Source of the DNA: an uncultured Chitinophagaceae bacterium
GTDB taxonomy: Bacteria; Bacteroidota; Bacteroidia; Chitinophagales; LD1
Length of the DNA: 64,000 bases
Direction of reading: 5' to 3'
NCBI GenBank assembly: GCA_964537475.1
Contig: CAZIBY010000001.1
Coordinates: forward strand, 476,938 to 540,937
Shown here: positions 1-64,000 of the stretch, piece after piece
Position numbering within the stretch: position 1 is the first letter of the stretch
Layout of the letters: each line of letters opens with the position of its first letter
Program-made: the position numbers and the translations under genes
The notes under the pieces: model-generated
Told to the model about the DNA's origin: nothing
Database searches by the model: none
The model's input: the letters and a program-made list of their open reading frames with translations, nothing else

Positions 1-1064
1 ATAGGCGTCTTCAGCTCATGAGAGATGGTGGCTATAAAGTTCGTCTTGGCCGCATCCAGCTCCTGGAATCTGGTAATATTCCTCAGGATGATCACAGAGC
101 CTATATGCAGGCCGTCATTATCTATCTCCAGCTTCTCCTTTACAAAGTAGCTCTCCTTGTCATCTGCAAATATCTTGATGAATTTTTCCTGCTCATCCGT
201 CTGTAGCAGGGTACGAAGCAGGTCATTGTACACCGCCACATCAGCAGCATATTTCCCTATGATATCACTTTCATGCATGCCCAGTACACCCAGGGCTATG
301 GGATTGGCAAAGAGTACGTGGCCATGCTCATCCAGACCGATCACAGCGTCCTTGAAATTGCTGATGATAGCCTCTATTCGCTTCTTCTCGGTCATGAGCT
401 TCTTCAGGTTGCTATTCTCATAGGCATCGAGCCGCACGGCCATAGCATTAAATGCTTCCGCCACTTCACCAAATTCATCATGGGAGGTGAAATTCAAGCG
501 CGAGGAGTAATTTCTACCGGATATGTCTCTGATACCCCGCGTCAGCTCCTGTATCGGATCAGCTATCATGCCGGGAAAATTGATCACAAATGTAAAGCTG
601 ATCAGAAAACAGAGGGTGCCCAGGATAGTGATATATGCAAAGATACGCTTGGTCGTGTTAGTAGAGCTTTGATTTTTTCGCAATATAGCCTGCATATTCA
701 GGTCCTGGACTTCGAGTATTTTTTGCCGGAGTATAGACTCTGTCTGTTCGTCTCTGTGGCCTCTCCTATATTTCTCAAAGAGCTGACGCGCCTCTATCGC
801 TATATCCTTCTCTCCTACCTCCGTGATATTATTCTCCTCAGCCACCAGATTCTTTTCAAACTTCTCTATGGCAAGGTCACTGTCGCCTTCGTCCAGCGCC
901 TGTATCATATTTTTAGTGTATTGTATACTCTCGTAGTTATCCTTCAGGATGGCAGAGCTGATGTCTGCCAGCCTGTTGATATAGAAGCTACCGGTGACCG
1001 CCAGCAGCAGGATCAGTGCCAGCAGGAAGAGCAGGCTCAGTCGTATCTTGGTTTTGATTTTCAT
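1..1064 (-). CDS. Sensor histidine kinase (TM-HAMP-PAS-HisKA), 3' end cut by window edge; kinase half of a split KdpD-type sensor
   Basis: Absent from the ORF track because it has no stop in the window. Minus-strand ATG at 1064..1062, 1 nt after the kdpD stop. My translation reads MKIKTKIRLSLLFLLALILLLAVTG... PIQELTRGIRDISGRNYSSRL (HAMP-like) ... IEAIISNFKDAVIGLDEHGHVLFANP (PAS-like) ... AKTNFIATISHELKTP (H-box). The frame stays open to position 1. Confidence 0.85.
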   Translation of the reverse strand, partial: MKIKTKIRLSLLFLLALILLLAVTGSFYINRLADISSAILKDNYESIQYTKNMIQALDEGDSDLAIEKFEKNLVAEENNITEVGEKDIAIEARQLFEKYRRGHRDEQTESILRQKILEVQDLNMQAILRKNQSSTNTTKRIFAYITILGTLCFLISFTFVINFPGMIADPIQELTRGIRDISGRNYSSRLNFTSHDEFGEVAEAFNAMAVRLDAYENSNLKKLMTEKKRIEAIISNFKDAVIGLDEHGHVLFANPIALGVLGMHESDIIGKYAADVAVYNDLLRTLLQTDEQEKFIKIFADDKESYFVKEKLEIDNDGLHIGSVIILRNITRFQELDAAKTNFIATISHELKTP

Positions 1065-1065
1065 A

Positions 1066-2202
1066 TCAGCAGAGTATTATGATGTCTATGTCTGATGAGG
1101 ATAGTTTCTTCAGCAGTTGATTAAAGATAGCAGTGCTCAGGATCACCTTCATCAGGTCGAGGTGCGGCTTTCCTACGCAGATCGTCGTCACTTTTCGCTC
1201 TTCCGCTATACGCACGATGCTATTGGCCACGCTATCATCTTTGATATTCAAAACCTCTGCGCCCAGCTCTGTAGCCAGTTTGAAGTTATTGATCAGGTGG
1301 CGCTGGCTGGCCAATGGTATTTTGTCTGAATCCTCTTTAGGTGTCTGCACATACAGCACCAGCCACTCTGAGGCATAGAAGGCCGCAAGGCGCGCAGTCT
1401 TGCGTATGATCTTGCGGGCCGTTTCATGATTGCTGCTGATACACGCCAGAAAGCGCTCCGGGCGCAGCGCCATGCCGGCAGGCAGTTCAGACTCGATTTT
1501 GCGCTCTACCTGCGAGGCTACCTCGCGCAGTGCCAGCTCACGCAGTTGTAGCAGCTTATCAGATTTGAAAAAATTCTTGAGCGCAGATTCGATCTTACTC
1601 TGGTGGTATATCTTGCCCTCTTGCAATCGGCGTATCAGCTCCTCCGCTGTCAGGTCTATGTTTACTACCTCATCTGCCATGCGTATCACTGAGTCCGGCA
1701 CACGCTCTTTGATAGGCACGCCGGTTATCTTTTCTATCTCGCCATTCAGACTCTCTATGTGCTGGATATTCATAGCGCTAATCACGTTGATACCTGCATC
1801 CAGCAGCCCTACTACATCCTGCCAGCGCTTCTCATTCTTGCTGCCTTCTATATTGGTATGGGCCAGTTCGTCTACTATCGTCACCTCGGGCCGCGCATTC
1901 AGCACTGCCTGCAGGTCCATCTCCTCTAGTTGCTTTCCTTTGTAGAATACCTTCCGCCGTGGTATCACCGGCAGGTCTCCCAGCAGCGCATGCGTTTCCT
2001 CCCTGTTGTGCGTCTCTATGTAGCCTATCCTGACATCTACATGACGGGCACGCAGCGCATGGGCCTCCTGCAGCATGCGGTAGGTCTTGCCCACACCTGC
2101 ACTCATGCCGATGTATATCTTGAACTTACCACGCTTTGACTGCTGTATCAGCTCAAGAAAGTGCTCTGCCTGTTTGTCATTATCTGCCATGACCTCTCCC
2201 AT
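1066..2202 (-). CDS. kdpD: KdpD N-terminal potassium-sensor domain plus Usp domain (no kinase domains)
   Basis: FKIYIGMSAGVGKTYRM P-loop, VDELAHTN and INVISAMNIQHIESL are typical of the KdpD N-terminal domain, and the C-terminal half is Usp-like. An alternative ATG at 2190 (MADNDKQ) is possible because 2199-2245 is a repeat element. Confidence 0.9.
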   Translation of the reverse strand: MGEVMADNDKQAEHFLELIQQSKRGKFKIYIGMSAGVGKTYRMLQEAHALRARHVDVRIGYIETHNREETHALLGDLPVIPRRKVFYKGKQLEEMDLQAVLNARPEVTIVDELAHTNIEGSKNEKRWQDVVGLLDAGINVISAMNIQHIESLNGEIEKITGVPIKERVPDSVIRMADEVVNIDLTAEELIRRLQEGKIYHQSKIESALKNFFKSDKLLQLRELALREVASQVERKIESELPAGMALRPERFLACISSNHETARKIIRKTARLAAFYASEWLVLYVQTPKEDSDKIPLASQRHLINNFKLATELGAEVLNIKDDSVANSIVRIAEERKVTTICVGKPHLDLMKVILSTAIFNQLLKKLSSSDIDIIILC

Positions 2203-2245
2203 CTGCCTTCGGCATCTTCCCTCCCCGGGTGAGAGGCAAGAACCT
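2201..2245. repeat. Intergenic hairpin repeat, copy 1 (atctgccttcggcatcttccctcc...gagaggcaagaacct)
   Basis: Shares tctgccttcggcatctt(t/c)cctc...aagaacct with 8833-8880. Contains the tgcc-ttc-ggca mini-hairpin plus a longer imperfect palindrome. Confidence 0.7.
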
Positions 2246-2285
2246 ATTTTGTGATATGCAGCCTTGTTTGTTATACAAAGTTACT

Positions 2286-3764
2286 CTAAAAACGAACCAT
2301 CATGGCGGCTATGAAGCGCGTCTCATGTTTCACCAGATCCGGTGTCCAGCCCGACGGTATAGGTGTGCCATTATAGCCGTCAGGAGAGGTCACACCGCCG
2401 TGACCGGCAAAGTACGGCTGCGCAGACTCCCTGTGCACCGCCTGTATCGTAAACGTGAAAAAGTCATTGGGCATCCAGCTCAGGCTTGTACTCATATCCC
2501 ATGCGTCGAATGGATCTCCGGGATTGGCGCTGTAAGGATGTGTACCGATGGTGGTGCCGGTAGCAGGGTTGATATTCGGGTCAGCATCACCGCTAGGATA
2601 TAGCACCAGGTAGCGGCCCGGATTGTGCATCATGCCACCACCTATGCACCAGGAGAAATGATTCTTGTCAAACCAAAGGTTGTGATAAGCCATCCAGCAG
2701 AGGAAGTTTGACTGCTGGCCAGGATTGACACCAGCACCAAAGCCACCGAGGCCACCGCCTGTCTGGAAACCCAGATCGCCTGTCACAGAGATCGCACTAC
2801 GGCTCACACCTTTGCTCTCAGGCCTGTTATAAAACCTTACCAGAAAACTATTGTCACTGTGGAATCGGAAGCACTTCGGATTATTAGCTACGTCTGCACC
2901 AAAGTAGTTGTTTGACACAAAACGCAGGTATTCCTTTGGGCTCCAGGTAGTCTGCGAACCGAGGCCCGGCATACTATTGAACTTGCCATAGGTTTGCCAG
3001 CCATTGATGATCCATATCTCCTGCTTCAGATTGCGCGTGGGGAATAGCTGGATGCGCACACCATTAAAGAACCAGGGTGTATTATCAGAGGTAAAGGAAG
3101 GCTGATAGGTCCAGTTCTCACAGTTGTAGTAGGAGAATAGGCCTACGTAAGACATAAAGATACCTGCATCCACATTGATGCCGTGCATCTTATTGAAATG
3201 GTAGCCTGCGTACGCTTCGCTGAAATAGCGATAGGCATTATTGAGCTGATAACCTCCCCGGTTTGAGCTGGCATCGTTTCGAGGCACTACAGTAGAGCGG
3301 GTACCGAGCTGTAGCTGTATTTTGGCACGCACATTCTTATAGTTAAACTCGCCGCCCAGAGACGCGAGCGAGACCTCCACCTCATTATTCCGCGCCAGCG
3401 CAGTAGAGCCTATCACGGTATTGTCTATCGGGTGTGCCAGAGAGGCGGTATAGTTCACATCTACCATTACTATGGGAGTGAAATACTTTGTGGCAAATGG
3501 CGCCTCGTGCCTGCGATCATTACCATTCAGCCAGGTCAGATCATATTGTGCAAATGGCTCTCCGGTTGCGCTGGTATCGATTGGCTTGGGGTGCTTTTTC
3601 TTATCCAGAAAGGCATCGAGGAAGCGCTGACCTACCTCTTTTGCCTGCGCCTTGGTGCCCGATGTATTGGATACTGTAGTGGTTTGAGTATTGACGTAGG
3701 TATCCTGAGCAAATGCATGACTGCACATACCCAGAAACAGTAAGGGTAAAAACCTCCTTTTCAT
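2286..3764 (-). CDS. Outer-membrane porin-like beta-barrel protein encoded inside the kdp locus
   Basis: Signal peptide MKRRFLPLLFLGMCSHAFAQ, a sequence rich in alternating aromatic/Gly/Asn residues, and a C-terminal ...MMVRF ending in Phe. It lies between kdpC and kdpD, an arrangement I recall for Bacteroidota kdp loci. Confidence 0.7.
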   Translation of the reverse strand: MKRRFLPLLFLGMCSHAFAQDTYVNTQTTTVSNTSGTKAQAKEVGQRFLDAFLDKKKHPKPIDTSATGEPFAQYDLTWLNGNDRRHEAPFATKYFTPIVMVDVNYTASLAHPIDNTVIGSTALARNNEVEVSLASLGGEFNYKNVRAKIQLQLGTRSTVVPRNDASSNRGGYQLNNAYRYFSEAYAGYHFNKMHGINVDAGIFMSYVGLFSYYNCENWTYQPSFTSDNTPWFFNGVRIQLFPTRNLKQEIWIINGWQTYGKFNSMPGLGSQTTWSPKEYLRFVSNNYFGADVANNPKCFRFHSDNSFLVRFYNRPESKGVSRSAISVTGDLGFQTGGGLGGFGAGVNPGQQSNFLCWMAYHNLWFDKNHFSWCIGGGMMHNPGRYLVLYPSGDADPNINPATGTTIGTHPYSANPGDPFDAWDMSTSLSWMPNDFFTFTIQAVHRESAQPYFAGHGGVTSPDGYNGTPIPSGWTPDLVKHETRFIAAMMVRF

Positions 3765-3770
3765 ATTTGA

Positions 3771-4334
3771 CTATTTAGTGTGATCAAGGGAAATATTAAG
3801 TTGCAGAACATTGACTTTAGATGGTCCGAAGAGACCGAATAAAGACCCCTGTATATGCTGTGCTACGAGTGCTTTCAAGTTGTCTTCGGAGATGCCTCTG
3901 ACCTTGGCGATACGAGGCACCTGTACATATGCCGCCTCCGGCGAAATATCGGGATCGAGTCCACTCCCCGAGGCCGTGACCAGCTCTACGGGTATATCAG
4001 CTCTTTTCACAGCAGGGTTCTTGATAAGAAAGGTATCAATGGCAGCCTGCACGGAGGCGAGGTATTCAGGATTAGTAGGACCTTTGTTAGACCCACCTGA
4101 TCCGGCAGCATTGTAGCCCACAGCAGAGGGGCGGCCATTGAAATATTTGTCCTGCGTGAAGGACTGGCCTATCAGCGCATAGCCTACGGCCTTGCCATTT
4201 ACCTCTACGGTGTCGCCTTTGCCATGCGATGGAGTGAAGTATGCAATGCCCCAGATAAAAGCCGGATACACTACGCAGCATACTACCAGTAAAACTACTG
4301 TGAGCCGGATGGCCGAAAAAATATGAGACTTCAT
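3771..4334 (-). CDS. kdpC: Potassium-transporting ATPase subunit C
   Basis: Single N-terminal TM helix and the signature TASGSGLDPDISPEAA. Located immediately downstream of kdpB. Confidence 0.92.
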   Translation of the reverse strand: MKSHIFSAIRLTVVLLVVCCVVYPAFIWGIAYFTPSHGKGDTVEVNGKAVGYALIGQSFTQDKYFNGRPSAVGYNAAGSGGSNKGPTNPEYLASVQAAIDTFLIKNPAVKRADIPVELVTASGSGLDPDISPEAAYVQVPRIAKVRGISEDNLKALVAQHIQGSLFGLFGPSKVNVLQLNISLDHTK

Positions 4335-4340
4335 GATCGA

Positions 4341-6389
4341 TCAATAAAAGAGTGAAACAATAAGGTCTATAAGCTTAATACCAATGAATGGTACAATGAC
4401 CCCTCCCAGTCCGTATATCAGAAGGTTGCGGCGCAAGAGGGCGCTGGCGCCTATCGGCTTGTACTGCACACCACGCAGGGCCAGTGGTATCAGCGCAGGG
4501 ATGATGATTGCATTGAAGATGACCGCCGAGAGGATAGCAGTCTCCGGTGAGTGGAGGCGCATAATGTTCATACTTTGCAAGGCTGGTATCGATGCAATAA
4601 AAAGCGCCGGTACGATGGCAAAATATTTGGCCACATCATTGGCTATGGAGAAAGTGGTCAGCGTACCACGCGTCATCAGTAGTTGCTTGCCTATCTCCAC
4701 GATCTCTATGAGCTTGGTAGGATCATTGTCCAGGTCCACCATGTTGCCCGCTTCTTTGGCCGCCTGTGTGCCGCTATTCATCGCTACGCCTACATCTGCC
4801 TGCGCCAGTGCGGGTGCATCATTGGTGCCATCGCCCATCATGGCTACGAGCTTGCCCTGCTGCTGCTCGCGGCGGATATAGTTCATTTTGTCCTCCGGCT
4901 TTGCCTCCGCTATGAAGTCATCCACACCGGCCTTCTCTGCTATAAATTTTGCCGTGAGCGGATTATCGCCCGTCACCATGACGGTCTTGACGCCCATCCT
5001 GCGTAGGCGCTCAAAGCGCTCACTGATGCCGGGCTTGATGATGTCTTGCAACTCTATCACGCCGACCACTTTCTCATCTTGAGAGACCACCAGTGGTGTG
5101 CCTCCATTGGAGGATATGATCCTCACCCTGTCTGCTGTCTCGTCAGGAAATTTTTTACCTGCATTCTCCGTCAGCCTTTTGATCGCGTCATAGGCACCTT
5201 TGCGGATACGTCTGCCATGAGGCAGATCTACACCACTGCAGCGCGTCTCAGCAGTGAACTTGATCATGGTAGCGCCGGCGATAGACAATCGCTGTGTAGC
5301 ATCCCTGCCAGCCAGCTCTACTATAGATTTACCCTCCGGCGTATCATCTGCCAGAGATGAGAGTGCACATATTTCTATAAAGCTCTTTTCTTCTATATCA
5401 TTTGCCGGCCAGAAGCTGGTAGCCTTGCGGTTGCCTATCGTGATGGTGCCGGTCTTATCCAGCAGCAGCGTATCTACATCGCCGGCGGTCTCTACGGCTT
5501 TGCCGGACTTGGTGATCACATTGGCGCGAAGCGCACGGTCCATACCTGCTATGCCGATGGCAGAAAGCAGGCCACCGATAGTAGTGGGTATCAGGCATAC
5601 AAAGAGCGAGATGTAAGCCGCGATGGTGATAGGCGTGTGCGCATACTGCGCAAAAGGCTGCAAGGTCACGCACACGATCACAAAGACCAGCGTAAAGCCT
5701 GCCAGCAAGATGGTCAGAGCGATCTCATTGGGCGTCTTTTGCCGCGATGCTCCCTCCACGAGTGCGATCATCTTGTCGAGAAATGATTCTCCCGCCTCTG
5801 TCGTCACCTGTACCTTGATGCGGTCTGAGAGGACTTTGGTGCCACCTGTCACGCTTGATTTATCGCCACCGGCCTCGCGGATCACGGGGGCAGACTCGCC
5901 TGTGATGGCGCTCTCATCTATCGTCGCGAGACCCTCTATGATCTCGCCGTCAGTAGGTATGATGTCTCCTGACTCGCAGAGGAAAACATCCCCCTTTCGC
6001 AGTTGCGAAGACATGACTGCTGTAGTGGTCATGCTAAAGCCGGGCTTGTTATCCACCACCACCTTTGCCTGGGTTTCTTCACGGGTCTTGCGCAGAGAGT
6101 CGGCTTGTGCTTTGCCACGCGCCTCAGCTATCGCTTCGGCAAAGTTTGCGAATAGCAAGGTGAGAAAGAGGATCACAAAGACCACGAGATTATAGATAAA
6201 AGAGCCTTGCGTTTTATCTCCTGAGATCAGTGTGTACAGCGTCACGATGAGCATGACCAAGGTGCCCAGCTCTACGGTAAACATGACCGGGTTGCGGTAC
6301 ATGCTGCGTGGATCTAGCTTGACAAAACTCTGGCCCAGTGCCTCGCGCATCATGTCTGATTGAAATAAAGATGTATTCTGAGATTTCAT
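4341..6389 (-). CDS. kdpB: Potassium-transporting P-type ATPase subunit B
   Basis: Phosphorylation motif [13 protein letters not shown], plus [10 protein letters not shown] and [18 protein letters not shown]. Confidence 0.97.
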
Positions 6390-6401
6390 GAGTAGTCAGT
6401 C

Positions 6402-8123
6402 TTAGTGCATGGAGAAATGCTCGGCTATCGGCCCGAGTGCCAGTGAGGGAAAGAACGCCAGCGCAGCGATGATGAAGATGACGCCAAAGACCATGAGGCC
6501 AAAGGTGGCAGTATCTGTCTGTAGCGTGCCTGCGCTCTCGGGTATGTATTTCTTCCTGGCTAGTATACCTGCTATGGCCACAGGGCCGATGATAGGCAGG
6601 TAGCGCCCGAGTATTATCACGATACCGGCTGTGATATTCCAGAAGGGATTATTGTCACTGAGTCCTTCAAAGCCGCTGCCGTTATTGGCGGCACCGGAGG
6701 TGTACTGATAGAGCATCTGCGAGAAGCCGTGATAGCCGCCATTGCTGAGCCATGTAGAGGCCTTGCCGCTATACCACCAGCCCATAGCTGTATCATGTGC
6801 GGCAAAGTAAGACGACAGCGCCGTACCTACCAGTATCAGGAATGGATGCAGCAGTGCGACCAGTATCGCGATCTTCATCTCACGCGCCTCGATCTTCTTG
6901 CCCAGAAACTCTGGTGTACGGCCCACCATCAGGCCACTGATGAAGACAGCGATGATGACAAAGATGTAGAAGTTCAGGATGCCGACGCCTACACCACCAT
7001 AAAGGCAATTGACCATCATACCGAGCATCTGGTTCATACCGGAGAGAGGCATAAAGCTGTCGTGCATCGCATTGACTGAGCCGGTAGAGATCACCGTGGT
7101 GAGGATGCTCCAGTAGGCCGAGATGACTGCGCCAAATCGCACTTCCTTGCCCTCCATCGCGCCGCTGTGCATGTCTATGCCAATGTGGGTGATCATTGGA
7201 TTTCCTTTCACCTCCAGCATGATGGTCGGGATGGTGAGCAGCAGAAATCCGATGGTCATCACGCTGAAGATCATCACGGCGAGTTTTCTCCTTTTCAGAT
7301 AATAACCCAGTGCAAATACCAGCGCCATAGGCAGCAGCGACTGCGCCATCAGTTCTATAATGCAGGTGAGGTAGTTAGGATTTTCAAATGGATGCGCACT
7401 ATTGGCGCCGAAGAAGCCACCACCATTCGTACCGATATGTTTGATAGGGACAAAGGCCGCCACAGGGCCGCGTGACACCTGCACAGTATCGCCTTGCAGG
7501 GTAGTGATGGTATCCTTGCCCTCCAAGGTCATCGGCATGCCATTCAGCAGGAAGATGACAGCTATGATCACACACAGCGGCAGCAGTATGCGCGTAATAG
7601 TTTTGACGAAGTAGTTGTAGAAATTTCCCAGCTTATCCGTCGTGCGCTCCTTCATAGCTGTGAAGACCACTGCTAATGCAGCAACACCGGTAGCAGCTGA
7701 TACGAACTGTAGAAACATCAGCACGCCTATCTGTGTAAAGTATGACACACCAGTCTCTCCACTGTAGTCTTGCAGGTTGCAATTCACAAGGAAACTAATA
7801 GCAGTATTGAATGCCAGGTCCGGCGACATGGAGGGGTTGTGGTCGGGATTGAGCGGTAGCGAACCCTGTATTATCAGTATCACTATCGCGTAGAGAAACC
7901 AGACGAAGTTGATCGTGAGCAGGGCGAGGAGGTTTTCTTTCCAGTCCATCTCGCGTGTGGCATCTATACCGCTAACGCTGAAGAAGAACCGCTCTGCAGG
8001 CGCAAGGAAATCCAGCATGGTCCGCTCACCGGCGAAGACCTTTGCGATATACTTTCCCAGCGGGATAGCGAGTAAAACGGTAGCGATGAAAGTGGCTACC
8101 ACACCTATGATCTCAGTAGGCAT
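6402..8123 (-). CDS. kdpA: Potassium-transporting ATPase subunit A
   Basis: A 573-aa polytopic membrane protein with typical KdpA segments (IGTNGGGFFGANSAHPFENP, NNGSGFEG). Located directly upstream of kdpB. Confidence 0.97.
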   Translation of the reverse strand: MPTEIIGVVATFIATVLLAIPLGKYIAKVFAGERTMLDFLAPAERFFFSVSGIDATREMDWKENLLALLTINFVWFLYAIVILIIQGSLPLNPDHNPSMSPDLAFNTAISFLVNCNLQDYSGETGVSYFTQIGVLMFLQFVSAATGVAALAVVFTAMKERTTDKLGNFYNYFVKTITRILLPLCVIIAVIFLLNGMPMTLEGKDTITTLQGDTVQVSRGPVAAFVPIKHIGTNGGGFFGANSAHPFENPNYLTCIIELMAQSLLPMALVFALGYYLKRRKLAVMIFSVMTIGFLLLTIPTIMLEVKGNPMITHIGIDMHSGAMEGKEVRFGAVISAYWSILTTVISTGSVNAMHDSFMPLSGMNQMLGMMVNCLYGGVGVGILNFYIFVIIAVFISGLMVGRTPEFLGKKIEAREMKIAILVALLHPFLILVGTALSSYFAAHDTAMGWWYSGKASTWLSNGGYHGFSQMLYQYTSGAANNGSGFEGLSDNNPFWNITAGIVIILGRYLPIIGPVAIAGILARKKYIPESAGTLQTDTATFGLMVFGVIFIIAALAFFPSLALGPIAEHFSMH

Positions 8124-8127
8124 AGCG

Positions 8128-8205
8128 TCAGAATTTTTCGGGTTTCAGCAGAACATAGATGAGGTACCCAAATACGAAAAGAGAGAGGACCAATAAGGCT
8201 GCCAT
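8128..8205 (-). CDS. kdpF: KdpF-like 25-aa membrane peptide
   Basis: Hand-translated as MAALLVLSLFVFGYLIYVLLKPEKF. The hydrophobic helix ending LLKPEKF is typical of KdpF. Its stop lies 4 nt before the kdpA ATG. Confidence 0.7.
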   Translation of the reverse strand: MAALLVLSLFVFGYLIYVLLKPEKF

Positions 8206-8208
8206 CTG

Positions 8209-8292
8209 TCAGATTTGATCAAAGAATGAAATGGAGCGGTAGAAGACCGCAAAGCAGGCCACACCGGCCAGTATGAGGAGAGCGGCTACCAT
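8209..8292 (-). CDS. Possible second 27-aa hydrophobic micro-ORF upstream of kdpF
   Basis: Hand-translated as MVAALLILAGVACFAVFYRSISFFDQI. It is tightly packed between the stop of the 8296 ORF and the kdpF ATG. No family was recognised. Confidence 0.3.
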   Translation of the reverse strand: MVAALLILAGVACFAVFYRSISFFDQI

Positions 8293-8295
8293 GGC

Positions 8296-8667
8296 TTATA
8301 CAGTTTTGGCGTAGAGCAGCTGATAGTACTCAGTACCAAAGTCTCGGATAAACTCGGTGCGCACCTCAGGCGTAGGCGCAAAGGAATGCTCCAGCAGGCG
8401 GCTCACAGGATCGATATAGAGATTGATCACGGCAAAGCGCACTGCCTGCGAGCCCTCTGCCAGCAGCCCGTGTGCCGCATGGAAGCAGCGCAGCACCTCA
8501 TCAGTTCGGTGGCCCGCCAGCATATCCTTGGTATGTGCCGCGAGGCAGGAGATACTTTTGAAAATTTCGCTGCGGTCATCTATGAGCTGTAGCTCACGTG
8601 CTATAGCAGGTACCTCAGCAGAGAGGGAGGTGCGGACGTCATGGTCGGTGATCATATTGTTTGACAT
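8296..8667 (-). CDS. Hypothetical soluble protein, first gene of the kdp transcription unit
   Basis: The ORF track starts it at a GTG (8694). The first ATG gives MSNNMITDHD... at 8667. No domain was recognised. Confidence 0.5.
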   Translation of the reverse strand: MSNNMITDHDVRTSLSAEVPAIARELQLIDDRSEIFKSISCLAAHTKDMLAGHRTDEVLRCFHAAHGLLAEGSQAVRFAVINLYIDPVSRLLEHSFAPTPEVRTEFIRDFGTEYYQLLYAKTV

Positions 8668-8680
8668 TTGCACCGCTGTG

Positions 8681-8696
8681 GGCAAAGCAAACACCA
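8681..8696 (-). promoter_or_regulatory. Candidate sigma-54 (-24/-12) promoter for the kdp unit
   Basis: The minus strand reads TGGTGT-TTGCT-TTGCC, so the GG and GC elements have the canonical spacing of TGGCAC-N5-TTGC. The CAC of the -24 box is not conserved. A sigma-54-dependent activator is encoded just upstream. Confidence 0.25.
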
Positions 8697-8832
8697 GAAA
8701 AGCAGATGCACCAATAGTGTATTGATGTACAGTGTATTACACCTGCTATCGCAGAAAGATCCTGACGCAAAATCACACTAAAGCCTTTAAAAATGAGAAG
8801 GTCAGATTCTCAAAATGAGAGGGTCAGCTCAC

Positions 8833-8880
8833 CTATCTGCCTTCGGCATCTTTCCTCTCCTGAAGGCGAGGAAAGAACCT
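8833..8880. repeat. Intergenic hairpin repeat, copy 2 (ctatctgccttcggcatctttcctctcctgaaggcgaggaaagaacct)
   Basis: Homologous to 2201-2245. Contains the perfect 9-bp inverted repeat tctttcctc / gaggaaaga. Confidence 0.7.
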
Positions 8881-8930
8881 TCCGCTTCAAGATAGCTCGG
8901 TGTTTTATCAATTCACAGCAGGTTAGAGAA

Positions 8931-8969
8931 GGCTGTTAAAGTCTCCCCTTCAGGGGAGATTTAGAGGGG
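8931..8969. repeat. 38-nt hairpin repeat ggctgttaaagtctccccttcaggggagatttagagggg
   Basis: A near-identical copy lies at 55144-55179 in the same orientation. Stem tctcccc / ggggaga, loop ttca. Confidence 0.75.
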
Positions 8970-8982
8970 CATACATGAGGGG

Positions 8983-10311
8983 CTACTCCATCTCGTACTC
9001 CTTCAGCTTACGATACAGCGTAGCGAGGGCTATATTGAGCAGGCGGGCAGCTTCGGTCTTATTGCCGTGGGTATGCTCCAGCACCATCTGTATGTGGCGG
9101 CGTTCCATCTCTGCGAGGTCATAGGTGAGTGGCTGTGCAGTATCATGCTTGAAATCAAATGGCAGCACGGCAGGCGTCAGCTCACCCTGAGAGAGGATCA
9201 CAGCACGCTCTATCACATTCTTCAGCTCGCGTATATTGCCGCGCCAGCGGTGGCCCTGCAGCGCTTTGAGAAAGGCTGCCTGCATCACCGGCGGCACCTT
9301 ATTCACCTTATCAGCAAAGACGCGGATGAAGTGTTTCGCCAGTACCTCTATATCACCTCGTCTCTCATCGAGAGAGGGTATATTGATCTGAAACACCGAG
9401 AGCCGGTAGTAAAGGTCCGCACGAAAATGGCCCTGCTCACTCTCGGCTTTCAGGTCGCGATTGGTCGCTGCTATCACGCGCACATTCGCGCTGATCGTCC
9501 TGGTATCACCCACGCGGATGTACTCACCGGTCTCCAGCACGCGTAGCAGCTTGGCCTGCAGGTCGAGGCTCATCTCTCCTATCTCATCCAGGAAGATCGT
9601 ACCGCCATTGGCCTCCTCGAGCAGTCCCTTTTTATCCCGCATAGCACCGGTAAAGGCGCCGGCTTTATGCCCGAATAATTCGCTCTCCAGTATCTCACGG
9701 CCCAGCGCACTACAGTTCACCGCCAGAAAGGTATTGCGCCTGCGCTCACTCGCCTCATGTATACTCTGCGCAAAAACCTCCTTGCCCGTACCCGTCTCGC
9801 CCAGCAGCAGCACAGTGGCATCTGTAGGCGCTACACGCTGTGCCAGATCTTTGGCAGTGAGTATGGCAGGTGAGCTGCCGAGGATATTGTCAAAGTTATA
9901 CTTATCAGACACACGCCGCTCCAACTGTGAGACACGTTTCTGCAGGCGTGCCTTCTCTAGTGCCTTGCTCAGCACGGGCAGTATCTTCTCATTGTCATCG
10001 CCCTTCACCAGATAGTCGAATGCACCATTTTTGATAGCGCGCACCCCATCTGCTATCGTGCCAAACGCCGTGAGCACGATCACCTCTATGCAGGGATATT
10101 TCTCACGGATAGTGCGGCTCAGGTCCACGCCATTGCTGTCGGGCAGTTTCACATCACTGATCACCACCTGTATGTCCTCGCGCTCCAGCAGCCGCAGACC
10201 GGCAGCGGCAGTAGATGCCTCATGCACCTGGTAGCCCTCCAGGCTGATGATGCGCGAGAGCAGGCTGCGCAGTTTCTCCTCATCATCTATGATCAGTATG
10301 GACTGTTTCAT
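8983..10311 (-). CDS. Sigma-54-dependent response regulator (receiver-AAA+-HTH, NtrC family)
   Basis: Receiver MKQSILIIDDEE...DVKLPD; AAA+ motifs GETGTGKEVFAQSIH, ESELFGH, GAFTGA; C-terminal Fis-type HTH NKTEAARLLNIALATLYRKL. I chose the internal ATG at 10311. The 39-codon upstream extension in the track overlaps a repeat. Confidence 0.93.
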   Translation of the reverse strand: MKQSILIIDDEEKLRSLLSRIISLEGYQVHEASTAAAGLRLLEREDIQVVISDVKLPDSNGVDLSRTIREKYPCIEVIVLTAFGTIADGVRAIKNGAFDYLVKGDDNEKILPVLSKALEKARLQKRVSQLERRVSDKYNFDNILGSSPAILTAKDLAQRVAPTDATVLLLGETGTGKEVFAQSIHEASERRRNTFLAVNCSALGREILESELFGHKAGAFTGAMRDKKGLLEEANGGTIFLDEIGEMSLDLQAKLLRVLETGEYIRVGDTRTISANVRVIAATNRDLKAESEQGHFRADLYYRLSVFQINIPSLDERRGDIEVLAKHFIRVFADKVNKVPPVMQAAFLKALQGHRWRGNIRELKNVIERAVILSQGELTPAVLPFDFKHDTAQPLTYDLAEMERRHIQMVLEHTHGNKTEAARLLNIALATLYRKLKEYEME

Positions 10312-10362
10312 GCTGCGAAAGTAGAAAAGTAATCTGCTGAAATACAAAATGCGTCTGTCCGA

Positions 10363-10423
10363 CCTTCTGGAGTTGTCCCCCGGGAAGGGCCGGGGAAGAG
10401 GTTCAAGCGAGCACGCTTGAATC
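10363..10423. repeat. Composite hairpin repeat R0 (degenerate ccttctggagttgtcccccgggaagg plus ggttcaagcg-agca-cgcttgaatc)
   Basis: The first hairpin resembles the cttccggagttgtactccggaag element of 12962-12984. The second belongs to the ggttcaagcg/cgcttgaacc family also seen at 13596-13619 and 49600-49623. Confidence 0.6.
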
Positions 10424-10452
10424 TGCATGGAAAAAAAATAACCTGAATGGTT

Positions 10453-12087
10453 TTATTCTTTAACAACTACACGCGTGATGCATTGGTCCGCTGTTAGGAC
10501 TTCGAGGAAATAGCTACCCGCGGGCAAAGTATGAATATCGATCATTTTGGTATATGAGGATGCGAGGCCGTCATCCTGACTTCTATACAATATTCGTCCG
10601 CTCAGGTCGGAGAGGGTAAAGTTGGCACTATGCAATACGCTGCTCTCTAAATGAACGGAGATATCACTGGTGGCCGGGTTGGGATAAATAGAAAATTGCA
10701 AATCTCCTGCGACCTCCTGCACAGCGGTCATAACGGTGTCGCAATATTCCACCATCCAGTAGTCAACGTCTCCTCTGCATGCTTGCGATTTGTCGCCTCC
10801 AATGTCAGCCGGAGTAGATACGCCAACTGCGAAGCAATGCAAAGAAACCTCCGTAGCACCCGCAGCTATATCATTAGGAAAACTCGTGAGCGCTGTCTTA
10901 TCCCAAACACGATGCATCTGCGAATCGATCTTGAGAGACCAGACCTGGATATTGCCCAAGTTATCTTCTGTTTTATCATCGCCTTTATATGGGCCAGATA
11001 TGCCGCTGAGGATGCAGCCGCCGTCAGATGTGCCAGATATGCTACCCAATGTCTCTGCACAGTATCCCGTGCCGAATCCCCAATCCCCGAGTTTGTTGCC
11101 AGCCAGGTCTATTTTGACCACCCAATAGCCACATTGCGTTGCTGTCTTATTACCACTGACTCCCGAAATAGTGCTACCGCCGATCAGGACATTACCGTCA
11201 TGATCGCTGATCAGCCCTGCAAAGCGTACGAAATCAGTAGTGCCATATACTCTATCCCATTGTTTGTTTCCCACAGAATCTGTTTTTACCACCCATATGT
11301 TATAAGGATTTGTAAATTGTCCATGAAAATTCATCTGGGTCTTATCGAAACTTGTATCACCTAAAGCTAGTCCACCTAGTAGATAGCCGCCGTCAGAGGT
11401 TTGCAGGATGCTTGTGCAGGCTTCGTCACCTGCTGTGCCGAATCGCTTATCCCACTGCTTGCGACCATTGCTGTCTATTTTTACCATCCAGTAGTCGTCA
11501 GAGTTTTCGCTTGCGTCATGGTTATCCTGAGTTTTGTCTCCGCTTACTCCAGAACTTGAACGGCCACCTAAAACGTACCCTCCATCTTTAGTTTGCTTCA
11601 TACAGTAAAGGTCGTCGCCTCCGAGACCACCATAGCGCTTATCCCATTGCTTATTTCCATTTCTATCTACTTTCACTACCCAATAATCCCATCCGCCTCT
11701 TGACGACTCAGATTTGTCATAACCACTGTCCGAAGCACTAGAGCCTCCGATGAGAGAGCCACCATCTTTAGTTGCGCAAATTGCTGTAAGAAAATCATTA
11801 TTTGAACCGCCGAATCTTCGGTCCCAAACATACTGCCCTTGTCCATCTGACTTAACGATCCAATAATCTCCGGTATTGAATAGACAAGATTGTGTTTTAT
11901 CTCCACTGATTGGGGAGCCAGAATAGCCCGCTAAAATGAAGCCGCCGTCATTTGCCTTGACCAACGACGCCATTGGGTCATAACCTGTTCCACCGAAACG
12001 CGCATCCCATTGCCTGTGCATGGCGACCTGGGCGAAAGTCGACCCAAACGAAACCCACCAACATGCAAGGAGTAATGTTGCTTTCAT
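10453..12087 (-). CDS. T9SS C-terminal sorting-domain protein with repeated GDKTQ / DYW-VK-D-GN-QWDKR-GG units
   Basis: Signal peptide; about 7 repeats of ...SGDKTQ...DYWIVK.D..G...WD.RFGG...; C-terminal FSIYPNPATSDISVHL...LPAGSYFLEV is the type-A Por secretion tail. Confidence 0.85.
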   Translation of the reverse strand: MKATLLLACWWVSFGSTFAQVAMHRQWDARFGGTGYDPMASLVKANDGGFILAGYSGSPISGDKTQSCLFNTGDYWIVKSDGQGQYVWDRRFGGSNNDFLTAICATKDGGSLIGGSSASDSGYDKSESSRGGWDYWVVKVDRNGNKQWDKRYGGLGGDDLYCMKQTKDGGYVLGGRSSSGVSGDKTQDNHDASENSDDYWMVKIDSNGRKQWDKRFGTAGDEACTSILQTSDGGYLLGGLALGDTSFDKTQMNFHGQFTNPYNIWVVKTDSVGNKQWDRVYGTTDFVRFAGLISDHDGNVLIGGSTISGVSGNKTATQCGYWVVKIDLAGNKLGDWGFGTGYCAETLGSISGTSDGGCILSGISGPYKGDDKTEDNLGNIQVWSLKIDSQMHRVWDKTALTSFPNDIAAGATEVSLHCFAVGVSTPADIGGDKSQACRGDVDYWMVEYCDTVMTAVQEVAGDLQFSIYPNPATSDISVHLESSVLHSANFTLSDLSGRILYRSQDDGLASSYTKMIDIHTLPAGSYFLEVLTADQCITRVVVKE

Positions 12088-12111
12088 TTCTTGAAGTTAA
12101 TCATAATTTAA

Positions 12112-12155
12112 CCCGCCCTTCCGGAGTTGTATCCCGCTCTTCCGGAGTTGTACTC
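12112..12155. repeat. Hairpin-repeat element R1 (two half-copies cccgcccttccggagttgtat + cccgctcttccggagttgtactc, right arm missing)
   Basis: The 23-mer 12133-12155 is repeated exactly at 12956-12978. Homologous to 48059-48103. Confidence 0.8.
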
Positions 12156-12171
12156 GCTAAATATTATATTT

Positions 12172-12615
12172 TTATTTAAATACAAAAAAAATATTATTAA
12201 AAGCTAATAACTCGTTTTGTTCTGTACCATAGCTTAAAGTATTTTCATCCGCCTTACAAACAATTGATTTAAGAATATCGTTATCATATATATTGAAAAT
12301 ATATTCTACTTTTTCATCGTATATTAGGAATTGTGTAGAGTAATCTGTAGCATATTTCCGACATTGGGTAAAGGGTATTTGAAATTCTTCCGTCCCTACG
12401 AAACCTATTGTCTTAACAGAGTCATACAACGTATCTTTTGAAATAAATATCGACTTGAATAATTGATTGTTAGGGATAATAAAAATGTTTTGTACATTTC
12501 CAATAACATCAACATAGTTAATCTTTCCCAATAAATCAATAAATTCTTTTATAGTCTGGTTTTGTGAAGTTATTCTTCTATAGAAATATTCCATCCATAT
12601 AGTACCTTTATTCAT
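12172..12615 (-). CDS. Immunity-like small protein (hypothetical) downstream of the toxin-like ORF
   Basis: 147 aa, very AT-rich, ATG start, 10 nt downstream of the 12626 ORF stop. No recognisable domain. The call rests on context only. Confidence 0.4.
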   Translation of the reverse strand: MNKGTIWMEYFYRRITSQNQTIKEFIDLLGKINYVDVIGNVQNIFIIPNNQLFKSIFISKDTLYDSVKTIGFVGTEEFQIPFTQCRKYATDYSTQFLIYDEKVEYIFNIYDNDILKSIVCKADENTLSYGTEQNELLAFNNIFFVFK

Positions 12616-12625
12616 ACTTCTAAGA

Positions 12626-13000
12626 TTAATTAGTTGGTGCAGCTGATTTCTTTAATTCGGGATTAAAATATTGAGTTCCACCACCCTTGTACGTTTGACC
12701 GGTTGTGGCATCTTTGAAATCAGCAGCAGTACTTTTTAAAACCTTCACATCTTCTGTTAAGGTAAAAGTTTGCATGGTCCGACCCTGAGTGTTAATTCCA
12801 AGGGTTGCAGGATCAGAGCCCTCCGGCGAAAAATATTTCCCTACATTGCCATCCTCTCCAACAAATTGTACAACTTTTGTCCCTTTTTTCAATATGGTGG
12901 TTTCTACTGCTTTACTGAAATCAATACCTTTCAATTTGCTAGCTATATTTTTTTCCCCGCTCTTCCGGAGTTGTACTCCGGAAGTAGCTGCTATAGGCAC
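12626..13000 (-). CDS. Orphan toxin-domain ORF, possibly TNT-like NAD+ glycohydrolase fold; lacks an ATG start
   Basis: GKYFSPEGSDPATLGI and the C-terminal YKGGGTQYFNPE resemble my memory of the TNT family motifs (G.YFSP.G ... GGG.QY). The frame is open from 13054 through repeat R2 with only a GTG at 13000, so it may be a silent module. Confidence 0.4.
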   Translation of the reverse strand: MPIAATSGVQLRKSGEKNIASKLKGIDFSKAVETTILKKGTKVVQFVGEDGNVGKYFSPEGSDPATLGINTQGRTMQTFTLTEDVKVLKSTAADFKDATTGQTYKGGGTQYFNPELKKSAAPTN

Positions 13001-13054
13001 TTGTAGTGCCGCACGTAGCGCCTGTCTTCCCGCTCCTTCCGTATTTGTAGCACG
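12956..13054. repeat. Hairpin-repeat element R2 (cccgctcttccggagTTGTActccggaag, ggcacTTGTAgtgcc, then a degenerate half-copy)
   Basis: Perfect 9-bp stem hairpin at 12962-12984 and a 5-bp stem hairpin at 12996-13010 share the TTGTA loop. Homologous to 48081-48135. Confidence 0.8.
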
Positions 13055-13171
13055 TCACTAAAACACACTCGCCCGGTTGGCCTAGCATTTTCGAACCCTC
13101 AAGTCTGAGACTTGAATCTATCCTGATGTTCAGGTTGTGCTGCGCAAAGCTTAGAACAGCAGGGCTACTAA

Positions 13172-13567
13172 CTACTCGTCTTTTTCACTAATCTTGAAGA
13201 AAATATGGATTATAGTACATAAATAAAAGGAAACAGTTAATACAAAAGACAAAGAAGATATTTTACCATAATTTAAATTGAAAATTTTAAATATACTATT
13301 AAACAGTAGCTGATGCGTAATCCCCTGATGATCCTTTAGATATCCTAAGCATGTGTCACATAGACAACAGAATGAAACAATCAAAGCTATCAATGAAAAG
13401 CTCAACCTTTTGACATTGATACTAATTAATAAAATTACAAGTGCAAATAATCTGAGTGGCAGAATTCGCCCGAAATTAGTTTGATCTAAAATGTAATCTT
13501 TTGAAATTACTACGATAATAGTTAGTAGCAAAAAATTTAGAAGTCTGCCCAAAGTTCTGCTCTTCAT
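13172..13567 (-). CDS. Small polytopic membrane protein (hypothetical), AT-rich
   Basis: From the internal ATG, MKSRTLGRLLNFLLLTIIVVIS..., with about 4 hydrophobic helices. The upstream part of the track ORF (to 13813) overlaps a terminator and the tRNA, so it was trimmed. Confidence 0.5.
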   Translation of the reverse strand: MKSRTLGRLLNFLLLTIIVVISKDYILDQTNFGRILPLRLFALVILLISINVKRLSFSLIALIVSFCCLCDTCLGYLKDHQGITHQLLFNSIFKIFNLNYGKISSLSFVLTVSFYLCTIIHIFFKISEKDE

Positions 13568-13595
13568 ATCGCTTGCCAATGTAATTCCCCTTGCA

Positions 13596-13619
13596 GGTTC
13601 AAGCGTCCTCGCTTGAACC
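13596..13619. repeat. Hairpin ggttcaagcg-tcct-cgcttgaacc
   Basis: Perfect 10-bp stem. Same stem sequence as 10400-10423 and 49600-49623, but with a different 4-nt loop. Confidence 0.7.
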
Positions 13620-13692
13620 CCCAGTAAACAATCCGCAGTCACCAAGATAAGCATTTGCCATGCCATCAGAAGCCCGTACCTATCGCCACTGG

Positions 13693-13735
13693 CTAAAACA
13701 AATAAGCCCTTGACAGCATGTACTGTCAAGGGCTT
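13693..13735 (-). terminator. Rho-independent terminator downstream of tRNA-Cys
   Basis: 13-bp stem aagcccttgacag / ctgtcaagggctt with loop catgta, followed on the minus strand by atttgtttt. Confidence 0.7.
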
Positions 13736-13748
13736 ATCGTGATACCTG

Positions 13749-13819
13749 AGGTCGGAAGCGGATTCGAACCGCTGTAGCAGCTTTTGCAGAGCTGAGCCTA
13801 GCCACTCGGCCATCCGACC
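13749..13819 (-). tRNA. tRNA-Cys (anticodon GCA)
   Basis: Minus strand: GGTCGGA TG GCC GAGTGGCTA GGC T CAGCT CTGCAAA AGCTG CTAC AGCGG TTCGAAT CCGCT TCCGACC T. It has a 7-bp acceptor stem, a 5-bp anticodon stem, a canonical T-loop, a 4-nt variable loop and the U73 discriminator. CCA is not encoded. Confidence 0.9.
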
Positions 13820-14011
13820 TTTTTCCCCTTTCGGGGGAATGCAAATGTAGAATAAAAACCTGAATTCAAAAGGGCTATCGGATAAGATTATTGATGCATA
13901 TGATCCGCTCAGATATATGCGCCTGCTGTGGATAGGGTCTTGAAAAAATCCGCCTCCTTAACACTTCTCTTTAGTACCTTAGCGCCGCACTTTTTCAATC
14001 ACAAATCTACT

Positions 14012-15211
14012 ATGACCCAGCACCTCTCAGACCGCATCACCCACATGCAGGAATCTGCCACCCTCAAAATGGCCAAGATCTCCCGCGAGCTCAAGGCGCA
14101 AGGCCTCGATATCATAGACCTCAGCATCGGCGAGCCGGATTTTGATACCCCGCAGCATATCAAGGATGCAGCCAAGCGCGCCATAGACCAGGGCTACACC
14201 CACTATACACCCGTACCGGGCTACCCTGAGCTGCGCAAGGCCATAGCTGCCAAGCTGAAGCGCGACAATAAGCTGGACTATACCCCCGAGCAGATAGTCG
14301 TATCCACGGGTGCCAAACAGTCCATAGCCAATGTGGTCCTGAGCCTGATCAACCCCGGTGATGAGGTGCTCCTCCCCGCTCCCTACTGGGTCAGCTACTC
14401 TGCCATAGCAGACCTGGCCGAGGGCAAGTCCATAGAGATCCCTGCCACGCTGGAGACCAACTTTAAGGTGACTCCTGCGCAGCTGGAGAAACATATCACT
14501 GATCGCACCCGCCTCATCATCTTCTCCTCGCCGTGCAACCCTACCGGCTCCGTGTATAGCCACGACGAGCTGCAGGCACTGGCACAGATGCTCACAAAGT
14601 ACCCTAATGTCTACGTGATCTGTGATGAGATCTACGAGTACATCAACTATACCGGCCAGCCACATACCAGCCTCGCCTCTTTCCCTGAGATCAAAGACCG
14701 CGTCATCACCGTCAATGGCTTCAGCAAGGGATTTGCTATGACAGGCTGGCGCCTCGGCTATATAGCCGCTCCTGTTTGGATAGCACAGGCATGTGACAAG
14801 ATGCAAGGCCAGATCACCTCTGGCACCTGCTCCATCGCCCAGATGGCCGGCGTAGCTGCTGCCACAGAGAGCCTGCAGCCTACCTATGATATGGTCGCAG
14901 AGTTTCGCAAGCGCCGCGACCTCGTGTACGGCCTGCTGAAAGAAATACCCGGCATCAAGGCAAACCTGCCTGATGGTGCTTTCTACTTCTTCTTTGACAT
15001 CAGCTCTTTCTTCGGTAAGAAAGCCGGTGACATAGTGATCAATAGCGCCGAGGATATGAGCGGCTACCTGCTGCGCGAGGGCCAGATCGGCCTCGTGAAT
15101 GGTGAAGCCTTTGGTGATCCTAACTGTATCCGTCTCTCCTACGCCGCCTCTGAGGAGAAGCTCCTGAAAGTTTGCAGCCGTCTGAAAGAGGCATTGGCCA
15201 AACTGGCTTAA
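14012..15211 (+). CDS. Pyridoxal-phosphate-dependent (aspartate-type, class I) aminotransferase
   Basis: LSIGEPDFDTP, SSPCNPTG and the PLP-lysine motif NGFSKGFAMTGWRLGY. I used the ATG at 14012 (MTQHLSDRI...) rather than the GTG at 13928. Confidence 0.92.
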   Translation: MTQHLSDRITHMQESATLKMAKISRELKAQGLDIIDLSIGEPDFDTPQHIKDAAKRAIDQGYTHYTPVPGYPELRKAIAAKLKRDNKLDYTPEQIVVSTGAKQSIANVVLSLINPGDEVLLPAPYWVSYSAIADLAEGKSIEIPATLETNFKVTPAQLEKHITDRTRLIIFSSPCNPTGSVYSHDELQALAQMLTKYPNVYVICDEIYEYINYTGQPHTSLASFPEIKDRVITVNGFSKGFAMTGWRLGYIAAPVWIAQACDKMQGQITSGTCSIAQMAGVAAATESLQPTYDMVAEFRKRRDLVYGLLKEIPGIKANLPDGAFYFFFDISSFFGKKAGDIVINSAEDMSGYLLREGQIGLVNGEAFGDPNCIRLSYAASEEKLLKVCSRLKEALAKLA

Positions 15212-15260
15212 ATACCGTTATTTGCACCGGCGGCTATCACCGTCTGCCTAAAATATAGCA

Positions 15261-16220
15261 ATGTCAGAAAAACTCGACTTCAATAATGTAAGGGTACTCG
15301 TGATCGGAGACATTATACTCGATCATTACATGTTTGGTCAGATACACCGCATCTCTCCCGAGGCACCGGTGCCGATAGTAGATATAGAGTATGAGGAGAA
15401 CCGCCTCGGCGGCGCTGCCAATGTGGCCCTCAACCTCAGCGAGCTGGGTGCAAAGCCCACCCTAATGTCTGTGATAGGAGATGACAAGAGCGGCCGCACA
15501 GTTTTTGAGCTGCTGAAGAAGAATCAGATCCACCACGACTACATCATCACCTCACAGAGCCGCACCACCTCACACAAGACACGCATCTATGATGACGAGC
15601 GCCAGGTAGTGCGGTTTGATAAAGAAGATGACTCTGACCTCAGCGCAGAACTGGAGGCACAGCTCATCAATGACTTTGACGAGGTGATCCGCGAGCATAA
15701 GTTCCACGCCATCATCCTGCAGGATTACAATAAGGGCGTACTGACCAAGAAGTTTATCAAGCACGTGCTGCTACAGACCACCAAGCGCAATATACCGGTA
15801 GCTGTAGACCCTAAGGAGTACAACTTCTTTGAGTACCAGCAGATAGACCTATTCAAGCCAAACATCAAGGAACTGGGCGAGGCGCTGCAGATGAAGATAG
15901 ACCCCAAGAGTATCACCAGCCTGCGCAAAGCCGCTGAAGAACTGAAAAAGAAAAACCGCTTTGACAATCTCCTCCTCACACTCGGCGCCAACGGCGTATT
16001 TGTCTATACCAAGGATGGAGATTCATTTGTGGTCTCCGCCCGCCCTATCAAGACCGCAGATGTATCAGGCGCGGGAGATACTGTGATCAGTATCGCTACA
16101 TTGTGTTTTGTAAAGGACTTCCCTTTCAAAAAGATCGCGCAGCTCTCAAACGCTGCCGCCGGCAAGGTATGCCGCAAGGTAGGCATCGCACCGATCTCCC
16201 TGAAAGAACTGAAGAGCTAA
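15261..16220 (+). CDS. PfkB-family sugar kinase, RfaE/HldE domain-I-like (D-glycero-beta-D-manno-heptose-7-phosphate kinase)
   Basis: VLVIGDIILDHYMFGQIHRISPEAPVPIV, GGAANVALN and the C-terminal DVSGAGDTVIS ATP-site motif. Confidence 0.8.
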   Translation: MSEKLDFNNVRVLVIGDIILDHYMFGQIHRISPEAPVPIVDIEYEENRLGGAANVALNLSELGAKPTLMSVIGDDKSGRTVFELLKKNQIHHDYIITSQSRTTSHKTRIYDDERQVVRFDKEDDSDLSAELEAQLINDFDEVIREHKFHAIILQDYNKGVLTKKFIKHVLLQTTKRNIPVAVDPKEYNFFEYQQIDLFKPNIKELGEALQMKIDPKSITSLRKAAEELKKKNRFDNLLLTLGANGVFVYTKDGDSFVVSARPIKTADVSGAGDTVISIATLCFVKDFPFKKIAQLSNAAAGKVCRKVGIAPISLKELKS

Positions 16221-16226
16221 GGCTAT

Positions 16227-17339
16227 TTATTTGCCGCTATGGATATCATTCCTGTGCCGGCTGATGAAATCATTCATTTCGCGTATATAGCCATCCAGCT
16301 CATCGGCAGAGGATCTGAGAAGTGGCGCAAAGGATTTGGCCTCAACCTCTTTCAACGTATCTTTCTGCAGGGCCTGCGCTATACCCAGAATGTTAGCTGC
16401 AGGCTTCCTCACCTTGTGCGACAAGGCAAAGAGCATCTCCTCCAGCGTCTTGATATATTGCTCCTTGCGCAGCTCTGCCGCCTTGCTGTCAGTGATATCC
16501 AGTGCGGTACCCACCAGCTGCTGCGTGTCATTGCTCTCCAGTGTATAGCGCAGCCACTTCTCCTCTCCTGCCGTATTTCTGATACGGATATCAAAGGATG
16601 TAGCCGCATCGCCCGGGCGCATCGTCTCTCTGGCCTTTACCAGCAGCCCCAGGTCGTCAGGATGTATCATCTCACGCCAGCGCACCAGGTCTATAGGACT
16701 ATCTTGTGGCATGCCAAAAATGCGGTACATCTCCGGAGACCAGTATATCTCATCCGTTTTGTAGTCCACATACCAGTTGCCCACGCCGGCTACCTTCTCT
16801 GCTACCAGCAGGCGGTTGAGCGCCTTGGCTGTTTTATTATTGGCTACTGTCAGTGCCAGCTGGCTTCTCAGCCTGTTTCTACGCGCTTCAAAACGCTCCG
16901 TCACCTTCGCCGCCAGTATCTGTAGGATACGCCCCTGCTCAGGGGTGAACTGCCTCGGTTGCTTGTCTATCACACAGAGCGTGCCCAGTGCGTAGCCCTC
17001 ATCAGTGATCAGTGGTGCACCGGCGTAGAATCGTACATGAGGCTCGCCTGTAGCCAGCGGGTTCGTCTTAAATCGGTCATCTATCAGAGAGTCCGGCACT
17101 ACAAATACCTCCTCGGGCTGCTGTATGGCGTGATAGCAAAATGCCTGCTCTATGGGTGTCTCGCTCGCGCCGAGCCCCACCTTGGCCTTAAACCACTGGC
17201 GGTGCGAGTCGAGTAGAGAGATCAGTGAGATAGGCATACCAAAAAACACAGAGGCCAGCTCTACTATATCATCAAACTCCTGCTCCGGCAGCGTGTCCAG
17301 CAGGTCATACTCGCGCAGTATCTCTACTCTTTTCTCCAT
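16227..17339 (-). CDS. GAF-PAS sensor protein with a HisKA/DHp-like C-terminus but no ATPase domain
   Basis: GAF region (RVEILREYDLLDT...FYAGAPLITDEGYALGTLCVIDKQPR), PAS-like middle (YWSPEMYRIFG...IHPDD), and C-terminal LFALSHKVRKPAANILG. The protein ends about 60 aa later, so there is no room for HATPase_c. Confidence 0.8.
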   Translation of the reverse strand: MEKRVEILREYDLLDTLPEQEFDDIVELASVFFGMPISLISLLDSHRQWFKAKVGLGASETPIEQAFCYHAIQQPEEVFVVPDSLIDDRFKTNPLATGEPHVRFYAGAPLITDEGYALGTLCVIDKQPRQFTPEQGRILQILAAKVTERFEARRNRLRSQLALTVANNKTAKALNRLLVAEKVAGVGNWYVDYKTDEIYWSPEMYRIFGMPQDSPIDLVRWREMIHPDDLGLLVKARETMRPGDAATSFDIRIRNTAGEEKWLRYTLESNDTQQLVGTALDITDSKAAELRKEQYIKTLEEMLFALSHKVRKPAANILGIAQALQKDTLKEVEAKSFAPLLRSSADELDGYIREMNDFISRHRNDIHSGK

Positions 17340-17387
17340 ACTTATTTTGAAAGGATGTTCATATACCGTGTCCTGCCGGACAAAGTT

Positions 17388-17777
17388 TCAAAGTTCCCCA
17401 CGTATCTGCAGGTATTGGTCGCCCTCCATCGGTTTTACAATATATCCCTTGACAAAAGGATTGTCTGCGGCCTTCTTTTTATCGCCATCTGCTATAGAGG
17501 AGCTGAGCATGTATATCGTCACCTTTTTAGGCAGCCGGTCTTGTAGCGCTGCATATTCATCCAGAAACTGCCAGCCATCCATACGCGGCATATTGATGTC
17601 GAGCAGTATCAGGTCAGGCAGCTCATCTGCATCTGTGAGGTGAGCAGTCAGATGGTCTATGGCATGGTCGCCATCTGAGAAAGTCGTGATATCTGCCTCA
17701 TCATCTACATCTGTGATGAGGAATTTGGCGAGATGAGTATATGCCGGGTCGTCATCTACTATCCATAGTTTGGTCAT
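17388..17777 (-). CDS. Single-domain response regulator (CheY-like receiver)
   Basis: KLWIVDDD, LILLDINMP and the conserved K in GYIVKP. Confidence 0.9.
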   Translation of the reverse strand: MTKLWIVDDDPAYTHLAKFLITDVDDEADITTFSDGDHAIDHLTAHLTDADELPDLILLDINMPRMDGWQFLDEYAALQDRLPKKVTIYMLSSSIADGDKKKAADNPFVKGYIVKPMEGDQYLQIRGEL

Positions 17778-17984
17778 GCTATACCGGGTCTTATGAATAA
17801 AAAAATCCGGTGGAGTGGCCGGATATCACAGGAGGGTCAAATCGATACCTAAACTAGTGAATATCCTGCCACCTAGAGAGCTGGACAATTGTTAAAATTA
17901 AAAACGTAAAGACTATACCACGCACGGTGCCGTTCTGTTGCCATATTTCAAAACCCTGATAGCCACGTGATAGCGAAAAGACCA

Positions 17985-18791
17985 ATGATAATACTGGCTG
18001 CACTACTGCTCACAGTGCGCGCCGCTGCAGATGGAGACGAGATAGATATCCGCATTATCAAAAAGCGGCATCCCTCTCTCGACCTGATAGCAGTAGACCA
18101 ATCTGCCGGTCAGATACCAATGCTGAATTGGGATGAAACCTACAAAGTGATCGTGCGCGACGTAGATGTACGGTGGATACAAAGCGCATCATCTACTACC
18201 GGCCATCTCTACAGGCAGGATAGTGTACTCAGCATCCGCCTGCCGTACGCGCGTATGAGGACGCTCGATTCTTTCGTAGTCACTGTCACGTTTCGCTCAG
18301 CAGCCCGCGTAGATAGCTACTCCGTCTCGCGCAGGTTTTATATCAAGCCCAATCAGACGGTCTATATCCCGCCACCATGGCAGCGCAGGGGGCTGTACCT
18401 CCGCTGGGGCGCTCCGCGTTTGTGGTACCACCCAGCATTGTACTACAATAGGACGATCTCTTCCTGGTCCATGATCAAAAGGCACCACCTGGCCGACATC
18501 TCCGCCGAGCCCATCCGCTATCAAAACTATGATGACCGCGATACTACCATTGCTACCTTTGACTCGCTGTATGTCGTGATCTACAACAGGCACCACACCT
18601 ACCGCTACCATGTAGCCGGATCATCTCTGCCCTCAGATGCCATAGAGGTGATACGTGCCTCCCGCCCCACTGACAGCATGCGGCTCATGATGTACTATTA
18701 CGACAAAGATGCCAAAGAGGTCAGGCACAAGACACTCTATATCTATCTGCATACAGGCCTCATTATATCGGGCTTTATCTCGTGGGGATGA
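17985..18791 (+). CDS. Hypothetical secreted protein
   Basis: Signal-like MIILAALLLTVRAAADG from the first ATG (the track begins at GTG 17967). No domain recognised. Confidence 0.5.
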   Translation: MIILAALLLTVRAAADGDEIDIRIIKKRHPSLDLIAVDQSAGQIPMLNWDETYKVIVRDVDVRWIQSASSTTGHLYRQDSVLSIRLPYARMRTLDSFVVTVTFRSAARVDSYSVSRRFYIKPNQTVYIPPPWQRRGLYLRWGAPRLWYHPALYYNRTISSWSMIKRHHLADISAEPIRYQNYDDRDTTIATFDSLYVVIYNRHHTYRYHVAGSSLPSDAIEVIRASRPTDSMRLMMYYYDKDAKEVRHKTLYIYLHTGLIISGFISWG

Positions 18792-18815
18792 GTAGCAAAT
18801 CTTATTTTTACGGCC

Positions 18816-20342
18816 ATGCTACACTTCTACCGGCTGCTCTCTGCAGCACTGATGATGGCTTGCACCATGTGTGCTGCTGGTCAGACGCATAGCCGCACGC
18901 TGCCGGACCGCATGTATGCAGATACTGCCTATGCGCCGTTTCTCTTTGGTGTAGCCTCGGGAGATCCTGCGCAGACCCGTGTCATCATCTGGACCCGTGC
19001 TGAGGTGGCGGGCCCGCTCCGGTGGCAGGTAGCGCAGGACAGCACCTTCACGCACATACTCCGCAGTGGTATGACATACTGTACTGCCGCCCGTGACTAT
19101 ACCACACAGGTAGATGTAGACGGCCTGCAGCCAGCGCATCATTACTATTATCGCTTTACTACGGCCTCCGGCCAAAACTCTCAGACCGGCCGCGCACTCA
19201 CCCTGCCGGATGACTCTGTGAAGCACTTTCGTCTCGCTCTCGTCTCCTGCTCCGGTGCCTGGTCTGGTTATTTCAATGCCTATCGCCGCATAGCACAGCG
19301 CGATGATATAGACTACCTCGTGCATGTAGGCGACTATATCTATGATGATGTAGACCCAGATGAGCACGTACGCATGCCTGACCCTGAGCCGCAAAACCCC
19401 TCTACGCTCGCAGAGTGGCGCGACCGCCATCTCTACTATCTACTGGACCCGGACCTGCGCCTGGCCCGGCAAAACAAAACGTGGATAGCAGAGTGGGATA
19501 ATCATGACAACCACTACAGCAACTTCGAGCACAATGCTGATGGCCTCACAGCCTTCTACGAGTACCTGCCCATACGCATGCCTGACACCACGCATCCGGA
19601 GTATATCTTCCGCCGCTTTCAGTTTGGTGCGCTGGCGGACCTGCACATGATAGACATGTATCTATTCCGCGGCCGAGAGGATTTTGCCGCAGGCAAAAAG
19701 TCCATACTAGGGAATGTACAAGATGCATGGTTCAAGCATAGCCTCGTGCAGTCTGCCACCACCTGGCACCTGCTGGGCAATCAGGAGATGCTCGGCAGCT
19801 GGCTGAGCAAGGGCATACCCGCCTCCATGCATCCGCCCGGCGATGGCACTTATTTCAATCCGCAGGACTGGGATGGCTACGCAGATGACCGCCTGCGCTT
19901 CTACCATTATCTCGATACTGCACACATACACAATCTGGTCACACTGACGGGCGACCTGCATATGTCTTTTATCATAGATCTAGCTCCTGATCCCCGTGAC
20001 CGCAAAACATATAAACGCCGCACCGGCCGGGGCTCTGTAGGCGTAGAGGTGCTCACACCTAGTATCTCTGCCGGCAATATGGATGAGGAACACATCCCCC
20101 GCGCCCTGATCCCCCTCATACAGCGTATCAGTCTCGACCTCAATCCGCACCACCGCTGGGTACAATTCTGGAAGCACGGCTACACGACTATAGATGTCAC
20201 ACCGGAGCGCTGCGTAGCGCAGTTTTGCTACCTGGATATTCTGCACTATTCAGATCGGGAAACTTATAGCCGGCCCTTTGTGGTCAGGGCTGGCGCAGAT
20301 CACTGGGATAGAAAGAAATACAAGAAAAAAGACTTCAGATAA
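18816..20342 (+). CDS. phoD: PhoD-family alkaline phosphatase / phosphodiesterase
   Basis: FLFGVASGDP, metallophosphatase motifs VHVGDYIYDD and EWDNHD, TGDLHMSF. Confidence 0.9.
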   Translation: MLHFYRLLSAALMMACTMCAAGQTHSRTLPDRMYADTAYAPFLFGVASGDPAQTRVIIWTRAEVAGPLRWQVAQDSTFTHILRSGMTYCTAARDYTTQVDVDGLQPAHHYYYRFTTASGQNSQTGRALTLPDDSVKHFRLALVSCSGAWSGYFNAYRRIAQRDDIDYLVHVGDYIYDDVDPDEHVRMPDPEPQNPSTLAEWRDRHLYYLLDPDLRLARQNKTWIAEWDNHDNHYSNFEHNADGLTAFYEYLPIRMPDTTHPEYIFRRFQFGALADLHMIDMYLFRGREDFAAGKKSILGNVQDAWFKHSLVQSATTWHLLGNQEMLGSWLSKGIPASMHPPGDGTYFNPQDWDGYADDRLRFYHYLDTAHIHNLVTLTGDLHMSFIIDLAPDPRDRKTYKRRTGRGSVGVEVLTPSISAGNMDEEHIPRALIPLIQRISLDLNPHHRWVQFWKHGYTTIDVTPERCVAQFCYLDILHYSDRETYSRPFVVRAGADHWDRKKYKKKDFR

Positions 20343-20477
20343 GACGGCGAACGGACCATTTTGTCGTCAGGCATCCTGCTTTATGATCTCATTAAAAGTG
20401 GGGCGTGGAATGATTGTTGTTTTTCATACCTACCGTGAAAACTTTTATCTTACGACTCTTAAACTCAATCTTGCACC

Positions 20478-22118
20478 ATGTCTCTCAGTCCTCTGGCAGG
20501 TCAGCCTGCCTCACAGCGGCCTCCCATCGATCTGGATAAACTCATAGCCGCCTACTACGATCAGAAACCTGATCCTGCCGTGGCAGCGCAGAAGGTCATC
20601 TTTGGTACGTCTGGCCACCGCGGCTCGTCCCTCGATTGTTCTTTCAATGAAGACCATATACTCGCCATCACACAGGCCATCTGCGACTACCGGCGGAAGC
20701 AGGGCATCATTGGTCCGCTGTATATCGGTATAGATACGCACGCACTGTCAGAGCCGGCCTACCGCTCTGCCCTCGAGGTACTCGCTGCCAATGGTGTAGA
20801 AACGATGATCGCTGCAGACGGTGAGTACACACCTACGCCGGTCATCTCTCACGCTATTTTGATATACAATAAGGGCCGCAAAGACGGCCTGGCAGATGGC
20901 ATTGTGATCACACCCTCCCACAATCCACCGCGCGATGGTGGCTTCAAATACAATCCGCCTAATGGTGGCCCCTCCTCTACCGAGGTCAGCAATATCATAC
21001 AGGCACAGGCCAATGAATACCTGAAGGCTAAACTCCATGGCGTAAAGCGCATAGCCTATGAGCAGGCCGCCAAAGCTGCCACCACGCATAGCTACGACTA
21101 CAAACCCAACTATATCTCAGACCTCGCCTCTATCGTCAATATGGATGCCATCCGTAGCAGCGGTTTGCGCCTGGGAGCAGATCCGCTGGGTGGCGCAGGC
21201 GTGCACTACTGGCAGCCTATAGCAGAGCAGTACCGCCTGGATATGACCATAGTGAATGGACAGGTGGATAAGACCTTTAAATTTATGACGCTGGACTGGG
21301 ACGGGCAGATACGTATGGACCCTAGCTCTCCCTATGCCATGCGCAGCCTGATAGGCATGAAGGATAAGTTTGATATCTCCTTTGCCTGTGATACAGACCA
21401 TGACCGTCACGGCATCGTGACGCGCAGCACAGGCCTCCTGCCGCCCAATCACTACCTGGCAGTGATGATACAGTACCTGATCATGCATCGCCCGCACTGG
21501 AATGCATCTGCAGCTATATCCAAGACACTCGTGAGCAGCCAGATGATAGACCGCGTAGTCAAAAAACTAGGTCGCAAACTATATGAGGTGCCTGTAGGGT
21601 TCAAATGGTTTGTAGATGGGCTCTACGACGGGTCATTGTGCTTTGGTGGTGAGGAGAGTGCCGGGGCCATCTTCTCGCGCATGAATGGTGAGGTATGGAC
21701 CACCGACAAGGATGGCATGGTACCCGCGCTGGTCTCTGCAGAGATCATGGCCGTGACCGGCAAAGACCCCGGCGAGATATACAATGATCTGACCAAAGAG
21801 TTTGGCGAGTCACACTACACACGCATAGAGGCTGCCGCCAGCACCGAGCAGAAATCAAAGCTCTCCAAGCTATCCCCATCTGATATCACTACCAAAGACC
21901 TGGCCGGAGAGAAGATCACACAGATACTCTCTAATGCTCCCGGCAATAATGCTCCGATAGGCGGCATCAAGATAGAGAGCGAAAGCGGCTGGTTTGCCGC
22001 GCGCCCCTCAGGCACCGAGGATATCTACAAGATCTATGGCGAGAGCTTCAAAAGCGAAGCACACCTCAAACAGATATTAAATGAAGCACAGACGATCGTG
22101 ACAGCAGCCATCAAATAA
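20478..22118 (+). CDS. pgm: Phosphoglucomutase (alpha-D-glucose-phosphate specific)
   Basis: Active-site ITPSHNPPRDGGFKYN, metal loop ACDTDHDRHGIV, GGEESAG and ARPSGTEDIYKIY. Confidence 0.95.
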   Translation: MSLSPLAGQPASQRPPIDLDKLIAAYYDQKPDPAVAAQKVIFGTSGHRGSSLDCSFNEDHILAITQAICDYRRKQGIIGPLYIGIDTHALSEPAYRSALEVLAANGVETMIAADGEYTPTPVISHAILIYNKGRKDGLADGIVITPSHNPPRDGGFKYNPPNGGPSSTEVSNIIQAQANEYLKAKLHGVKRIAYEQAAKAATTHSYDYKPNYISDLASIVNMDAIRSSGLRLGADPLGGAGVHYWQPIAEQYRLDMTIVNGQVDKTFKFMTLDWDGQIRMDPSSPYAMRSLIGMKDKFDISFACDTDHDRHGIVTRSTGLLPPNHYLAVMIQYLIMHRPHWNASAAISKTLVSSQMIDRVVKKLGRKLYEVPVGFKWFVDGLYDGSLCFGGEESAGAIFSRMNGEVWTTDKDGMVPALVSAEIMAVTGKDPGEIYNDLTKEFGESHYTRIEAAASTEQKSKLSKLSPSDITTKDLAGEKITQILSNAPGNNAPIGGIKIESESGWFAARPSGTEDIYKIYGESFKSEAHLKQILNEAQTIVTAAIK

Positions 22119-22141
22119 ATATGACCTAACACATCAATAAA

Positions 22142-22172
22142 AAAGGCCCCTTACGGGCCTTTATATTTTTTT
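22142..22172. terminator. Bidirectional Rho-independent terminator between convergent pgm and porP-like genes
   Basis: Stem aaaggccc / gggccttt (8 bp), loop cttac. Followed by atattttttt on the plus strand and preceded by an A-run. Confidence 0.75.
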
Positions 22173-22202
22173 GCGGTTTTCGTGTTTTGCGGTTAAAAAC
22201 TT

Positions 22203-23258
22203 CTACATCACCGGACAGAGGAATGGCCTCGGCTTCCTCTTCAGGCAGCCCTGGTACATAATGGCCAGCTCCGGTGCACCATAGGTCTGCGTACCCGGCG
22301 TCAGCTTTGACACGTTGATATCATAGCTGAATCCTATCGTCAGTCCCTTTATATCCAGGCGTGTCTGCAGAATCACAGCATCCAGCGGCGCGCGAAACTG
22401 TGCGCCCAGATAGAAGAAAGTCGTGCTGGTGTTATTGCCCAGCTTCAGCCTCACCAGTGAGCCGAAGTTGTACTGCTGTGATGGTCCCTGGAAGAGGAGC
22501 ATAAAGTTTGGCATGATCCATACCTTATCACCGACCATAAACGAGCCACCTCCATGGAAAGTCGTCTTGATATACAGCTTATCACCACCGGTGTTATTAT
22601 ACAGGCCGGGTGAGTACCACGAGATGTTTGGCTGGTTCACATGATTCACTGCCAGGCCAAAATACAGGTTGTGGCGGCGCTGCTTGAAGCTGATGGAATA
22701 CAGCGCACCTACCCCAGCGTCGATATAGATCATATTATTCCGCGCAAAGGTCTCTTTCGGTAGACTAGGATCATATTTGCCGGTCACTGGATCATACTGA
22801 TCGTCATAGGTAGACTTATTTGGGTTAAAGCCCCTGTGGTTGACTCCTATCTGCAGGCCTACAGAGAGAGATGAGTTGCCCCGCCTATCCAGCATAAAGT
22901 GGTAAGCTGCTGTCACATCTCCCCTGTTCATATTGTAGCCCGTAGCACCGGCTATGTCAGACTGTATGGAGATGCCTATGCCCGCGAAGCTCTGTACCTT
23001 GGTGGGCCTACCCACTGATACATCTCCCGATGCACCGAAAGTAGTGTAGGTATTCCCTCCGGACACCGTATTCCACTGCGTACGCGCATTGAGCGCTACA
23101 CGATAGTCACAGGCGTTGAGGCCTGCTAGTGCAGGGTTCAGCTCCATGGGAGCATAGTTGTATTGAGAGAGGTGTGTATCCTGAGCTATGGATGGCAGGC
23201 TGCAGGCTGCTATTATGCATGCTGTATAGCCTATTTTATTCAATATCCTTTGTAGCAT
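22203..23258 (-). CDS. PorP/SprF-family type IX secretion membrane protein
   Basis: N-terminal AQDTHLSQYNYAPMELNPALAG signature and a beta-barrel-like composition. Located 10 nt downstream of a CHU_C adhesin gene. Confidence 0.9.
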   Translation of the reverse strand: MLQRILNKIGYTACIIAACSLPSIAQDTHLSQYNYAPMELNPALAGLNACDYRVALNARTQWNTVSGGNTYTTFGASGDVSVGRPTKVQSFAGIGISIQSDIAGATGYNMNRGDVTAAYHFMLDRRGNSSLSVGLQIGVNHRGFNPNKSTYDDQYDPVTGKYDPSLPKETFARNNMIYIDAGVGALYSISFKQRRHNLYFGLAVNHVNQPNISWYSPGLYNNTGGDKLYIKTTFHGGGSFMVGDKVWIMPNFMLLFQGPSQQYNFGSLVRLKLGNNTSTTFFYLGAQFRAPLDAVILQTRLDIKGLTIGFSYDINVSKLTPGTQTYGAPELAIMYQGCLKRKPRPFLCPVM

Positions 23259-23268
23259 AGTTATCTCC

Positions 23269-26200
23269 TTATCTGATGAGGGTTACGTTACCCTTGCCCG
23301 AGATAGTCTGACCGGTGGTACATACTACCTCAAATACATAAACAAAGACTCCTGAGTTTTCCGGCCTGGCCTTGTCATTGCGCTTGCCTCCGTTCCATGC
23401 TGCATCTTCAGGCGTATCAGCATTAGATATATCATGTACCAGATTGCCCCAGCGGTCATAAATGCGGAAGTAGTTGACCTTTGTGATGCCCTGCCCTCGT
23501 ATACGGAAGACATCATTGTTGCCATCCGCATTTGGCGTAAAGGTGTTAGGGATATAGATCAGCGAGTTATCGCATGATGTGATCACCGTCACGGTCACAC
23601 TTGCCCGGTTTGAGCAGGTCACGCCATTTTTGCTATAGTAGATGGTAGCATTGTAGGTAGTGGTCTGGTGCGGCCTGGCTATAGGGTTGCGGCAGGTGCG
23701 GCAACTCAGTGTGCTATCCGGATCCCATACGATACTGTCTATCGTACCCTTCACAGTCGAGCTCACATCAGAACTCAGGCCTAGCACGATATTTTCCGGA
23801 TTGGCCGAGGCCTCTACCGGTACTGAGTCTATCACATACACAGTCACAGTATCTATCTTTGGCGTACAGTGCCCGAAGTATACATGCAGCAGGTACTGCA
23901 TAGGCTGGCGTGGTGTGATGACCACATCTGTGTCATTAGGGTTGTCTATGTATGACGGTGGTGTCCACTGCACGGACCCGAAGAGTCCTGTGACGTGGAA
24001 GCCCACAGAGTAGCCCAGGCAGATAGTCGTATCCTTATTAGGATATACTGTATCTATCGGCTCTGCTATGATCACGATATCATTGCAACTGTCCGCACTC
24101 TGGCATCCATATACATCTTCCACTGCAAAGCAGACATGATATGTACTCGGTGCCATAAATGTGCGATGTATCACCGCAGAGTCATCAGGCTGTACCACAC
24201 CGTTTACGCTCCAGTGGTAGTGGCTGATGGCACCATCTCCTATGGTCCAGTTGCCGGCTATAGTATTCGGGCGGTCTATACAGTTAGTATCAGCGCGGAT
24301 AGAGGAGGTCGGTATATGGTGTACTACCACGCTCTGACGGGCTGTATCTACACATCCATTTGCGTCTGTCTGTATCAGTGTCACCGTATACGCGCCAGCT
24401 ATATTATAGGTGTATGTGTCAGGTGAGGTAGTAAACTCAGGTACACCATCTGACTGCATATCTATGCCAAAGGCAGCAAGCGGCGCGGAGATGCCGGCAG
24501 TAGAGTTATTGGTCACTGTCACCGGAGTACCGAGGCATATCGAGGTCGGTGCCACACTCAGCACCGCATGCGGTCTATCGCCCAGCGTCAGGCTATTGTA
24601 CACGGTATCCCTGCAGCCCAGGGCACTGACCAGTACCAGGGTATCATTGTAGGTGCCAGGGGCCAGGTAACTATGAGACACGGTCTGGCCAGATCCTGTA
24701 GTACCATCTCCAAACCACCAGAGGTAAGAAGAGACGCTGCTATGCGTGACCTGAGCCGTAGCGGTAAACTGTGTCGTCTGCCCAAGGCAGAGGCCTGTGG
24801 CGCTGCTGCTGCCACCGATAGTAGATACATATACGTGTACCGTATCATAGGTATAGCAGCGTGGTACATCTCCTGCCCGTGCCACGTAGAATGTATCCAT
24901 CTGAGGTGTCACTACCGGAGCTGCATTGTTGGTAGTGTCTATATTGTAGTATGGCTCCCAGTGCAGAGGAGGCGAGCCGCTGGCCGACAGCGTGGCAGAG
25001 CTGCCCAGGCAGATAGTCTGATCAGGTCCCACATTCAGTGTGGCTATAGGCTTCACTACGATATTCTGGTAGGCGGTATCAGAGCAGCCATAGCCATCAG
25101 TGATAGTGAGCGAGGCTATGTAGTTACCTCCTACTGTGTATAGGTATGATGTATCCTGATAGGTATTATATGTGATATTGTTATAGCCTATATTCCATTG
25201 GCCGCTCACGATGGATGTACTGTCATCTACCATACTGGAGTCCATAAAGTGTAGTAGCAACGGTACGCAGCCTATGGTATCATCCATGACCAGCCGCGCT
25301 ACCGGTGCTGCCTGCACATGTACGTGTTTGGTCAGGCTGCCAGTACAGCCCAGATTGGTCCGCACAGAGAGTGTCACGTTATAGTCTCCGGGTAGAGCAT
25401 AAGTATGACATGGATTAGGGGTAGAGTCTGCCGGAGTACCATCACCGAAATCCCACGCCCGCTGCACCGTATACGAGTATATCGAGTTGTAGGTAGTTTG
25501 CTTGGTAAAGCATACCGTATTGCTACCACAGGCCTGGAAGGTATCCGTGAAATCTACGGTAGGTGTATCTATGACTACAGGTATAGAGTCTCCCGTTGGG
25601 TCCTCCAGCGTATATAGCTGCATACAGCTCGTATCAGGTAGCTGCCACGATCGCACATATGGCCGATACACATTGATATTGCAGTAGGTGATGGTCACTG
25701 TGTCAAGAGTCGGATTGGCCACAGTACCCCGCGGTATCGGCATATTGATAAAGGATGGTGTGCCATTATCAGACTGGATCACGAGTGAGTCAGCATCATA
25801 GGAGCTGAGGAAAAGGCGTACCGGCGTACAGCCGCAGCCGCCTACTTTTTCAGATGTCATGTGCACTACCGGCCCCTTGGCACGGATGGTAAATCGCCTG
25901 GACGTATCGCTGCAGCCGTGGCAGGACTGTACTATGTGTGTGATAGTATATGTACCGGGGCGATAGTATATGTGAGCAGGGTCTCGCGCGGTATCCGTAT
26001 GGCTACCATCGCCGAAATCCCAATAATAAGAACATATATCATACCTTGAGGTATCCAAAAATGGATTGACCACGATCAGCGGGCAGAGATTGGCCGTGTC
26101 CTGGAGATTGCGGAAGGTATAATCCGCCTCCGGGTTCCTCACTGTTATAGATTTACAAATAGTATCCCTGCAGGTATTAAATTGGTCCACGGCTATCAGG

Positions 26201-29115
26201 CATACATTGCCCGATCCTTCATTTGCAAATTGGCACGAGAAGGAAGGAACATCACCGGGATTCGGATTGGTAGGACCGAGAGCCGCTGGTAGCAGCCATT
26301 GATAGTGAGACACATACCCCTGAGAGGTAGAGGTAAAGGTGAGCGGATTGAGCGGAGACGCATTGGCCTGGCAGGTGATGGTATCACTCATGGCAAAATT
26401 GGCCACCACGCTATCAGAGACGATCCTTCGTGTAATGATAGCACTACACCCGAAAGTATCTATGATGGTCAGTGCCGCAGTATACGTATTGTATCCTGAG
26501 TAAATATGCGTAGGAGCCGGGGTGACATTGTCTGTGGTACCGTCGCCAAAACTCCATACGAAGCTGCCCGGCCGGCTACCAAAGCTATAGAACGTTGTAT
26601 TGGTAAAGTGTGCGGAGAAAGGGCTGCAGTCTGCCGTATCGCTCACTGTAAAGCTAGGCCGTGGACCGGAGATAATGACATATGATGGCTTGCAGATCGT
26701 ATCCACACAGCCTCCTGGATATGTCAGCTGCGCACAAACCTGATACGCCGTCGTAGCTACCATTACGGGTTTGCATATCGGGCCTAAATAGTTAGGATTA
26801 GACGTGTTAAAAATAGGTGAGCCATTATTAGCAGTCACACTCCAGACCACATTGCTTGGTACAGAAGCATTAGGATTAGTATATATCAGACGGATCGTAT
26901 CCCGAAATGTATTGGGCGAACAGAGAACCCTGGTGCCATTGGTAGTAAAATCTACACCGGAGCATGGGAGTAAGAAGGTATCGGTCTTGGTATGCTGGCA
27001 GCCTGTAGCAAAATTGTATGCCGTGAGAGATATGCCATGACGGCTTCCACAACCACCAGATAGGTTTACAGTCAGTACGTGTTGATTGTGGTAGTGGACA
27101 TTATCTACTATCCACTCCAGAGAGTCGGCGCCGATACTAGTACTGGTATAAGTCACTGCACTGGAACCATCGCATCCGAGCACCTTTGTAAATTGCGCCG
27201 CAGGAGCCAGGATATTGACTGAATCTACCATACATACTGTATCACCCCTGCAGGTACCTGCGTTTGCCGTATAGCATGGATAAAAACTACCAATATCATG
27301 ATAAATATAGCAGCCGACCCAGTAGTGGGCAGAGTCCGACAGTTGGGTCACTGCAGAATTTCCGAGTCCCTGCGGCCAGAAAGTCACCGCAGTAGGCGTG
27401 TCTGTACCGCTCACCACGGCTAGCAGATGATTGCAGCCCTGCTCATAGCATATATCCATCGGATCGATAGTCAGCGTTACGCTCGGTTTGCCGCTCACGC
27501 AGATAGTGTCATGAAGTACATCCGAGCAACCAAAACTATTGGTCAAAGAGAGTGTATAAGGGTGACATCCCTTCACACTATACCTGACCAAAACTGAATC
27601 CTGGCCCAATTGCGTGGTCGTAGCGCCAGGGAAATTCCAGTTCACTGTCGTGAAAGGCCTTCCCAGGGTAGTATTGACCACTATAAAGCTGTCATTCACA
27701 CACCCATTTCGCAGCTGGTATACGGATGCCCTGGCATGTAGTGGCTGCACAGACACGAGATTATTTCGGATCAGTGTAGAGGTACAGCCGGCAGGATCTG
27801 TTACTCTGAGGATCGGCGTATAGTTCTGATAGGATGTGAGTGTCACAGAGGTACCTGTGGGGCTGGAAGGCGAGGTCCCTCCCTGAGGAAGCCAGGAAAA
27901 AGTGCAGCCAGGACAAGCAGCACCTGTATAATTCAGATTGACAGTGTACGGTATCGTGCAGGAGTACGTATCTACCGTAGTAAAGTTGATAGCTACAGGT
28001 TGTCCTATGGTCACGGCAGTAGGATTAGTCAGGGTATCCAGACAGCCTCCCGCGTAGTACACGATCAGCTGCGCACTATAGGTGCCCGCAGTGGCATAGC
28101 TTGCTGATACGCATCCGCTGCTGGTGCTGTTGGCACTGGACGGCGACCCACCCGGAAAATTCCAGGTGTACGATAGCGCACCTGGTGTACAGGAGCAAAA
28201 ACTAGCGTTGGCCGGTGCACAACGTGATCCTGGAGTCACAGTAAAGCAGGCAGCAGCATAACTGCCCACCGTGATATAGTTGCTGCGTACCATTGTATCC
28301 GAGCATCCGGTCAGCGAGTCTATAGTGATCAGTTTCACACTATAGGTGCCGCTGGTATAGGCATGCGAGAAGGTGCTGGAGTGCCCACTCTGAGCGGGGG
28401 TGCCGCTGTTATTGATATACCAGTTATAGATCGTAGTCGCGTTGCCACCCGTAGCAGTCATAACGCTGGTCATAGGAGAGGCGCACCCGCTGAGTGGTGC
28501 TCCTGTGAAACTGGCCTGGGGTCGCGGATATATAGTGATCGGAGCAAAACTGGAGTCGGAGGTGCAGCCACAGGCATCGGTGATGATCACACCGGGATGA
28601 TATGTGCCCTGCAGCGTATAGGTGTGTGCAGATGGTACAGTCGTATCTATCCGTCCCTGGCGCCAGTCTATCAGGTAGCTGAGCGGCCCGCAGCCGGGAT
28701 CATAGGTGCTTGCATCAGTATAGGTCACCGTCTGTCCCAGGCACGTATTGTACGTAGACATACTACCCCTGATCACCGGTGGGCAGTGTACTATGAAATT
28801 GCTGTCTACCAGCGTACAGGTATTGCCCCCTACTGTGGTAGTCATCGTCACTTTTACCCTTCCGCATACATTCATTTGCGCTGAGGCCTGTGAGTTATTG
28901 ACCACAGATATACTGGTGGTGTTTGCAAACCGGATCACCCAGTTGGTATTGGTAGCGCCTGGCGTCGTGTTTTCCAGGTTAAGTACGTAGTTGCCTTTGC
29001 AGCCGGTGCGTTGATTAGCAGATAGCGTGCACTGCCCAAAAACTTGACCGGCCATCAGGGTCAGAAAAACAATGGAAGAAAAAATAGCATTTTTCCTGAT
29101 AGTAGAACTCTTCAT
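23269..29115 (-). CDS. Giant (1948 aa) cell-surface adhesin with PKD-like repeats and a gliding-motility-associated C-terminal (CHU_C / type-B T9SS) domain
   Basis: Repeated W.FGDG motifs (WSFGDGTTD, WDFGDGSHTD, WDFGDGTPAD, WWFGDGTTGS). C-terminal IPNTFTPNADGNNDVFRIRG...IYDRWGNLVHD...VFVYVFEV. Confidence 0.9.
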   Translation of the reverse strand: MKSSTIRKNAIFSSIVFLTLMAGQVFGQCTLSANQRTGCKGNYVLNLENTTPGATNTNWVIRFANTTSISVVNNSQASAQMNVCGRVKVTMTTTVGGNTCTLVDSNFIVHCPPVIRGSMSTYNTCLGQTVTYTDASTYDPGCGPLSYLIDWRQGRIDTTVPSAHTYTLQGTYHPGVIITDACGCTSDSSFAPITIYPRPQASFTGAPLSGCASPMTSVMTATGGNATTIYNWYINNSGTPAQSGHSSTFSHAYTSGTYSVKLITIDSLTGCSDTMVRSNYITVGSYAAACFTVTPGSRCAPANASFCSCTPGALSYTWNFPGGSPSSANSTSSGCVSASYATAGTYSAQLIVYYAGGCLDTLTNPTAVTIGQPVAINFTTVDTYSCTIPYTVNLNYTGAACPGCTFSWLPQGGTSPSSPTGTSVTLTSYQNYTPILRVTDPAGCTSTLIRNNLVSVQPLHARASVYQLRNGCVNDSFIVVNTTLGRPFTTVNWNFPGATTTQLGQDSVLVRYSVKGCHPYTLSLTNSFGCSDVLHDTICVSGKPSVTLTIDPMDICYEQGCNHLLAVVSGTDTPTAVTFWPQGLGNSAVTQLSDSAHYWVGCYIYHDIGSFYPCYTANAGTCRGDTVCMVDSVNILAPAAQFTKVLGCDGSSAVTYTSTSIGADSLEWIVDNVHYHNQHVLTVNLSGGCGSRHGISLTAYNFATGCQHTKTDTFLLPCSGVDFTTNGTRVLCSPNTFRDTIRLIYTNPNASVPSNVVWSVTANNGSPIFNTSNPNYLGPICKPVMVATTAYQVCAQLTYPGGCVDTICKPSYVIISGPRPSFTVSDTADCSPFSAHFTNTTFYSFGSRPGSFVWSFGDGTTDNVTPAPTHIYSGYNTYTAALTIIDTFGCSAIITRRIVSDSVVANFAMSDTITCQANASPLNPLTFTSTSQGYVSHYQWLLPAALGPTNPNPGDVPSFSCQFANEGSGNVCLIAVDQFNTCRDTICKSITVRNPEADYTFRNLQDTANLCPLIVVNPFLDTSRYDICSYYWDFGDGSHTDTARDPAHIYYRPGTYTITHIVQSCHGCSDTSRRFTIRAKGPVVHMTSEKVGGCGCTPVRLFLSSYDADSLVIQSDNGTPSFINMPIPRGTVANPTLDTVTITYCNINVYRPYVRSWQLPDTSCMQLYTLEDPTGDSIPVVIDTPTVDFTDTFQACGSNTVCFTKQTTYNSIYSYTVQRAWDFGDGTPADSTPNPCHTYALPGDYNVTLSVRTNLGCTGSLTKHVHVQAAPVARLVMDDTIGCVPLLLHFMDSSMVDDSTSIVSGQWNIGYNNITYNTYQDTSYLYTVGGNYIASLTITDGYGCSDTAYQNIVVKPIATLNVGPDQTICLGSSATLSASGSPPLHWEPYYNIDTTNNAAPVVTPQMDTFYVARAGDVPRCYTYDTVHVYVSTIGGSSSATGLCLGQTTQFTATAQVTHSSVSSYLWWFGDGTTGSGQTVSHSYLAPGTYNDTLVLVSALGCRDTVYNSLTLGDRPHAVLSVAPTSICLGTPVTVTNNSTAGISAPLAAFGIDMQSDGVPEFTTSPDTYTYNIAGAYTVTLIQTDANGCVDTARQSVVVHHIPTSSIRADTNCIDRPNTIAGNWTIGDGAISHYHWSVNGVVQPDDSAVIHRTFMAPSTYHVCFAVEDVYGCQSADSCNDIVIIAEPIDTVYPNKDTTICLGYSVGFHVTGLFGSVQWTPPSYIDNPNDTDVVITPRQPMQYLLHVYFGHCTPKIDTVTVYVIDSVPVEASANPENIVLGLSSDVSSTVKGTIDSIVWDPDSTLSCRTCRNPIARPHQTTTYNATIYYSKNGVTCSNRASVTVTVITSCDNSLIYIPNTFTPNADGNNDVFRIRGQGITKVNYFRIYDRWGNLVHDISNADTPEDAAWNGGKRNDKARPENSGVFVYVFEVVCTTGQTISGKGNVTLIR

Positions 29116-29226
29116 GTAATTACTTCATTAACTAGGGTATACTGATAAAGATAACATAAACAACGTTAAAGTTGCACCTTAGCTGCGCCAATAATGCGTT
29201 TTTTTTCACACACATCACAGGCATAG

Positions 29227-29271
29227 CTAAAAATGGTAATATGCCCTTAATGCATCAGGGCATATTACCAT
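29227..29271 (-). terminator. Rho-independent terminator separating the two adhesin-PorP modules
   Basis: Perfect 14-bp stem atggtaatatgccc / gggcatattaccat, 11-nt loop, followed on the minus strand by ttttag. Confidence 0.7.
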
Positions 29272-29301
29272 CTTCTATCGGCGGCCTGGGGGATCAGGCT
29301 A

Positions 29302-30309
29302 TCACCATTGTGCACAAGACACGTTGGTCTTAGGCACATATTTTTTCTTCTTATAGATGTAGATCACACCGATCTCTATCGCACCTACTGTATTAGACGC
29401 TCTGCGTAGGTTAGATACATTGATATCATAGGCCACACCCAGGGCAAATTGCCTGTAGTCCAGCCTCACATTAGGTATCAGGGCATCGCCCCCCTCCTGT
29501 CCGCCAAAGCGGGCATTGAATCCAAACGTAAATGAATTGACCGAATTGTAACGCTCACCAAAGAGTATCTGGCCGGCAGCTCCTACATTGGCCTGAAAGC
29601 TCGGTCCCTGCGCCATAAAGAGCACCGTCGGCACCAGATTCCATCTGTTTTTGATGGCTATCACAGCACCACCATGGCCCACAAACTTAGAAGCGAGGCG
29701 CTCGCCGCTCACATCAGAGAAAGATTCCTTGGGCTGGGATACGTGAGCGTATGCAAAACCGAGGTACATGCTCACCTTTTTCTTGAAATCCACATTGTAT
29801 CTCACCCCCACAGTCGCATCAAAAGCAAAATTCAGCTTGCCTATAGACTCGGCTATCGGCGTGGGGAAAAGTGCATTACCATTCCGGAATTGTTTAGCCA
29901 TGATCTCCCCTGCCAGGCCCAGCGCTATAGAGTGCTTGACACGGTATCCGAATGCCTTTGAGTAAGCGATACTCACAGTACCATCTGTCAGCGTGAGAGC
30001 CTGGTCACCAGCGGCATCCCTTATGAAGCTGCCGCCTATGCCCAGATAGTCCTGCTTGCGCCGGCCCAGGCGTATATCACCATCCGCATAGGCGCCATAG
30101 GTCTCATACTTAGTCCCCCCCATCGGAGAGCCTACTGTAAACCACTGCCTGCGGTAAATAAATCCGAAACGTGCGTCTCCCTCAAAAAATCCGGTCATAG
30201 CAGGATTGAGGTATGTCGGCATCATGTGATATTGTGAGAAGTGAGGGTCCTGAGCCTTCAGGCCCACCGCTCCGGCACATAGTAATATCAGGTATAAAAC
30301 CTTCTTCAT
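29302..30309 (-). CDS. PorP/SprF-family type IX secretion membrane protein
   Basis: AQDPHFSQYHMMPTYLNPAMTG signature. Located 9 nt downstream of the 30319 adhesin gene. Confidence 0.9.
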   Translation of the reverse strand: MKKVLYLILLCAGAVGLKAQDPHFSQYHMMPTYLNPAMTGFFEGDARFGFIYRRQWFTVGSPMGGTKYETYGAYADGDIRLGRRKQDYLGIGGSFIRDAAGDQALTLTDGTVSIAYSKAFGYRVKHSIALGLAGEIMAKQFRNGNALFPTPIAESIGKLNFAFDATVGVRYNVDFKKKVSMYLGFAYAHVSQPKESFSDVSGERLASKFVGHGGAVIAIKNRWNLVPTVLFMAQGPSFQANVGAAGQILFGERYNSVNSFTFGFNARFGGQEGGDALIPNVRLDYRQFALGVAYDINVSNLRRASNTVGAIEIGVIYIYKKKKYVPKTNVSCAQW

Positions 30310-30318
30310 TCCTGCTTT

Positions 30319-32337
30319 TTATTTGATTAAAGATATATTGCCACCCTGTATCCGCTTGTGATCCTCATAGGCCAGTTTGTATTCTATGGCATAGGTAAAT
30401 ACGGCAGTATTCAGTGGCCGGTTCGTATTATATACATCCGTACCATCCCAGTAGAAATCCGGATCGGTAGACTCATAGACCTTATTGCCCCATCTGTCAT
30501 ATATCCAGATATGAAAGGTCTCAAGAGTGCTCTGGTATTGTATGAGCTTAAAATTATCGTTTATACCGTCATTATTAGGCGTGAAGGTATTAGGCACCAC
30601 CATTTTAGACGAGTCTTCCAGTACCAGTACCGTAGCAGTATCATGTAGCTCGCAGGCCTGGCCATATATCAGCGTCACAGTATAGGTGGTAGATACCTGT
30701 GGCTTGTCATAGATTATTGTACTACCGGTAGAGTTGTCTATATACGGCACCCAGTAGGCATTTTTTACAGGCACATTGTTGAATGCCGTGAGCGTAGCCG
30801 TCTCTCCGCGGTAGATGGAGTATGGCCCGGCCAGCGCTATGTAGGCGTTGTAGCCCGGTACCGTGCCAGATAGTATCACCGAGCAGCCCACTGCGTCCTT
30901 TACAGTCACGGTATACGCACCTACAGTCAGTCCACCGGCCACATTGGTCGTACTACCATTGCTCCAGTGGTATGTCAGCGGCATCACCCCTGAGGCTTGC
31001 ACCACCAGTGCACCATTGCTTTCTATCTTGCATATCGTATCCGGAGGCAGTATCTGTGCAGTAGGGCCCTGAGTGGTCTTTACACTATCACGCAGTGTAT
31101 CTGCGCAGCCGTGGCTATCGGTTATGATGACTATCACTGAGTCTCCTGTCATACCATAGGCAGAATCTGCCGGCGTAGCAGGAGTACCCTGAGACCATAC
31201 AAATGTATAGGGAGGTGTACCGCCGCCGCTCAGCACGATGCCTGTGCCATCATGCTTGCCGCAGTGGTCAGGTGTCACGCGCAGGGTATCGGTCAGTTTG
31301 GCCGCCGGGCCCGGTACGATGATCGTATCGGCTACATTGGTGCAGCCGCTATTACTCACAGAAAAGATATAGGTGCCGGCAGGTATACCCACCGCAGAGT
31401 CAGTATGGTTCGATGCGCTATAGTTCCACGAGTATACACAGCCGCTGCCGCCACAGTTGCCCACCGTCACGATGATAGAGCCATTGCTCTGTCCGTAGCA
31501 CTGCTCCGGCACCACAGCTACATTGTCAAAAGTCGGCGTTGTACTATTATCTGCCAGTACGATATTACCGGTAGTAGCGCTACAGCCCGTAGATGCATCG
31601 TAGACTATTACAGTATATGTATCTGGCAAAAGATTACTGGCCAGTGCATTGGTGCCTGATTGTATCAGCGTACCATTTTTATAGAAATCGATCCGGCTGG
31701 TCGGTGGTTGAGGTTGCACATTCACCTGTATACTGCCATTATTCCGGTTACACGACGGCTGGATAATTGTATTGACACTGATAGACACATCCTTTGCCTT
31801 CACAGTTTTACTGGCTGTCGCAGTACACCCGTTTGCATCTGTAGATACGACCGTGAATGTATAGCTGCCGGGCGTAGGAGGCGTACCTGATGTCACATAC
31901 AGCGGATTGCTGGTAGAGGTGCCTGTCAGCGTCCCCCCGCTCCATACATAAGTGGCCGTAGGGTTGTTGGCATTGGCTACGAGGGTATCCTGCCCGTTCA
32001 CACAGAAGGAATCCCGTGCAGCCACGATACTCACCGTCGCTGCCGGGGTAGAGGCTATGGTATAGGGTACATTTACCGAGTCTACGCCATCCCATACTGT
32101 CACCGTGCCGGAGCCGGCAGGTTGGTTATTGATGGTAGTAGTGGTCAGGCCGCTGGGGTACCAGTGGTACTGGTAGCTGCCAGTCCCGCCGGTAGCGTTG
32201 GCCGTAGCAGTACCACTGCTGGGGCCGCAGCTAGAGGTGGTCGTCACGGTCGCGCCGAGCGCCTGGGCATACCCGCTGGCGGAGAATAGCAGCAGGCTGG
32301 TCAGGCCCAGAAATATCTTAAAGCAGAGATTCTTCAT
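30319..32337 (-). CDS. CHU_C (type-B T9SS C-terminal domain) adhesin with SprB-like repeats
   Basis: Repeats of the type GGTGSYQYHWYPSG, GGTPPYTFVWSQG and PLTYHWSNG. C-terminal VPNTFTPNNDGINDNFKL...IYDRWGNKVYES. Confidence 0.9.
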   Translation of the reverse strand: MKNLCFKIFLGLTSLLLFSASGYAQALGATVTTTSSCGPSSGTATANATGGTGSYQYHWYPSGLTTTTINNQPAGSGTVTVWDGVDSVNVPYTIASTPAATVSIVAARDSFCVNGQDTLVANANNPTATYVWSGGTLTGTSTSNPLYVTSGTPPTPGSYTFTVVSTDANGCTATASKTVKAKDVSISVNTIIQPSCNRNNGSIQVNVQPQPPTSRIDFYKNGTLIQSGTNALASNLLPDTYTVIVYDASTGCSATTGNIVLADNSTTPTFDNVAVVPEQCYGQSNGSIIVTVGNCGGSGCVYSWNYSASNHTDSAVGIPAGTYIFSVSNSGCTNVADTIIVPGPAAKLTDTLRVTPDHCGKHDGTGIVLSGGGTPPYTFVWSQGTPATPADSAYGMTGDSVIVIITDSHGCADTLRDSVKTTQGPTAQILPPDTICKIESNGALVVQASGVMPLTYHWSNGSTTNVAGGLTVGAYTVTVKDAVGCSVILSGTVPGYNAYIALAGPYSIYRGETATLTAFNNVPVKNAYWVPYIDNSTGSTIIYDKPQVSTTYTVTLIYGQACELHDTATVLVLEDSSKMVVPNTFTPNNDGINDNFKLIQYQSTLETFHIWIYDRWGNKVYESTDPDFYWDGTDVYNTNRPLNTAVFTYAIEYKLAYEDHKRIQGGNISLIK

Positions 32338-32454
32338 CTTTGATTTTTACAGCAGAAAAAAGGATTTGTTACAAAAAAACCGCGAATAAACTTAGCCATA
32401 GCGCTAATTGTATCAAAAACAAGATACTAACACATAGACGGCCTATATATACAA

Positions 32455-33288
32455 ATGGCTGCAAAGCGCGACACCCGCCGGAAAGCCCTACCTTTGTTAA
32501 AAATCTCCCGGTACGTGAAACACGGCATCGCATCTCTCAGCATCATACCTATGCGGCAGGGGCCAAACCACCGCAGCGAGATGGTATCGCAGCTCCTCTT
32601 TGGCGAGACCTACGAGGTGCTCGATATCAAAAATAACTGGGTGCAGATCCGCTGCACGCTCGATGGCTACGAGGGCTGGATAGATGCCGCTCAACATACC
32701 GCTATGCTGGAGAAGGATTTTCGCCTGGTGACCATAGACAATGTAGGTGTGGCCATAGACCTCTTCTACTCCGCCACCTCCAGTGACAAGTCTGTGACCC
32801 TGGTCACGGGCGCCTCCCTCCCGTTCTTTGACGGGATCAACTTCAAACTCGGTAAGGAAAAATACATCTACAACGGGCAGGCCGTGATGAGCGATCAGAT
32901 ACGCACCGTCAATATGCTGGAGAAGGTAGCCCTGCGCTTCCTCAATGCGCCCTACCTCTGGGGTGGTCGCAGCCCGCTGGGCATAGACTGCTCAGGGTTT
33001 GTACAGGTACTGTACAAGTGTATCGGCACCTGGCTGCCGCGCGATGCCTACCAGCAGGCCGAGGTAGGCCGTGTCATCAATTTTGCTGAAGAAGCCACAC
33101 TCGGCGACCTCGCTTTTTTCAGCAATGAGGAGGGCAAGATCACACACGTAGGCATGATACTAAAGGACAAGCGCATCATCCACGCCTCGGGCCGCGTGCG
33201 CATAGATACCTTTGACCACTTCGGCATCTTCAACGCTGAGACCAATAAGTACTCCCACCAGCTCAAGATCATCAGGAGGATACTCTGA
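32455..33288 (+). CDS. C40 (NlpC/P60) peptidoglycan endopeptidase with N-terminal SH3-like domain
   Basis: SEMVSQLLFGETYEVL (SH3b-like), the catalytic Cys in YLWGGRSPLGIDCSGFVQ, and a downstream ITHVGM His. A GTG at 32515 (VKHGIASLS...) is an alternative start. Confidence 0.9.
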   Translation: MAAKRDTRRKALPLLKISRYVKHGIASLSIIPMRQGPNHRSEMVSQLLFGETYEVLDIKNNWVQIRCTLDGYEGWIDAAQHTAMLEKDFRLVTIDNVGVAIDLFYSATSSDKSVTLVTGASLPFFDGINFKLGKEKYIYNGQAVMSDQIRTVNMLEKVALRFLNAPYLWGGRSPLGIDCSGFVQVLYKCIGTWLPRDAYQQAEVGRVINFAEEATLGDLAFFSNEEGKITHVGMILKDKRIIHASGRVRIDTFDHFGIFNAETNKYSHQLKIIRRIL

Positions 33289-33354
33289 TAGTAGTATTAC
33301 TAAATTTTATATTTGACTTTCCTGTTCCGCCATTCTTGTATTTTAATTAATACC

Positions 33355-33542
33355 GGCCTTGCGCACTTTGCCGTTAAGAAGCAACTGCGTCGCATGGCAA
33401 GGTTGGCGGTCACTGTTTGAGCCATCCTACAGAATAAATCAAAAGATAAAAAAGCTTTGCATCGGCTTAAATTCCGTCAGTAGACGGCGAGTTTGACCGG
33501 CAGCGGGTGGGTGCAGTTGTTTTAGGCAAAGTGCGCAGAGCC
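33355..33542. other. 188-nt element closed by an 18-nt inverted repeat (structured RNA or MITE-like repeat pair)
   Basis: ggccttgcgcactttgcc (33355-33372) pairs 17/18 with ggcaaagtgcgcagagcc (33525-33542). A second helix is caactgc (33382-33388) / gcagttg (33513-33519). An internal hairpin is ccgtc-agta-gacgg. No ORF. Confidence 0.35.
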
Positions 33543-33661
33543 TTGATCTTTTGTTTCTTTTGGATCAAGCCAAAAGAAAGGCAGAGTATAAATTCTCTAC
33601 ACTAAAAGTCACATTAGTACCGCTGTATGCTTTGCGTTTCCGCGCTTTTGCAGTTAGATCA

Positions 33662-33988
33662 TTAGCCCTCCAGAAACTTCTGGCAAGCCTCCGCACACTC
33701 CTTGCACATCTTACTGCACTTGCGGCAGTGATCATTGTCATGCTTGCCGCACTCATCCCCACAGGCCTCGCACACCTCTGCGCATAGCTTCAGGTAGCTT
33801 TCTTTATTCTCAGAGTCGCGGCTCAGGATAGATGCCGTGAGGCGGCAGATATCCGCACACTCACGGTCCAGCTCTATACAGCGGGTCATCATCATCACAT
33901 TCTCCTCATTCAGGCAGGCGCTAAAGCAGTAGTCACATGTAGCAGCACACCCCATCAGTTGCTCGGTCAGTTTATCTTGTCCCATCAT
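33662..33988 (-). CDS. Cys-rich four-helix-bundle copper-binding protein (DUF326-like)
   Basis: Repeated C..C...C patterns: CAATCDYCFSACL, ECADICR, CAEVCEACGDECGKH, HCRKCSKMCKECAEAC. Confidence 0.85.
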   Translation of the reverse strand: MMGQDKLTEQLMGCAATCDYCFSACLNEENVMMMTRCIELDRECADICRLTASILSRDSENKESYLKLCAEVCEACGDECGKHDNDHCRKCSKMCKECAEACQKFLEG

Positions 33989-34015
33989 TTCACATTTATC
34001 TGGTTTGGTAAATAT

Positions 34016-34432
34016 CTATCTCTCGGCAGCCATCAGCGCCACATAGTCCTGCACGATACGCTCATGATCAAAGGCCAGGTTAAATTGTTCCGGCTCACGT
34101 GTCAGCACCAGGTCCTCCGCGTCAGAACCCGCCTCCATCACACCGGATACCGGGTGCGCCAGAAATGCTACCGACACATACCGCCCTCTCGGATCCCTGT
34201 CTGGATCAGAGTAGACGCCTATCACATGGTCCAGCGCGATGGTCAGCCCTGTCTCTTCTTTTGCCTCGCGTATGGCTGCGGCCTCTATCGTCTCGCCACT
34301 TTCCATCTTGCCACCTGGCAGGCCCCATTCGCCTTTATATGGTTCGCTCTTGCGCTTGGCCAGCACTACAGATCCATCTGCCAGCCGTATCACGATATCC
34401 GCCGTCAATATGATCATTTCTTTATCTTCCAT
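34016..34432 (-). CDS. NUDIX hydrolase
   Basis: Nudix box GGKMESGETIEAAAIREAKEETG. Confidence 0.9.
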   Translation of the reverse strand: MEDKEMIILTADIVIRLADGSVVLAKRKSEPYKGEWGLPGGKMESGETIEAAAIREAKEETGLTIALDHVIGVYSDPDRDPRGRYVSVAFLAHPVSGVMEAGSDAEDLVLTREPEQFNLAFDHERIVQDYVALMAAER

Positions 34433-34473
34433 CGCAGCCTCCCGTTTTCAATTATCAATTGTCAGTTATCAAT

Positions 34474-34962
34474 TTACTTAGCTTTTGCCTGCTTCTCGTA
34501 TAGGCCCACCAGCTCACCTTCTGCCAGTATGTGTCCTGTCATCGCCTTTATCAGTTCCTCTTTGCTTGAGCCTTCTTTCAGGCCGAGCATTTGGTCCAGC
34601 GCATATATTTTAAAGAAATAGTGATGCTGGCCTTTGGGCGGGCATGGGCCCATATAGCGGTTTTCACCGCGCTCGTTTTTCCCTTGTGTGCCGGGCCGTG
34701 CACCCTCTTTTATCATACGGGTATCAGCGGGTATATTCCAGGCTATCCAGTGGGTCACCACCTTTTTATCCGCATCCGGATCGTCCACCACTATCGCCAG
34801 GCTTTTGGTATGGGTCGGCACCTCGCCTATCAGCAGCGGCGGACTTATATTTTCACCCTCACAGGTGTATTTCACAGGTATATCACCATTGGCCTTGAAT
34901 GCCGGGCTCGTGAGCGGAAAGCTGACCTTGCTTATCATCAGTAGCATGATTAAAAAGTTCAT
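34474..34962 (-). CDS. YbhB/YbcL-family (PEBP / Raf-kinase-inhibitor-like) protein, secreted
   Basis: SPPLLIGEVP..TKSLAIVVDDPDA, HWIAWNIP, YMGPCPPKGQHHYFFKIYALD. Confidence 0.9.
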   Translation of the reverse strand: MNFLIMLLMISKVSFPLTSPAFKANGDIPVKYTCEGENISPPLLIGEVPTHTKSLAIVVDDPDADKKVVTHWIAWNIPADTRMIKEGARPGTQGKNERGENRYMGPCPPKGQHHYFFKIYALDQMLGLKEGSSKEELIKAMTGHILAEGELVGLYEKQAKAK

Positions 34963-35022
34963 GATATGAGATTTATGGATGGATGAAAAAGAAGTCCGGC
35001 CATATGCCGGACCTTCCCGATT

Positions 35023-35286
35023 CTACTTTTCAGACTTGTGAGAAGAAGACCTGCCAGAGGACGACGACCGCGGAGATGAGGAGTGGCTCCTCGACGAGCC
35101 CTTTGATGAGCTCGATTTTTTAGGCACCTTGCCTCCTTCCTTGCGGGCCTCAGACAGGCCTATCGCTATCGCCTGTTTCTTGCTGGTCACTTTCTTGTCG
35201 CTGTTGCCGGATTTGAGTTTGCCTTCATGCATCTCATGCATGGCTTTTTCCACTTTTTCACCGGCCTTTTTTCCATACTTTGCCAT
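35023..35286 (-). CDS. Small basic protein (DUF6496-like) with Ser/Lys-rich tail
   Basis: From the internal ATG: MAKYGKKAGEKVEKAMHEMHEGKLKSG...KKQAIAIGLSEARKEGGKVP. The upstream part of the track ORF was trimmed. Confidence 0.65.
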   Translation of the reverse strand: MAKYGKKAGEKVEKAMHEMHEGKLKSGNSDKKVTSKKQAIAIGLSEARKEGGKVPKKSSSSKGSSRSHSSSPRSSSSGRSSSHKSEK

Positions 35287-35601
35287 AACAGTTGATTTTA
35301 TTGTCTTTTCAGCTACAAACACCATACCCGAAGTGCTGAGGGCGATATTTGCGCAAACTGAGGAGCAGCCCGCCGCAGTATTGCTATGTTTCACCGTCTG
35401 CGTCACAATAAATCTGCTGGCATAGTGTTTGGGTATATGAGCGTCTAAACCCGCTCCCATATGATGATCCGCAATTTTCTAAAAGCAGTAGCAGCCATCG
35501 GGATCAGTTCCCTCTGCGTTTTTGCCATGGCCTCAGGCCACGTCCCTACCAGCAAACATTACAAGGCAGTGGCACAGCTATTTGCATACAGGTAAAAAAC
35601 T

Positions 35602-36312
35602 ATGAGCCTCATCAGATACAAACAGAAGCGCCATTTTGGTGAAACGCCCGAGCCCACAGGGGGCAAAGGCAAAGCCGGCAAGCTCATCTTTGTGGTGCAG
35701 AAGCATTCCGCTTCGCACCTGCACTATGACTTTCGGCTGGAGATGGAGGGCGTGCTGAAGAGCTGGGCCGTGCCCAAAGGGCCCTCTCTCAATCCTGATG
35801 ACAAGCGCCTGGCCATGATGGTGGAGGATCACCCGTATGACTACAAGGACTTTGAAGGCAATATACCCGAGGGCAACTACGGCGCAGGCAATGTGATCGT
35901 GTGGGATACCGGCACCTATACAACATACGATGGTGATAGCGATGAGAAGTCATTGCTGGCGGGCCTGAAGAAGGGCCACATCACTTTCATCCTCCACGGC
36001 AAAAAACTAAAAGGCGAATTTGCACTGATAAAGATCAGGGGTGGCCGGCAGGAAAATGCCTGGCTTTTGGTCAAAGCAGATGATAAATTTGCATCTAAAG
36101 AAGACATCACCACCAGGACGAAGTCTGTGCTGTCTGATGCCACACTGGACAAGCTGGCTGCGAAATATGGCAATGAAAAAGGCGATGTCCGTGGCAGTAA
36201 AACCAAAAAGAAAAGCCCTGCAAAAAAAGCCGTAGCTAAAGAACCGGATATGCCACCACCACGCTCCTCCTCACGCACCGCCTCTGGGTCAAAAAAAAAG
36301 CCCCTACGCTAA
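35602..36312 (+). CDS. ligD: DNA ligase D 3'-phosphoesterase (PE) domain protein, stand-alone, with Lys-rich tail
   Basis: FVVQKHSASHLHYDFRLEMEGVLKSWAVPKGPS, GNVIVWDTG, KGEFALIK. The C-terminal tail is KTKKKSPAKKAVAK... Confidence 0.9.
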   Translation: MSLIRYKQKRHFGETPEPTGGKGKAGKLIFVVQKHSASHLHYDFRLEMEGVLKSWAVPKGPSLNPDDKRLAMMVEDHPYDYKDFEGNIPEGNYGAGNVIVWDTGTYTTYDGDSDEKSLLAGLKKGHITFILHGKKLKGEFALIKIRGGRQENAWLLVKADDKFASKEDITTRTKSVLSDATLDKLAAKYGNEKGDVRGSKTKKKSPAKKAVAKEPDMPPPRSSSRTASGSKKKPLR

Positions 36313-36317
36313 AGCCC

Positions 36318-38324
36318 ATGCTCGCCACGCTCGGTAGCGAGGCCTTTGACAGTCCCGACTGGATCTATGAGCCCAAGTATGATGGCTACCGCACACTGGC
36401 CCTCTGTGATGGCCGCGGGGGCGTACAGCTCTATAGCCGCAATCTGCTCTCCTTTGATGAAGTATATGCACCAGTCCGTGAGCAATTAGAAAGCATAAAA
36501 TATCCCTGCCTCCTGGATGGAGAGGTAGTGGTAGAGAACAGCAAGAGCCGCTCCGACTTTCAGCTTCTGCAGCAGTACACTAAAACCCGGCAGGGCAACC
36601 TGAAATACTACGTCTTTGACCTGCTCAGTCTGGATGGCAAAGACCTGACCCGCCTCACCCTCCTGCAGCGCAAAGAACTACTCGAAAAGCTGCTCAGCAA
36701 ACAGAAATTCAAAGACATCATCTACTCAAAGCATATAGAGGAGCACGGCATCAGGTACCTAAAGGAAGCGGCCCGGCGCGGCTGGGAGGGCATCATGGCC
36801 AAACGTGCCGACAGCATCTACCAGATAGACAAGCGCAGCAAGGATTGGATCAAGCTCAAGATCACGCAGGAGGAGGAGGCTGTGATCGGCGGCTTCACCA
36901 TGCCGCAGGGGGCGCGTATCCACTTCGGCTCGCTGCTGCTCGGTGCCTATGCCAGTGATGGCGAGCTGATCTATACCGGCAACTGCGGCACGGGGTTCAA
37001 TGATGAGACACTACGCGAATTATTTGATAAATTTCAGTCACTGCTGACCGACCAGTCGCCTTTTGCCAATGAGGTCAAAAGGCCGGGAGGCCGCATACAA
37101 TGGCTCAAACCAAAGCTCGTCTGCCAGGTCAAATTCACCGAGTGGACAGATGACAATAGCATGCGCCACCCCGTCTACATGGGCCTGCGCATAGACAAGA
37201 AGCCCAAAGAAGTGACGCGAGAAAAACCTGCTGACATGAAAAAAGTAACCAGCACCGCCACAAAGAAACTGCCGGTCAAGGCCGCCATCAGAAAGGCAGC
37301 TAAAGCCCCAGCAAAGAAAGCAGCCAAGGCCGCAAGCAAAAGCACTGCAAAGGCAAAACCCGCCGCCAAAGGCAAAGATCCAGAGCCCGGCCCCGCCGCG
37401 CAGAAAGACAGCAAGGCCACAGAAGTCAGAGTAGGCCGCGCCGTACTCAAACTGACCAACGCGCAGAAGCTCTACTGGCCTGAGGAGGGCATCACCAAAG
37501 GTGAGATGGTGCAGTACTATTCAGACATCGCGCCTTTCATCCTTCCCTATCTCAAGGATCGTCCCCAGTCGCTGCATCGTTTCCCAAATGGCATCCATGG
37601 GCCATCCTTCTATCAGAAGGATCAGGACACCGCCCAGATACCCTCCTGGCTGCACAGTGAGAAGATATACTCTGAGTCCAATAAAGAAGAAATAGACTAC
37701 CTGATCTGCAATGACCGCGAGACCCTCATGTACATGGCCAATCTCGGCTGCATAGAGATCCACCCGTGGAACTCCCGCATCACTGCGCAGGATCGTCCCG
37801 ACTGGCTCGTCATAGACCTCGACCCTGATGACAATAAGTTCACTGAAGTAGTAGAAGTAGCAAAGGCTACGAAGAAAGTCTTTGACCAGCTCGGCATGGA
37901 CTGCTACGCCAAGACCTCCGGCGCCACAGGCATCCACATCTTCGCACCACTGGGTGCCAGGTATGAGTACGCAGTAGCGCGCAACTTTGCCCAGCTCGTA
38001 GCGCGTCAGGTACACACATTGGTGCCTGACACTACGAGCCTGGAGCGCCAGCCCAGAAACAGGAAAGGAAAGATCTACATAGACTACCTGCAAAACAGCA
38101 AAGGACAGACCCTCGCAGCGCCCTACTCTCTCCGCCCACGCCCCGGCGCCACCGTATCCACCCCACTCGACTGGAGCGAAGTAAACAACAAACTCGATCC
38201 AAAAAATTTCACCATCAAAAACATCCTCAAACGTCTTGACAAAAAAGGCGACCTCTGGCGAGGCGTTCTCTCAAAAGGAAACGACCTCAAGAAAGCCTTG
38301 AAAATCCTAGAAGGTCTGCAATAA
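36318..38324 (+). CDS. ligD: DNA ligase D, ATP-dependent ligase domain plus primase-polymerase domain
   Basis: Adenylation motif I EPKYDGYR. A K/A/P-rich linker (KKAAKAASKSTAKAKPAAKGK), then the LigD polymerase region LHRFPNGI..FYQKD...ANLGCIEIHPW...VIDLDP...SGATGIHIF. Confidence 0.93.
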   Translation: MLATLGSEAFDSPDWIYEPKYDGYRTLALCDGRGGVQLYSRNLLSFDEVYAPVREQLESIKYPCLLDGEVVVENSKSRSDFQLLQQYTKTRQGNLKYYVFDLLSLDGKDLTRLTLLQRKELLEKLLSKQKFKDIIYSKHIEEHGIRYLKEAARRGWEGIMAKRADSIYQIDKRSKDWIKLKITQEEEAVIGGFTMPQGARIHFGSLLLGAYASDGELIYTGNCGTGFNDETLRELFDKFQSLLTDQSPFANEVKRPGGRIQWLKPKLVCQVKFTEWTDDNSMRHPVYMGLRIDKKPKEVTREKPADMKKVTSTATKKLPVKAAIRKAAKAPAKKAAKAASKSTAKAKPAAKGKDPEPGPAAQKDSKATEVRVGRAVLKLTNAQKLYWPEEGITKGEMVQYYSDIAPFILPYLKDRPQSLHRFPNGIHGPSFYQKDQDTAQIPSWLHSEKIYSESNKEEIDYLICNDRETLMYMANLGCIEIHPWNSRITAQDRPDWLVIDLDPDDNKFTEVVEVAKATKKVFDQLGMDCYAKTSGATGIHIFAPLGARYEYAVARNFAQLVARQVHTLVPDTTSLERQPRNRKGKIYIDYLQNSKGQTLAAPYSLRPRPGATVSTPLDWSEVNNKLDPKNFTIKNILKRLDKKGDLWRGVLSKGNDLKKALKILEGLQ

Positions 38325-38394
38325 TGCGAAGCATTAAAACAAATAGCAGAGATCGAATTACCTGTACGCTCCTTTTCGCATACTAAATTTAAAT

Positions 38395-38829
38395 ATGCTA
38401 TCTTGTAAACAAATGAAAGCGCCCGATAAACCCTACTATTTTTTGGCCACCATCTTACTTCTGATGGTAATAGGCTCATGTGGCAAGTATCAAGAAGAAT
38501 CTATAGAATTGAATGCTGCTGTCGGAAAATTTTATTGTGTCAATGACACCTCGTGGACCTGGGGCGGTACCAGAGGCGACACCGTGCTCGGGCATGATGT
38601 TGTGACTGTGCAGCGATCTGGCGCGGCGGATATCATAGTCAATGACGAGCGATTCACCTATGATAGCAATCTTGATATAGTACCCTTCACACATTTTTCT
38701 AACGGGACAATCAGAAGGGTGAGTTATGTACAGTTTTTCTCCAATTATGATAGCATAGTCTATGTCGTTCATGCTTACTACTATCCTAGTGGCTCCTCAT
38801 GTCGTCAGTATAGAGGCCATAGGATATAG
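38395..38829 (+). CDS. Hypothetical lipoprotein
   Basis: Lipobox-like LLLMVIGSCGK. No domain recognised. Confidence 0.5.
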   Translation: MLSCKQMKAPDKPYYFLATILLLMVIGSCGKYQEESIELNAAVGKFYCVNDTSWTWGGTRGDTVLGHDVVTVQRSGAADIIVNDERFTYDSNLDIVPFTHFSNGTIRRVSYVQFFSNYDSIVYVVHAYYYPSGSSCRQYRGHRI

Positions 38830-38870
38830 CAGCGTAAAACATGACCCACATAGCCTAACTTATACAAATA

Positions 38871-39677
38871 TCAAGAAGCCTTCTTCCGCTTAGCCGGCGC
38901 ACTCTTCCCTCCGCCCAGGCTCGCCTTCAGCATCGTCATCAGGTCATCGTCCTCCTCCTTCTTGTGTATCACCCGCATCGGCTTTGCCTTTACTTTCTTA
39001 TTCGGCGACTTAGCCTTCTCGTGTATCGTCTTCAGCAGCTTGTCCGTATAGGTGTCCTTATACGCTGAGATATCAAACTTCTCCGTGAGCTGGTCTATCA
39101 GTTTATTGGCCATGTCCAGTTCCTTCGTCTTGCCTTTCATATGTGCGGGCAGAGTCAGGTCTTTCGTATCCCGTATCTCCTGGTCAAAGCGGATCCTGTT
39201 CAGCACGATCACATTGCCGTAGGGTTTCAGTATCGCCAGCGCCTCCTTATTGCGCATCACAAAGGTCGTGACCCCTACCCTGCCCGATGCCTCCAGCGCC
39301 TCGCGCAGCAGCGCATAGGCCTTGGTGCCTGACTTATCCGGCGCGAGGTAGTAGGGCTGCTCATAGTAGATCGGATCTATCTCTGCCTGATCGGCAAAAC
39401 TCAGTATCTCTATTGTCTGCGTCTTCTTGGCATCGGCAGCCTTGAAGTCGGCCTCCTCCAGCACCACATACTTGTCCTTATACAGGTATCCTTTCGTGAT
39501 CTGATTGAAGGGAACTTCCTTCCCCGTTTTTTCATTCACGCGCTTGTATTTGATATTCGCGTGGTCGCGACTATCCAGCATATCCAGGTCCAGGTTGCTC
39601 TCCTGCACCGCAGAGAAGATCTTCACCGGTATATTGATCAGGCCAAAACTGATAGCCCCTGTCCAGATGGGTCTCAT
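38871..39677 (-). CDS. ku: Ku (non-homologous end-joining DNA-end-binding protein)
   Basis: [23 protein letters not shown] from the ATG at 39677 (the track starts at an upstream TTG, 39719). Ku core, then a Lys-rich C-terminal tail. Confidence 0.95.
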
Positions 39678-39727
39678 AGCAGATGATTTAGACTCTTCAG
39701 AATCCAAATACTCTGCCAATACCAGTG

Positions 39728-40321
39728 CTACTTTTCGCCGGTGGCAAATTCAAAAGTCTCCATTTCGGTACGGAATACATCTTTGTATTCATCAAAGAGT
39801 TTTGCCGCCTGCTGTGCGTCGCTCGTGACCGATATCACGTATACTACAGATACTACCCAGTCGTCCACTGTGATGGTGTAGATCCTTTCCTTGTCATACA
39901 TGGTCTTCCCGTTTTTCATCTCGGCCTCCACAGCAAACTCAATGGTCTTCCATACCCGGCCATTGATGGTCACAGTATCTTCCGTTCTATCATGTGCCGC
40001 GTTTCGCCACGAGGTATGATAGTGGCGCACGGTAGTGGTGTCACTATACAGCAGTGAGGAGTCCGCGCGCTTCTCGCTCTTGCGTCGCATCCATATCAGG
40101 TTAGCCAGCGGGGTATTATTGCGGTAAAAAACCGTCGCTATCCTGGTTTCCTTTCCTTTCACCACGCGAAAACTCTTTGGATAGCTATAGGTAAAAGCCA
40201 CCGGCGACGAACTATCAGAAGTATACAAAAACATATCTCCGGTCCGTATCTCTCTCAGTTCGCTCTGTCCGTAGGCCATACCCGCCAGGCACAGGAGCAC
40301 TATCAGTATTACGTTTCTCAT
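39728..40321 (-). CDS. Hypothetical secreted protein
   Basis: Signal peptide [19 protein letters not shown]. No domain recognised. Confidence 0.55.
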
Positions 40322-40352
40322 GCTACAATATAATCAATCGCTACTGTTTCTT

Positions 40353-40387
40353 ATACAAAACAAAAATGCCCCCGTCGGGAGGCATTT
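40353..40387 (-). terminator. Rho-independent terminator after the DUF4412-like gene
   Basis: Minus strand: aaatgcctcc-cgac-gggggcattt (9/10 bp) followed by ttgttttgtat. Confidence 0.6.
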
Positions 40388-40466
40388 GTTATTTCTGCAA
40401 GCCGTGATTCTTGTTTCTCGACTCTTAATTCTTGTTTCTTGACTCTTGATTCTTGGTTCTTGCCCT

Positions 40467-41117
40467 TTACTTCTTTGGAGCCGCTACATTAGGCGATACC
40501 TGCGGTGTATAGAGCTTGTAGTCTGATGGCACACTCAGCGCACCGGCAGGCAGCGCACCCGGCGTTACCTTTTCAGTCACAGCGGCGTTAGCACCATTGC
40601 GGCTCTCTGTCAGCAGCGGAAATCCTTTCACACCCTGCTGTGCCAGTGCCTGCAGCTCCATGCTACCTTTGAAGAGGTCCTTGTACTGTGCCGCATTGAA
40701 ATCGATATCCTTTGTGATCCATACATCATAGCTGCCCGACGTGTTCATCACTGTCCACTTCTCGCAGGTGTAGCCACTGATCTTTTTGGTCTCGGTGGTC
40801 TTATTCACTATTACATTAGTGGCATCGCCGCTCACCGCAGAGGCATTCATCTGATAGTATACTTTATCACCGCTCAGGCTGTACATGGTCAGTGACTGAG
40901 TGGCCGGATTGAGCAGCAGCACCGTAGTGCCACCATTTGCGTCTTTGCCGGTGATATCCATGTCTATGCGGCAGGAGCCTGCTCCGATATACCAGGTCAT
41001 CGTGGCGTTGTTGCCCGACCCGTTAAAGTTGGTCACAGATTGCTTCACCGTACCTTCAAAGCCGAAAACATTCATCGCGATCAGGCAGAGGGGCAGTATA
41101 GCTAGTTTCAGTTTCAT
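40467..41117 (-). CDS. DUF4412-like secreted protein
   Basis: Signal peptide, FEGTVKQSV...MTWYIGAGSCRIDMDI...LLLNPATQSLTMYS...GYTCEKWTV...YDVWITKDI pattern as I recall for DUF4412. Confidence 0.6.
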   Translation of the reverse strand: MKLKLAILPLCLIAMNVFGFEGTVKQSVTNFNGSGNNATMTWYIGAGSCRIDMDITGKDANGGTTVLLLNPATQSLTMYSLSGDKVYYQMNASAVSGDATNVIVNKTTETKKISGYTCEKWTVMNTSGSYDVWITKDIDFNAAQYKDLFKGSMELQALAQQGVKGFPLLTESRNGANAAVTEKVTPGALPAGALSVPSDYKLYTPQVSPNVAAPKK

Positions 41118-41150
41118 GATATGATATTGTTCTTGAGTTTTAGTTAATGA

Positions 41151-42584
41151 TTACGGAGCCACAGAGCCTTTCACCTGATTGGTGCTGTATACACCATCAG
41201 CCAGGCCCTGCATAGGGTTGCCATTACGCTTTACAGCCAGTCCCGGTGTACCAGGAGCACCGCCTACAGGTATCGGCACATTGATGGTAGGCAGGCACAC
41301 AGTACCGATAAATGGTATCTGCACGCACACCTGTATACCCACGCCAAAGGTAGTAGTACCGCCTGGCTGTGCATAGGCACCACCATCGCCGCCCTGCACG
41401 TTAGGTATGATATTGATGGTCGCTACGCTGATAGTGATCGGCACGGTAGCCGTCTGGCGGCCACCCAGGCCGGGTACTGACAGATTGCCTGCTGTGGCAG
41501 ACTGCCCGGCTGCATAAAAGCCCAGGGCGATATTAGGTACACCGCCGCCTGCACCACTCTCGGAGCCACCACCGCCACCGGAGCCAAAGCCCAGAGCGAC
41601 TGACCCTACGATCGGGATATTAAAGGAATAGGAAAGGCCCACTGACCCACCGCCACCGCCGCCGGCATAGATAGATCCATAGTTACGCATCACAGTACGG
41701 GTACTGAGTTCCAGAGCGTTGCCGCCATTGCCACCCGGGTTGCCACCTACAGTGGTCTGCGTCAGACCGGCACCGTCGCCGCCGCGGCCCAGCATATAGC
41801 CATAGTTAGTGATACCCACCAGAGACTGCGGGTTCAGGTTGCCGATACTGAGAGACGGGACCGTAGCGCTGCTGGAGTGTACGGTCACACCGTTAAATAC
41901 ATTGACCAGTACGCACTCCAGTGCTCCTGCAGGCAGCAGGGTAGAGTTTTGCGTCTGTACATCGTAGCTGGTTACATCTTGTGTCAGGTCTACTATCACG
42001 CATGGCTTGATATAGACATTGTAGGTCACAAAGCGGACCTGGTCGCCGCAGTAGGCCGTGATCAGGATAGGCACATTGCCGCTACCGGCAAAGATGTCCG
42101 CCTTCACCACTATGTTGAAGGTACCATTGCTATCAATGGTCGTAGGGCCCTGCTGGTAGATCTGCACTCCTGCAGGCGGCACTGCCGTCCAGGTAGTATT
42201 GATCTGGCCGGTGCCGTGGGTGTGAGCTACCGTGATCGTGGCAAAAACCGAGTCCTCTACCACACGGTCCAGCGTATCAGCCGGTGGCGTGATGGTCATC
42301 TGAAAGTCGCAGTAATAGCAGTTCTTTTCCCAGGCCTTGAGCCAGCATTCGCCGTTCCAGTATTCCACCACGCTATCCTCTGTGTTAAAGATCGTCAGGC
42401 CCTTCAGCGGGTTCACGATACCATTCATCTGCGCAGAGGTCAGGCGCGTCAGGCCGAGGCCCTTCTTGTTGGATTCCAATTGCAGCACAGCGCTGGAGTC
42501 AGGGTTCAGGATATTGATACCCACCTGGCTGTATCCCTCAGTGAGCGCAAAGAGGGTAAGGAGTACGAGTAGTATTCTTTTCAT
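41151..42584 (-). CDS. Secreted protein with a conserved Bacteroidota N-terminal module and a Gly-rich C-terminal half
   Basis: Signal peptide, then VGINILNPDSSAVLQLESNKKGLGLTRLTSAQMNGI.NPLKGLTIFNTED..VEYWNGECW. The C-terminal region is dominated by GGGGG runs. Confidence 0.65.
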   Translation of the reverse strand: MKRILLVLLTLFALTEGYSQVGINILNPDSSAVLQLESNKKGLGLTRLTSAQMNGIVNPLKGLTIFNTEDSVVEYWNGECWLKAWEKNCYYCDFQMTITPPADTLDRVVEDSVFATITVAHTHGTGQINTTWTAVPPAGVQIYQQGPTTIDSNGTFNIVVKADIFAGSGNVPILITAYCGDQVRFVTYNVYIKPCVIVDLTQDVTSYDVQTQNSTLLPAGALECVLVNVFNGVTVHSSSATVPSLSIGNLNPQSLVGITNYGYMLGRGGDGAGLTQTTVGGNPGGNGGNALELSTRTVMRNYGSIYAGGGGGGSVGLSYSFNIPIVGSVALGFGSGGGGGSESGAGGGVPNIALGFYAAGQSATAGNLSVPGLGGRQTATVPITISVATINIIPNVQGGDGGAYAQPGGTTTFGVGIQVCVQIPFIGTVCLPTINVPIPVGGAPGTPGLAVKRNGNPMQGLADGVYSTNQVKGSVAP

Positions 42585-42882
42585 TGAAAAACTTAGTGAT
42601 GTTCAAATATATCATTTTTAGGGAAAGAAACGCACTTTAATGTGCGCGCCCCGCGAGGGTTTCAGTCAAGACGACTTTTAATACACAAAAAGTTGTGAAA
42701 TCCGCCTGCCAATTCTCACAAATACCTAAATTACAACCACTTAAATTCATTTTACTTGTTGAAAAGCGGTGGATATTTCACCTCTGTGCACAAGCTATCC
42801 ACACGGTCATTTATCCTGCCCCTTATTTTCTAAATTCGCCATCCCTTTAAAATTTGGGAATTCTGTACCACAGCAGATTTTC

Positions 42883-42953
42883 AACCGCAAAGAGCGCGGA
42901 GCACGCAAAGATTGATTGAAAATTCCTTTGCGTTCTTAGCGTCCTTGGCGGTT
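42883..42953. repeat. Inverted pair of aaccgcaaag-type REP-like repeats upstream of smc
   Basis: aaccgcaaagagcgcggagcacgcaaag (42883-42910) and ctttgcgttcttagcgtccttggcggtt (42926-42953) are imperfect reverse complements. A related single copy lies at 22171-22200. Confidence 0.65.
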
Positions 42954-42999
42954 CAGATTTAGTGGTATAGGATCTTGATCATTTCAAATTAGCAAGCGT

Positions 43000-45900
43000 A
43001 TGCAGCTGACCACTCTCGAGATCAAAGGATTCAAGAGCTTCGCCGAGAAGACCACGATCCACTTTAATAATAACATCACCGGCATAGTCGGGCCAAACGG
43101 CTGCGGCAAGTCTAACGTAGTGGACTCGATCCGCTGGGTACTGGGCGAGCAGAAGACCTCCATGCTCCGTCTGGAGAAAATGGAGAACCTGATCTTCAAC
43201 GGTACGCGTAGCCGTAAGCCCTCTGCATTGGCCGAAGTGTCACTGACCTTTGAGAATACCAAGAACCTCGTTTCCTCAGACTACAAGACGATCACGATCA
43301 CGCGCCGCCTCTTCCGCGATGGTGAGAGCGAGTACCGGCTGAATGATGTGGCATGCCGCCTCAAGGATATCACCACCCTCTTCATGGATACAGGTGTCAG
43401 TCCTGACAGCTACGCCATCATCGAGCTGGGCATGGTAGACGAGATCCTGAATGACCGCGACCAGTCTCGCCGCAAACTCTTCGAGCAGGCTGCCGGCGTA
43501 TCCAAATACAAGAAACGCAAGAAGGAAACCGTAGACAAACTGAAGGCCACCGATGCCGATCTGGAGCGTGTCAAGGATCTCCTCTTTGAAATAGAAGGCC
43601 AGCTCAAGACACTGGAGAAGCAAGCTGCAAAGACCAAGAAATTTTACGAACTCAAAGACGAATACAAGAACCTCTCCCTCATCCTCGCCAAGTTCTCCCT
43701 GCAGGAGTACAAGCAGTCCTTCAAGGACCTGGAGGCGCGCCGCCAGACCGAGGACGACCGCAAACTCGAACTCGAGACAGCCATCAAGACTGCCGAGGCT
43801 GCGCTGGAAAAAGAAAAGCTCGACAACGTAGACAAAGAGCAAGGACTCATGGAGGTGCAGAAGAAACTCAACGCCCTCGTGAGCGGCGTGAGCGAGCGCG
43901 AGAACGAGCGCAACCTGCTCAACTCTCAGTTGAAATTTGCTCATGACAAACTCGACACTGCACAGAAGCAGATCATAGATGCCAATGACCACGTAGAGAA
44001 GCTCAAGATCTCTATCGAGAAACTGGACGCAGACAATGCTACCGAGGGCGCGATCCTCGAGAGCCGCAAAGCGGAGCTGACCGTGCTGGAAGACGCGCTA
44101 AACGAGATACGCGACCATCACAATAAGATCAAGGAAAGCCTCAGCTCTGAGCAGAAGCTCTACGCCGAGCAGGAGCGCCAGATATTTGAGCTGGAGAAGC
44201 GCCTCGCTGTGAATCGCAGCAGCACTGAGGCCTTTACCCGTGAGCTGGGCCAGAGCGAACAGGACACCATAGCCAAGCGCAATGAACTCAAAGAACTCCA
44301 ACAGCAGCTGGCCGACTACCGCGCCGAGCAGGAGCGCAGCGATGTGCGCCTGCGCACCCTGATAGAAGAGGAAGAAAGCCGCAAGGAGCAGATCGCCGAG
44401 CTGGAGCAGGCCATAGAGAAGACTCGCGCCGAACTCACACAGGAGACCCGCACCCTCGATGCCAAGCGCAACGAATATGAACTGACCAAGAGTCTCGTGG
44501 AAAACCTCGAGGGCTTCCCCGAGTCTATCAAATTCCTGAAGAAGAATGCCAAGTGGAGCCAGGAGGCCCCGCTCCTCTCTGATATCCTCTACACCTCTGA
44601 GGAGTACCGCGTAGCGATAGAGAACTACCTCGAGCCATACCTCAACTACTATGTGGTTCAAAACATAGAGGAGGCGATCATGGCTGTCAAGCTCCTCTCC
44701 GACTCCGCAATGGGCCGCGCCAACTTCTTCATCATGGATGATATACAGAAGTACGAGCCTAAGCAGACTGCAGCCATAGAGGGCGCTATCCCTGCCACGC
44801 AGATCGTAGAGTTTGATGCGGCGTATGCCAAACTCAGCTCCTTCCTGCTAGATGGTGTCTACATGATAGATGACTCCGCCGGCTTTGATCCCGAGAAGCT
44901 CAATACCAACGGTCAGAAGGTCGTGCTGCTGACCAAGACGGGCAAATACATCCGCCGCGACTTCTCTCTCAGCGGTGGCGCTGTGGGCCTCTTTGAGGGC
45001 AAGAAGATAGGCCGGGCTAAGAACCTCGAGAAGCTGAAAGAAGAGATCGAGAAGCTGGAGCGCACCACGTACACACTGCACACCAAGGTCTCCGACGCCC
45101 TCATCAAAGTGAACGGCCTCAAAGCCGCCACACAGGGCAAAGAAATAGAGCTGCAACGCTCCGTGCTGAATCAGGTCAATAACCGCCAATCTGCTACAGA
45201 GGCCAGCATCCAGAGCCTGGAGAAATTTCTCGAGTCATCTGACAGCAAGAGCAAGAATATAGCAGACCGCCTGCAGGCCCTCACTGACGAGGTAGACCTG
45301 ATCAATGACCAGCTCGCTACCCTGCGCGATGCTCAGGCAGATGCCAAGGCGGCCCTGGACCAGACAGACAAGGAGTTCGTAGACTTTACCAATCGCCTCA
45401 GCGAGGCCTCGGCCAAGTTCAATGCCAAGAACATTGAGTTTCACCAGCAGCAGAACCGTGTCAATACCATCGTGCAGGAGCTGAACTTCAAGAACTCTCA
45501 GGTAGAGTCCTTCACCACGCAGCTCACGCGCAATAACGATGTGATCATCGAGTCGCAGATGGTGATAGAGGAGAGCCAGGCCAAGCTCAAAGAGATAGAG
45601 AGCCACCTCCTGGAGGGCTATACCAATAAGGAAGCCATAGAAAAGGAAGTAGCCGAGACCGAAAAGAACTACTACGCCTCCCGCGGCGCTATCAATGAGA
45701 TAGATGCCAATATCCGCGAGCTGGCCCGCGGCCGTGACAGCATCAATGTGCTGATAGCCGACATCGCGGAAAAGTTTAACGAGCTGAAGCTGAACCTCGC
45801 CGGCCTGCGCGAGCGCCTCAGTGTAGAGTTTAACGTCAATGTGAATGACATCATCAATGAAGACCTCGACCCTAAGTGGAACCGCGACGAGATAGACCAG

Positions 45901-46539
45901 GACCACCAGAAGATCAAGAAGCGTATCGAGGGCTTTGGCGAGATCAACCCGATGGCCGTAGAGGCGTACAATGAGATGAAGGAGCGCTTTGACTTCATCG
46001 TAGCGCAAAAGAAAGACCTCGAGGACGCCAAGACCTCCCTCATGGACACCATCAAGGAGATAGACGACTCGGCCAAGACACAGTTCCTCGACGCCTTCTA
46101 CAAGGTGCGCGAGAGCTTCATCCGCGTCTTCCGCACACTCTTCAGCGAGGAGGACCAGTGCGACCTCTTCCTCACCACGCCTGACGATCCGCTCGAGTCA
46201 CGCATAGAGATCATAGCCAAGCCTAAGGGCAAGCGCCCGACGGTCATAGACCAGCTCAGCGGCGGCGAGAAGACCCTCACAGCCACCGCGCTGCTCTTCT
46301 CCCTATATTTATTGAAGCCGGCACCGTTCTGTATCTTCGATGAGGTAGACGCCCCGCTGGACGACACCAACATCGCCAAGTTCAACAAGATCATCCAGGA
46401 GTTCTCCAAAGACTCCCAGTTCATCATCGTGACGCACAATAAGCAAACCATGTCATCAGTAGAAGCCATCTACGGCGTGACGATGGTGGAGCAGGGTGTG
46501 TCACGAGTAGTACCTGTGAATTTTAGTAGTTTGAATTAG
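43000..46539 (+). CDS. smc: Chromosome segregation protein SMC
   Basis: Walker A GPNGCGKSN, long coiled-coil arms, a central hinge, signature LSGGEKTLTA, Walker B FCIFDEVDAPLD. Confidence 0.97.
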   Translation: MQLTTLEIKGFKSFAEKTTIHFNNNITGIVGPNGCGKSNVVDSIRWVLGEQKTSMLRLEKMENLIFNGTRSRKPSALAEVSLTFENTKNLVSSDYKTITITRRLFRDGESEYRLNDVACRLKDITTLFMDTGVSPDSYAIIELGMVDEILNDRDQSRRKLFEQAAGVSKYKKRKKETVDKLKATDADLERVKDLLFEIEGQLKTLEKQAAKTKKFYELKDEYKNLSLILAKFSLQEYKQSFKDLEARRQTEDDRKLELETAIKTAEAALEKEKLDNVDKEQGLMEVQKKLNALVSGVSERENERNLLNSQLKFAHDKLDTAQKQIIDANDHVEKLKISIEKLDADNATEGAILESRKAELTVLEDALNEIRDHHNKIKESLSSEQKLYAEQERQIFELEKRLAVNRSSTEAFTRELGQSEQDTIAKRNELKELQQQLADYRAEQERSDVRLRTLIEEEESRKEQIAELEQAIEKTRAELTQETRTLDAKRNEYELTKSLVENLEGFPESIKFLKKNAKWSQEAPLLSDILYTSEEYRVAIENYLEPYLNYYVVQNIEEAIMAVKLLSDSAMGRANFFIMDDIQKYEPKQTAAIEGAIPATQIVEFDAAYAKLSSFLLDGVYMIDDSAGFDPEKLNTNGQKVVLLTKTGKYIRRDFSLSGGAVGLFEGKKIGRAKNLEKLKEEIEKLERTTYTLHTKVSDALIKVNGLKAATQGKEIELQRSVLNQVNNRQSATEASIQSLEKFLESSDSKSKNIADRLQALTDEVDLINDQLATLRDAQADAKAALDQTDKEFVDFTNRLSEASAKFNAKNIEFHQQQNRVNTIVQELNFKNSQVESFTTQLTRNNDVIIESQMVIEESQAKLKEIESHLLEGYTNKEAIEKEVAETEKNYYASRGAINEIDANIRELARGRDSINVLIADIAEKFNELKLNLAGLRERLSVEFNVNVNDIINEDLDPKWNRDEIDQDHQKIKKRIEGFGEINPMAVEAYNEMKERFDFIVAQKKDLEDAKTSLMDTIKEIDDSAKTQFLDAFYKVRESFIRVFRTLFSEEDQCDLFLTTPDDPLESRIEIIAKPKGKRPTVIDQLSGGEKTLTATALLFSLYLLKPAPFCIFDEVDAPLDDTNIAKFNKIIQEFSKDSQFIIVTHNKQTMSSVEAIYGVTMVEQGVSRVVPVNFSSLN

Positions 46540-46557
46540 AAATAATATCAACAACCT

Positions 46558-47796
46558 ATGCGATTTAGTTTAAGAACCCGCTCCAATCTTTTTAACTATG
46601 AGAGGATATCAGATTACCTCAAAAGAGATTTTGAAAGAATAAAAGCGAAGATTGACGAAGCGGAAGAAAACTATTTCTTAAAAGTTGATCAACGAGAATA
46701 TGTTGAATATATGGCCGATATAAGTTTAATCGGCTTACCAGAAATCGATTTTGATGAAGTTACTTCAGATAAATATGAGGCAGAAGTACCTGCCGAATAT
46801 TTTCCTGCTAATTACGATGTAGAAGGAGGGAAAACATATAAAAGAACGATAATTCAGTTTTTTATTCCGTGTCAAGGCAACACGGATATGTTGGTATATA
46901 TCCCTAATTCTATGTTCGCTTACACCGGACAATTTCACAAAGAAGGAAGCAATATTATTCTAGAAATTATTGTATTGGATACTAATTCTGATCAAATCAG
47001 GCAACGATACAGCAATGAATTAGTTTCACTTCAATCTTATTATGATCTTCTTATAAAAGACATTAAGAATTATAATAACGAATTAATTGAAGCAATTACT
47101 TCAGTTTTTTTAAAACGGAAAGAAAAGATTACAGTAAGTAATAAGTTTTTAGAATCGATTGGGGTACCATTAAGAAAAAACAAAAATATCCCTTCTACTT
47201 TTTCTGTGCCTAAACCTAAGTTACGTGAAAAGATAATCTTAAAACCTAGCATAAATGAAAAAACATCAGAATCAGAGCCCTCTCTTTCTGCCACCGTATA
47301 TAAGGATATATTAAAGTGTATTAATGACGTTGGCAAAAACTTCGAGCGCATGCCCAGTCTATACCAAAATAAATCCGAAGAAAACTTACGCGACCATATA
47401 TTAATGGTACTTGATCCTAATTTTCAAATGGGCAGCGCAACTGGCGAAACTTTTAATAGATCTGGCAAAACTGATATACAACTTCGATATGATAGCTCCG
47501 TAATATTTATTGCAGAGTGCAAATTTTGGAAAGGAGAAAAGTCATTTCTATTAGCCATAGACCAATTGTTAGGTTATTTAACTTGGAGAGATACAAAAGC
47601 ATCCGTAATTGTTTTTGTTCAACAAAAGGATTTCACTACAGTTTTAGGAAAAATCAAATCTACAGCATCACATCACAGCAACTACTTGAGCTTTGTATCT
47701 ATGTCAGATGAGAATTGGTTTAATTTCAAATTCCACATAAATGATGATAGAAACAGAGAAGTAAATTTGGCAGTCCAGTTATATCATCTACCTTAA
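46558..47796 (+). CDS. Hypothetical 412-aa protein with a C-terminal PD-(D/E)xK-like nuclease motif; candidate stand-alone defence or effector gene
   Basis: Strongly AT-rich (21 G+C in the first 60 nt by hand count) next to the much GC-richer smc. C-terminal ATGETFNRSGKTD(306)IQLRYDSSVIFIAE(320)CK(322)FWKG fits D-x13-E-x-K. The N-terminal 260 aa are unrecognised. Confidence 0.7.
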   Translation: MRFSLRTRSNLFNYERISDYLKRDFERIKAKIDEAEENYFLKVDQREYVEYMADISLIGLPEIDFDEVTSDKYEAEVPAEYFPANYDVEGGKTYKRTIIQFFIPCQGNTDMLVYIPNSMFAYTGQFHKEGSNIILEIIVLDTNSDQIRQRYSNELVSLQSYYDLLIKDIKNYNNELIEAITSVFLKRKEKITVSNKFLESIGVPLRKNKNIPSTFSVPKPKLREKIILKPSINEKTSESEPSLSATVYKDILKCINDVGKNFERMPSLYQNKSEENLRDHILMVLDPNFQMGSATGETFNRSGKTDIQLRYDSSVIFIAECKFWKGEKSFLLAIDQLLGYLTWRDTKASVIVFVQQKDFTTVLGKIKSTASHHSNYLSFVSMSDENWFNFKFHINDDRNREVNLAVQLYHLP

Positions 47797-47805
47797 TAGC
47801 TACCT

Positions 47806-48162
47806 ATGTTTATTACTAAAAAGACCTGCGAAATAGTTGTTAGCTTTTGCAATGAGCAAATTGTTCCAGATTCGAAGTACCATTTATCTATAAAGAAAAC
47901 TGAACATTCAATTGAGTGGTTTAAGCGATATTTTGACTTTATAAAAAACTCAACACTACAACTGCATTTAGCAGATGCGTACTATCAATCTCGGTTTGTT
48001 TATAAACTTATGGCAGGACTGAGACTAACGTCTTTTAAGCGTGGTGCTATGCTAAAGTCCTGCCCTTCCGGAGTTGCACACCCGTCCTTCCGGAGTTGCA
48101 CTCCGGAAGTAACTATTATAGGCATTTGTAATGCCGATAAACAGCCTTCACTCCTGTATTAA
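47806..48162 (+). pseudogene. Probable truncated gene: AT-rich N-terminal ~85 codons fused to read-through of repeat R3
   Basis: Composition changes abruptly at about 48055. The last ~35 codons (CPSGVAHPSFRSCTPEVTIIGICNADKQ...) translate the hairpin repeat, which is also 'translated' at 12789-13061. Confidence 0.4.
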
Positions 48163-48170
48163 TTCGCCCA
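48059..48170. repeat. Hairpin-repeat element R3 (uninterrupted form: two half-copies, cttccggagTTGCActccggaag, ggcatTTGTAatgcc, tail)
   Basis: Hairpins at 48087-48109 and 48121-48135. Homologous to R1+R2 (12112-13054) and R4 (49514-49598). 28 nt, catttgtaatgccgataaacagccttca, are identical to R4. Confidence 0.8.
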
Positions 48171-48207
48171 CTACTTCAAGCGTCCACACTAGAGCCTAAC
48201 CAGAATA

Positions 48208-48666
48208 CTACTCACTCACCGTGCCAGACAGCACCTGCATAGTATCATCCGGCGCAAAGTAGTTGGCCATGCGCATCGAGTCAGGTAGGTAGATCGATAT
48301 TTTGCCACCGTTTACCTTCACTGTAGCGGTCTGTCGTGGTGAGCCCAGCGCCGTGTATTCCTGCGCGGCGTTCATCCATAGGATAGCCACCTGACCTGCA
48401 GCCGTGGGGCCAAAGCCGCTCACTATCGTATAGCTGCCACTCTGCGTCGGGTATCCGTTGTAGAAGTAGAAGCTCAGGTAGGAATGATATACACCCGTAT
48501 CTCCGGTCATCGTGAGTTCGGTCTGCGCCACCGTGCGGTCCGAGCTATGCACCGCATACGTCTGCCCCTGGAAGGTGTATTGATTCACAAACGGCACCAC
48601 AGTCTCTGTTTTCTTGCAGGCAGCCAGCAGCAGCAGGCAGCCGATCACGACCAGTATCCTTTTCAT
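48208..48666 (-). CDS. Hypothetical lipoprotein
   Basis: Lipobox MKRILVVIGCLLLLAACKK. No domain recognised. Confidence 0.6.
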   Translation of the reverse strand: MKRILVVIGCLLLLAACKKTETVVPFVNQYTFQGQTYAVHSSDRTVAQTELTMTGDTGVYHSYLSFYFYNGYPTQSGSYTIVSGFGPTAAGQVAILWMNAAQEYTALGSPRQTATVKVNGGKISIYLPDSMRMANYFAPDDTMQVLSGTVSE

Positions 48667-48743
48667 ATTCTGTATTTGGGATAAATATATACAATGGATA
48701 TGTTAATTATCATCCCCGCTCTACGTAGTCCAAAATAAAAAAT

Positions 48744-48792
48744 GCTGTTCGTAGTCCGAAGGAGGGGATGTGGGTGTGCGACTACGAACCTT
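48744..48792. repeat. REP-like hairpin, left flank of the transposase (gttcgtagtc ... gactacgaac)
   Basis: 10-bp stem at 48747-48756 / 48780-48789 with a 23-nt loop. It is an inverted copy of 49391-49437. Confidence 0.8.
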
Positions 48793-48831
48793 CAATTGCA
48801 CAACTAGCCACCTTCTTGCTACCTTAGCCCC

Positions 48832-49386
48832 ATGCCAGATGGAGGATATAAAATCAGAGATCAAAACGCAGTGCACTACGTCACATTCAGCGTAGTCGAG
48901 TGGGTAGATGTATTCAGCCGGGCAGACTATAGGCATATACTGCTGGACCACATTAGAAAAAGCCAGAAGGATGGCGGCCTGTCCCTTCACGCATGGGTGC
49001 TGATGACCAACCACTTTCATGGCGTCATGTCTGCCAAGGAAGGATTCGCACTGAGCGATATACTGCGCGACATTAAAAAATACTCTGCTACCAATATCAT
49101 CAAAGCCATACAAAACCACGACAAAGAAAGCAGGCAGACATGGATGCTTGACATTTTTGCACAAGCAGGTAGTGACAATGCAAGGAATACTTCCAATCAA
49201 TTCTGGATACAGGACAATCATCCCAAGCACTGCTACAGCCGCGAGTTTACTGAGCAGAAGATCAACTATATCCATCTCAATCCTGTGAGGGCTGAGATCG
49301 TGTCGCGGCCGGAGGATTATCTATACAGCAGTGCTATCGATTATACAGGCCAGAGAGGTTTATTGGATATTGAGTTTTTGTGGTGA
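48832..49386 (+). CDS. IS200/IS605-type Y1 (HUH) transposase, REP-associated tyrosine transposase (RAYT)-like
   Basis: HUH motif in LMTNHFHGVM and the catalytic-Tyr helix KINYIHLNPVRAEIV. The single gene is flanked by inverted hairpins. Confidence 0.85.
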   Translation: MPDGGYKIRDQNAVHYVTFSVVEWVDVFSRADYRHILLDHIRKSQKDGGLSLHAWVLMTNHFHGVMSAKEGFALSDILRDIKKYSATNIIKAIQNHDKESRQTWMLDIFAQAGSDNARNTSNQFWIQDNHPKHCYSREFTEQKINYIHLNPVRAEIVSRPEDYLYSSAIDYTGQRGLLDIEFLW

Positions 49387-49390
49387 GAGT

Positions 49391-49437
49391 AGGTTCGTAG
49401 TCACCACCCGCAAGCCTGCCTTCGGACTACGAACAGC
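49391..49437. repeat. REP-like hairpin, right flank of the transposase
   Basis: ggttcgtagtc (49392-49402) / gactacgaac (49425-49434). The outer ccttcggactacgaacagc is the exact reverse complement of gctgttcgtagtccgaagg at 48744-48762. Confidence 0.8.
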
Positions 49438-49513
49438 CCCCTATGGCGCAAGAATGCAGGGTGGGCTTGCGGTCGGCGTTCTTGTGCCAAACATAGAGCG
49501 CAAATCCATCCAC

Positions 49514-49627
49514 CCCGCCCTTCGAGCTGCACTCCATAAGTCCTACTATAGACATTTGTAATGCCGATAAACAGCCTTCATTACTGTATTAGTTCCGCTG
49601 GTTCCAGCGACCGCGCTTGAACCGCGC
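49514..49627. repeat. Hairpin-repeat element R4 (degenerate first hairpin, conserved tail) plus ggttccagcg-accg-cgcttgaacc hairpin
   Basis: Aligns with 48081-48170 in direct orientation. The hairpin at 49600-49623 belongs to the ggttcaagcg family. Confidence 0.75.
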
Positions 49628-49630
49628 TAG

Positions 49631-49996
49631 CTATTTCCCGCTCACCTTAGCAGGCTCTACCCCACTAGCTTCGCGCCGCTCAGGAGCCGTAGCCCTGCGC
49701 GCACTACCCGCCTTGGTAGGATGCCGCCGGGGAGGTTTGACGCCTTTAGGATTTTTGCGCAACCGTGTGGGGCCATTGTCCTCCTGACTGATAGTAGGGT
49801 CCGGCTGTGTCACGGCGGCAGCATCGGGAGGCACACCATTACTGGGCGCATTGTTTGGGATATAGCCTGCAGGCATCGGCGTACTCGTACCGCCTGATAC
49901 CGGCGCGGCGCTCTCAGAGTGGCCGTCAGACTGTGCCATAACGGCACCACCCAGCAGCAGCGTGAGTGCGGTGAACAGTATTTTGATATGGGGCAT
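49631..49996 (-). CDS. Secreted Pro/Ala/Gly-rich low-complexity protein (hypothetical)
   Basis: Signal peptide MPHIKILFTALTLLLGGAVMAQ followed by a disordered-looking basic tail. Confidence 0.45.
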   Translation of the reverse strand: MPHIKILFTALTLLLGGAVMAQSDGHSESAAPVSGGTSTPMPAGYIPNNAPSNGVPPDAAAVTQPDPTISQEDNGPTRLRKNPKGVKPPRRHPTKAGSARRATAPERREASGVEPAKVSGK

Positions 49997-50053
49997 AGCG
50001 CATGTATTTAGATCACAGCTACTACAAAAGCAATGCCCATCCTCATACTAGCC

Positions 50054-50431
50054 TCACACCGGCGGCTCCCACAGCTCTATCTTATTGCCCTCTATATCCA
50101 GGATGTGGAGGAACTTGCCATACTCTGAGTCTGACACTTCATCGAGTATTGTCACCCCCTCTTCTTTCAGCACTGCGGCCAGTGCCACGAGGTCAGCCAC
50201 GCGGTAGTTCATCATATAGTCCTTGGCAGACGGCTCAAAGTATTTCGTATCCGCCTTGAATGGGGTCCACACCGTGCTCGGTGCCTCCGTATCGCCCTCA
50301 CGCTGCTCAAATACGATCTGCCCGCCCCATTGATTGGACTCTATGCCCAGATGCGTCTTGTACCACTCGCGCACCTTCTCGGGGTCATTGCATTTGAAAA
50401 AGATCCCGCCAAAGCCCGTTACTCTTTTCAT
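50054..50431 (-). CDS. VOC (glyoxalase/bleomycin-resistance/dioxygenase) family protein
   Basis: 125 aa. GGIFFKCNDPEKVREWY...FLHILDIEGNKIELWEP is a typical beta-alpha-beta-beta-beta module pattern. Confidence 0.8.
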   Translation of the reverse strand: MKRVTGFGGIFFKCNDPEKVREWYKTHLGIESNQWGGQIVFEQREGDTEAPSTVWTPFKADTKYFEPSAKDYMMNYRVADLVALAAVLKEEGVTILDEVSDSEYGKFLHILDIEGNKIELWEPPV

Positions 50432-50522
50432 GTCTGTATGGTTTTAGTAGAGTGCTAAAGGTAGGAATGTTTTTCACTCCGTAGCCCGCAGGCCTGGAGG
50501 CAGGATAGCCACACTCGCTATC

Positions 50523-50909
50523 CTATCCCTCATAGTCGTGGTAGTCAGACACGGTGAGGTAGTAGCCATCAGGGTCCCGCAGCGAAAACTCCCTCCTGTT
50601 AGAGTTGCCGTTCAGGTGTATATCGGCCTCCACAGTATAGCCGGCCTGCGCTACGCGCTCCCTCAGCTGCTCCATATCAGGTGTGCGGAGATAGAGTATC
50701 AGGCCGTTGCCGGGTGTGGTGCGTGCATCGGTCATGGTAGGGTGCTCATGCGCACCCCAGAGGTGCAGGCAGAGCATCACCTCACCCTCGCTATCCACCA
50801 GTATATCAAACTCACTGCCTCCGTGCATGCTCCGCCAGCCAAAGGCCGCCTGGTACCACTGAGAGCTGGCCGGTACATCTTTCACAGCTATGATAGGATC
50901 TATTTTCAT
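50523..50909 (-). CDS. VOC (glyoxalase-like) family protein
   Basis: 128 aa. IAVKDVPASSQWY...FSLRDPDGYYLTV. Confidence 0.8.
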   Translation of the reverse strand: MKIDPIIAVKDVPASSQWYQAAFGWRSMHGGSEFDILVDSEGEVMLCLHLWGAHEHPTMTDARTTPGNGLILYLRTPDMEQLRERVAQAGYTVEADIHLNGNSNRREFSLRDPDGYYLTVSDYHDYEG

Positions 50910-50958
50910 GCATCATATTTATGCTGCAATATACAGCGATACGGCGACCAGCCGCAGC

Positions 50959-52143
50959 TCAATAGTCCTTTAGCTTGAGTTTGTCCGTCATGTATTTCCT
51001 AATGAACCAGCCGGAAAAGAATCCCGACAGCACGGCATTGGCAAAAGTATTGCGCAGCCACAGCCCCAGCCGGCTCTGCGGCAGGAAGGAGCTCGCAAAA
51101 CTCTGCGCCAGTTTCTGCTTTTCCTCTATAAATGGTTTGAAGAGCCGCTCATACTCACTGAAGGCCCGCGCGTAGTCACCGCCCGCTGCCTTCAGCTCAC
51201 CGGCCAGCATATAGGCGCCCACCATAGCCAGTGTAGAGCCCTGGCCTGAGAGCAGGGAAGGGCAGTCACAGGCATCGCCCGCCAGTGTCACGCGCCCCTC
51301 AGACCAGTGGTCCATAGCGATCTGGCTCACCGGGTCAAAATAAAAATCGCTCGTGCTATCCATCTGCGCCAGTATCTCAGGGCACCTCCACCCCATCTCT
51401 CCGTACACCTCTCTGATGATCTGCTTTTGCCTCGCGGTATCCCTATGATCATAGACCAGTTTCTCGCGGGAGGTGAAGACCATCAGCACGACCATTTTAT
51501 CAGGTGCGGGCTCGTAGACCATTACCTGCCGGCCCGGTATGGTATAGTTTGAGAAAGGCGGCACATCTGTAAAGATCTTTGGGAAGGTGTACGAGCAGGC
51601 ATAGTAGCCGTAGTACTTTTCAAAATTCTTCTCGGGGCCAAAGGCCAGGCGGCGTACATTGGAGTGCAGGCCGTCCGCGCCCACCACCAGGTCAAACTCA
51701 CGCACCACTCCATTGCTGAGGGTGACCCTGCAGCCGCTGCCATGCTGCGCTATCTCAGTGATCGTAGCGCCAAAGATGAACTCCGTACCGCTATCCAGGT
51801 GGCGGTAGATCACATCTGCCAGGTCGCTGCGCAGCAGCTCAAAGGCTCTATCGCCCAGTAGTGAGCGCACCTTGCGCGTATTGATAGCGCCGAGGCTGCG
51901 GTTATCGCGGTCTACAAAGGTCATCTCATCAAACTCGATCTGCCGCGCGGCCAGGTCTGGTATGATACCCATGCGCTCTGCCACATCATAGCCCACCCCG
52001 GCGAAGTCTATCATATAGCCGCCCTCGCGCAGGCATGGCGCCTGCTCTACGATAGTCGGGGTGAAGCCATGCCGCTGTAGCCAGTAGGCCAGCGCCACGC
52101 CGGCTATACCCGCTCCTGATATGAGTATGTTTTTATTTTGCAT
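50959..52143 (-). CDS. FAD-dependent aromatic-ring monooxygenase/hydroxylase family protein
   Basis: From the ATG at 52143: NILISGAGIAGVALAYWLQRHGF (GxGxxG), GADGLHSNVRR, and LAGDACDCPSLLSGQGSTLAMVGA (DG/GD motifs). Confidence 0.88.
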   Translation of the reverse strand: MQNKNILISGAGIAGVALAYWLQRHGFTPTIVEQAPCLREGGYMIDFAGVGYDVAERMGIIPDLAARQIEFDEMTFVDRDNRSLGAINTRKVRSLLGDRAFELLRSDLADVIYRHLDSGTEFIFGATITEIAQHGSGCRVTLSNGVVREFDLVVGADGLHSNVRRLAFGPEKNFEKYYGYYACSYTFPKIFTDVPPFSNYTIPGRQVMVYEPAPDKMVVLMVFTSREKLVYDHRDTARQKQIIREVYGEMGWRCPEILAQMDSTSDFYFDPVSQIAMDHWSEGRVTLAGDACDCPSLLSGQGSTLAMVGAYMLAGELKAAGGDYARAFSEYERLFKPFIEEKQKLAQSFASSFLPQSRLGLWLRNTFANAVLSGFFSGWFIRKYMTDKLKLKDY

Positions 52144-52377
52144 GGTTATCTTTTTGTAGTGCGTACTTCTATTTTGCCAGCACAAGGTACGCCGCGGCCC
52201 ATGCGCTATCATGGTGCTTTTTACAGCTCTGATGGTTCTATTTATCTATTTGCATGTGTAGTGAAAAAAATTGCATTGATACTCACGGCCCATCGCAGCA
52301 GATCACCATTCGGACCCGATACGGCAGTATCTTTGTACTGCCTGTGATACCGGCTGCTGTACTAAAACGATAACGTA

Positions 52378-53064
52378 ATGGAGCTATACGGGCAAACAAG
52401 CAAAAGCATCCCTCAGAAGGTAGTGATCCATCTCATAGAGCTACTGCTGCTCTATCTGTCCTGGTGGATACTATTCGGCACGGGTGCGGCATGGTGCGCC
52501 GAGCATCTCCACATCGCAGATCATGCCTCTACCGGGCGCAGGATGGTCATTTTCATTTTCAATATTATCATCTTCCTGCGGCTGGCATACATGATGTTCT
52601 TCCTGCTGCGGAGAAAGATAGCCTGGGAGGAGAGCATCAGCGTACCGCTTGCATTTGCGTTGTATTATATCGGCTTCGCACTCTTTGTACTGCCCACGCC
52701 GGGCCAGGTAGATATGACCGGCTATTTTGCCATCTTCCTGTTTGCACTCGGCTGCCTGCTCAATACAGGCGGAGAGGTGCTGCGCGACCGTTGGAAGCGC
52801 CTGCCGCAAAACAAAGGCAGGCTATACACCGGTGGCTTTTTCAGGTATTCGCGGCATATCAATTACTTCGGAGACCTGCTCTGGGTCATAGCCTATGCCA
52901 TCGCCACGCGAAACATCTTCTCTGCTTCGATCCCCATATTCCTGTTTTGCTTTTTTGCCTTCTACAATGCACCTAAGCTGGATCAATACCTGAAAGAAAA
53001 ATACGGCAAGGAGTACGACGACTATGCCGCCCGGACCGCTATGCTCATACCGTTTATTTTCTGA
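52378..53064 (+). CDS. DUF1295 / isoprenylcysteine-carboxyl-methyltransferase-like membrane protein
   Basis: Polytopic, with C-terminal GGFFRYSRHINYFGDLLW. Confidence 0.75.
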   Translation: MELYGQTSKSIPQKVVIHLIELLLLYLSWWILFGTGAAWCAEHLHIADHASTGRRMVIFIFNIIIFLRLAYMMFFLLRRKIAWEESISVPLAFALYYIGFALFVLPTPGQVDMTGYFAIFLFALGCLLNTGGEVLRDRWKRLPQNKGRLYTGGFFRYSRHINYFGDLLWVIAYAIATRNIFSASIPIFLFCFFAFYNAPKLDQYLKEKYGKEYDDYAARTAMLIPFIF

Positions 53065-53076
53065 TCCTGCACCTGC

Positions 53077-53433
53077 TTACTCTTTTATAGATGCCAGTAC
53101 CCAGCCACCTATCCGGTAGCAGAGATATAGCACCGTCACTCCGCTATATACTCTGATCACGGCCAGTGGCAGCGCATACCACTCTACAAATCGCAGCAGA
53201 TATGCCCAGCACATGACCAGCGCAAAAAGCACTAAGTATTTGACCAAAAGCAGCCGCCAGTATTGTTTCACTTTGAGCTTGTAGCCCTCGCCATTGAGGC
53301 CTGACACATTGAGATGCAGGAAGGACGCTACTGTGGGCAGCAGCAGTACGAGCCACCGCTCCCGATTGGTCAGCGGCACCGTAGCCCGCTCTGCCATCAG
53401 TTGTTTGAATGCCTCTGCGCTTTCTTTGCTCAT
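53077..53433 (-). CDS. Hypothetical membrane protein
   Basis: 118 aa with 3 predicted hydrophobic helices. No domain recognised. Confidence 0.45.
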   Translation of the reverse strand: MSKESAEAFKQLMAERATVPLTNRERWLVLLLPTVASFLHLNVSGLNGEGYKLKVKQYWRLLLVKYLVLFALVMCWAYLLRFVEWYALPLAVIRVYSGVTVLYLCYRIGGWVLASIKE

Positions 53434-53494
53434 CGGGGCAAGATACGATTATCTTCACACCATCCGCGCGGACTACTGTGGACGATGGTGGTAC

Positions 53495-53972
53495 GTCTCC
53501 GGCGTCGACACCTCCCACTCCACACCTCCTTCACTGCCGCGCGATTGCATCGCGTGGCCCTCCTGTATAGCGTTTGCAACGCTACAAAGCCAATGCATCA
53601 GACAAAACCTATCTCTTATAAGTCTCCGGCGTCCTTAACTGCCGCGCGATTGCATCGCGTGGCACCCTTGTATAGCGTTTGCAACGCTACAAAGCCAATG
53701 CATCAGACAAAACCTATCTCTTATAAGTCTCCGGCGTCCTTAACTGCCGCGCGATTGCATCGCGTGGCACCCTTGTATAGCGTTTGCAACGCTACAAAGC
53801 CAATCCATCAGACAAAACCTATCTCCTATAAGTCTCCGGCGTCGACACTTCCCTTCACTGCCGCGCGATTGCATCGCGTGGCACCCCTGTATAGCGTTTG
53901 CAACGCTACAAAGCCAATCTATCAGACAAAAGCTATCTCTTATAAGTCTCCGGCGTCGACACCTCCCACTCC
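53495..53972. repeat. Tandem repeat array: four full units (127, 105, 105, 114 bp) plus a 27-nt terminal copy inside the adjacent CDS
   Basis: Units start with gtctccggcgtc at 53495, 53622, 53727, 53832 and 53946. Each carries the palindromes cgcgat-tgc-atcgcg and tagcgtt-tgc-aacgcta. The identical 27-mer gtctccggcgtcgacacctcccactcc lies at both ends. Confidence 0.9.
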
Positions 53973-54925
53973 ATATCTTCATCCAGGTCGTCAAACTCTG
54001 CCAACTCCGGATCCTCCTCCCGCAGGCGACGCTCTATCTCACGGATATCAGAGATCCCCACCTCCATCCGCAGCACCTCCGGCGTCAGTTCTATCGGATA
54101 GCGCTTTGCCTTCTTATCTACAGCAGTCGCCGCTACTTCATTTTCTGTTTCACGTATGACTTCATCTACCCTGACCGCCTCCGCATTTGAACTTTCCTCC
54201 TTGGTAGGGTTTTCGGAGTCACCGGCTGTTTGTATTAAGCCTTCCCCTTGGGGTAAGTCCCGAACCGTCGGGAGGGAGAGGTGGGCTGTTTGTATTAAGC
54301 CCACTTCTTCAGAGCGCCTGTCCGCTGCAGTGGAGTTTTCGGAGTCACCGGCCGTTTGCATTAAGCCCTCTCCTTTGGAGAGGGTTTGGGAGAGGACCGC
54401 CGTTTGCATTAAGCCCTCTCCTTCGGAGAGGTCCCGAACCGTCGGGAGGGAGAGGTCGGCTGTTTGTATTAAGCCCTCTCCTTTGGAGAGGGTTTGGGAG
54501 AGGACCGCTGTTTGTATTAAGCCTTCCCCTTGGGGTAAGTCCCGAACCGTTGGGAGGGAGAGGTGTCTATCCGCCTCCGCCAGGTAGCTCACATCCTCCT
54601 GCTGCGGCTCCCGGCCCCAGCCATAGTGATGCTGCAGCGTGAAGACACCCAGCCGCAGCGGTATCTTGCGCTGCGCCGTATTGGTATATATCCGCGCCTC
54701 AAAGTGCTGCATCAGCATCTTCATCTCATGGATGATCTCATAGTTGCGCGCCCATTTTTTGCGCCAGTAGCGCCAGATATCATCATAGTAGCCCGCGCGG
54801 GCCAGCGCCATGCCCAGGTAGAGCGTATCATCCATCATGGCAAATTTGTTGATCTTTTCGAGCGCCTTCATGGTCGCCTCGTAGGTCCATTTTTCCGCAT
54901 AGCGGTTTCCGTTTTCAGCTGACAT
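53933..54925 (-). CDS. Terminase-small-subunit-like N-terminal domain protein with a repeat-derived middle region
   Basis: The N-terminus NGNRYAEKWTYEATMKALEKI...LGMALARAGYYDDIWRYWRKKW...GVFTLQHHYGWGRE matches my recollection of Bacteroidota phage TerS-like proteins (GN.NA.KWT.E ... F.LK...GW). Residues ~120-240 are translated hairpin repeats. Confidence 0.55.
   Translation of the reverse strand: MSAENGNRYAEKWTYEATMKALEKINKFAMMDDTLYLGMALARAGYYDDIWRYWRKKWARNYEIIHEMKMLMQHFEARIYTNTAQRKIPLRLGVFTLQHHYGWGREPQQEDVSYLAEADRHLSLPTVRDLPQGEGLIQTAVLSQTLSKGEGLIQTADLSLPTVRDLSEGEGLMQTAVLSQTLSKGEGLMQTAGDSENSTAADRRSEEVGLIQTAHLSLPTVRDLPQGEGLIQTAGDSENPTKEESSNAEAVRVDEVIRETENEVAATAVDKKAKRYPIELTPEVLRMEVGISDIREIERRLREEDPELAEFDDLDEDMEWEVSTPETYKR
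54210..54565. repeat. Array of six hairpin repeat units (core g[gc]c[tc]gtttg[tc]attaagcc + hairpin) lying in frame inside the CDS
   Basis: Units contain ccctctcc-tttg-gagaggg, cctctcc-ttcg-gagagg and ccttcccc-ttg-gggtaag hairpins. The translated peptide repeats are GEGLIQTA / GEGLMQTA. Confidence 0.85.
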
Positions 54926-55143
54926 AGATTCAGTTTTGATTTAAAAAATAATTGAAAAGTTACTCCGTATGAAAGCCCTGAAAGGGCGCCCGCCACTAGA
55001 GTAGGGCATCGCCCTACGACCAAGCATCGCGCCTATAAAATAACAACAGCATTTGCGAGAAAAATTCAGCTCAAAAAATAAACAAGATATTTTTCGAAGC
55101 AATCTTCTACTTAGTTTACAGACATCCACAAAGGCAGTTACCA

Positions 55144-55179
55144 GGCTGTTAAAGTCTCCCTTCAGGGAGATTTAGAGGG
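55144..55179. repeat. Second copy of the 38-nt hairpin repeat (ggctgttaaagtctcccttcagggagatttagaggg)
   Basis: Matches 8931-8969 except for a 1-bp shorter stem on each arm, a compensated indel. Confidence 0.75.
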
Positions 55180-55381
55180 TTGTATTGAGAGATCTGTATC
55201 TATTCCAATTACTTAAGCTCAGCCGGCAGGTCGCAATCGCTTTTGCAGAATACAAATAAAGCAAAAATAAGCCATATCAGCAACTTAAAGCCTCATTACT
55301 TTTATCCACAAAAACGTAGCCCCACCTGAACTATTTTATCCTATTTTCACCGTCCTTATTATTCATCAAAACTTCATTCTT

Positions 55382-56452
55382 ATGGATCAAAGAAAATGGC
55401 CTTCCCTCTTCATCGCACTGCTCGCCCTCATGCTCTCGCACGGTACTACCCAGGCCCAGTGGCAGACCAGCGTCCGTACAGCCAAGGGCGCAGAAGACAT
55501 CACCTGCCGCTATTATGAGAACCAGGCTCCGGCAGATATGATCGATGCCCCCATCACCTACTTCGTAGCCTATAATCCCAATTCCCCTCAGGTCAAAAAG
55601 TACTTTGAGGTACTCAAGGCCACATGGAAGCTCACCACCAATTTCGAACTCATCAGCTTCGATCAGGTCAAATCAAAGCTCGCTCCGCACGCCATCTTCA
55701 TAGCCCCTACCGTACAGCTCTTTACTGACGTCAGGCTGGTAGGCTATTCTATTATGACCTTCTCTGATCAGGCCATCAAAGACCCAGACGCTTGGATCAA
55801 AGAAGACGACGGCAACCTCAACTTCAAGGGAGGGATCATCCACCGCAAGATCATGATCGAGCAGCCCTGGGATGTGGTCAAGGCACAAGCCAAAAACGGC
55901 GAGAAGCTCAAAGTCATCCTGTCAGAAGACAAGACCTCTATGTACAAGTCGCTAAACGGCACCAACCTATCGCCTTTTGAGATGGATGAAAACAAATTTC
56001 TGGCGTGGAATGAAGACGTATTCCGCCAGCAGCTCCTGAGCTACCAGTGGTTCTTTGACACCTACGTGAAAACCGACAAGGTCAAAGAATCTACCAAGGA
56101 GATGAAAAACCTCGTCAGCCCGGCAGCAGACAAGCTCAAGTCAGAGACACTCTACATACCGGACTACGTCCTGGCCCAGCAGATGAAATCAAACGAGCCA
56201 CTCCCGGTAGACAAGGCCATGAAAGACTACCCATTTACATGGAAGAAGCTCACCAATGCAGACTTCAAAAAGAAGCTCAAGGCAGGCGAGAACTTTTACT
56301 ATCTGCATATGGACAGGCTCTATGACGTCCAGTGGCTCTGCGAGGTCATAGATGCCCGCACCGACCAGATAGTCTACACGCGCTACTATTGCTGCGATAT
56401 GGCCCTCTCTCCCGGCATGCTCAAGAACCTGCGCACCGATCTCACTAAGTAA
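55382..56452 (+). CDS. Hypothetical secreted protein
   Basis: Signal peptide MDQRKWPSLFIALLALMLSHGTTQAQ. No domain recognised. Confidence 0.55.
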   Translation: MDQRKWPSLFIALLALMLSHGTTQAQWQTSVRTAKGAEDITCRYYENQAPADMIDAPITYFVAYNPNSPQVKKYFEVLKATWKLTTNFELISFDQVKSKLAPHAIFIAPTVQLFTDVRLVGYSIMTFSDQAIKDPDAWIKEDDGNLNFKGGIIHRKIMIEQPWDVVKAQAKNGEKLKVILSEDKTSMYKSLNGTNLSPFEMDENKFLAWNEDVFRQQLLSYQWFFDTYVKTDKVKESTKEMKNLVSPAADKLKSETLYIPDYVLAQQMKSNEPLPVDKAMKDYPFTWKKLTNADFKKKLKAGENFYYLHMDRLYDVQWLCEVIDARTDQIVYTRYYCCDMALSPGMLKNLRTDLTK

Positions 56453-56631
56453 TAACGCGTCACAGCTTTGCTATCTGAGGCATATTGCCGGCATCTCCTC
56501 CCTTGCCGTCAATATGCCTCATTTATTTCATACTACATATTAAATAATAATTTAAACTATAATCCCTCTATAGTCGGAAAACTTGCCCTCCGTTCACCTA
56601 CATACATCGTCCGTACACCACATTTCCGTCT

Positions 56632-59600
56632 GTGATATGGGGTACTTTAAACCTAATAATCACACCTTTGTCTCATACACAGACACTACCGTTGAGGGCT
56701 ATCCACCACCTGCTGCGCAGCCTGCTATGGGCTGCCCTCCTGCTATGTAGCGGGCAGGGGCTCCATGCGGCTACGCTGGCCGCTACGGTGACCAGCACCG
56801 CCTCCCTCTGCTATGACGATGGCACCCTCACTGTCACACCCTCCGGCGGCACTGCTCCCTACACCCTCACACTCCTCTCCGGCCCCGCCGACCCCAATAT
56901 CACCTATCCTGTCACCCTCGCCGCCGGGCTCACCACCTTTGGCGGGCTACCCGCGGGCAGCTATACCGTCTCTATCACTGACGCCGGGGGCACCACCGGC
57001 ACAGTCACGGGCGCCGTGCCGGGCACGTATCAGTTCCCTACGCTGGCCTATAGCGTCCATAGCGGCACCATAGCAGCCACGGTCAGCGGGGGCCGCGCGC
57101 CATACCTCTATGCCATCTCCTCTACCGGCTCCAATACAGGCTTTGGCGCCTACCAGCCCACAGACTCCTTTACGGGCCTCTGTCCGGGCTTCTACTGGGT
57201 CCGCGTCATAGACTCCTGCGGCAATATCTATACGAACGAGGTGACCTACTCAGACCCCGTAGGCGCCTCTATAGCCTGCCTCAACTTCTCTAAAGGCACC
57301 CTCAGTGTCACAGCCTCCGGTGGCCGCGCTCCCTACACCTACAGCATAGCCGGCCAGAGCAATAGCACAGGCCAGTTCTCCGGCCTGCCCGCCTACTATA
57401 CAGATACCCTGCACATCACTGATGCCTGCGGCCAGCACTATGATCTGTACATCCCGCCGCCTACCGTGTCCCTCACGCAGCACTGCCCGTCAGACAGCAT
57501 CATCTACCTGGCTGGCGTAGCGCCGCCTGTGGTGCCTGATACGCTCACCTTCATCTGTACCAACTGTATCCCCGCGCAGACCGTGACCCGCGTGTACAAC
57601 GGCACCCCTATCATAGCTGATAGCCTCTTTCTGCACCAGCCACAGAGCACCTCTTATAATATCGTCGTCCTCAGCTCTGCCTGTGGCGGCGATACCATAC
57701 AGCATGCCCCTCCGGGCATCAGTACTGACATCACGCTGGATATCCACTTCCTGAGCTGCCGCAGTTTCCAGGCATCAGTGTCCAATCATGGTGCCGCTGT
57801 AGCCGTAGACTCATTCGTACTCACACATACCCTCTACGGCCCCACCGTAGCCGCCAATACCACAGGCCTCTTTGAGCACATGCCTGATGGCTTCTACATC
57901 GTCACTGCCTTCATCGGCCCGCTGTGCAATGATACTCCCCGCGCCTACGTGACCATTCCTTACTTCGCGGCTGGCTGCTTTACCCTGATGAAGGATGCCA
58001 CCTGCCACAATGCCTGGGAGTGGTCTGCCAGTGTCACCACCTCTGAGACCTACTCCCTCATCTACCCTCCGCATGATACCATAGCCGCAGACTCGACCCG
58101 CTTCTTCAATGCCAACTTCTACAACCTGGCTACCAACACCAGCTATACCCTCATCTCTGACAGCGGCTGCAGCGAGACACTCATGACACCTATAGCAGAC
58201 CCGCCTGCCGTCACAGCCGCGGCGTATCTGCCCTGTGTGGGCCAGCCGGTCATCACCTTTCACAGTACGCCCTATACCTACTGCTACAGCGCAGCACAGG
58301 CATCTATGATCCGTATCAAGGTTTACTATCAAGGCAGCATGCTGTATAATATCTATGCCTCTACAGACACCGATGTCACTGCCAATATCGTAGGCTCGGG
58401 CACCTACCACTACCGGATCTATGCAGTCAATCCGCTGGACACCTCAGCTGCCATGCGCTATGACTCTATATGCCCCATAGACACAGGCTCCGTCTTCATG
58501 GCCAATACGCAGGTACCCTACCTGCTCTCCTCTGTAGCGCTGGTGTGTGACTCGGTGGTATCAGCCGACTCTATCACCTATCAGGTCTATGGTGGCTCCA
58601 TACCCTACACGGTAGAGATACCGGGCTTTGACACGGTACAGCTCGCCGCCAATACCGGTACCTTCCCTACACGCGCGGCTGGCACCTATACCATGATCGT
58701 GTATGACAACTGTGGCATCAGCCGGAGCCTCACCTTCAATATCGTAGACACCTGCAATGACTGCCCCTATGCAGCCATAGACCTGCCTGATACCTTTGCT
58801 TGTGCCGCAGATACCGTGCTGCTCAGGAGTGGCGGCGTGCATGGCACCTTCTTCCATTGGTATGTGAATGGCGCTCTATATAGCCAGGCGGAGGACACCA
58901 TGCTCATCTCAGGCGCTGGCAGCAATGCGCTCATGCTGGTAGTCATCTCTCCCAGCGGCTGTGCAGATACTGCAAACGCACATACGACTGATACCTGCCG
59001 AGGCTGCCCGCATCCCGGCATCGCGCTCTCTGATACTATCACCTGTCCCGGCAGCACTGTCTCCTTTCACAATACCAGCATCGGAGGCATCAGCTATCAG
59101 TGGTATGTCAATGGCGTGGCCTACAGCACTGCGGCAGACACTACCTATACAGCTCCTGCCACAGGCACCTATATAGTCCGGCTCCTCGTGACCTCCGCTA
59201 CCCTATGCGTAGATAGTATCACGCGCAGCTTCACCGTACTGCCGGTCTACAGCATCACCCTGCCGCCTGATACTGTCTACTGCGGGCCATTCAGCAGGGT
59301 GCTGAGTACGGGCATCCCCATGACCACATGGTCTACAGGCCAGACAGCATCACAGATCACCGCTACTGCTCCGGGCACCTATACCGCTACCGCAGGCAAT
59401 ATCTGCGGCACCTCTACAGCCACTACCACTATCGTGGAAAAGCCCCTGCCCGTCATCGCCCTCGGGCGTGACACCATGCTGTGCGAGGGCGGCACTATCA
59501 CGCTGGATGCGGGTAATGCAGGCGCCACCTACCACTGGCAGGACCAGTCTACAGATCAGACCTTCACCACCACTGCTACCGGCAGCTACAGCGTCACCGT

Positions 59601-60147
59601 GACAGTCAACGGCTGCTCAGCCGCTGATGCGATCAATGTGAAGTTCATCCGCCGTCCTACGGCTTTCTCCCTCGGGCCGGATACTACGATCTGCTCTATC
59701 TTCCCCCTCGTGCTGAATGCATACCAACCTGACGCCTACTATCAGTGGAATACCGGCTCCATCTCCTCGCAGCTACACATAGACAGCGCGGGTACCTACA
59801 TAGTGACCGACTCCAATGCCTGCGGCCAGGCCTCTGATACGATCATCGTAGGCGTAGAGGTATGCCAGTGCATCGTGCTCATCCCTACGGCCTTCTCGCC
59901 TAATGGGGATGGCATCAATGACAAGTACGGGGCAGTGAGCCCCTGCACGCCGCTGGACTTCTCCCTGCTGATCTACAATCGCTGGGGCGAGCAGGTCTTT
60001 AGCTCCAATAACATCACTGACTGGTGGGATGGCACCTACAAGGGGCAGGTACAGCCGCTATCGGTCTTCGTATGGTACATGCGCTACATAGACCCATACA
60101 CTATGATACATCATAGCGAGGCAGGCAATGTGACGCTGGTGCGATAG
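56632..60147 (+). CDS. CHU_C (type-B T9SS C-terminal domain) adhesin with SprB-like repeats; no adjacent PorP/SprF gene
   Basis: GGTAPYTLTLLSG, GGRAPYLYAISS and GGRAPYTYSIAG repeats. C-terminal IPTAFSPNGDGINDKYG...IYNRWGEQVFSS. The start is uncertain: GTG at 56632, or an in-frame TTG at 56692 that gives the signal peptide (M)RAIHHLLRSLLWAALLLCSGQGLHA. Confidence 0.88.
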   Translation: MIWGTLNLIITPLSHTQTLPLRAIHHLLRSLLWAALLLCSGQGLHAATLAATVTSTASLCYDDGTLTVTPSGGTAPYTLTLLSGPADPNITYPVTLAAGLTTFGGLPAGSYTVSITDAGGTTGTVTGAVPGTYQFPTLAYSVHSGTIAATVSGGRAPYLYAISSTGSNTGFGAYQPTDSFTGLCPGFYWVRVIDSCGNIYTNEVTYSDPVGASIACLNFSKGTLSVTASGGRAPYTYSIAGQSNSTGQFSGLPAYYTDTLHITDACGQHYDLYIPPPTVSLTQHCPSDSIIYLAGVAPPVVPDTLTFICTNCIPAQTVTRVYNGTPIIADSLFLHQPQSTSYNIVVLSSACGGDTIQHAPPGISTDITLDIHFLSCRSFQASVSNHGAAVAVDSFVLTHTLYGPTVAANTTGLFEHMPDGFYIVTAFIGPLCNDTPRAYVTIPYFAAGCFTLMKDATCHNAWEWSASVTTSETYSLIYPPHDTIAADSTRFFNANFYNLATNTSYTLISDSGCSETLMTPIADPPAVTAAAYLPCVGQPVITFHSTPYTYCYSAAQASMIRIKVYYQGSMLYNIYASTDTDVTANIVGSGTYHYRIYAVNPLDTSAAMRYDSICPIDTGSVFMANTQVPYLLSSVALVCDSVVSADSITYQVYGGSIPYTVEIPGFDTVQLAANTGTFPTRAAGTYTMIVYDNCGISRSLTFNIVDTCNDCPYAAIDLPDTFACAADTVLLRSGGVHGTFFHWYVNGALYSQAEDTMLISGAGSNALMLVVISPSGCADTANAHTTDTCRGCPHPGIALSDTITCPGSTVSFHNTSIGGISYQWYVNGVAYSTAADTTYTAPATGTYIVRLLVTSATLCVDSITRSFTVLPVYSITLPPDTVYCGPFSRVLSTGIPMTTWSTGQTASQITATAPGTYTATAGNICGTSTATTTIVEKPLPVIALGRDTMLCEGGTITLDAGNAGATYHWQDQSTDQTFTTTATGSYSVTVTVNGCSAADAINVKFIRRPTAFSLGPDTTICSIFPLVLNAYQPDAYYQWNTGSISSQLHIDSAGTYIVTDSNACGQASDTIIVGVEVCQCIVLIPTAFSPNGDGINDKYGAVSPCTPLDFSLLIYNRWGEQVFSSNNITDWWDGTYKGQVQPLSVFVWYMRYIDPYTMIHHSEAGNVTLVR

Positions 60148-60169
60148 GCCTGGCGACCTGACCGCTTTA

Positions 60170-61282
60170 TCAGAGGTACTTAAAGTTAAACTTCGGCGTC
60201 AGTACCAGCAGGGACTCGTAGATCAGCTTGACCACATTCTCCAGATCCTCCTGGTGCACCATCTCTACCGTAGTGTGCATGTAGCGCAGTGGCAGGGAGA
60301 TGAGGGCAGACGGTATACCACCATTGGCATAGGCAAAGGCATCCGTATCCGTACCCGTGCTGCGGCTCGCAGCATCCATCTGGTATGGTATCTTGTTCTT
60401 ATCTGCAGTAGTGCGTATCAGGCCCAGGAGCTTATTATGTACAGCGGGGCCTACCGTCAGCAGCGGCCCATCACCACACTTAAACTCTCCCTCCACCGTC
60501 TTATCGATCATCGGTGTGGTGGTATCATGAGCTACATCTGTGATGATGCAGCAGTTTGGCTTGATGCTCTGCACCACCATCTCGGCACCGCGCAGGCCTA
60601 CTTCCTCCTGCACAGAGTTGACGATATAGAGTGCAAATGGCAGCTTCTTCTTGTTCTCTTTGAGCATACGGGCCACCTTGGCTATCATAAAGCCACCAGC
60701 CCTGTTGTCTAGTGCACGGCCACCAAAGTAGCGGTCATTCAGGGTAAAGAACTCATCACGATAGGTGATCACGCAGCCTACATGGATACCCTTGTCCTCC
60801 ACCTCCTTCTTAGAGGTGCAGCCGCAGTCCAGGAAGATATTCTCTACTGCAGGGGTCTTCTCTGTGCCTGGCTTGCGCGTGTGGATAGCCGGCCAGCCAA
60901 AGACTGCGGGCACGCGGCCCCGATCAGTATGGATAAAGACGCGCATAGAAGGTGCTATCATATGGTCGGAGCCTCCGTTGCGCTTCACATAGATGAGGCC
61001 GTCAGGAGAGATATAGCTGACGAACCAACTGATCTCATCGGCATGCGCCTCTATCACTACTTTAAACTCAGCCTTGGGGTTGATCACGCCATACACCGTG
61101 CCGTAGTTGTCTACATGGTATTCGTCTATGGCAGGTTTGATATAGTTCAGCCAGAGCTTCTGGCCCTCCGCTTCAAATCCTGTAGGGGATGCATTGTTGA
61201 TATAGGATTCAAAAAATGCGACGTCTTCTTTGGTCAGTATAGAAGGCTTTTTCTTTGCAGCCTTCCCGTTTGATTTGGCCAT
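60170..61282 (-). CDS. M42-family metallo-aminopeptidase (FrvX/YsdC-like)
   Basis: VIEAHADEISWFV, GRALDNRAGG, NSVQEEVGLRGA and IITDVAHDT are typical M42 metal-ligand segments. Confidence 0.88.
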   Translation of the reverse strand: MAKSNGKAAKKKPSILTKEDVAFFESYINNASPTGFEAEGQKLWLNYIKPAIDEYHVDNYGTVYGVINPKAEFKVVIEAHADEISWFVSYISPDGLIYVKRNGGSDHMIAPSMRVFIHTDRGRVPAVFGWPAIHTRKPGTEKTPAVENIFLDCGCTSKKEVEDKGIHVGCVITYRDEFFTLNDRYFGGRALDNRAGGFMIAKVARMLKENKKKLPFALYIVNSVQEEVGLRGAEMVVQSIKPNCCIITDVAHDTTTPMIDKTVEGEFKCGDGPLLTVGPAVHNKLLGLIRTTADKNKIPYQMDAASRSTGTDTDAFAYANGGIPSALISLPLRYMHTTVEMVHQEDLENVVKLIYESLLVLTPKFNFKYL

Positions 61283-61372
61283 GTTAAGGATTATTTAATA
61301 GCAAGTTTAGGAAATGTTTCCATGTATACCAACCTATCTCACACGAGGCCCGTTTTTTAACCAAATGGCACA

Positions 61373-62266
61373 TCACATGGCCAGATACGGCAGCAGCCGG
61401 TCATACACCTCCTGTGTTACGGATGGTAGTTCCTTTAGTTGCTCCACATGCTGAAAATCTCCCTGCCGCTCACGGTAGCCGGTGATACCTCTGGCTATTT
61501 TGGCATGGATATATGGGTGCCTGCGCAGGGTCTCATAGTCGTCTGTATTGAGGTGCAGTAGGTGCAGGTGCGGAGCGCTGACTGTGAGGCGCGGGCGTAT
61601 AGCCGCAAAGACGCTATCACTGATACCACGCACCTCGCCTACCTGGTCCACGCTGTAGAAACCACCCAGCGACTCGCGGTACCGTATGATGCGCACAGAC
61701 AGCACCGGGCCTATGCCCCAGAGGCTCTCCCATGCCGCTGAGTCGGCAGTATTGATCTCGATCAGGGTCTGGTGGGCACGGGTAGCAGCCTCGCGCTGCT
61801 GCACACCTGCCGCAGTGATGCGCACATACGGCATCAGCCGCACCTTGTCAGAGTCTGAGAGGGAGTAGAGCCTGTTGATATCCTCCGCTGCGCGGAAAGT
61901 GCCCCCTTTGGCCTTGTAGCGCTCTATCCCGTTGGCTTGCTTCTCGGTCAGGCCCAGGCGCAGCCAGTCAGAGACACCGATCGTATTCGGGTCAAAGTAA
62001 AACAGGCCTTTAGTGTTCTTTGAAACAGGGGCAGCCTCATCATCCGGGGCTTCATGCTCCGTCGGGTCATCAGCATGGTCGTGATGGATAGCAGCCTCTG
62101 CCACCTCGCGGCGTAGTGCGCTATCATCAGATACCGGCTGGCGCAGGCTATAGTAGTGATATGCCCGCGTACCGCCCAGCACCATCAGGATCAGGACCAC
62201 CAGCGCCACCACTGCGCGCCGCTGCGAGCGGGTATAGAGCATAAACTGGCTGATCAGGTCCCTCAT
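61373..62266 (-). CDS. ComEA-like helix-hairpin-helix DNA-binding protein with N-terminal membrane anchor
   Basis: TM helix VVALVVLILMVLGG. Two HhH units: IEINTADSAAWESLWGIGPVLSVRIIRYRESLGGF and HLNTDDYETLRRHPYIHAKIARGITGYRERQGDF. Confidence 0.8.
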   Translation of the reverse strand: MRDLISQFMLYTRSQRRAVVALVVLILMVLGGTRAYHYYSLRQPVSDDSALRREVAEAAIHHDHADDPTEHEAPDDEAAPVSKNTKGLFYFDPNTIGVSDWLRLGLTEKQANGIERYKAKGGTFRAAEDINRLYSLSDSDKVRLMPYVRITAAGVQQREAATRAHQTLIEINTADSAAWESLWGIGPVLSVRIIRYRESLGGFYSVDQVGEVRGISDSVFAAIRPRLTVSAPHLHLLHLNTDDYETLRRHPYIHAKIARGITGYRERQGDFQHVEQLKELPSVTQEVYDRLLPYLAM

Positions 62267-62333
62267 GGCTCTAATATAAAAAACTATCCCCGCCTGTATG
62301 GCGGGGATAGCTACTCAATGATGACAAATTCAA

Positions 62334-64000
62334 TTACTGCTTAATCAGTTTTGTCACCTGTCGTTTGTCGTCTATCGTCACCCGCATTGTATAAATACCA
62401 GCCGGAAGCTTATTGATACTTAACACATTTTGCGAGGTTCCCTTATTCATAGAGTTCAGTTGGTCGGACATTAGGATTTGCCCTGCCATATCCAGCACTT
62501 CTATCAAGGCTGTTTTGCCTCCCTGATAATTGGTGATTTCCACTACTACATTACCTGTGGTAGGATTAGGGTATGCCCTGATTCTGGAATTGGCTCCTAT
62601 ATCGCCGAATGTATCTGGCACACAAACTGTGGCGCTGCATTTGGTCTCCCCAGTAGGAAGATCAATTCTATAGGATATATCCGCACATACCGTCGTGATG
62701 GCATCTGAAGTAGTATAGCTCATGAATACACCTGTTTCCGGACGTGTGCTGGAGCTATGGTCGGTAGTTACGATCCACGTGACGTCCAGGATATTTACGA
62801 ATCCGGCTGAATGCACGATGTCATAATTGTGTGTATCTCCGTCTGCACCTTTCTCTATGGCAAACTGTGTGATGCTACAAGGACTCACAGATACATTCAT
62901 ACATATAGTATCTACGCAGCAGCAGACACCCAGGCTATCATAGGTGATGGAGTCACCCTTACTCCAAATCACTACCGCGCAGACAGTATAGTCACTATCT
63001 GATGTATAGGTATGAGTCACTGTCTGATCATAACCTATAGATGTGGTACCATCTCCATAGTTCCATATCACTACAGGAGCCGGAGAGTTATTGCCCATGT
63101 AAGTAAAAGTGACGTGCCGGTAATCAGAGGAATCTAAACTATATGACAGGCTATCAGTAGCTCTCCATATCGCGCAGGAATCTATATTGACGACTTTGCA
63201 TTGCCTGTCATAGCAGCAGATACTATTACTGTCACGACCTGCATTGAATAGTATGTGAGCTGCATCCATACAGATCACGTGGTGCCCGCCCGTCAGTGTC
63301 TGTGTCAATTGGCCTCCATCGGTGGTCTGACCTACCAGCACACCATCTACATACCAATTGATAAAGTCAGGGCCCGGTCCAGAGATATCTCCACCACCGC
63401 TGTTAGTAAAGTCGTATATGAAGCCGTCAACATGAGTAACTATTGGAAGTCTCTGTCCCCTGAATGCTTCGCAGCCACAGTTCTTCACAAATGCGTCAGC
63501 ACATATAGTATCCGTGCAGGTGTTTGGCACTGAGTCCGGATTGTCACTGTAGTATATCAGGCACAGATGATGCCATCCCAGATCCCATCCGCCCGGACTG
63601 ATAGGTATCCCCCCGAATGCCTGATTGAATTCAGCAGTGTACAGAAGTTCGTGACCATCTACATCCGGATTAGATCCGTTGTCTACTATAAACCTGAAAT
63701 ATGGCGCGCCTCCTATGAGCAGTGTATCTACAGTTCCGGCACATATAGTATCCGGCAATCCGCCTAAAATACCGTCAGGCTTCGTACAGCAGTTTTTGAT
63801 ATAGACAGTCCGGCAGATCGTGGTGTCACATTGTCTCAGGGTATCATTGGTCGCTATCAGGCATAACTGAAAAGTCTGACCTATTGTAGATGGATCATCC
63901 AGTGGTTCTCCTGAGTATAGTGGCAGGGATTTCCACCTGCTAGCCGGATCAGGAGTATCAAAGTACACCTTGCCCCAGTCTGCTCCTGTAGCGTAGATCC
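62334..64000 (-). CDS. T9SS type-A sorting-domain surface protein, 5' end outside the window
   Basis: C-terminal IRAYPNPTTGNVVVEI...LPAGIYTMRVTI is a Por secretion tail. The frame stays open from the track's GTG (63968) to position 64000 (...IYATGADWGKVYFD...). Confidence 0.8.
   Translation of the reverse strand, partial: IYATGADWGKVYFDTPDPASRWKSLPLYSGEPLDDPSTIGQTFQLCLIATNDTLRQCDTTICRTVYIKNCCTKPDGILGGLPDTICAGTVDTLLIGGAPYFRFIVDNGSNPDVDGHELLYTAEFNQAFGGIPISPGGWDLGWHHLCLIYYSDNPDSVPNTCTDTICADAFVKNCGCEAFRGQRLPIVTHVDGFIYDFTNSGGGDISGPGPDFINWYVDGVLVGQTTDGGQLTQTLTGGHHVICMDAAHILFNAGRDSNSICCYDRQCKVVNIDSCAIWRATDSLSYSLDSSDYRHVTFTYMGNNSPAPVVIWNYGDGTTSIGYDQTVTHTYTSDSDYTVCAVVIWSKGDSITYDSLGVCCCVDTICMNVSVSPCSITQFAIEKGADGDTHNYDIVHSAGFVNILDVTWIVTTDHSSSTRPETGVFMSYTTSDAITTVCADISYRIDLPTGETKCSATVCVPDTFGDIGANSRIRAYPNPTTGNVVVEITNYQGGKTALIEVLDMAGQILMSDQLNSMNKGTSQNVLSINKLPAGIYTMRVTIDDKRQVTKLIKQ

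Follow-up and report, generated by a model that had tools for sequence, protein, structure and literature searches.

The 800-bp AT-rich segment enclosed by two copies of a perfect 23-bp repeat is best read as an orphan immunity gene with a toxin remnant, joined by recombination at units of a hairpin repeat family, here called E, and we give this reading a probability of about 0.6. The segment belongs to a window of 64 kb, the whole stretch of DNA analysed, from an uncultured environmental bacterium of the Bacteroidota. The features discussed are collected in Table 1.

Table 1. Positions of the cargo, the E repeats and their surroundings in the 64-kb window
Feature	Position	Strand	Remarks
Strain-specific island	10338–13695	.	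between sigma54 response-regulator gene and tRNA-Cys terminator
Degenerate E unit + hairpin module hp3	10358–10430	+	hp3 = GGTTCAAGCG-N4-CGCTTGAA
T9SS-sorted secreted protein gene	10453–12087	-	within island; Pfam Por_Secre_tail
E unit U1	12112–12132	+	half copy: ascending arm + loop
E unit U2	12133–12155	+	left 23-mer copy; ends 3 nt into descending arm
AT-rich cargo	12156–12955	.	800 bp, 31% GC
Candidate immunity protein	12172–12615	-	147-aa intact ORF, ATG start
5'-truncated Ntox46/Tse6-like NADase toxin domain	12626–12958	-	homologous part
E unit U3	12956–12978	+	right 23-mer copy
Hairpin hp1, complete	12962–12984	+	CTTCCGGAG-TTGTA-CTCCGGAAG; ssDNA fold z-score -3.6
Hairpin hp2 + E tail	12992–13075	+	hp2 = GGCAC-TTGTA-GTGCC
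Repeat family F	13084–13165	-	core GATTCAAGTCTCAGACTTGAGG
131-aa ORF	13172–13567	-	multi-pass membrane protein; fills second AT-rich patch
Hairpin module hp3	13589–13619	+	adjoins tRNA-Cys; found in relative L131 too
tRNA-Cys(GCA)	13748–13819	-	3' side wholly variable between strains
E3	48059–48200	+	uninterrupted reference copy: two units, hp1, hp2, tail, degenerate hp3
RAYT (REP-associated tyrosine transposase; HUH/Y1)	48832–49386	+	Pfam Y1_Tnp; NCBIfam REP_Tyr_transpos
E4	49510–49623	+	one degenerate unit, hp2, tail, hp3

The exact 23-mer CCCGCTCTTCCGGAGTTGTACTC, for which dinucleotide shuffles gave an expected match count of 0, makes up the units U2 and U3. As the first-pass annotation had stated, the direct repeat is perfect and the copies diverge at once outside it (t/c on the 5' side, g/c on the 3' side). 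The tandem E units have a period of 21–22 nt, and the 23-bp identity outreaches the 21-nt unit by two bases (TC) only. Among the eight known units, those at 12133 and 12956 alone carry a private C-to-T variant. When the left flank (12112–12155) was joined to 12979–13011, the product was collinear with 48059–48136, with 66 of the 78 positions identical (85%) and one 1-nt gap. The uninterrupted architecture proposed earlier for the site holds in this comparison: the cargo splits an array whose unbroken form stands at 48059. The stretch carrying hp2 and the tail has an ortholog adjoining tRNA-Cys in the relative L131 and is also present in the E copies of APMI01. Three independent Logan assemblies (SRR24111731/34/37) cover the arrangement, which rules out an assembly artefact as its origin; L001 includes the left repeat copy and the cargo up to the toxin ORF, and L002 and L003 include both copies. 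The hairpin hp1, a perfect 9-5-9 palindrome, was also considered as an intrinsic terminator, and this was rejected because a T-run is absent after the hairpin on both strands.

The toxin frame (12626–13000) starts with GTG, has no ATG and runs open across the repeat as far as 13054. Its product has the motifs KYFSPEG and GGGTQYF and matched Pfam Ntox46 (PF15538) with 34.3 bits against a cutoff of 25 (E 2.9e-8), the weak second match being TNT (PF14021) with 17 bits, which is under its cutoff. Tse6 in the PDB was matched by sequence (E 1e-4). The AF2 model of the ORF had a mean pLDDT of 82.5, with values above 90 from residue 40 on, and Foldseek with this model gave Tse6 (4ZV4/4ZV0, E 1e-8), followed by fungal NADases, Tne2 and Rhs1-CT. 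The product first noted as reminiscent of TNT-type NAD+ glycohydrolase toxin domains was thus placed in the Ntox46/Tse6 class by Foldseek as well as by Pfam, where its score exceeds the curated cutoff. By sequence and model, the ORF is correctly called an Ntox46/Tse6-type NAD(P)+ glycohydrolase domain, of which the activity and toxicity are predicted. The Ntox46 family includes 1319 representatives, in which the domain is nearly always C-terminal in proteins of 200–4500 aa. The nearest relatives of the toxin (56–62% identity) have Rhs-core end motifs upstream, and next downstream of one relative, P0002, is the gene of a Tsi6-family protein.

The Pfam profile covered the toxin domain from position 42 to 150 of 157. 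Homology with the family starts at G-EKNIASKLKGIDF, the codon of this G being the first triplet of the right 23-mer, and because the homology begins at the inner edge of the repeat, the first helix, the delivery domain and the start codon are lacking. The right boundary, earlier taken for a cassette end, is therefore a breakpoint within the conserved toxin domain: the helix 'ERxxLAxxFYxKF', present in 15/15 aligned relatives, is gone, and repeat-encoded residues with pLDDT ~45 stand in its place. The 37 codons upstream of the remnant correspond to read-through of the E repeat, for which no homologous protein was found, and the Rhs-core motif, located ~100 aa further upstream in the relatives, is missing. 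A toxin N-terminus to the right of the block formed by E and F was found in none of the three translated frames; the 'SFY' of the 131-aa ORF does not lie at the right distance and was judged a chance match. In the retained part of the toxin all 15 invariant and 11 near-invariant columns are kept. With the core retained without decay, expression from the GTG at 13000 is therefore conceivable, and this was counted against regarding the remnant as dead. As a delivered toxin, however, the remnant would be unable to act, having neither start codon, trafficking domain nor conserved first helix. The earlier interpretation as an orphan module of a polymorphic toxin locus stands for the start-less, silent toxin frame, but a main toxin gene nearby and a coding handle were not found. 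The checked large ORFs of the window included no Rhs or PAAR gene and encoded PKD/SprB/T9SS proteins instead.

The two ORFs of the cargo are co-directional on the minus strand and spaced 10 nt, and beyond them the cargo extends for 16 nt and 0 nt at its two ends. Both this layout and the AT-richness of the 800 bp, with flanks of ~50–55% GC, agree with what was first reported. The other small ORF, noted then as unrecognised, was found in the position usual for immunity genes, with its ATG 10 nt downstream of the toxin stop and its end 16 nt from the left repeat, and judging from this position it is most likely the cognate immunity gene. The 147-aa protein had no match in Pfam, NCBIfam or PADLOC, nor in tblastn against plasmids, its 90%-identity cluster consists of this strain only, and neither Tsi6 nor the neighbour of P0001 is related to it; the protein thus appears to be without known relatives. 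The single-sequence AF2 model was unusable (pLDDT 41). An apparent 140-aa alternative of the ORF came from the same strain, where the cassette is identical, and reflected another start call only. The immunity gene would be the part likely retained by selection, serving as orphan immunity against the NADase effectors of competitors.

Neither an attC-like nor a subterminal hairpin of the cargo's own was detected (the left junction fold had a z-score of -0.64), and the region 8983–16220 includes no recombinase gene. The minus strand of 12616–13170 has no copy of the Bacteroidetes -7 motif (TAnnTTTG), a weak hint that the module may be without an evident promoter of its own. DNA of ~30% GC forms two regions in the 64 kb, 12156–13590 and 46540–48058, which both abut E units. 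The former is interrupted by the E and F block (12956–13170), which has 53% GC with ~30% GC DNA on either side. Its second AT-rich patch (29% GC), absent from L131, is filled by the 131-aa ORF, for which no family match was found. The latter region carries a PDC-S54 defence-candidate gene and has an E unit at a single end only, where it ends at E3. E3 starts directly after this patch and is absent from the relative L138.

In blastn of the window against the relative L132 the match ended at 10337 and restarted at 13696, and instead of the 3.4-kb island L132 has 76 nt. The eight relatives in which the neighbouring aminotransferase is 87–99% identical showed eight different contexts 3' of tRNA-Cys. 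Homology with the relatives stops between 13593 and 13790: at the tRNA 3' end in L127, L128 and L130, and inside the tRNA, where the contigs break, in L129, L133, L134 and L136. In L137 a Phage_integrase gene abuts tRNA-Cys, and this integrase island continues with homologs of the T9SS protein (56% and 49%), which has no close ortholog beyond this strain. The window itself includes neither an integrase nor a second tRNA-Cys fragment of at least 12 nt that would mark the far island end. L131 is without either AT-rich patch and has orthologs of hp2, the tail and hp3 beside tRNA-Cys, and therefore E looks resident and the AT-rich DNA incoming. The strains compared thus show, at the level of sequence, an E backbone resident at the locus and E copies that are strain-polymorphic. 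The cassette is known from this strain alone. The hypervariable island 3' of tRNA-Cys was absent from the first-pass annotation.

Altogether four E-related units and two degenerate ones were present in the 64-kb window, and in the JGI metagenomes exact hairpins were found three times only, all from one relative. The repeat is thus low-copy in both data sets and not a generic high-copy core. The single-unit form of E is that of all three copies in the relative and of E4, the E part of which is missing in L138. As judged from these copies, E is a low-copy, modular and strain-polymorphic hairpin family. E and F also separate small paralogous genes in APMI01. The only HUH enzyme of the window is the RAYT, located 36 kb from the cargo, which scored 96.8 bits with NCBIfam REP_Tyr_transpos against a cutoff of 80. 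It is flanked by its own REP hairpins (48747–48789 and 49393–49434), and unlike E, this REP, GTTCGTAGTC..., was found around the RAYT only. Scans of viral contigs with the hairpin and with the E unit gave no matches, nor did an Rfam E-value scan of 12050–13700. The 15-mer CTTCCGGAGTTGYAC gave 120 matches on genome contigs of unrelated phyla, none extending into the element; these were discarded as chance matches to too short a query.

An empty or alternatively filled site was not found in limited scans of Logan assemblies, JGI metagenomes, the tRNA-Cys loci of the relatives and the 90%-identity cluster, and limited scans also found no excised circle. The search with T9SS-protein homologs for an empty site gave no close ortholog outside the strain, and exact-protein look-ups with the immunity ORF and the T9SS protein returned the same strain with the identical cassette only. 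The attC- or HUH-like hairpin insertion suggested by the first-pass annotation was not borne out, as the cargo has no hairpin of its own, the RAYT has a different REP and no empty site was found. Integron- or HUH-type insertion is unsupported here, and insertion into the hairpin in the manner of a cassette is unproven.

According to the preferred reading, the cargo would be a decayed orphan polymorphic-toxin module, consisting of the 3' three-quarters of a Tse6/TNT-class toxin tip and an intact small gene, and probably gained horizontally as AT-rich DNA inside an integrase-less island 3' of tRNA-Cys. The 23-bp repeats would be two sister units of the E family resident at the locus, and the AT-rich fragment may have entered the E array by recombination at or beside hp1, through short-homology or illegitimate recombination or through insertion between newly duplicated tandem units. 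The toxin gene could have been cut by that joining event or by an earlier one at the donor locus. Breakpoints cluster at module edges (12155/6, 12955/6, 12991/2, ~13080 and ~13560–13590). Besides the toxin core without decay and the immunity call made from position, three observations were counted against this reading: the exact 23-bp duplication with a clean E3-like rebuild is also expected of targeted insertion, the tight trimming of the cargo (16 nt, 0 nt) is unusual for random illegitimate joins, and the position of both ~30% GC regions next to E units hints at a non-random link.

It is unlikely, but would account for the exact 23-bp repeat with its private variant and for the rebuilt site 85% identical to E3, that a discrete mobile cassette was inserted site-specifically into hp1 and left an attL/attR-like duplication. 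The enzyme would then act in trans, being either an att-type tyrosine recombinase or one targeting hairpins or ssDNA, and E arrays would dock AT-rich conflict-gene cassettes. The hp1 palindrome with the extra tandem half-sites resembles a recombinase core with arm sites, but the cargo has neither a recombination site nor a hairpin of its own, and no recombinase is adjacent, the RAYT with its different REP being 36 kb off. Compared with L131, the same E backbone has a second AT-rich patch, with a single ORF, inserted in it, and the region with the PDC-S54 candidate ends directly at E3; at the other end of this region, however, there is no E unit. The 21–22 nt tandem periods could be footprints of earlier events, and E copies are present or absent depending on the strain. 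The right end nevertheless falls in a conserved protein domain, the E family is low-copy, and an empty site, a second cargo at hp1 and a circle all escaped the limited scans. HUH insertion of the IS200/IS605 type is not known to duplicate the target, and 23-bp duplications are atypical of transposases, which likewise weighs against such a cassette.

Reverse polarity would mean that the AT-rich island was there first, with membrane-protein, full toxin and immunity genes, and that the E and F block (12956–13170) moved in like a MITE or REP and beheaded the toxin, the left units being a separate E copy. This is quite unlikely considering that orthologs of hp2, the tail and hp3 exist in L131 without any AT-rich patch, and that the missing toxin helix is in no frame right of the block. 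The 53% GC of the block between ~30% GC sides, the RAYT in the window, the single-unit E standard in the relative (3/3 copies) and in E4, and the E part of E4 as an insertion relative to L138 would fit it, but the stop of the left copy 3 nt into the descending arm and the shared private variant would be left unexplained. The same variant, absent from all other units, argues against two members of an intergenic repeat lying by chance either side of a gene pair, in the manner of REP/BIME elements. Such a coincidence appears very improbable, as the left copy is incomplete and ends inside the hairpin, and what adjoins the right copy is a truncated coding sequence, not an intergenic spacer. In its favour, the lineage has E and F as generic intergenic repeats, which separate small paralogs of APMI01 likewise, and the identity exceeds the 21-nt unit by TC only.

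The toxin remnant has the domain family, fold and conserved core columns of TNT/Tne toxins and of Tse6, a T6SS effector of P. aeruginosa, for the toxin domain of which Ntox46 is the name (PMC10763514). As with their immunity proteins Tsi6, IFT and Tni, a small same-strand gene directly follows the toxin; in contrast to them, the remnant lacks a start codon, the first conserved helix and any delivery part of the PAAR, transmembrane or Rhs kind. Orphan toxin-tip/immunity modules (Rhs/CDI orphans) likewise combine a 5'-truncated toxin with an intact downstream immunity-type gene, and these modules and the AID/rAID-1 clusters also share with the locus the skewed GC, the repeats at gene boundaries and the mobile or variable DNA. 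The present module, however, does not follow a full-length toxin gene, its neighbours being the T9SS-sorted protein and tRNA-Cys, it has no conserved pre-toxin coding handle, and it is a single module, not an array. In rAID-1 an array of orphan immunity genes, with repetitive sequences between the genes and a skewed GC content, comes after a XerD-family recombinase (Ross et al., bioRxiv 10.1101/471110). Here a XerD-type recombinase is not adjacent, and one toxin/immunity module stands with one unrelated membrane ORF. The hosts of AID/rAID-1 are gut Bacteroidales, whereas here the host is an uncultured environmental member of Bacteroidota.

REPs are insertion targets of IS elements (IS1397, IS110-family), and tRNA-linked genomic islands have integrase-less derivatives (CIME-type elements). 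The variable DNA abutting the 3' side of tRNA-Cys resembles such islands, with a tyrosine integrase exactly there in one relative, but the window has neither an integrase nor a repeat of the tRNA 3' end, and the 23-bp repeat bears no relation to the tRNA. REP/BIME and REPIN elements with their RAYT transposases (PMC3116915, PMC3337134) are, as E, short intergenic hairpin modules in mosaics, strain-polymorphic and with breakpoints at hairpin edges. A RAYT with inverted REPs is present in the same window, but those REPs differ from E; a GTAG-tag rule has been described for REPs (PMC3733652). Low copy number and tandem half-units further set E apart, as does inserted DNA that is not an IS. Like an integron cassette, the cargo consists of closely trimmed ORFs with no evident promoter of their own, and it lies between hairpin-forming repeats. 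It has, however, no attC at the 3' end, its boundary is inside a coding domain, and an IntI/attI/Pc platform is not nearby (recombinase genes checked in 8983–16220). From IS200/IS605 elements it differs in having no subterminal hairpins.

A wider and decidedly unlikely proposal is that an undescribed cassette-capture system of environmental Bacteroidota acts in trans and uses E arrays as its docking sites. The system would splice AT-rich conflict-gene blocks into or beside the 9-5-9 palindrome and thereby duplicate one unit of ~21–23 nt. Three blocks would fit, namely the toxin-remnant/immunity pair, the small membrane protein and the PDC-S54 defence candidate. The tandem half-units would then be footprints of past events, and the logic would be integron- or rAID-like with no adjacent integrase. 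If the hairpin repeat were a real capture site, it would point to a new recombination activity, which the present data do not establish, and strain-variable cargo of toxin, immunity and defence genes could then be found in Bacteroidota by a simple sequence signature.

As such, the cargo is a fairly ordinary toxin/immunity remnant, a further orphan NADase-toxin remnant, accompanied by a likely immunity gene, from an uncultured environmental member of Bacteroidota. The surrounding tRNA-Cys hotspot is well documented, and the element at 10358–10430 is an inverted copy of 13589–13619 (31 nt, 90% complementary).

The 23-mer CCCGCTCTTCCGGAGTTGTACTC is present in two exact copies at 12133-12155 and 12956-12978, identity between the copies ends immediately on either side, and shuffled sequence gave 0 chance matches. 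The duplication with abrupt outer divergence noticed in the first-pass annotation was thus confirmed, and the 23-mer proved not to be high-copy. The 800 bp separating the copies have a GC content of 31%, compared with ~50-55% in the flanks, and are occupied by two minus-strand ORFs spaced as that annotation had described. When 12156-12978 is removed, the joined flanks run parallel to the element that stands uninterrupted at 48059-48136, matching at 66 of 78 positions with one 1-nt gap, and the claim that the joined flanks rebuild this architecture therefore held. The same arrangement recurs in independently assembled metagenomes, which rules out an assembly artefact: two assemblies (L002 and L003) include both repeat copies, and L001 includes the left copy and the cargo as far as the toxin ORF.

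Features of the window discussed in the text
Feature	Position	Strand	Remarks
Candidate immunity ORF	12172-12615	-	ATG start 10 nt downstream of toxin stop
Toxin ORF	12626-13000	-	GTG start, frame open to 13054
Repeat F	13084-13165		follows repeat E
ORF131, 131-aa multi-pass membrane protein	13172-13567	-	exactly fills AT-rich patch (29% GC)
tRNA-Cys	13748-13819	-
Second ~30% GC region	46540-48058		one of only two in 64 kb
PDC-S54 candidate defence protein, 412 aa	46558-47796	+	PADLOC E 1.6e-132
REP-associated tyrosine transposase (RAYT), HUH enzyme	48832-49386		NCBIfam 96.8 bits, cutoff 80

The hairpin family E is modular. Its modules are 21-22-nt units in runs of one to three, every unit formed by an ascending arm and a loop, the hairpins hp1 (CTTCCGGAG-TTGYA-CTCCGGAAG) and hp2 (GGCAY-TTGTA-RTGCC), a tail and frequently a third hairpin, hp3. 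The family is low-copy and variable between strains. The JGI metagenome matches to the hairpin comprised only three copies, all three single-unit, in APMI01000753/APMI01001172 of a presumed relative, which also has two copies of repeat F. The elements E3 (48059-48200) and E4 (49510-49623) flank the RAYT region, and both are absent from the relative GCA_018267385.1. In locus L126 (APMI01001172.1, 170-1900) E elements are followed by two tandem paralogous small-membrane-protein genes and then two F copies; in locus L125 the same gene type is cut after the signal peptide by AT-rich DNA.

The toxin ORF matched Pfam Ntox46 with 34.3 bits (curated cutoff 25) and TNT with a weak score, and its sequence match was the Tse6 toxin domain (PDB 4ZV0/4ZV4), which bears the name Ntox46 (PMC10763514). 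The alignment-based AlphaFold model had a mean pLDDT of 82.5, exceeding 90 from residue 40 onward, and Foldseek placed Tse6 first (E 1e-8), followed by fungal NADases, Tne2 and an Rhs NADase tip. The earlier call of a TNT-type NADase toxin was right, also as regards the fold, for a gene that is beheaded. Among 1319 family representatives from an exhaustive HMMER search the domain is nearly always C-terminal, in proteins of 200-4500 aa, and the nearest relatives (56-62% identity) have the Rhs core end motif ~100 residues upstream. In 15 of the 15 aligned relatives the helix 'ERxxLAxxFYxKF' directly precedes 'GE.NI..KL.GIDF'. Family homology in the window starts at G-EKNIASKLKGIDF, the G codon being the first triplet of the right 23-mer; upstream of it the frame translates the repeat element (pLDDT ~45), for which no protein homologs were found. 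Because the homology starts at the right 23-mer, sequence comparison identifies the right end of the "cassette" as a breakpoint within the conserved toxin domain. The remnant is without start codon, delivery region and first helix, and the retained part keeps all invariant and near-invariant columns, which implies either a recent cut or a fragment still under constraint.

The 147-aa ORF is intact and lies in the canonical immunity position, and such an open frame would presumably be unlikely to arise by chance in DNA of 31% GC. It had no family match in Pfam, NCBIfam or PADLOC, a plasmid tblastn gave zero matches, and the 90%-identity cluster of its protein is confined to this strain. The protein encoded downstream of the toxin homolog P0001 is not related to it, and the neighbour of a second homolog, P0002, is a Tsi6-family protein; such diversity is usual among immunity genes. 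The description of a small, unrecognised ORF thus stood, and it is the position only from which we infer the candidate immunity role.

Relatives were fetched via the aminotransferase adjoining tRNA-Cys (87-99% protein identity). The tRNA and aminotransferase side is kept in all of them and the opposite side differs in each. A hotspot thus lies 3' of tRNA-Cys, where no two of the eight relatives have the same gene content; examples are a sigma54 response-regulator gene ~75 nt off (L132, aminotransferase 97%), the his operon (L131, 99%), restriction-modification, caspase and resolvase genes (L127, 98%), ECF sigma factor and cupin genes (L128, 98%), P450 and HTH genes (L135, 99%), a 2008-aa beta-helix protein (L139, 96%), and a tyrosine integrase gene ~140 nt away followed by T9SS-sorted proteins (L137, 87%) that share 56% and 49% identity with the product of 10453-12087 in the window. 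Several metagenome contigs terminate exactly at tRNA-Cys. Neither an integrase nor a repeat of the tRNA-Cys end was found within the window. Compared with L132, the window has 3.4 kb of extra DNA (10338-13695) comprising the T9SS-protein gene, repeat units, the toxin/immunity patch and the second AT-rich patch. A 31-nt inverted repeat (10400-10430 / 13589-13619; 90% complementary), consisting of hp3 and flanks, sits close to both ends of this island, 62 and 76 nt inward. L131, which has no island, carries the right copy too, and the repeat is therefore unlikely to be a transposon end.

In L131, hp2 with the tail and hp3 lie ~75 nt apart beside tRNA-Cys at the orthologous position, and neither AT-rich patch is present; by this comparison the AT-rich DNA seems to have arrived in an E backbone that was already in place. 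The reverse, a jump of the E and F block into a pre-existing AT-rich island, is opposed by the same locus and by the missing toxin helix, which none of the reading frames on the right of the block encodes. Units 12133 and 12956 are sister copies and not random family members, because a C-to-T variant is exclusive to these two among eight known units. Strain breakpoints cluster at module edges (12155/6, 12955/6, 12991/2, ~13080 and ~13560-13590). The observations fit a truncated fragment being joined at hp1 to an E array already resident there, the fragment having been either already truncated or truncated during joining. The joining could have taken one of three routes: recombination between a resident unit and one that the arriving DNA carried, entry of the fragment between tandem units that had just been duplicated, in line with the periods of 21 and 22 nt occurring elsewhere, or targeted insertion proper, either staggered or att-type.

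The integron- or HUH-style hairpin insertion suggested earlier was not supported: the cargo itself carries no hairpin, one of its boundaries falls within a protein domain, the REPs of the local RAYT differ from E, and IS200/IS605 insertion produces no duplication. A non-random link between the hairpin array and AT-rich cargo is favoured by the tight trimming of the cargo around its ORFs, by the second single-ORF AT-rich patch (ORF131) in the same backbone, and by the only other ~30% GC region, that of the PDC-S54 protein, which ends directly at E3 and is absent from GCA_018267385.1. A limited search found neither empty nor alternatively filled sites, and it is rather improbable that the array is a real capture site. 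Functionally, the arrangement is an orphan immunity gene, so called by position, with a toxin remnant in a tRNA-linked variable island, resembling in kind the Rhs/CDI orphans and the AID/rAID clusters described in Bacteroidales (10.1101/471110). On the features compared it does not qualify as an integron cassette, an HUH element or an orphan module of the classical sort that follows a main toxin gene.

The ORF131 patch sits between repeat F and hp3 and is absent from L131; ORF131 had no family match and could be another immunity-type gene. A Bacteroidetes-type -7 motif, TACATTTG, is present just upstream of tRNA-Cys (13842-13849, minus strand). None was found between ORF131 and the toxin/immunity ORFs, and transcription of the module, if any, may therefore be read-through. 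The RAYT is bracketed by inverted REP hairpins that belong to it, GTTCGTAGTC-N22-GACTACGAAC (region 48709-49440), which differ in sequence from E and were not found elsewhere in the window; the layout is the classical one for REP and RAYT and comes from an uncultured Bacteroidota. A relative has two tandem left REPs. Near an ORF without Pfam match (53933-54925), tandem repeats of 105-114 nt (four copies; 53528-53974) and 108 nt (54175-54564) include 28-nt sub-repeats.

Follow-up and report, generated by a model that had tools for sequence, protein, structure and literature searches.

An AT-rich islet directly behind smc in an uncultured Chitinophagaceae bacterium carries a PDC-S54-family gene, a candidate single-protein defence nuclease

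The window, that is, the whole stretch of DNA analysed here, comprises 64,000 nt of contig CAZIBY010000001.1 (GCA_964537475.1) from an uncultured Chitinophagaceae bacterium. Around the 3' end of its smc gene we distinguish the following genes and features, given in window coordinates.

43000–46539, plus strand: smc (1179 aa), an ORF of native composition and a core gene, forming the left border of the islet (GC 0.544, GC3 0.75).
46540–46557, plus strand: 18-nt spacer from the smc stop codon (TAG) to the ATG of the PDC-S54 gene, with a break in composition and in homology to the sister MAG.
46558–47796, plus strand: PDC-S54 family gene (412 aa), candidate single-protein defence nuclease (PADLOC E=1.6e-132).
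46558–47172, plus strand: N-terminal domain, aa 1–205, acidic, with three helices, a β-sheet and a long helix at 144–200 (AF2 pLDDT mostly 81–97).
47173–47286, plus strand: basic, proline-rich linker, aa 206–243, predicted to be disordered (pLDDT <50 at residues 207–240).
47287–47793, plus strand: putative C-terminal PD-(D/E)xK nuclease module, aa 244–412 (from domain model, motif conservation and Foldseek).
47446–47448, 47473–47475, 47515–47517 and 47521–47523, plus strand: predicted catalytic codons for E297, D306, E320 and K322, respectively.
47806–48057, plus strand: ORF2 remnant, codons 1–84 of a gene whose family members have ca. 237 aa (the mechanical ORF, 47806–48162, runs on through the repeat).
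48058–48165, no strand assigned: REP-type hairpin repeats (repeat families D3, D8 and D9), which cut ORF2 and form the right border of the AT-rich islet.
48744–49437, plus strand: RAYT-type Y1 transposase (Pfam Y1_Tnp) with flanking inverted repeats, in the neighbourhood but outside the islet.

The composition of the DNA changes abruptly 18 nt after the smc stop codon, as the first-pass annotation of this sequence had pointed out: GC drops from 0.544 in smc to 0.325 in the 412-aa ORF, whose first 60 nt contain 21 G+C, exactly as counted earlier, and ORF2 has a GC of 0.336 over its initial 253 nt. In a 300-nt profile, GC falls from 0.54–0.58 to 0.27–0.36 between positions 46500 and 48000 and then returns to ca. 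0.55; the low values do extend up to the repeat, as proposed. Indeed, the islet is the 1.5-kb stretch with the lowest GC in the window (0.325 versus a mean of 0.512, sd 0.04, ca. 4.7 sd apart), and its GC3 is 0.28 versus 0.75 for smc. The spacer is also the point at which identity to a sister MAG (L004) decreases from 94–98% to 54–75%; the smc orthologue of this MAG contains the Pfam SMC_N and SMC_hinge domains, and the two SMC are 97.9% identical. Terminal repeats are lacking from the islet, as are an integrase and a transposase belonging to it. No known defence gene adjoins the PDC-S54 gene in the window; around that gene are smc, a gene stump and REP/RAYT elements.

To the right of the PDC-S54 gene, ORF2 proved to be truncated, as had been suspected: residues 2–84 align with a family of ca. 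237 aa, being 60% identical to those of the homologue P0121, and divergence from the family begins exactly at the REP hairpins. The family has 31 members of 215–257 aa, including a full-length homologue of 240 aa (L095, 217–939), and gene callers made no call for the remnant in the window. Elsewhere, this small family is located near defence genes. We considered ORF2 as a conserved partner of PDC-S54 and rejected it, because its full-length relatives occur in different settings and different genes flank the PDC-S54 homologues; an ORF2 family gene next to PDC-S54 was not found in any of the other contexts examined.

Copies of the REP repeat occur at 48076–48165, 12107–12157, 12951–13011 and 49543–49595, and the element folds better than shuffled sequences (z=-3.5). 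The second and third copies confirm the claim that the distal repeat of the islet also borders the cassette at 12.1–13.0 kb. A RAYT had been placed after the islet. The gene is there, at 48832–49386, with a Y1_Tnp/IS200-like domain (Pfam E=1.9e-7) and flanked by 33-nt inverted repeats (I2) that are 85% complementary; between it and the islet there is also a minus-strand gene of 152 aa with native GC (48208–48666). RAYT and REP are a genome-wide family that is also found elsewhere in the window.

By its sequence, the 412-aa protein is a member of PDC-S54, a family already catalogued. The PADLOC match covers the full length of the protein (E=1.6e-132, 440.8 bits, residues 8–412 versus 4–407 of the 410 positions in the profile), and no other PADLOC family matches it at E≤1; the check with this tool proposed in the first-pass annotation thus returned a candidate defence family. 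Scans of the protein against Pfam and NCBIfam were empty, in the case of Pfam even at E≤1, and sequence searches against the PDB with the single protein or with a profile of 42 sequences retrieved only coiled-coil noise. The protein has more than 4390 homologues, and the family forms 3257 clusters at 50% identity from bacteria, archaea and plasmids; some databases name its members 'restriction endonuclease'. PDC-S54 is one of 145 phage-defence candidates defined by "guilt-by-embedding" in PADLOC (bioRxiv 10.1101/2024.01.29.577857); genes of this kind turn up repeatedly inside BREX, DISARM or type I RM systems (bioRxiv 10.1101/2024.01.29.577857; PMC12881386). A literature search for 'PDC-S54' found no papers, and the term is absent from the supplements of the defining preprint. 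The window protein shares with PDC-S54 (PADLOC; Payne et al., bioRxiv 10.1101/2024.01.29.577857) the length of ca. 410–415 aa, the two-domain architecture and the organization as a single gene without a conserved partner. We see no difference at the family level; what sets the window copy apart is its position at the 3' end of smc, outside any recognised defence system.

Several lines of evidence support the C-terminal domain as a putative PD-(D/E)xK nuclease, as the first reading of the sequence had suggested. The predicted catalytic residues are exactly where that reading placed them, with E297 in ATGETF, D306 in GKTDIQL and E320-C-K322 in FIAECKFW. They are also conserved: E297, D306 and E320 are invariant, and K322 is at least 90% conserved, among 42 homologues with 30–48% identity, and all four are invariant in 44 closer homologues. 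An AF2 model of the domain (pLDDT 86.5, pTM 0.85) displays the α-β-β-β-α-β core (H34–48, E53–60, E63–71, E74–83, H87–100 and E107–114, in domain numbering), with the motif residues on strands β1/β2/β3, although the region of E297 is modelled with low confidence (pLDDT <50 in the full-length model and 61–73 in the domain model). In Foldseek comparisons of the domain with the PDB, the best match was McrC (7vsr_M, E=3.4e-3, prob 0.97, TMq 0.40), followed at E values of ca. 0.1 by YaeQ, NucS, Cdn1, DrdV and SfsA. The full-length model produced nothing below E=0.01 in either the PDB or BFVD; it is a poor query because it is a flexible two-domain model, and the domain alone did better.

With hhalign, T-D306 and E320-x-K322 pair with the TD...DAK segment of Escherichia coli McrC (E=0.004, probability 8%), which we take to be its catalytic D244, D257 and K259 (Pieper & Pingoud 2002). 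Sub-threshold Pfam matches of family members are all to PD-(D/E)xK families (DUF234, NERD, HSDR_N and Vsr), and the family profile did not match E. coli Mrr across the nuclease region. Every match to a known nuclease, whether by structure or by profile, is weak, and the nuclease assignment therefore rests mainly on motif and topology. We infer from the sequence and the model that the PDC-S54 protein would have nuclease activity.

The N-terminal region had been described as resembling nothing recognisable, and this holds also for its fold, because searches of the PDB and BFVD did not retrieve any significant match for the N-terminal domain. Its pI is 4.8 (family median, 5.4), whereas that of the linker is 10.1 (family median, 9.9); conserved residues in the linker region are P204, TF214–215, P218, P220 and P230. 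The possibility that the N-terminal domain is a degenerate second nuclease fold, arisen by internal duplication, was dropped after its comparison with the C-terminal domain (hhalign probability 4%). Conservation in the family is highest in the helical segment 248–289, upstream of the catalytic motif. The same C-terminal module is found on other N-termini, either with four TM segments (P0247) or with a duplicated repeat (P0262).

The protein resembles several known systems without belonging to any of them. Structurally, the C-terminal domain comes closest to McrC, the nuclease subunit of the type IV restriction enzyme McrBC (PDB 7vsr chain M; E. coli b4345), but the two are only weakly similar (TM 0.40, E=3.4e-3, hhalign probability 8%), the ExK of the window protein starts with E where McrC has D, and the N-terminal parts are unrelated. 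Moreover, no gene for a McrB-type GTPase adjoins the PDC-S54 gene in the window; as regards membership in McrBC or Mrr, the 412-aa protein has no Pfam or NCBIfam match, no GTPase gene and, with respect to a modified-DNA reader domain, an N-terminal part of no recognisable fold; its resemblance to McrC is confined to the catalytic segment. Mrr-type type IV enzymes, too, work on their own and combine an N-terminal recognition domain with a C-terminal PD-(D/E)xK domain. PDC-S54 differs from them in lacking a Pfam match to Mrr_cat, in the negative hhalign result for the nuclease region and in an N-terminal domain that is acidic and has no match in the PDB or BFVD. Shedu (SduA), a DUF4263 PD-(D/E)xK nuclease with variable N-terminal sensing or inhibitory domains, has the same design: a single protein whose PD-(D/E)xK effector is at the C-terminus and whose N-terminal module is swapped among subfamilies, to which the TM and repeat N-termini of the PDC-S54 module would correspond. 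The protein is not a member of Shedu by sequence, with no match to a Shedu or DUF4263 model at E≤1 in PADLOC or Pfam, and the resemblance is functional and architectural only, by analogy.

Comparison of the smc 3' flank among relatives bore out the proposal of a horizontal insertion. The PDC-S54 gene is absent from all 80 smc flanks from other species, and the picture expected of a core gene, present in all relatives with normal composition, was not seen (0/80 flanks; GC 0.325). The exception is the sister MAG, which contains a PDC-S54 gene at the same site whose product is 65% identical to ours, versus 97.9% for SMC; the gene is, therefore, not unique to the window genome. Between the two genomes, dN is 0.27 for PDC-S54 versus 0.016 for smc, and synonymous divergence is likewise higher for PDC-S54 (pS 0.77, saturated) than for smc (dS 0.46). 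A near-identical smc next to 65%-identical alleles is the sequence pattern that would be expected under arms-race turnover.

In many relatives, smc is followed by an SDR or a glycosyltransferase gene, and the content of the slot varies. The close relative L007 has, in place of the islet, a hairpin with a T-run 27 nt past the smc stop codon. We looked for this hairpin downstream of the islet and dropped the idea of its survival there, with no match in the window within 3 mismatches; the insertion is not mappable to the interval between the stop codon and the hairpin. In the SZAS-58 MAG, from the genus of the window organism, the contig breaks off 55 nt after smc. In several families of Bacteroidota, smc is directly followed by other, unrelated defence systems, among them HEC-01, an EcoRII-type (type II) RM, PD-T4-7 with a GmrSD-like gene, and a ThsB-like TIR protein. 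A PADLOC scan of 136 ORFs downstream of smc from 74 species, with counts per family rather than per locus, gives an uncontrolled lower bound on the loci with defence genes.

We also examined ten other genomic contexts of homologues. In seven of them, by plain count, the surroundings include mobile-element genes, RM genes, other candidates or domains from conflict systems, and in the remaining three the gene is alone among housekeeping genes, on an archaeal plasmid, or in a phage. For instance, one homologue lies directly behind an MmeI-type RM gene; another is beside PDC-M03A, HEPN_AbiU2 and CTD12/MC6/MC8 genes; a third is embedded in a MoxR-VWA operon; and a fourth is part of an integrative element and neighbours a type I RM in which an AAA_21 gene is embedded. 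Further examples are found near an AAA_15/21 ATPase and an IS21, and on a conjugative plasmid, with a RelE/HigA pair on one side and RM genes on the other. The flanking genes differ in every neighbourhood examined, and we did not find any conserved partner gene; neither was smc ever adjacent to a homologue among the full neighbourhoods examined outside the smc flank. Together with the single-gene PADLOC match, these contexts lend computational support to the suggestion that this is a stand-alone candidate defence gene.

With regard to expression, there is no terminator-like site in the 18 nt between smc and the PDC-S54 gene. The 360 nt that precede the start codon contain no Bacteroidetes-type TAnnTTTG motif, and a scan for sigma-70 promoters gave results no better than shuffled sequences, both of which are weak negatives. 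Co-transcription of the two genes is plausible, and the PDC-S54 gene would probably be expressed by read-through from smc or from a promoter within the smc 3' end.

The PDC-S54 member is most likely a nuclease-based immunity gene, which would act against phages. We regard it as probable that the segment from ca. 46540 to ca. 48057 is an AT-rich islet that was acquired horizontally, is still unameliorated and occupies a hypervariable slot immediately 3' of smc and, jointly, that its intact gene encodes a defence nuclease. Such a protein would consist of an α/β domain at the N-terminus, acidic and with a long helix, then a conserved, basic, proline-rich flexible linker, and a C-terminal nuclease, in which E297...D306...E320-x-K322 would form a metal-binding and catalytic centre of the McrC/Mrr type. 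The N-terminal part would most likely detect an infection cue or foreign DNA and restrain the nuclease, probably inside an oligomer built on the long helix; once activated, the C-terminal domain would cut DNA, either that of the invader or, abortively, that of the cell itself. This mode of work would be like that of Shedu or of a type IV restriction enzyme, with no sequence membership in either. The role assigned to the N-terminal domain in sensing and autoinhibition is purely conjectural, because it has no recognisable fold or ligand site. Later, the insertion of REP hairpins that the local RAYT mobilised would have shortened the second cargo gene to 84 codons.

Other explanations would need to accommodate the same observations. 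PD-(D/E)xK folds include homing and transposon nucleases, and the protein could be a selfish or mobility nuclease, of homing or addiction type, that serves the insertion or stability of the islet at the smc flank and provides no immunity to the host. Repeated targeted insertion could yield very different alleles at one site in two lineages, there are IS, RAYT and REP elements alongside, and the family is recorded 23 times from plasmids and, rarely, from phages (2 records). However, no common target emerges from the other seven full neighbourhoods, whose sites are all unrelated, the islet itself has no mobility functions or ends, the RAYT and REP being a genome-wide family, and the PADLOC curators removed mobilome-associated families before defining PDCs (bioRxiv 10.1101/2024.01.29.577857), all of which makes this explanation unlikely. 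We give similarly little credence to a defence gene whose C-terminal domain does not cut DNA and is instead an RNase, a nucleotide-targeting enzyme or a nucleic-acid binder with its toxic output elsewhere, for example in a host partner. The weak likeness to bona fide DNases, the peak of conservation in helices 248–289 rather than in the motif, and an acidic N-terminal domain with a basic linker, which make DNA binding not obvious, agree with it; nevertheless, the E, D, E and K residues are conserved as expected of an active metal-dependent nuclease, the best fold matches are DNA endonucleases (McrC, NucS and DrdV), and no partner gene is conserved across neighbourhoods.

The gene might also be silent or decaying foreign cargo, a functionless hitch-hiker in a recombination-prone slot, as ORF2 appears to be. 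This would fit with the destruction of the neighbouring cargo gene by a REP insertion, with the extreme, unameliorated AT-richness and with the failure to find a promoter motif upstream. Nonetheless, the ORF is intact, has the canonical length of the family and keeps all its invariant residues, and identical copies of it were assembled from several sequencing runs. Moreover, the dN of 0.27 is well under the saturated pS of 0.77 and the C-terminal domain is more constrained than the N-terminal one (dN of 0.19 and 0.34, respectively, between the two smc-flank alleles), which indicates purifying selection and leaves little room for a cargo without function. The short, terminator-free gap to smc and the same position in the sister lineage could instead suggest a housekeeping nuclease that processes DNA together with SMC in chromosome maintenance. 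We rejected a core gene functionally tied to smc on its distribution (0/80 flanks), which brings this explanation close to refuted and makes it very improbable: homologues in the other full neighbourhoods examined never adjoin smc, the composition is foreign, identity is 65% where SMC has 97.9%, and unrelated defence systems fill the same slot in other lineages.

The nuclease-based immunity gene therefore remains our preferred reading, and we propose to annotate 46558–47796 as a PDC-S54-family putative PD-(D/E)xK nuclease and ORF2 as a pseudogene fragment. The two sister lineages, with a near-identical smc and 65%-identical alleles in one slot, constitute a clean natural experiment. Since unrelated defence systems lie behind smc in several families, this conserved core gene could anchor the mining of defence genes in Bacteroidota. 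A more ambitious claim, which we put forward only tentatively and as a whole, is that PDC-S54 is a real and very widespread immune nuclease, with an N-terminal domain and linker that jointly serve for sensing and autoinhibition and have a fold unlike solved structures, and that the smc 3' flank is a defence landing site reused across the phylum Bacteroidota, with alleles turning over faster than species arise. If it is truly a working defence nuclease, PDC-S54 would be among the more abundant of the uncharacterised single-gene immune systems, with a sensor domain that has no structural precedent.

An AT-rich islet had been noted directly behind smc in the first-pass annotation, and every detail of that observation is real. 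GC content drops from 0.544 in smc to 0.325 in the 412-codon ORF that follows, and GC3 is 0.75 in the former versus 0.28 in the latter. Measured per 300 nt, GC goes from 0.54–0.58 to 0.27–0.36 across 46500–48000 and then back to about 0.55, recovering near a hairpin repeat as had been described. No 1.5-kb stretch of the 64-kb window has a lower GC than the islet, which lies ca. 4.7 standard deviations under the mean. The 21 G+C counted in the initial 60 nt of the ORF and the residue calls E297, D306 and E320-C-K322 were exact.

Features of the islet and related repeats (window coordinates)
43000–46539, plus strand: smc, stop codon TAG
46558–47796, plus strand: 412-codon ORF, the PDC-S54 gene, starting 18 nt past the smc stop
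47806–48162, plus strand: ORF2, 118 codons, GC 0.336 in its first 253 nt
Between the islet and the RAYT gene, minus strand: gene for a 152-aa product, native GC
48832–49386: RAYT-type Y1/IS200-like transposase gene, flanked by 33-nt inverted repeats (element 48744–49437)
10353–10382, 12107–12157, 12951–13011, 48076–48165 and 49543–49595: REP-like hairpin copies, core CCTTCCGGAGTTG...ACTCCGGAAG

The suspicion that the 412-aa protein serves in defence agrees with a search of PADLOC-DB, in which its sole match was the candidate family PDC-S54 (E=1.6e-132; residues 8–412 on profile positions 4–407 of 410); sequence searches of Pfam, NCBIfam and PDB gave no matches. PDCs, or "phage defence candidates", are families recurrently embedded in BREX, DISARM or type I RM systems, of which 145, left once mobilome and housekeeping families had been removed, entered PADLOC as untested candidates (bioRxiv 10.1101/2024.01.29.577857; PMC12881386). 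The name PDC-S54 is mentioned neither in the literature searched nor in the supplements of the defining preprint (bioRxiv 10.1101/2024.01.29.577857). A word-indexed search retrieved more than 4390 homologues, and an exhaustive one (E≤1e-3) gave 3257 clusters at 50% identity, nearly all of about 400–420 aa and alignable over their whole length at identities as low as 30%. Plasmid-borne homologues (23 records) come from Proteobacteria, Actinobacteria, Cyanobacteria, Planctomycetes, Spiroplasma, Deinococcus and haloarchaea, and phage-borne ones are rare (2 records). The gene is thus a new member of a catalogued, uncharacterised candidate family, and one that routine use of PADLOC would pick up.

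In the AlphaFold2 model of the whole protein (pLDDT 79.7), three parts can be told apart: an N-terminal domain made up of helices at 17–55, a long helix spanning 144–200 and a β-sheet; a low-confidence linker (residues 207–240); and a C-terminal domain (residues 245–412). Modelled separately (pLDDT 86.5, pTM 0.85), the last has the α-β-β-β-α-β order that PD-(D/E)xK nucleases typically have; E297 falls on β1, D306 where β2 starts and E320-x-K322 where β3 ends. Across 42 homologues of 30–48% identity, E297, D306 and E320 never vary and K322 is at least 90% conserved, and all four are invariant among 44 closer ones. In Foldseek comparisons with PDB, none of whose matches was strong, McrC of McrBC came top (7vsr_M, E=3.4e-3, prob 0.97, TM 0.40), followed at E of about 0.1 by YaeQ, NucS, the cA3-activated nuclease Cdn1, the DrdV nuclease domain and SfsA, all of which we take to be PD-(D/E)xK folds. 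Alignment of the family profile with E. coli McrC in hhalign (E=0.004, probability only 8%) paired K-T-D306 and E320-C-K322 with a T-D...D-A-K segment; its D, D and K would be D244, D257 and K259, the McrC catalytic residues reportedly identified by Pieper and Pingoud in 2002. Sub-threshold Pfam matches of family members were to DUF234, NERD, HSDR_N and Vsr, all of them PD-(D/E)xK families. The earlier call of a PD-(D/E)xK-like domain therefore holds as a prediction, well supported by motif and modelled topology and weakly by database similarity.

The N-terminal domain is acidic (pI 4.8; family median 5.4), has no detectable relation to the C-terminal one and, in line with the first reading of it as unlike anything recognisable, found no significant match among PDB and BFVD structures. 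With a pI of about 10 the linker is basic, and its conserved residues include prolines and a T-F pair. Starting at around residue 225–239, the C-terminal module also follows other N-termini: four predicted transmembrane helices front it in P0247 and a duplicated repeat of ca. 100 aa does so in P0262, two proteins whose modules are 56–58% identical to that of PDC-S54. Sequence comparison thus indicates a putative portable effector with swappable front ends. A variable front with a conserved nuclease back resembles the design of Shedu, but the 412-aa protein matches neither a Shedu nor a DUF4263 model.

Homologues of the gene occur in diverse neighbourhoods. In Ignavibacteria one lies 42 nt past an MmeI-type RM gene (1014 aa); in Litoribacter one adjoins PDC-M03A, HEPN_AbiU2, IS21 and CTD12/MC6/MC8 genes; in Flavobacterium an integrative element carries one alongside a type I RM system in which an AAA_21 gene is embedded. 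An AAA_15/21 ATPase, DUF4238 and IS21 are near the Pedobacter homologue, and a RelE/HigA pair and RM genes flank that of a Thauera conjugative plasmid, while on one metagenomic contig the gene stands by itself amid housekeeping genes. In Hymenobacter crusticola (L092 5724–17153), the homologue lies 38 nt past a MoxR (AAA_5) gene and before a DUF5682 gene, in a putative operon that also encodes DUF5691, TPR-HisKA and VWA proteins; here PDC-S54 is embedded in a system absent from the PADLOC list. No partner gene was conserved across the neighbourhoods examined, so PDC-S54 fits a single-gene system.

ORF2, which gene callers did not call, is 60% identical over residues 2–84 to the homologous protein P0121 and 58% to a 240-aa protein (L095 217–939). 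These belong to a family without annotation, of ca. 237 aa (31 members, 215–257 aa), with further loci at L100 7001–9843 and L101 7001–14630. Homology ends at codon 84 (nt 48057), the exact start of the REP hairpins; ORF2 is thus a 35% stump whose frame merely reads on through the repeat, as the suspected truncation implied. One full-length relative lies on a mobilisable element beside CD-NTase and TIR-STING genes, which form a CBASS-like pair, and another adjoins HATPase_c_3 and N6-methylase genes, so that this may be another uncharacterised family keeping company with defence genes. The islet thus originally held two genes with relatives near defence genes, although ORF2 and PDC-S54 are not a conserved pair.

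The repeat ending the islet, which folds far better than shuffled sequences (z=-3.5), was correctly assigned to the family of the copies at 12107–12157 and 12951–13011, and the RAYT gene beyond it was likewise found. The REP-like family, dispersed in the window, goes with this transposase gene; one copy truncates ORF2, and others bracket a low-GC cassette at about 12–13 kb. The stretch at ca. 11200–13500, the first-pass "toxin/immunity cassette", is the only other low-GC one in the window (1.5-kb GC down to 0.345). Separately, 53492–54564 holds tandem direct repeats, four copies of 105–114 nt at 53528–53974 and three of 108 nt at 54175–54564, presumably inside a gene for a repeat-containing protein.

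The nearest homologue among 5.8 billion proteins, P0002 (65% identity), is from a sister Chitinophagales MAG and is encoded at the same site, 38 nt past the smc stop and with shared upstream genes (L004 6423–11239, corresponding to window 43000–47796); the two SMC proteins are 97.9% identical. Nucleotide identity falls from 94–98% to 54–75% right at the smc stop. By Nei-Gojobori estimates, smc has dS 0.46 and dN 0.016 and PDC-S54 a saturated pS of 0.77 and dN 0.27, with the C-domain more constrained than the N-domain (dN 0.19 vs 0.34). Because they are far more diverged than smc, the alleles, both AT-rich (GC3 0.28–0.30), appear much older than the host split. This indicates that the slot was probably filled twice, or the allele replaced by recombination, rather than inherited vertically. 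In L004 an IS (rve) element follows the gene. In the contig of a third close relative, L007 (SMC C-terminus 97% identical), a GC-rich hairpin with a T-run, AAAGCCAGTCTcatcAGACTGGCTTTTT, lies 27 nt past the smc stop (3749–3804), in the place of the PDC-S54 start of the window; the contig stops there, and no PDC-S54 start occurs before its end. The hairpin received no score in a simple terminator scan, possibly owing to its location at the contig end.

We favour the reading that the 412-aa gene is a nuclease-based immunity gene, which is somewhat better than an even bet. A sensor or regulatory domain at the N-terminus, which probably forms oligomers via its long helix, would control a McrC/Mrr-like PD-(D/E)xK nuclease that, once activated, would cut invader DNA or, abortively, host DNA. 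There is no terminator-like site in the 18 nt between smc and the gene, nor a TAnnTTTG motif in the 360 nt preceding its start, and co-transcription with smc is plausible from this arrangement. It is unlikely that the protein is a selfish or mobility nuclease, and there is a similarly small chance that it defends by a route other than DNA cleavage; that the gene is silent cargo is quite doubtful. A housekeeping nuclease linked to SMC is highly improbable, being nearly excluded by the distribution of the gene. An insertion had been suspected, and PDC-S54 was found in none of the smc 3' flanks taken from GTDB genomes at species level (0/80).

Synteny downstream of smc is poorly conserved among relatives and content is variable, with an SDR or glycosyltransferase gene in many; GC changes past smc by -0.22 in the window versus at most -0.15 in other flanks. 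Four of these combine a GC drop with defence systems differing from PDC-S54.

Defence genes directly past smc in other species
L009 9267–11095, Chitinophagaceae MAG: HEC-01A/B (E=7e-108 and 5e-29)
L041 8928–11821, Algoriphagus: EcoRII-type REase, C5-methylase and Vsr
L042 9007–11718: PD-T4-7, RiboL-PSP HEPN protein and NsnA/GmrSD_N protein
L024 8918–9733, Saprospiraceae MAG: ThsB-like TIR protein

When the two ORFs next to smc on its 3' side in 74 species were pooled and scanned with PADLOC, one more locus was added, with the MADS component mad3. Defence genes thus follow smc in about 5 of 75 species plus the clade of the window, a lower bound counted without a control set, and the smc 3' flank in Bacteroidota may be a recurrent, reusable landing site for them. 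Beyond the catalogue entry, our results add a predicted nuclease assignment with conserved catalytic residues, a putative modular C-terminal effector, the contrast of 65% versus 98% between alleles at one site, and unrelated defence systems as repeated occupants of the smc 3' flank.
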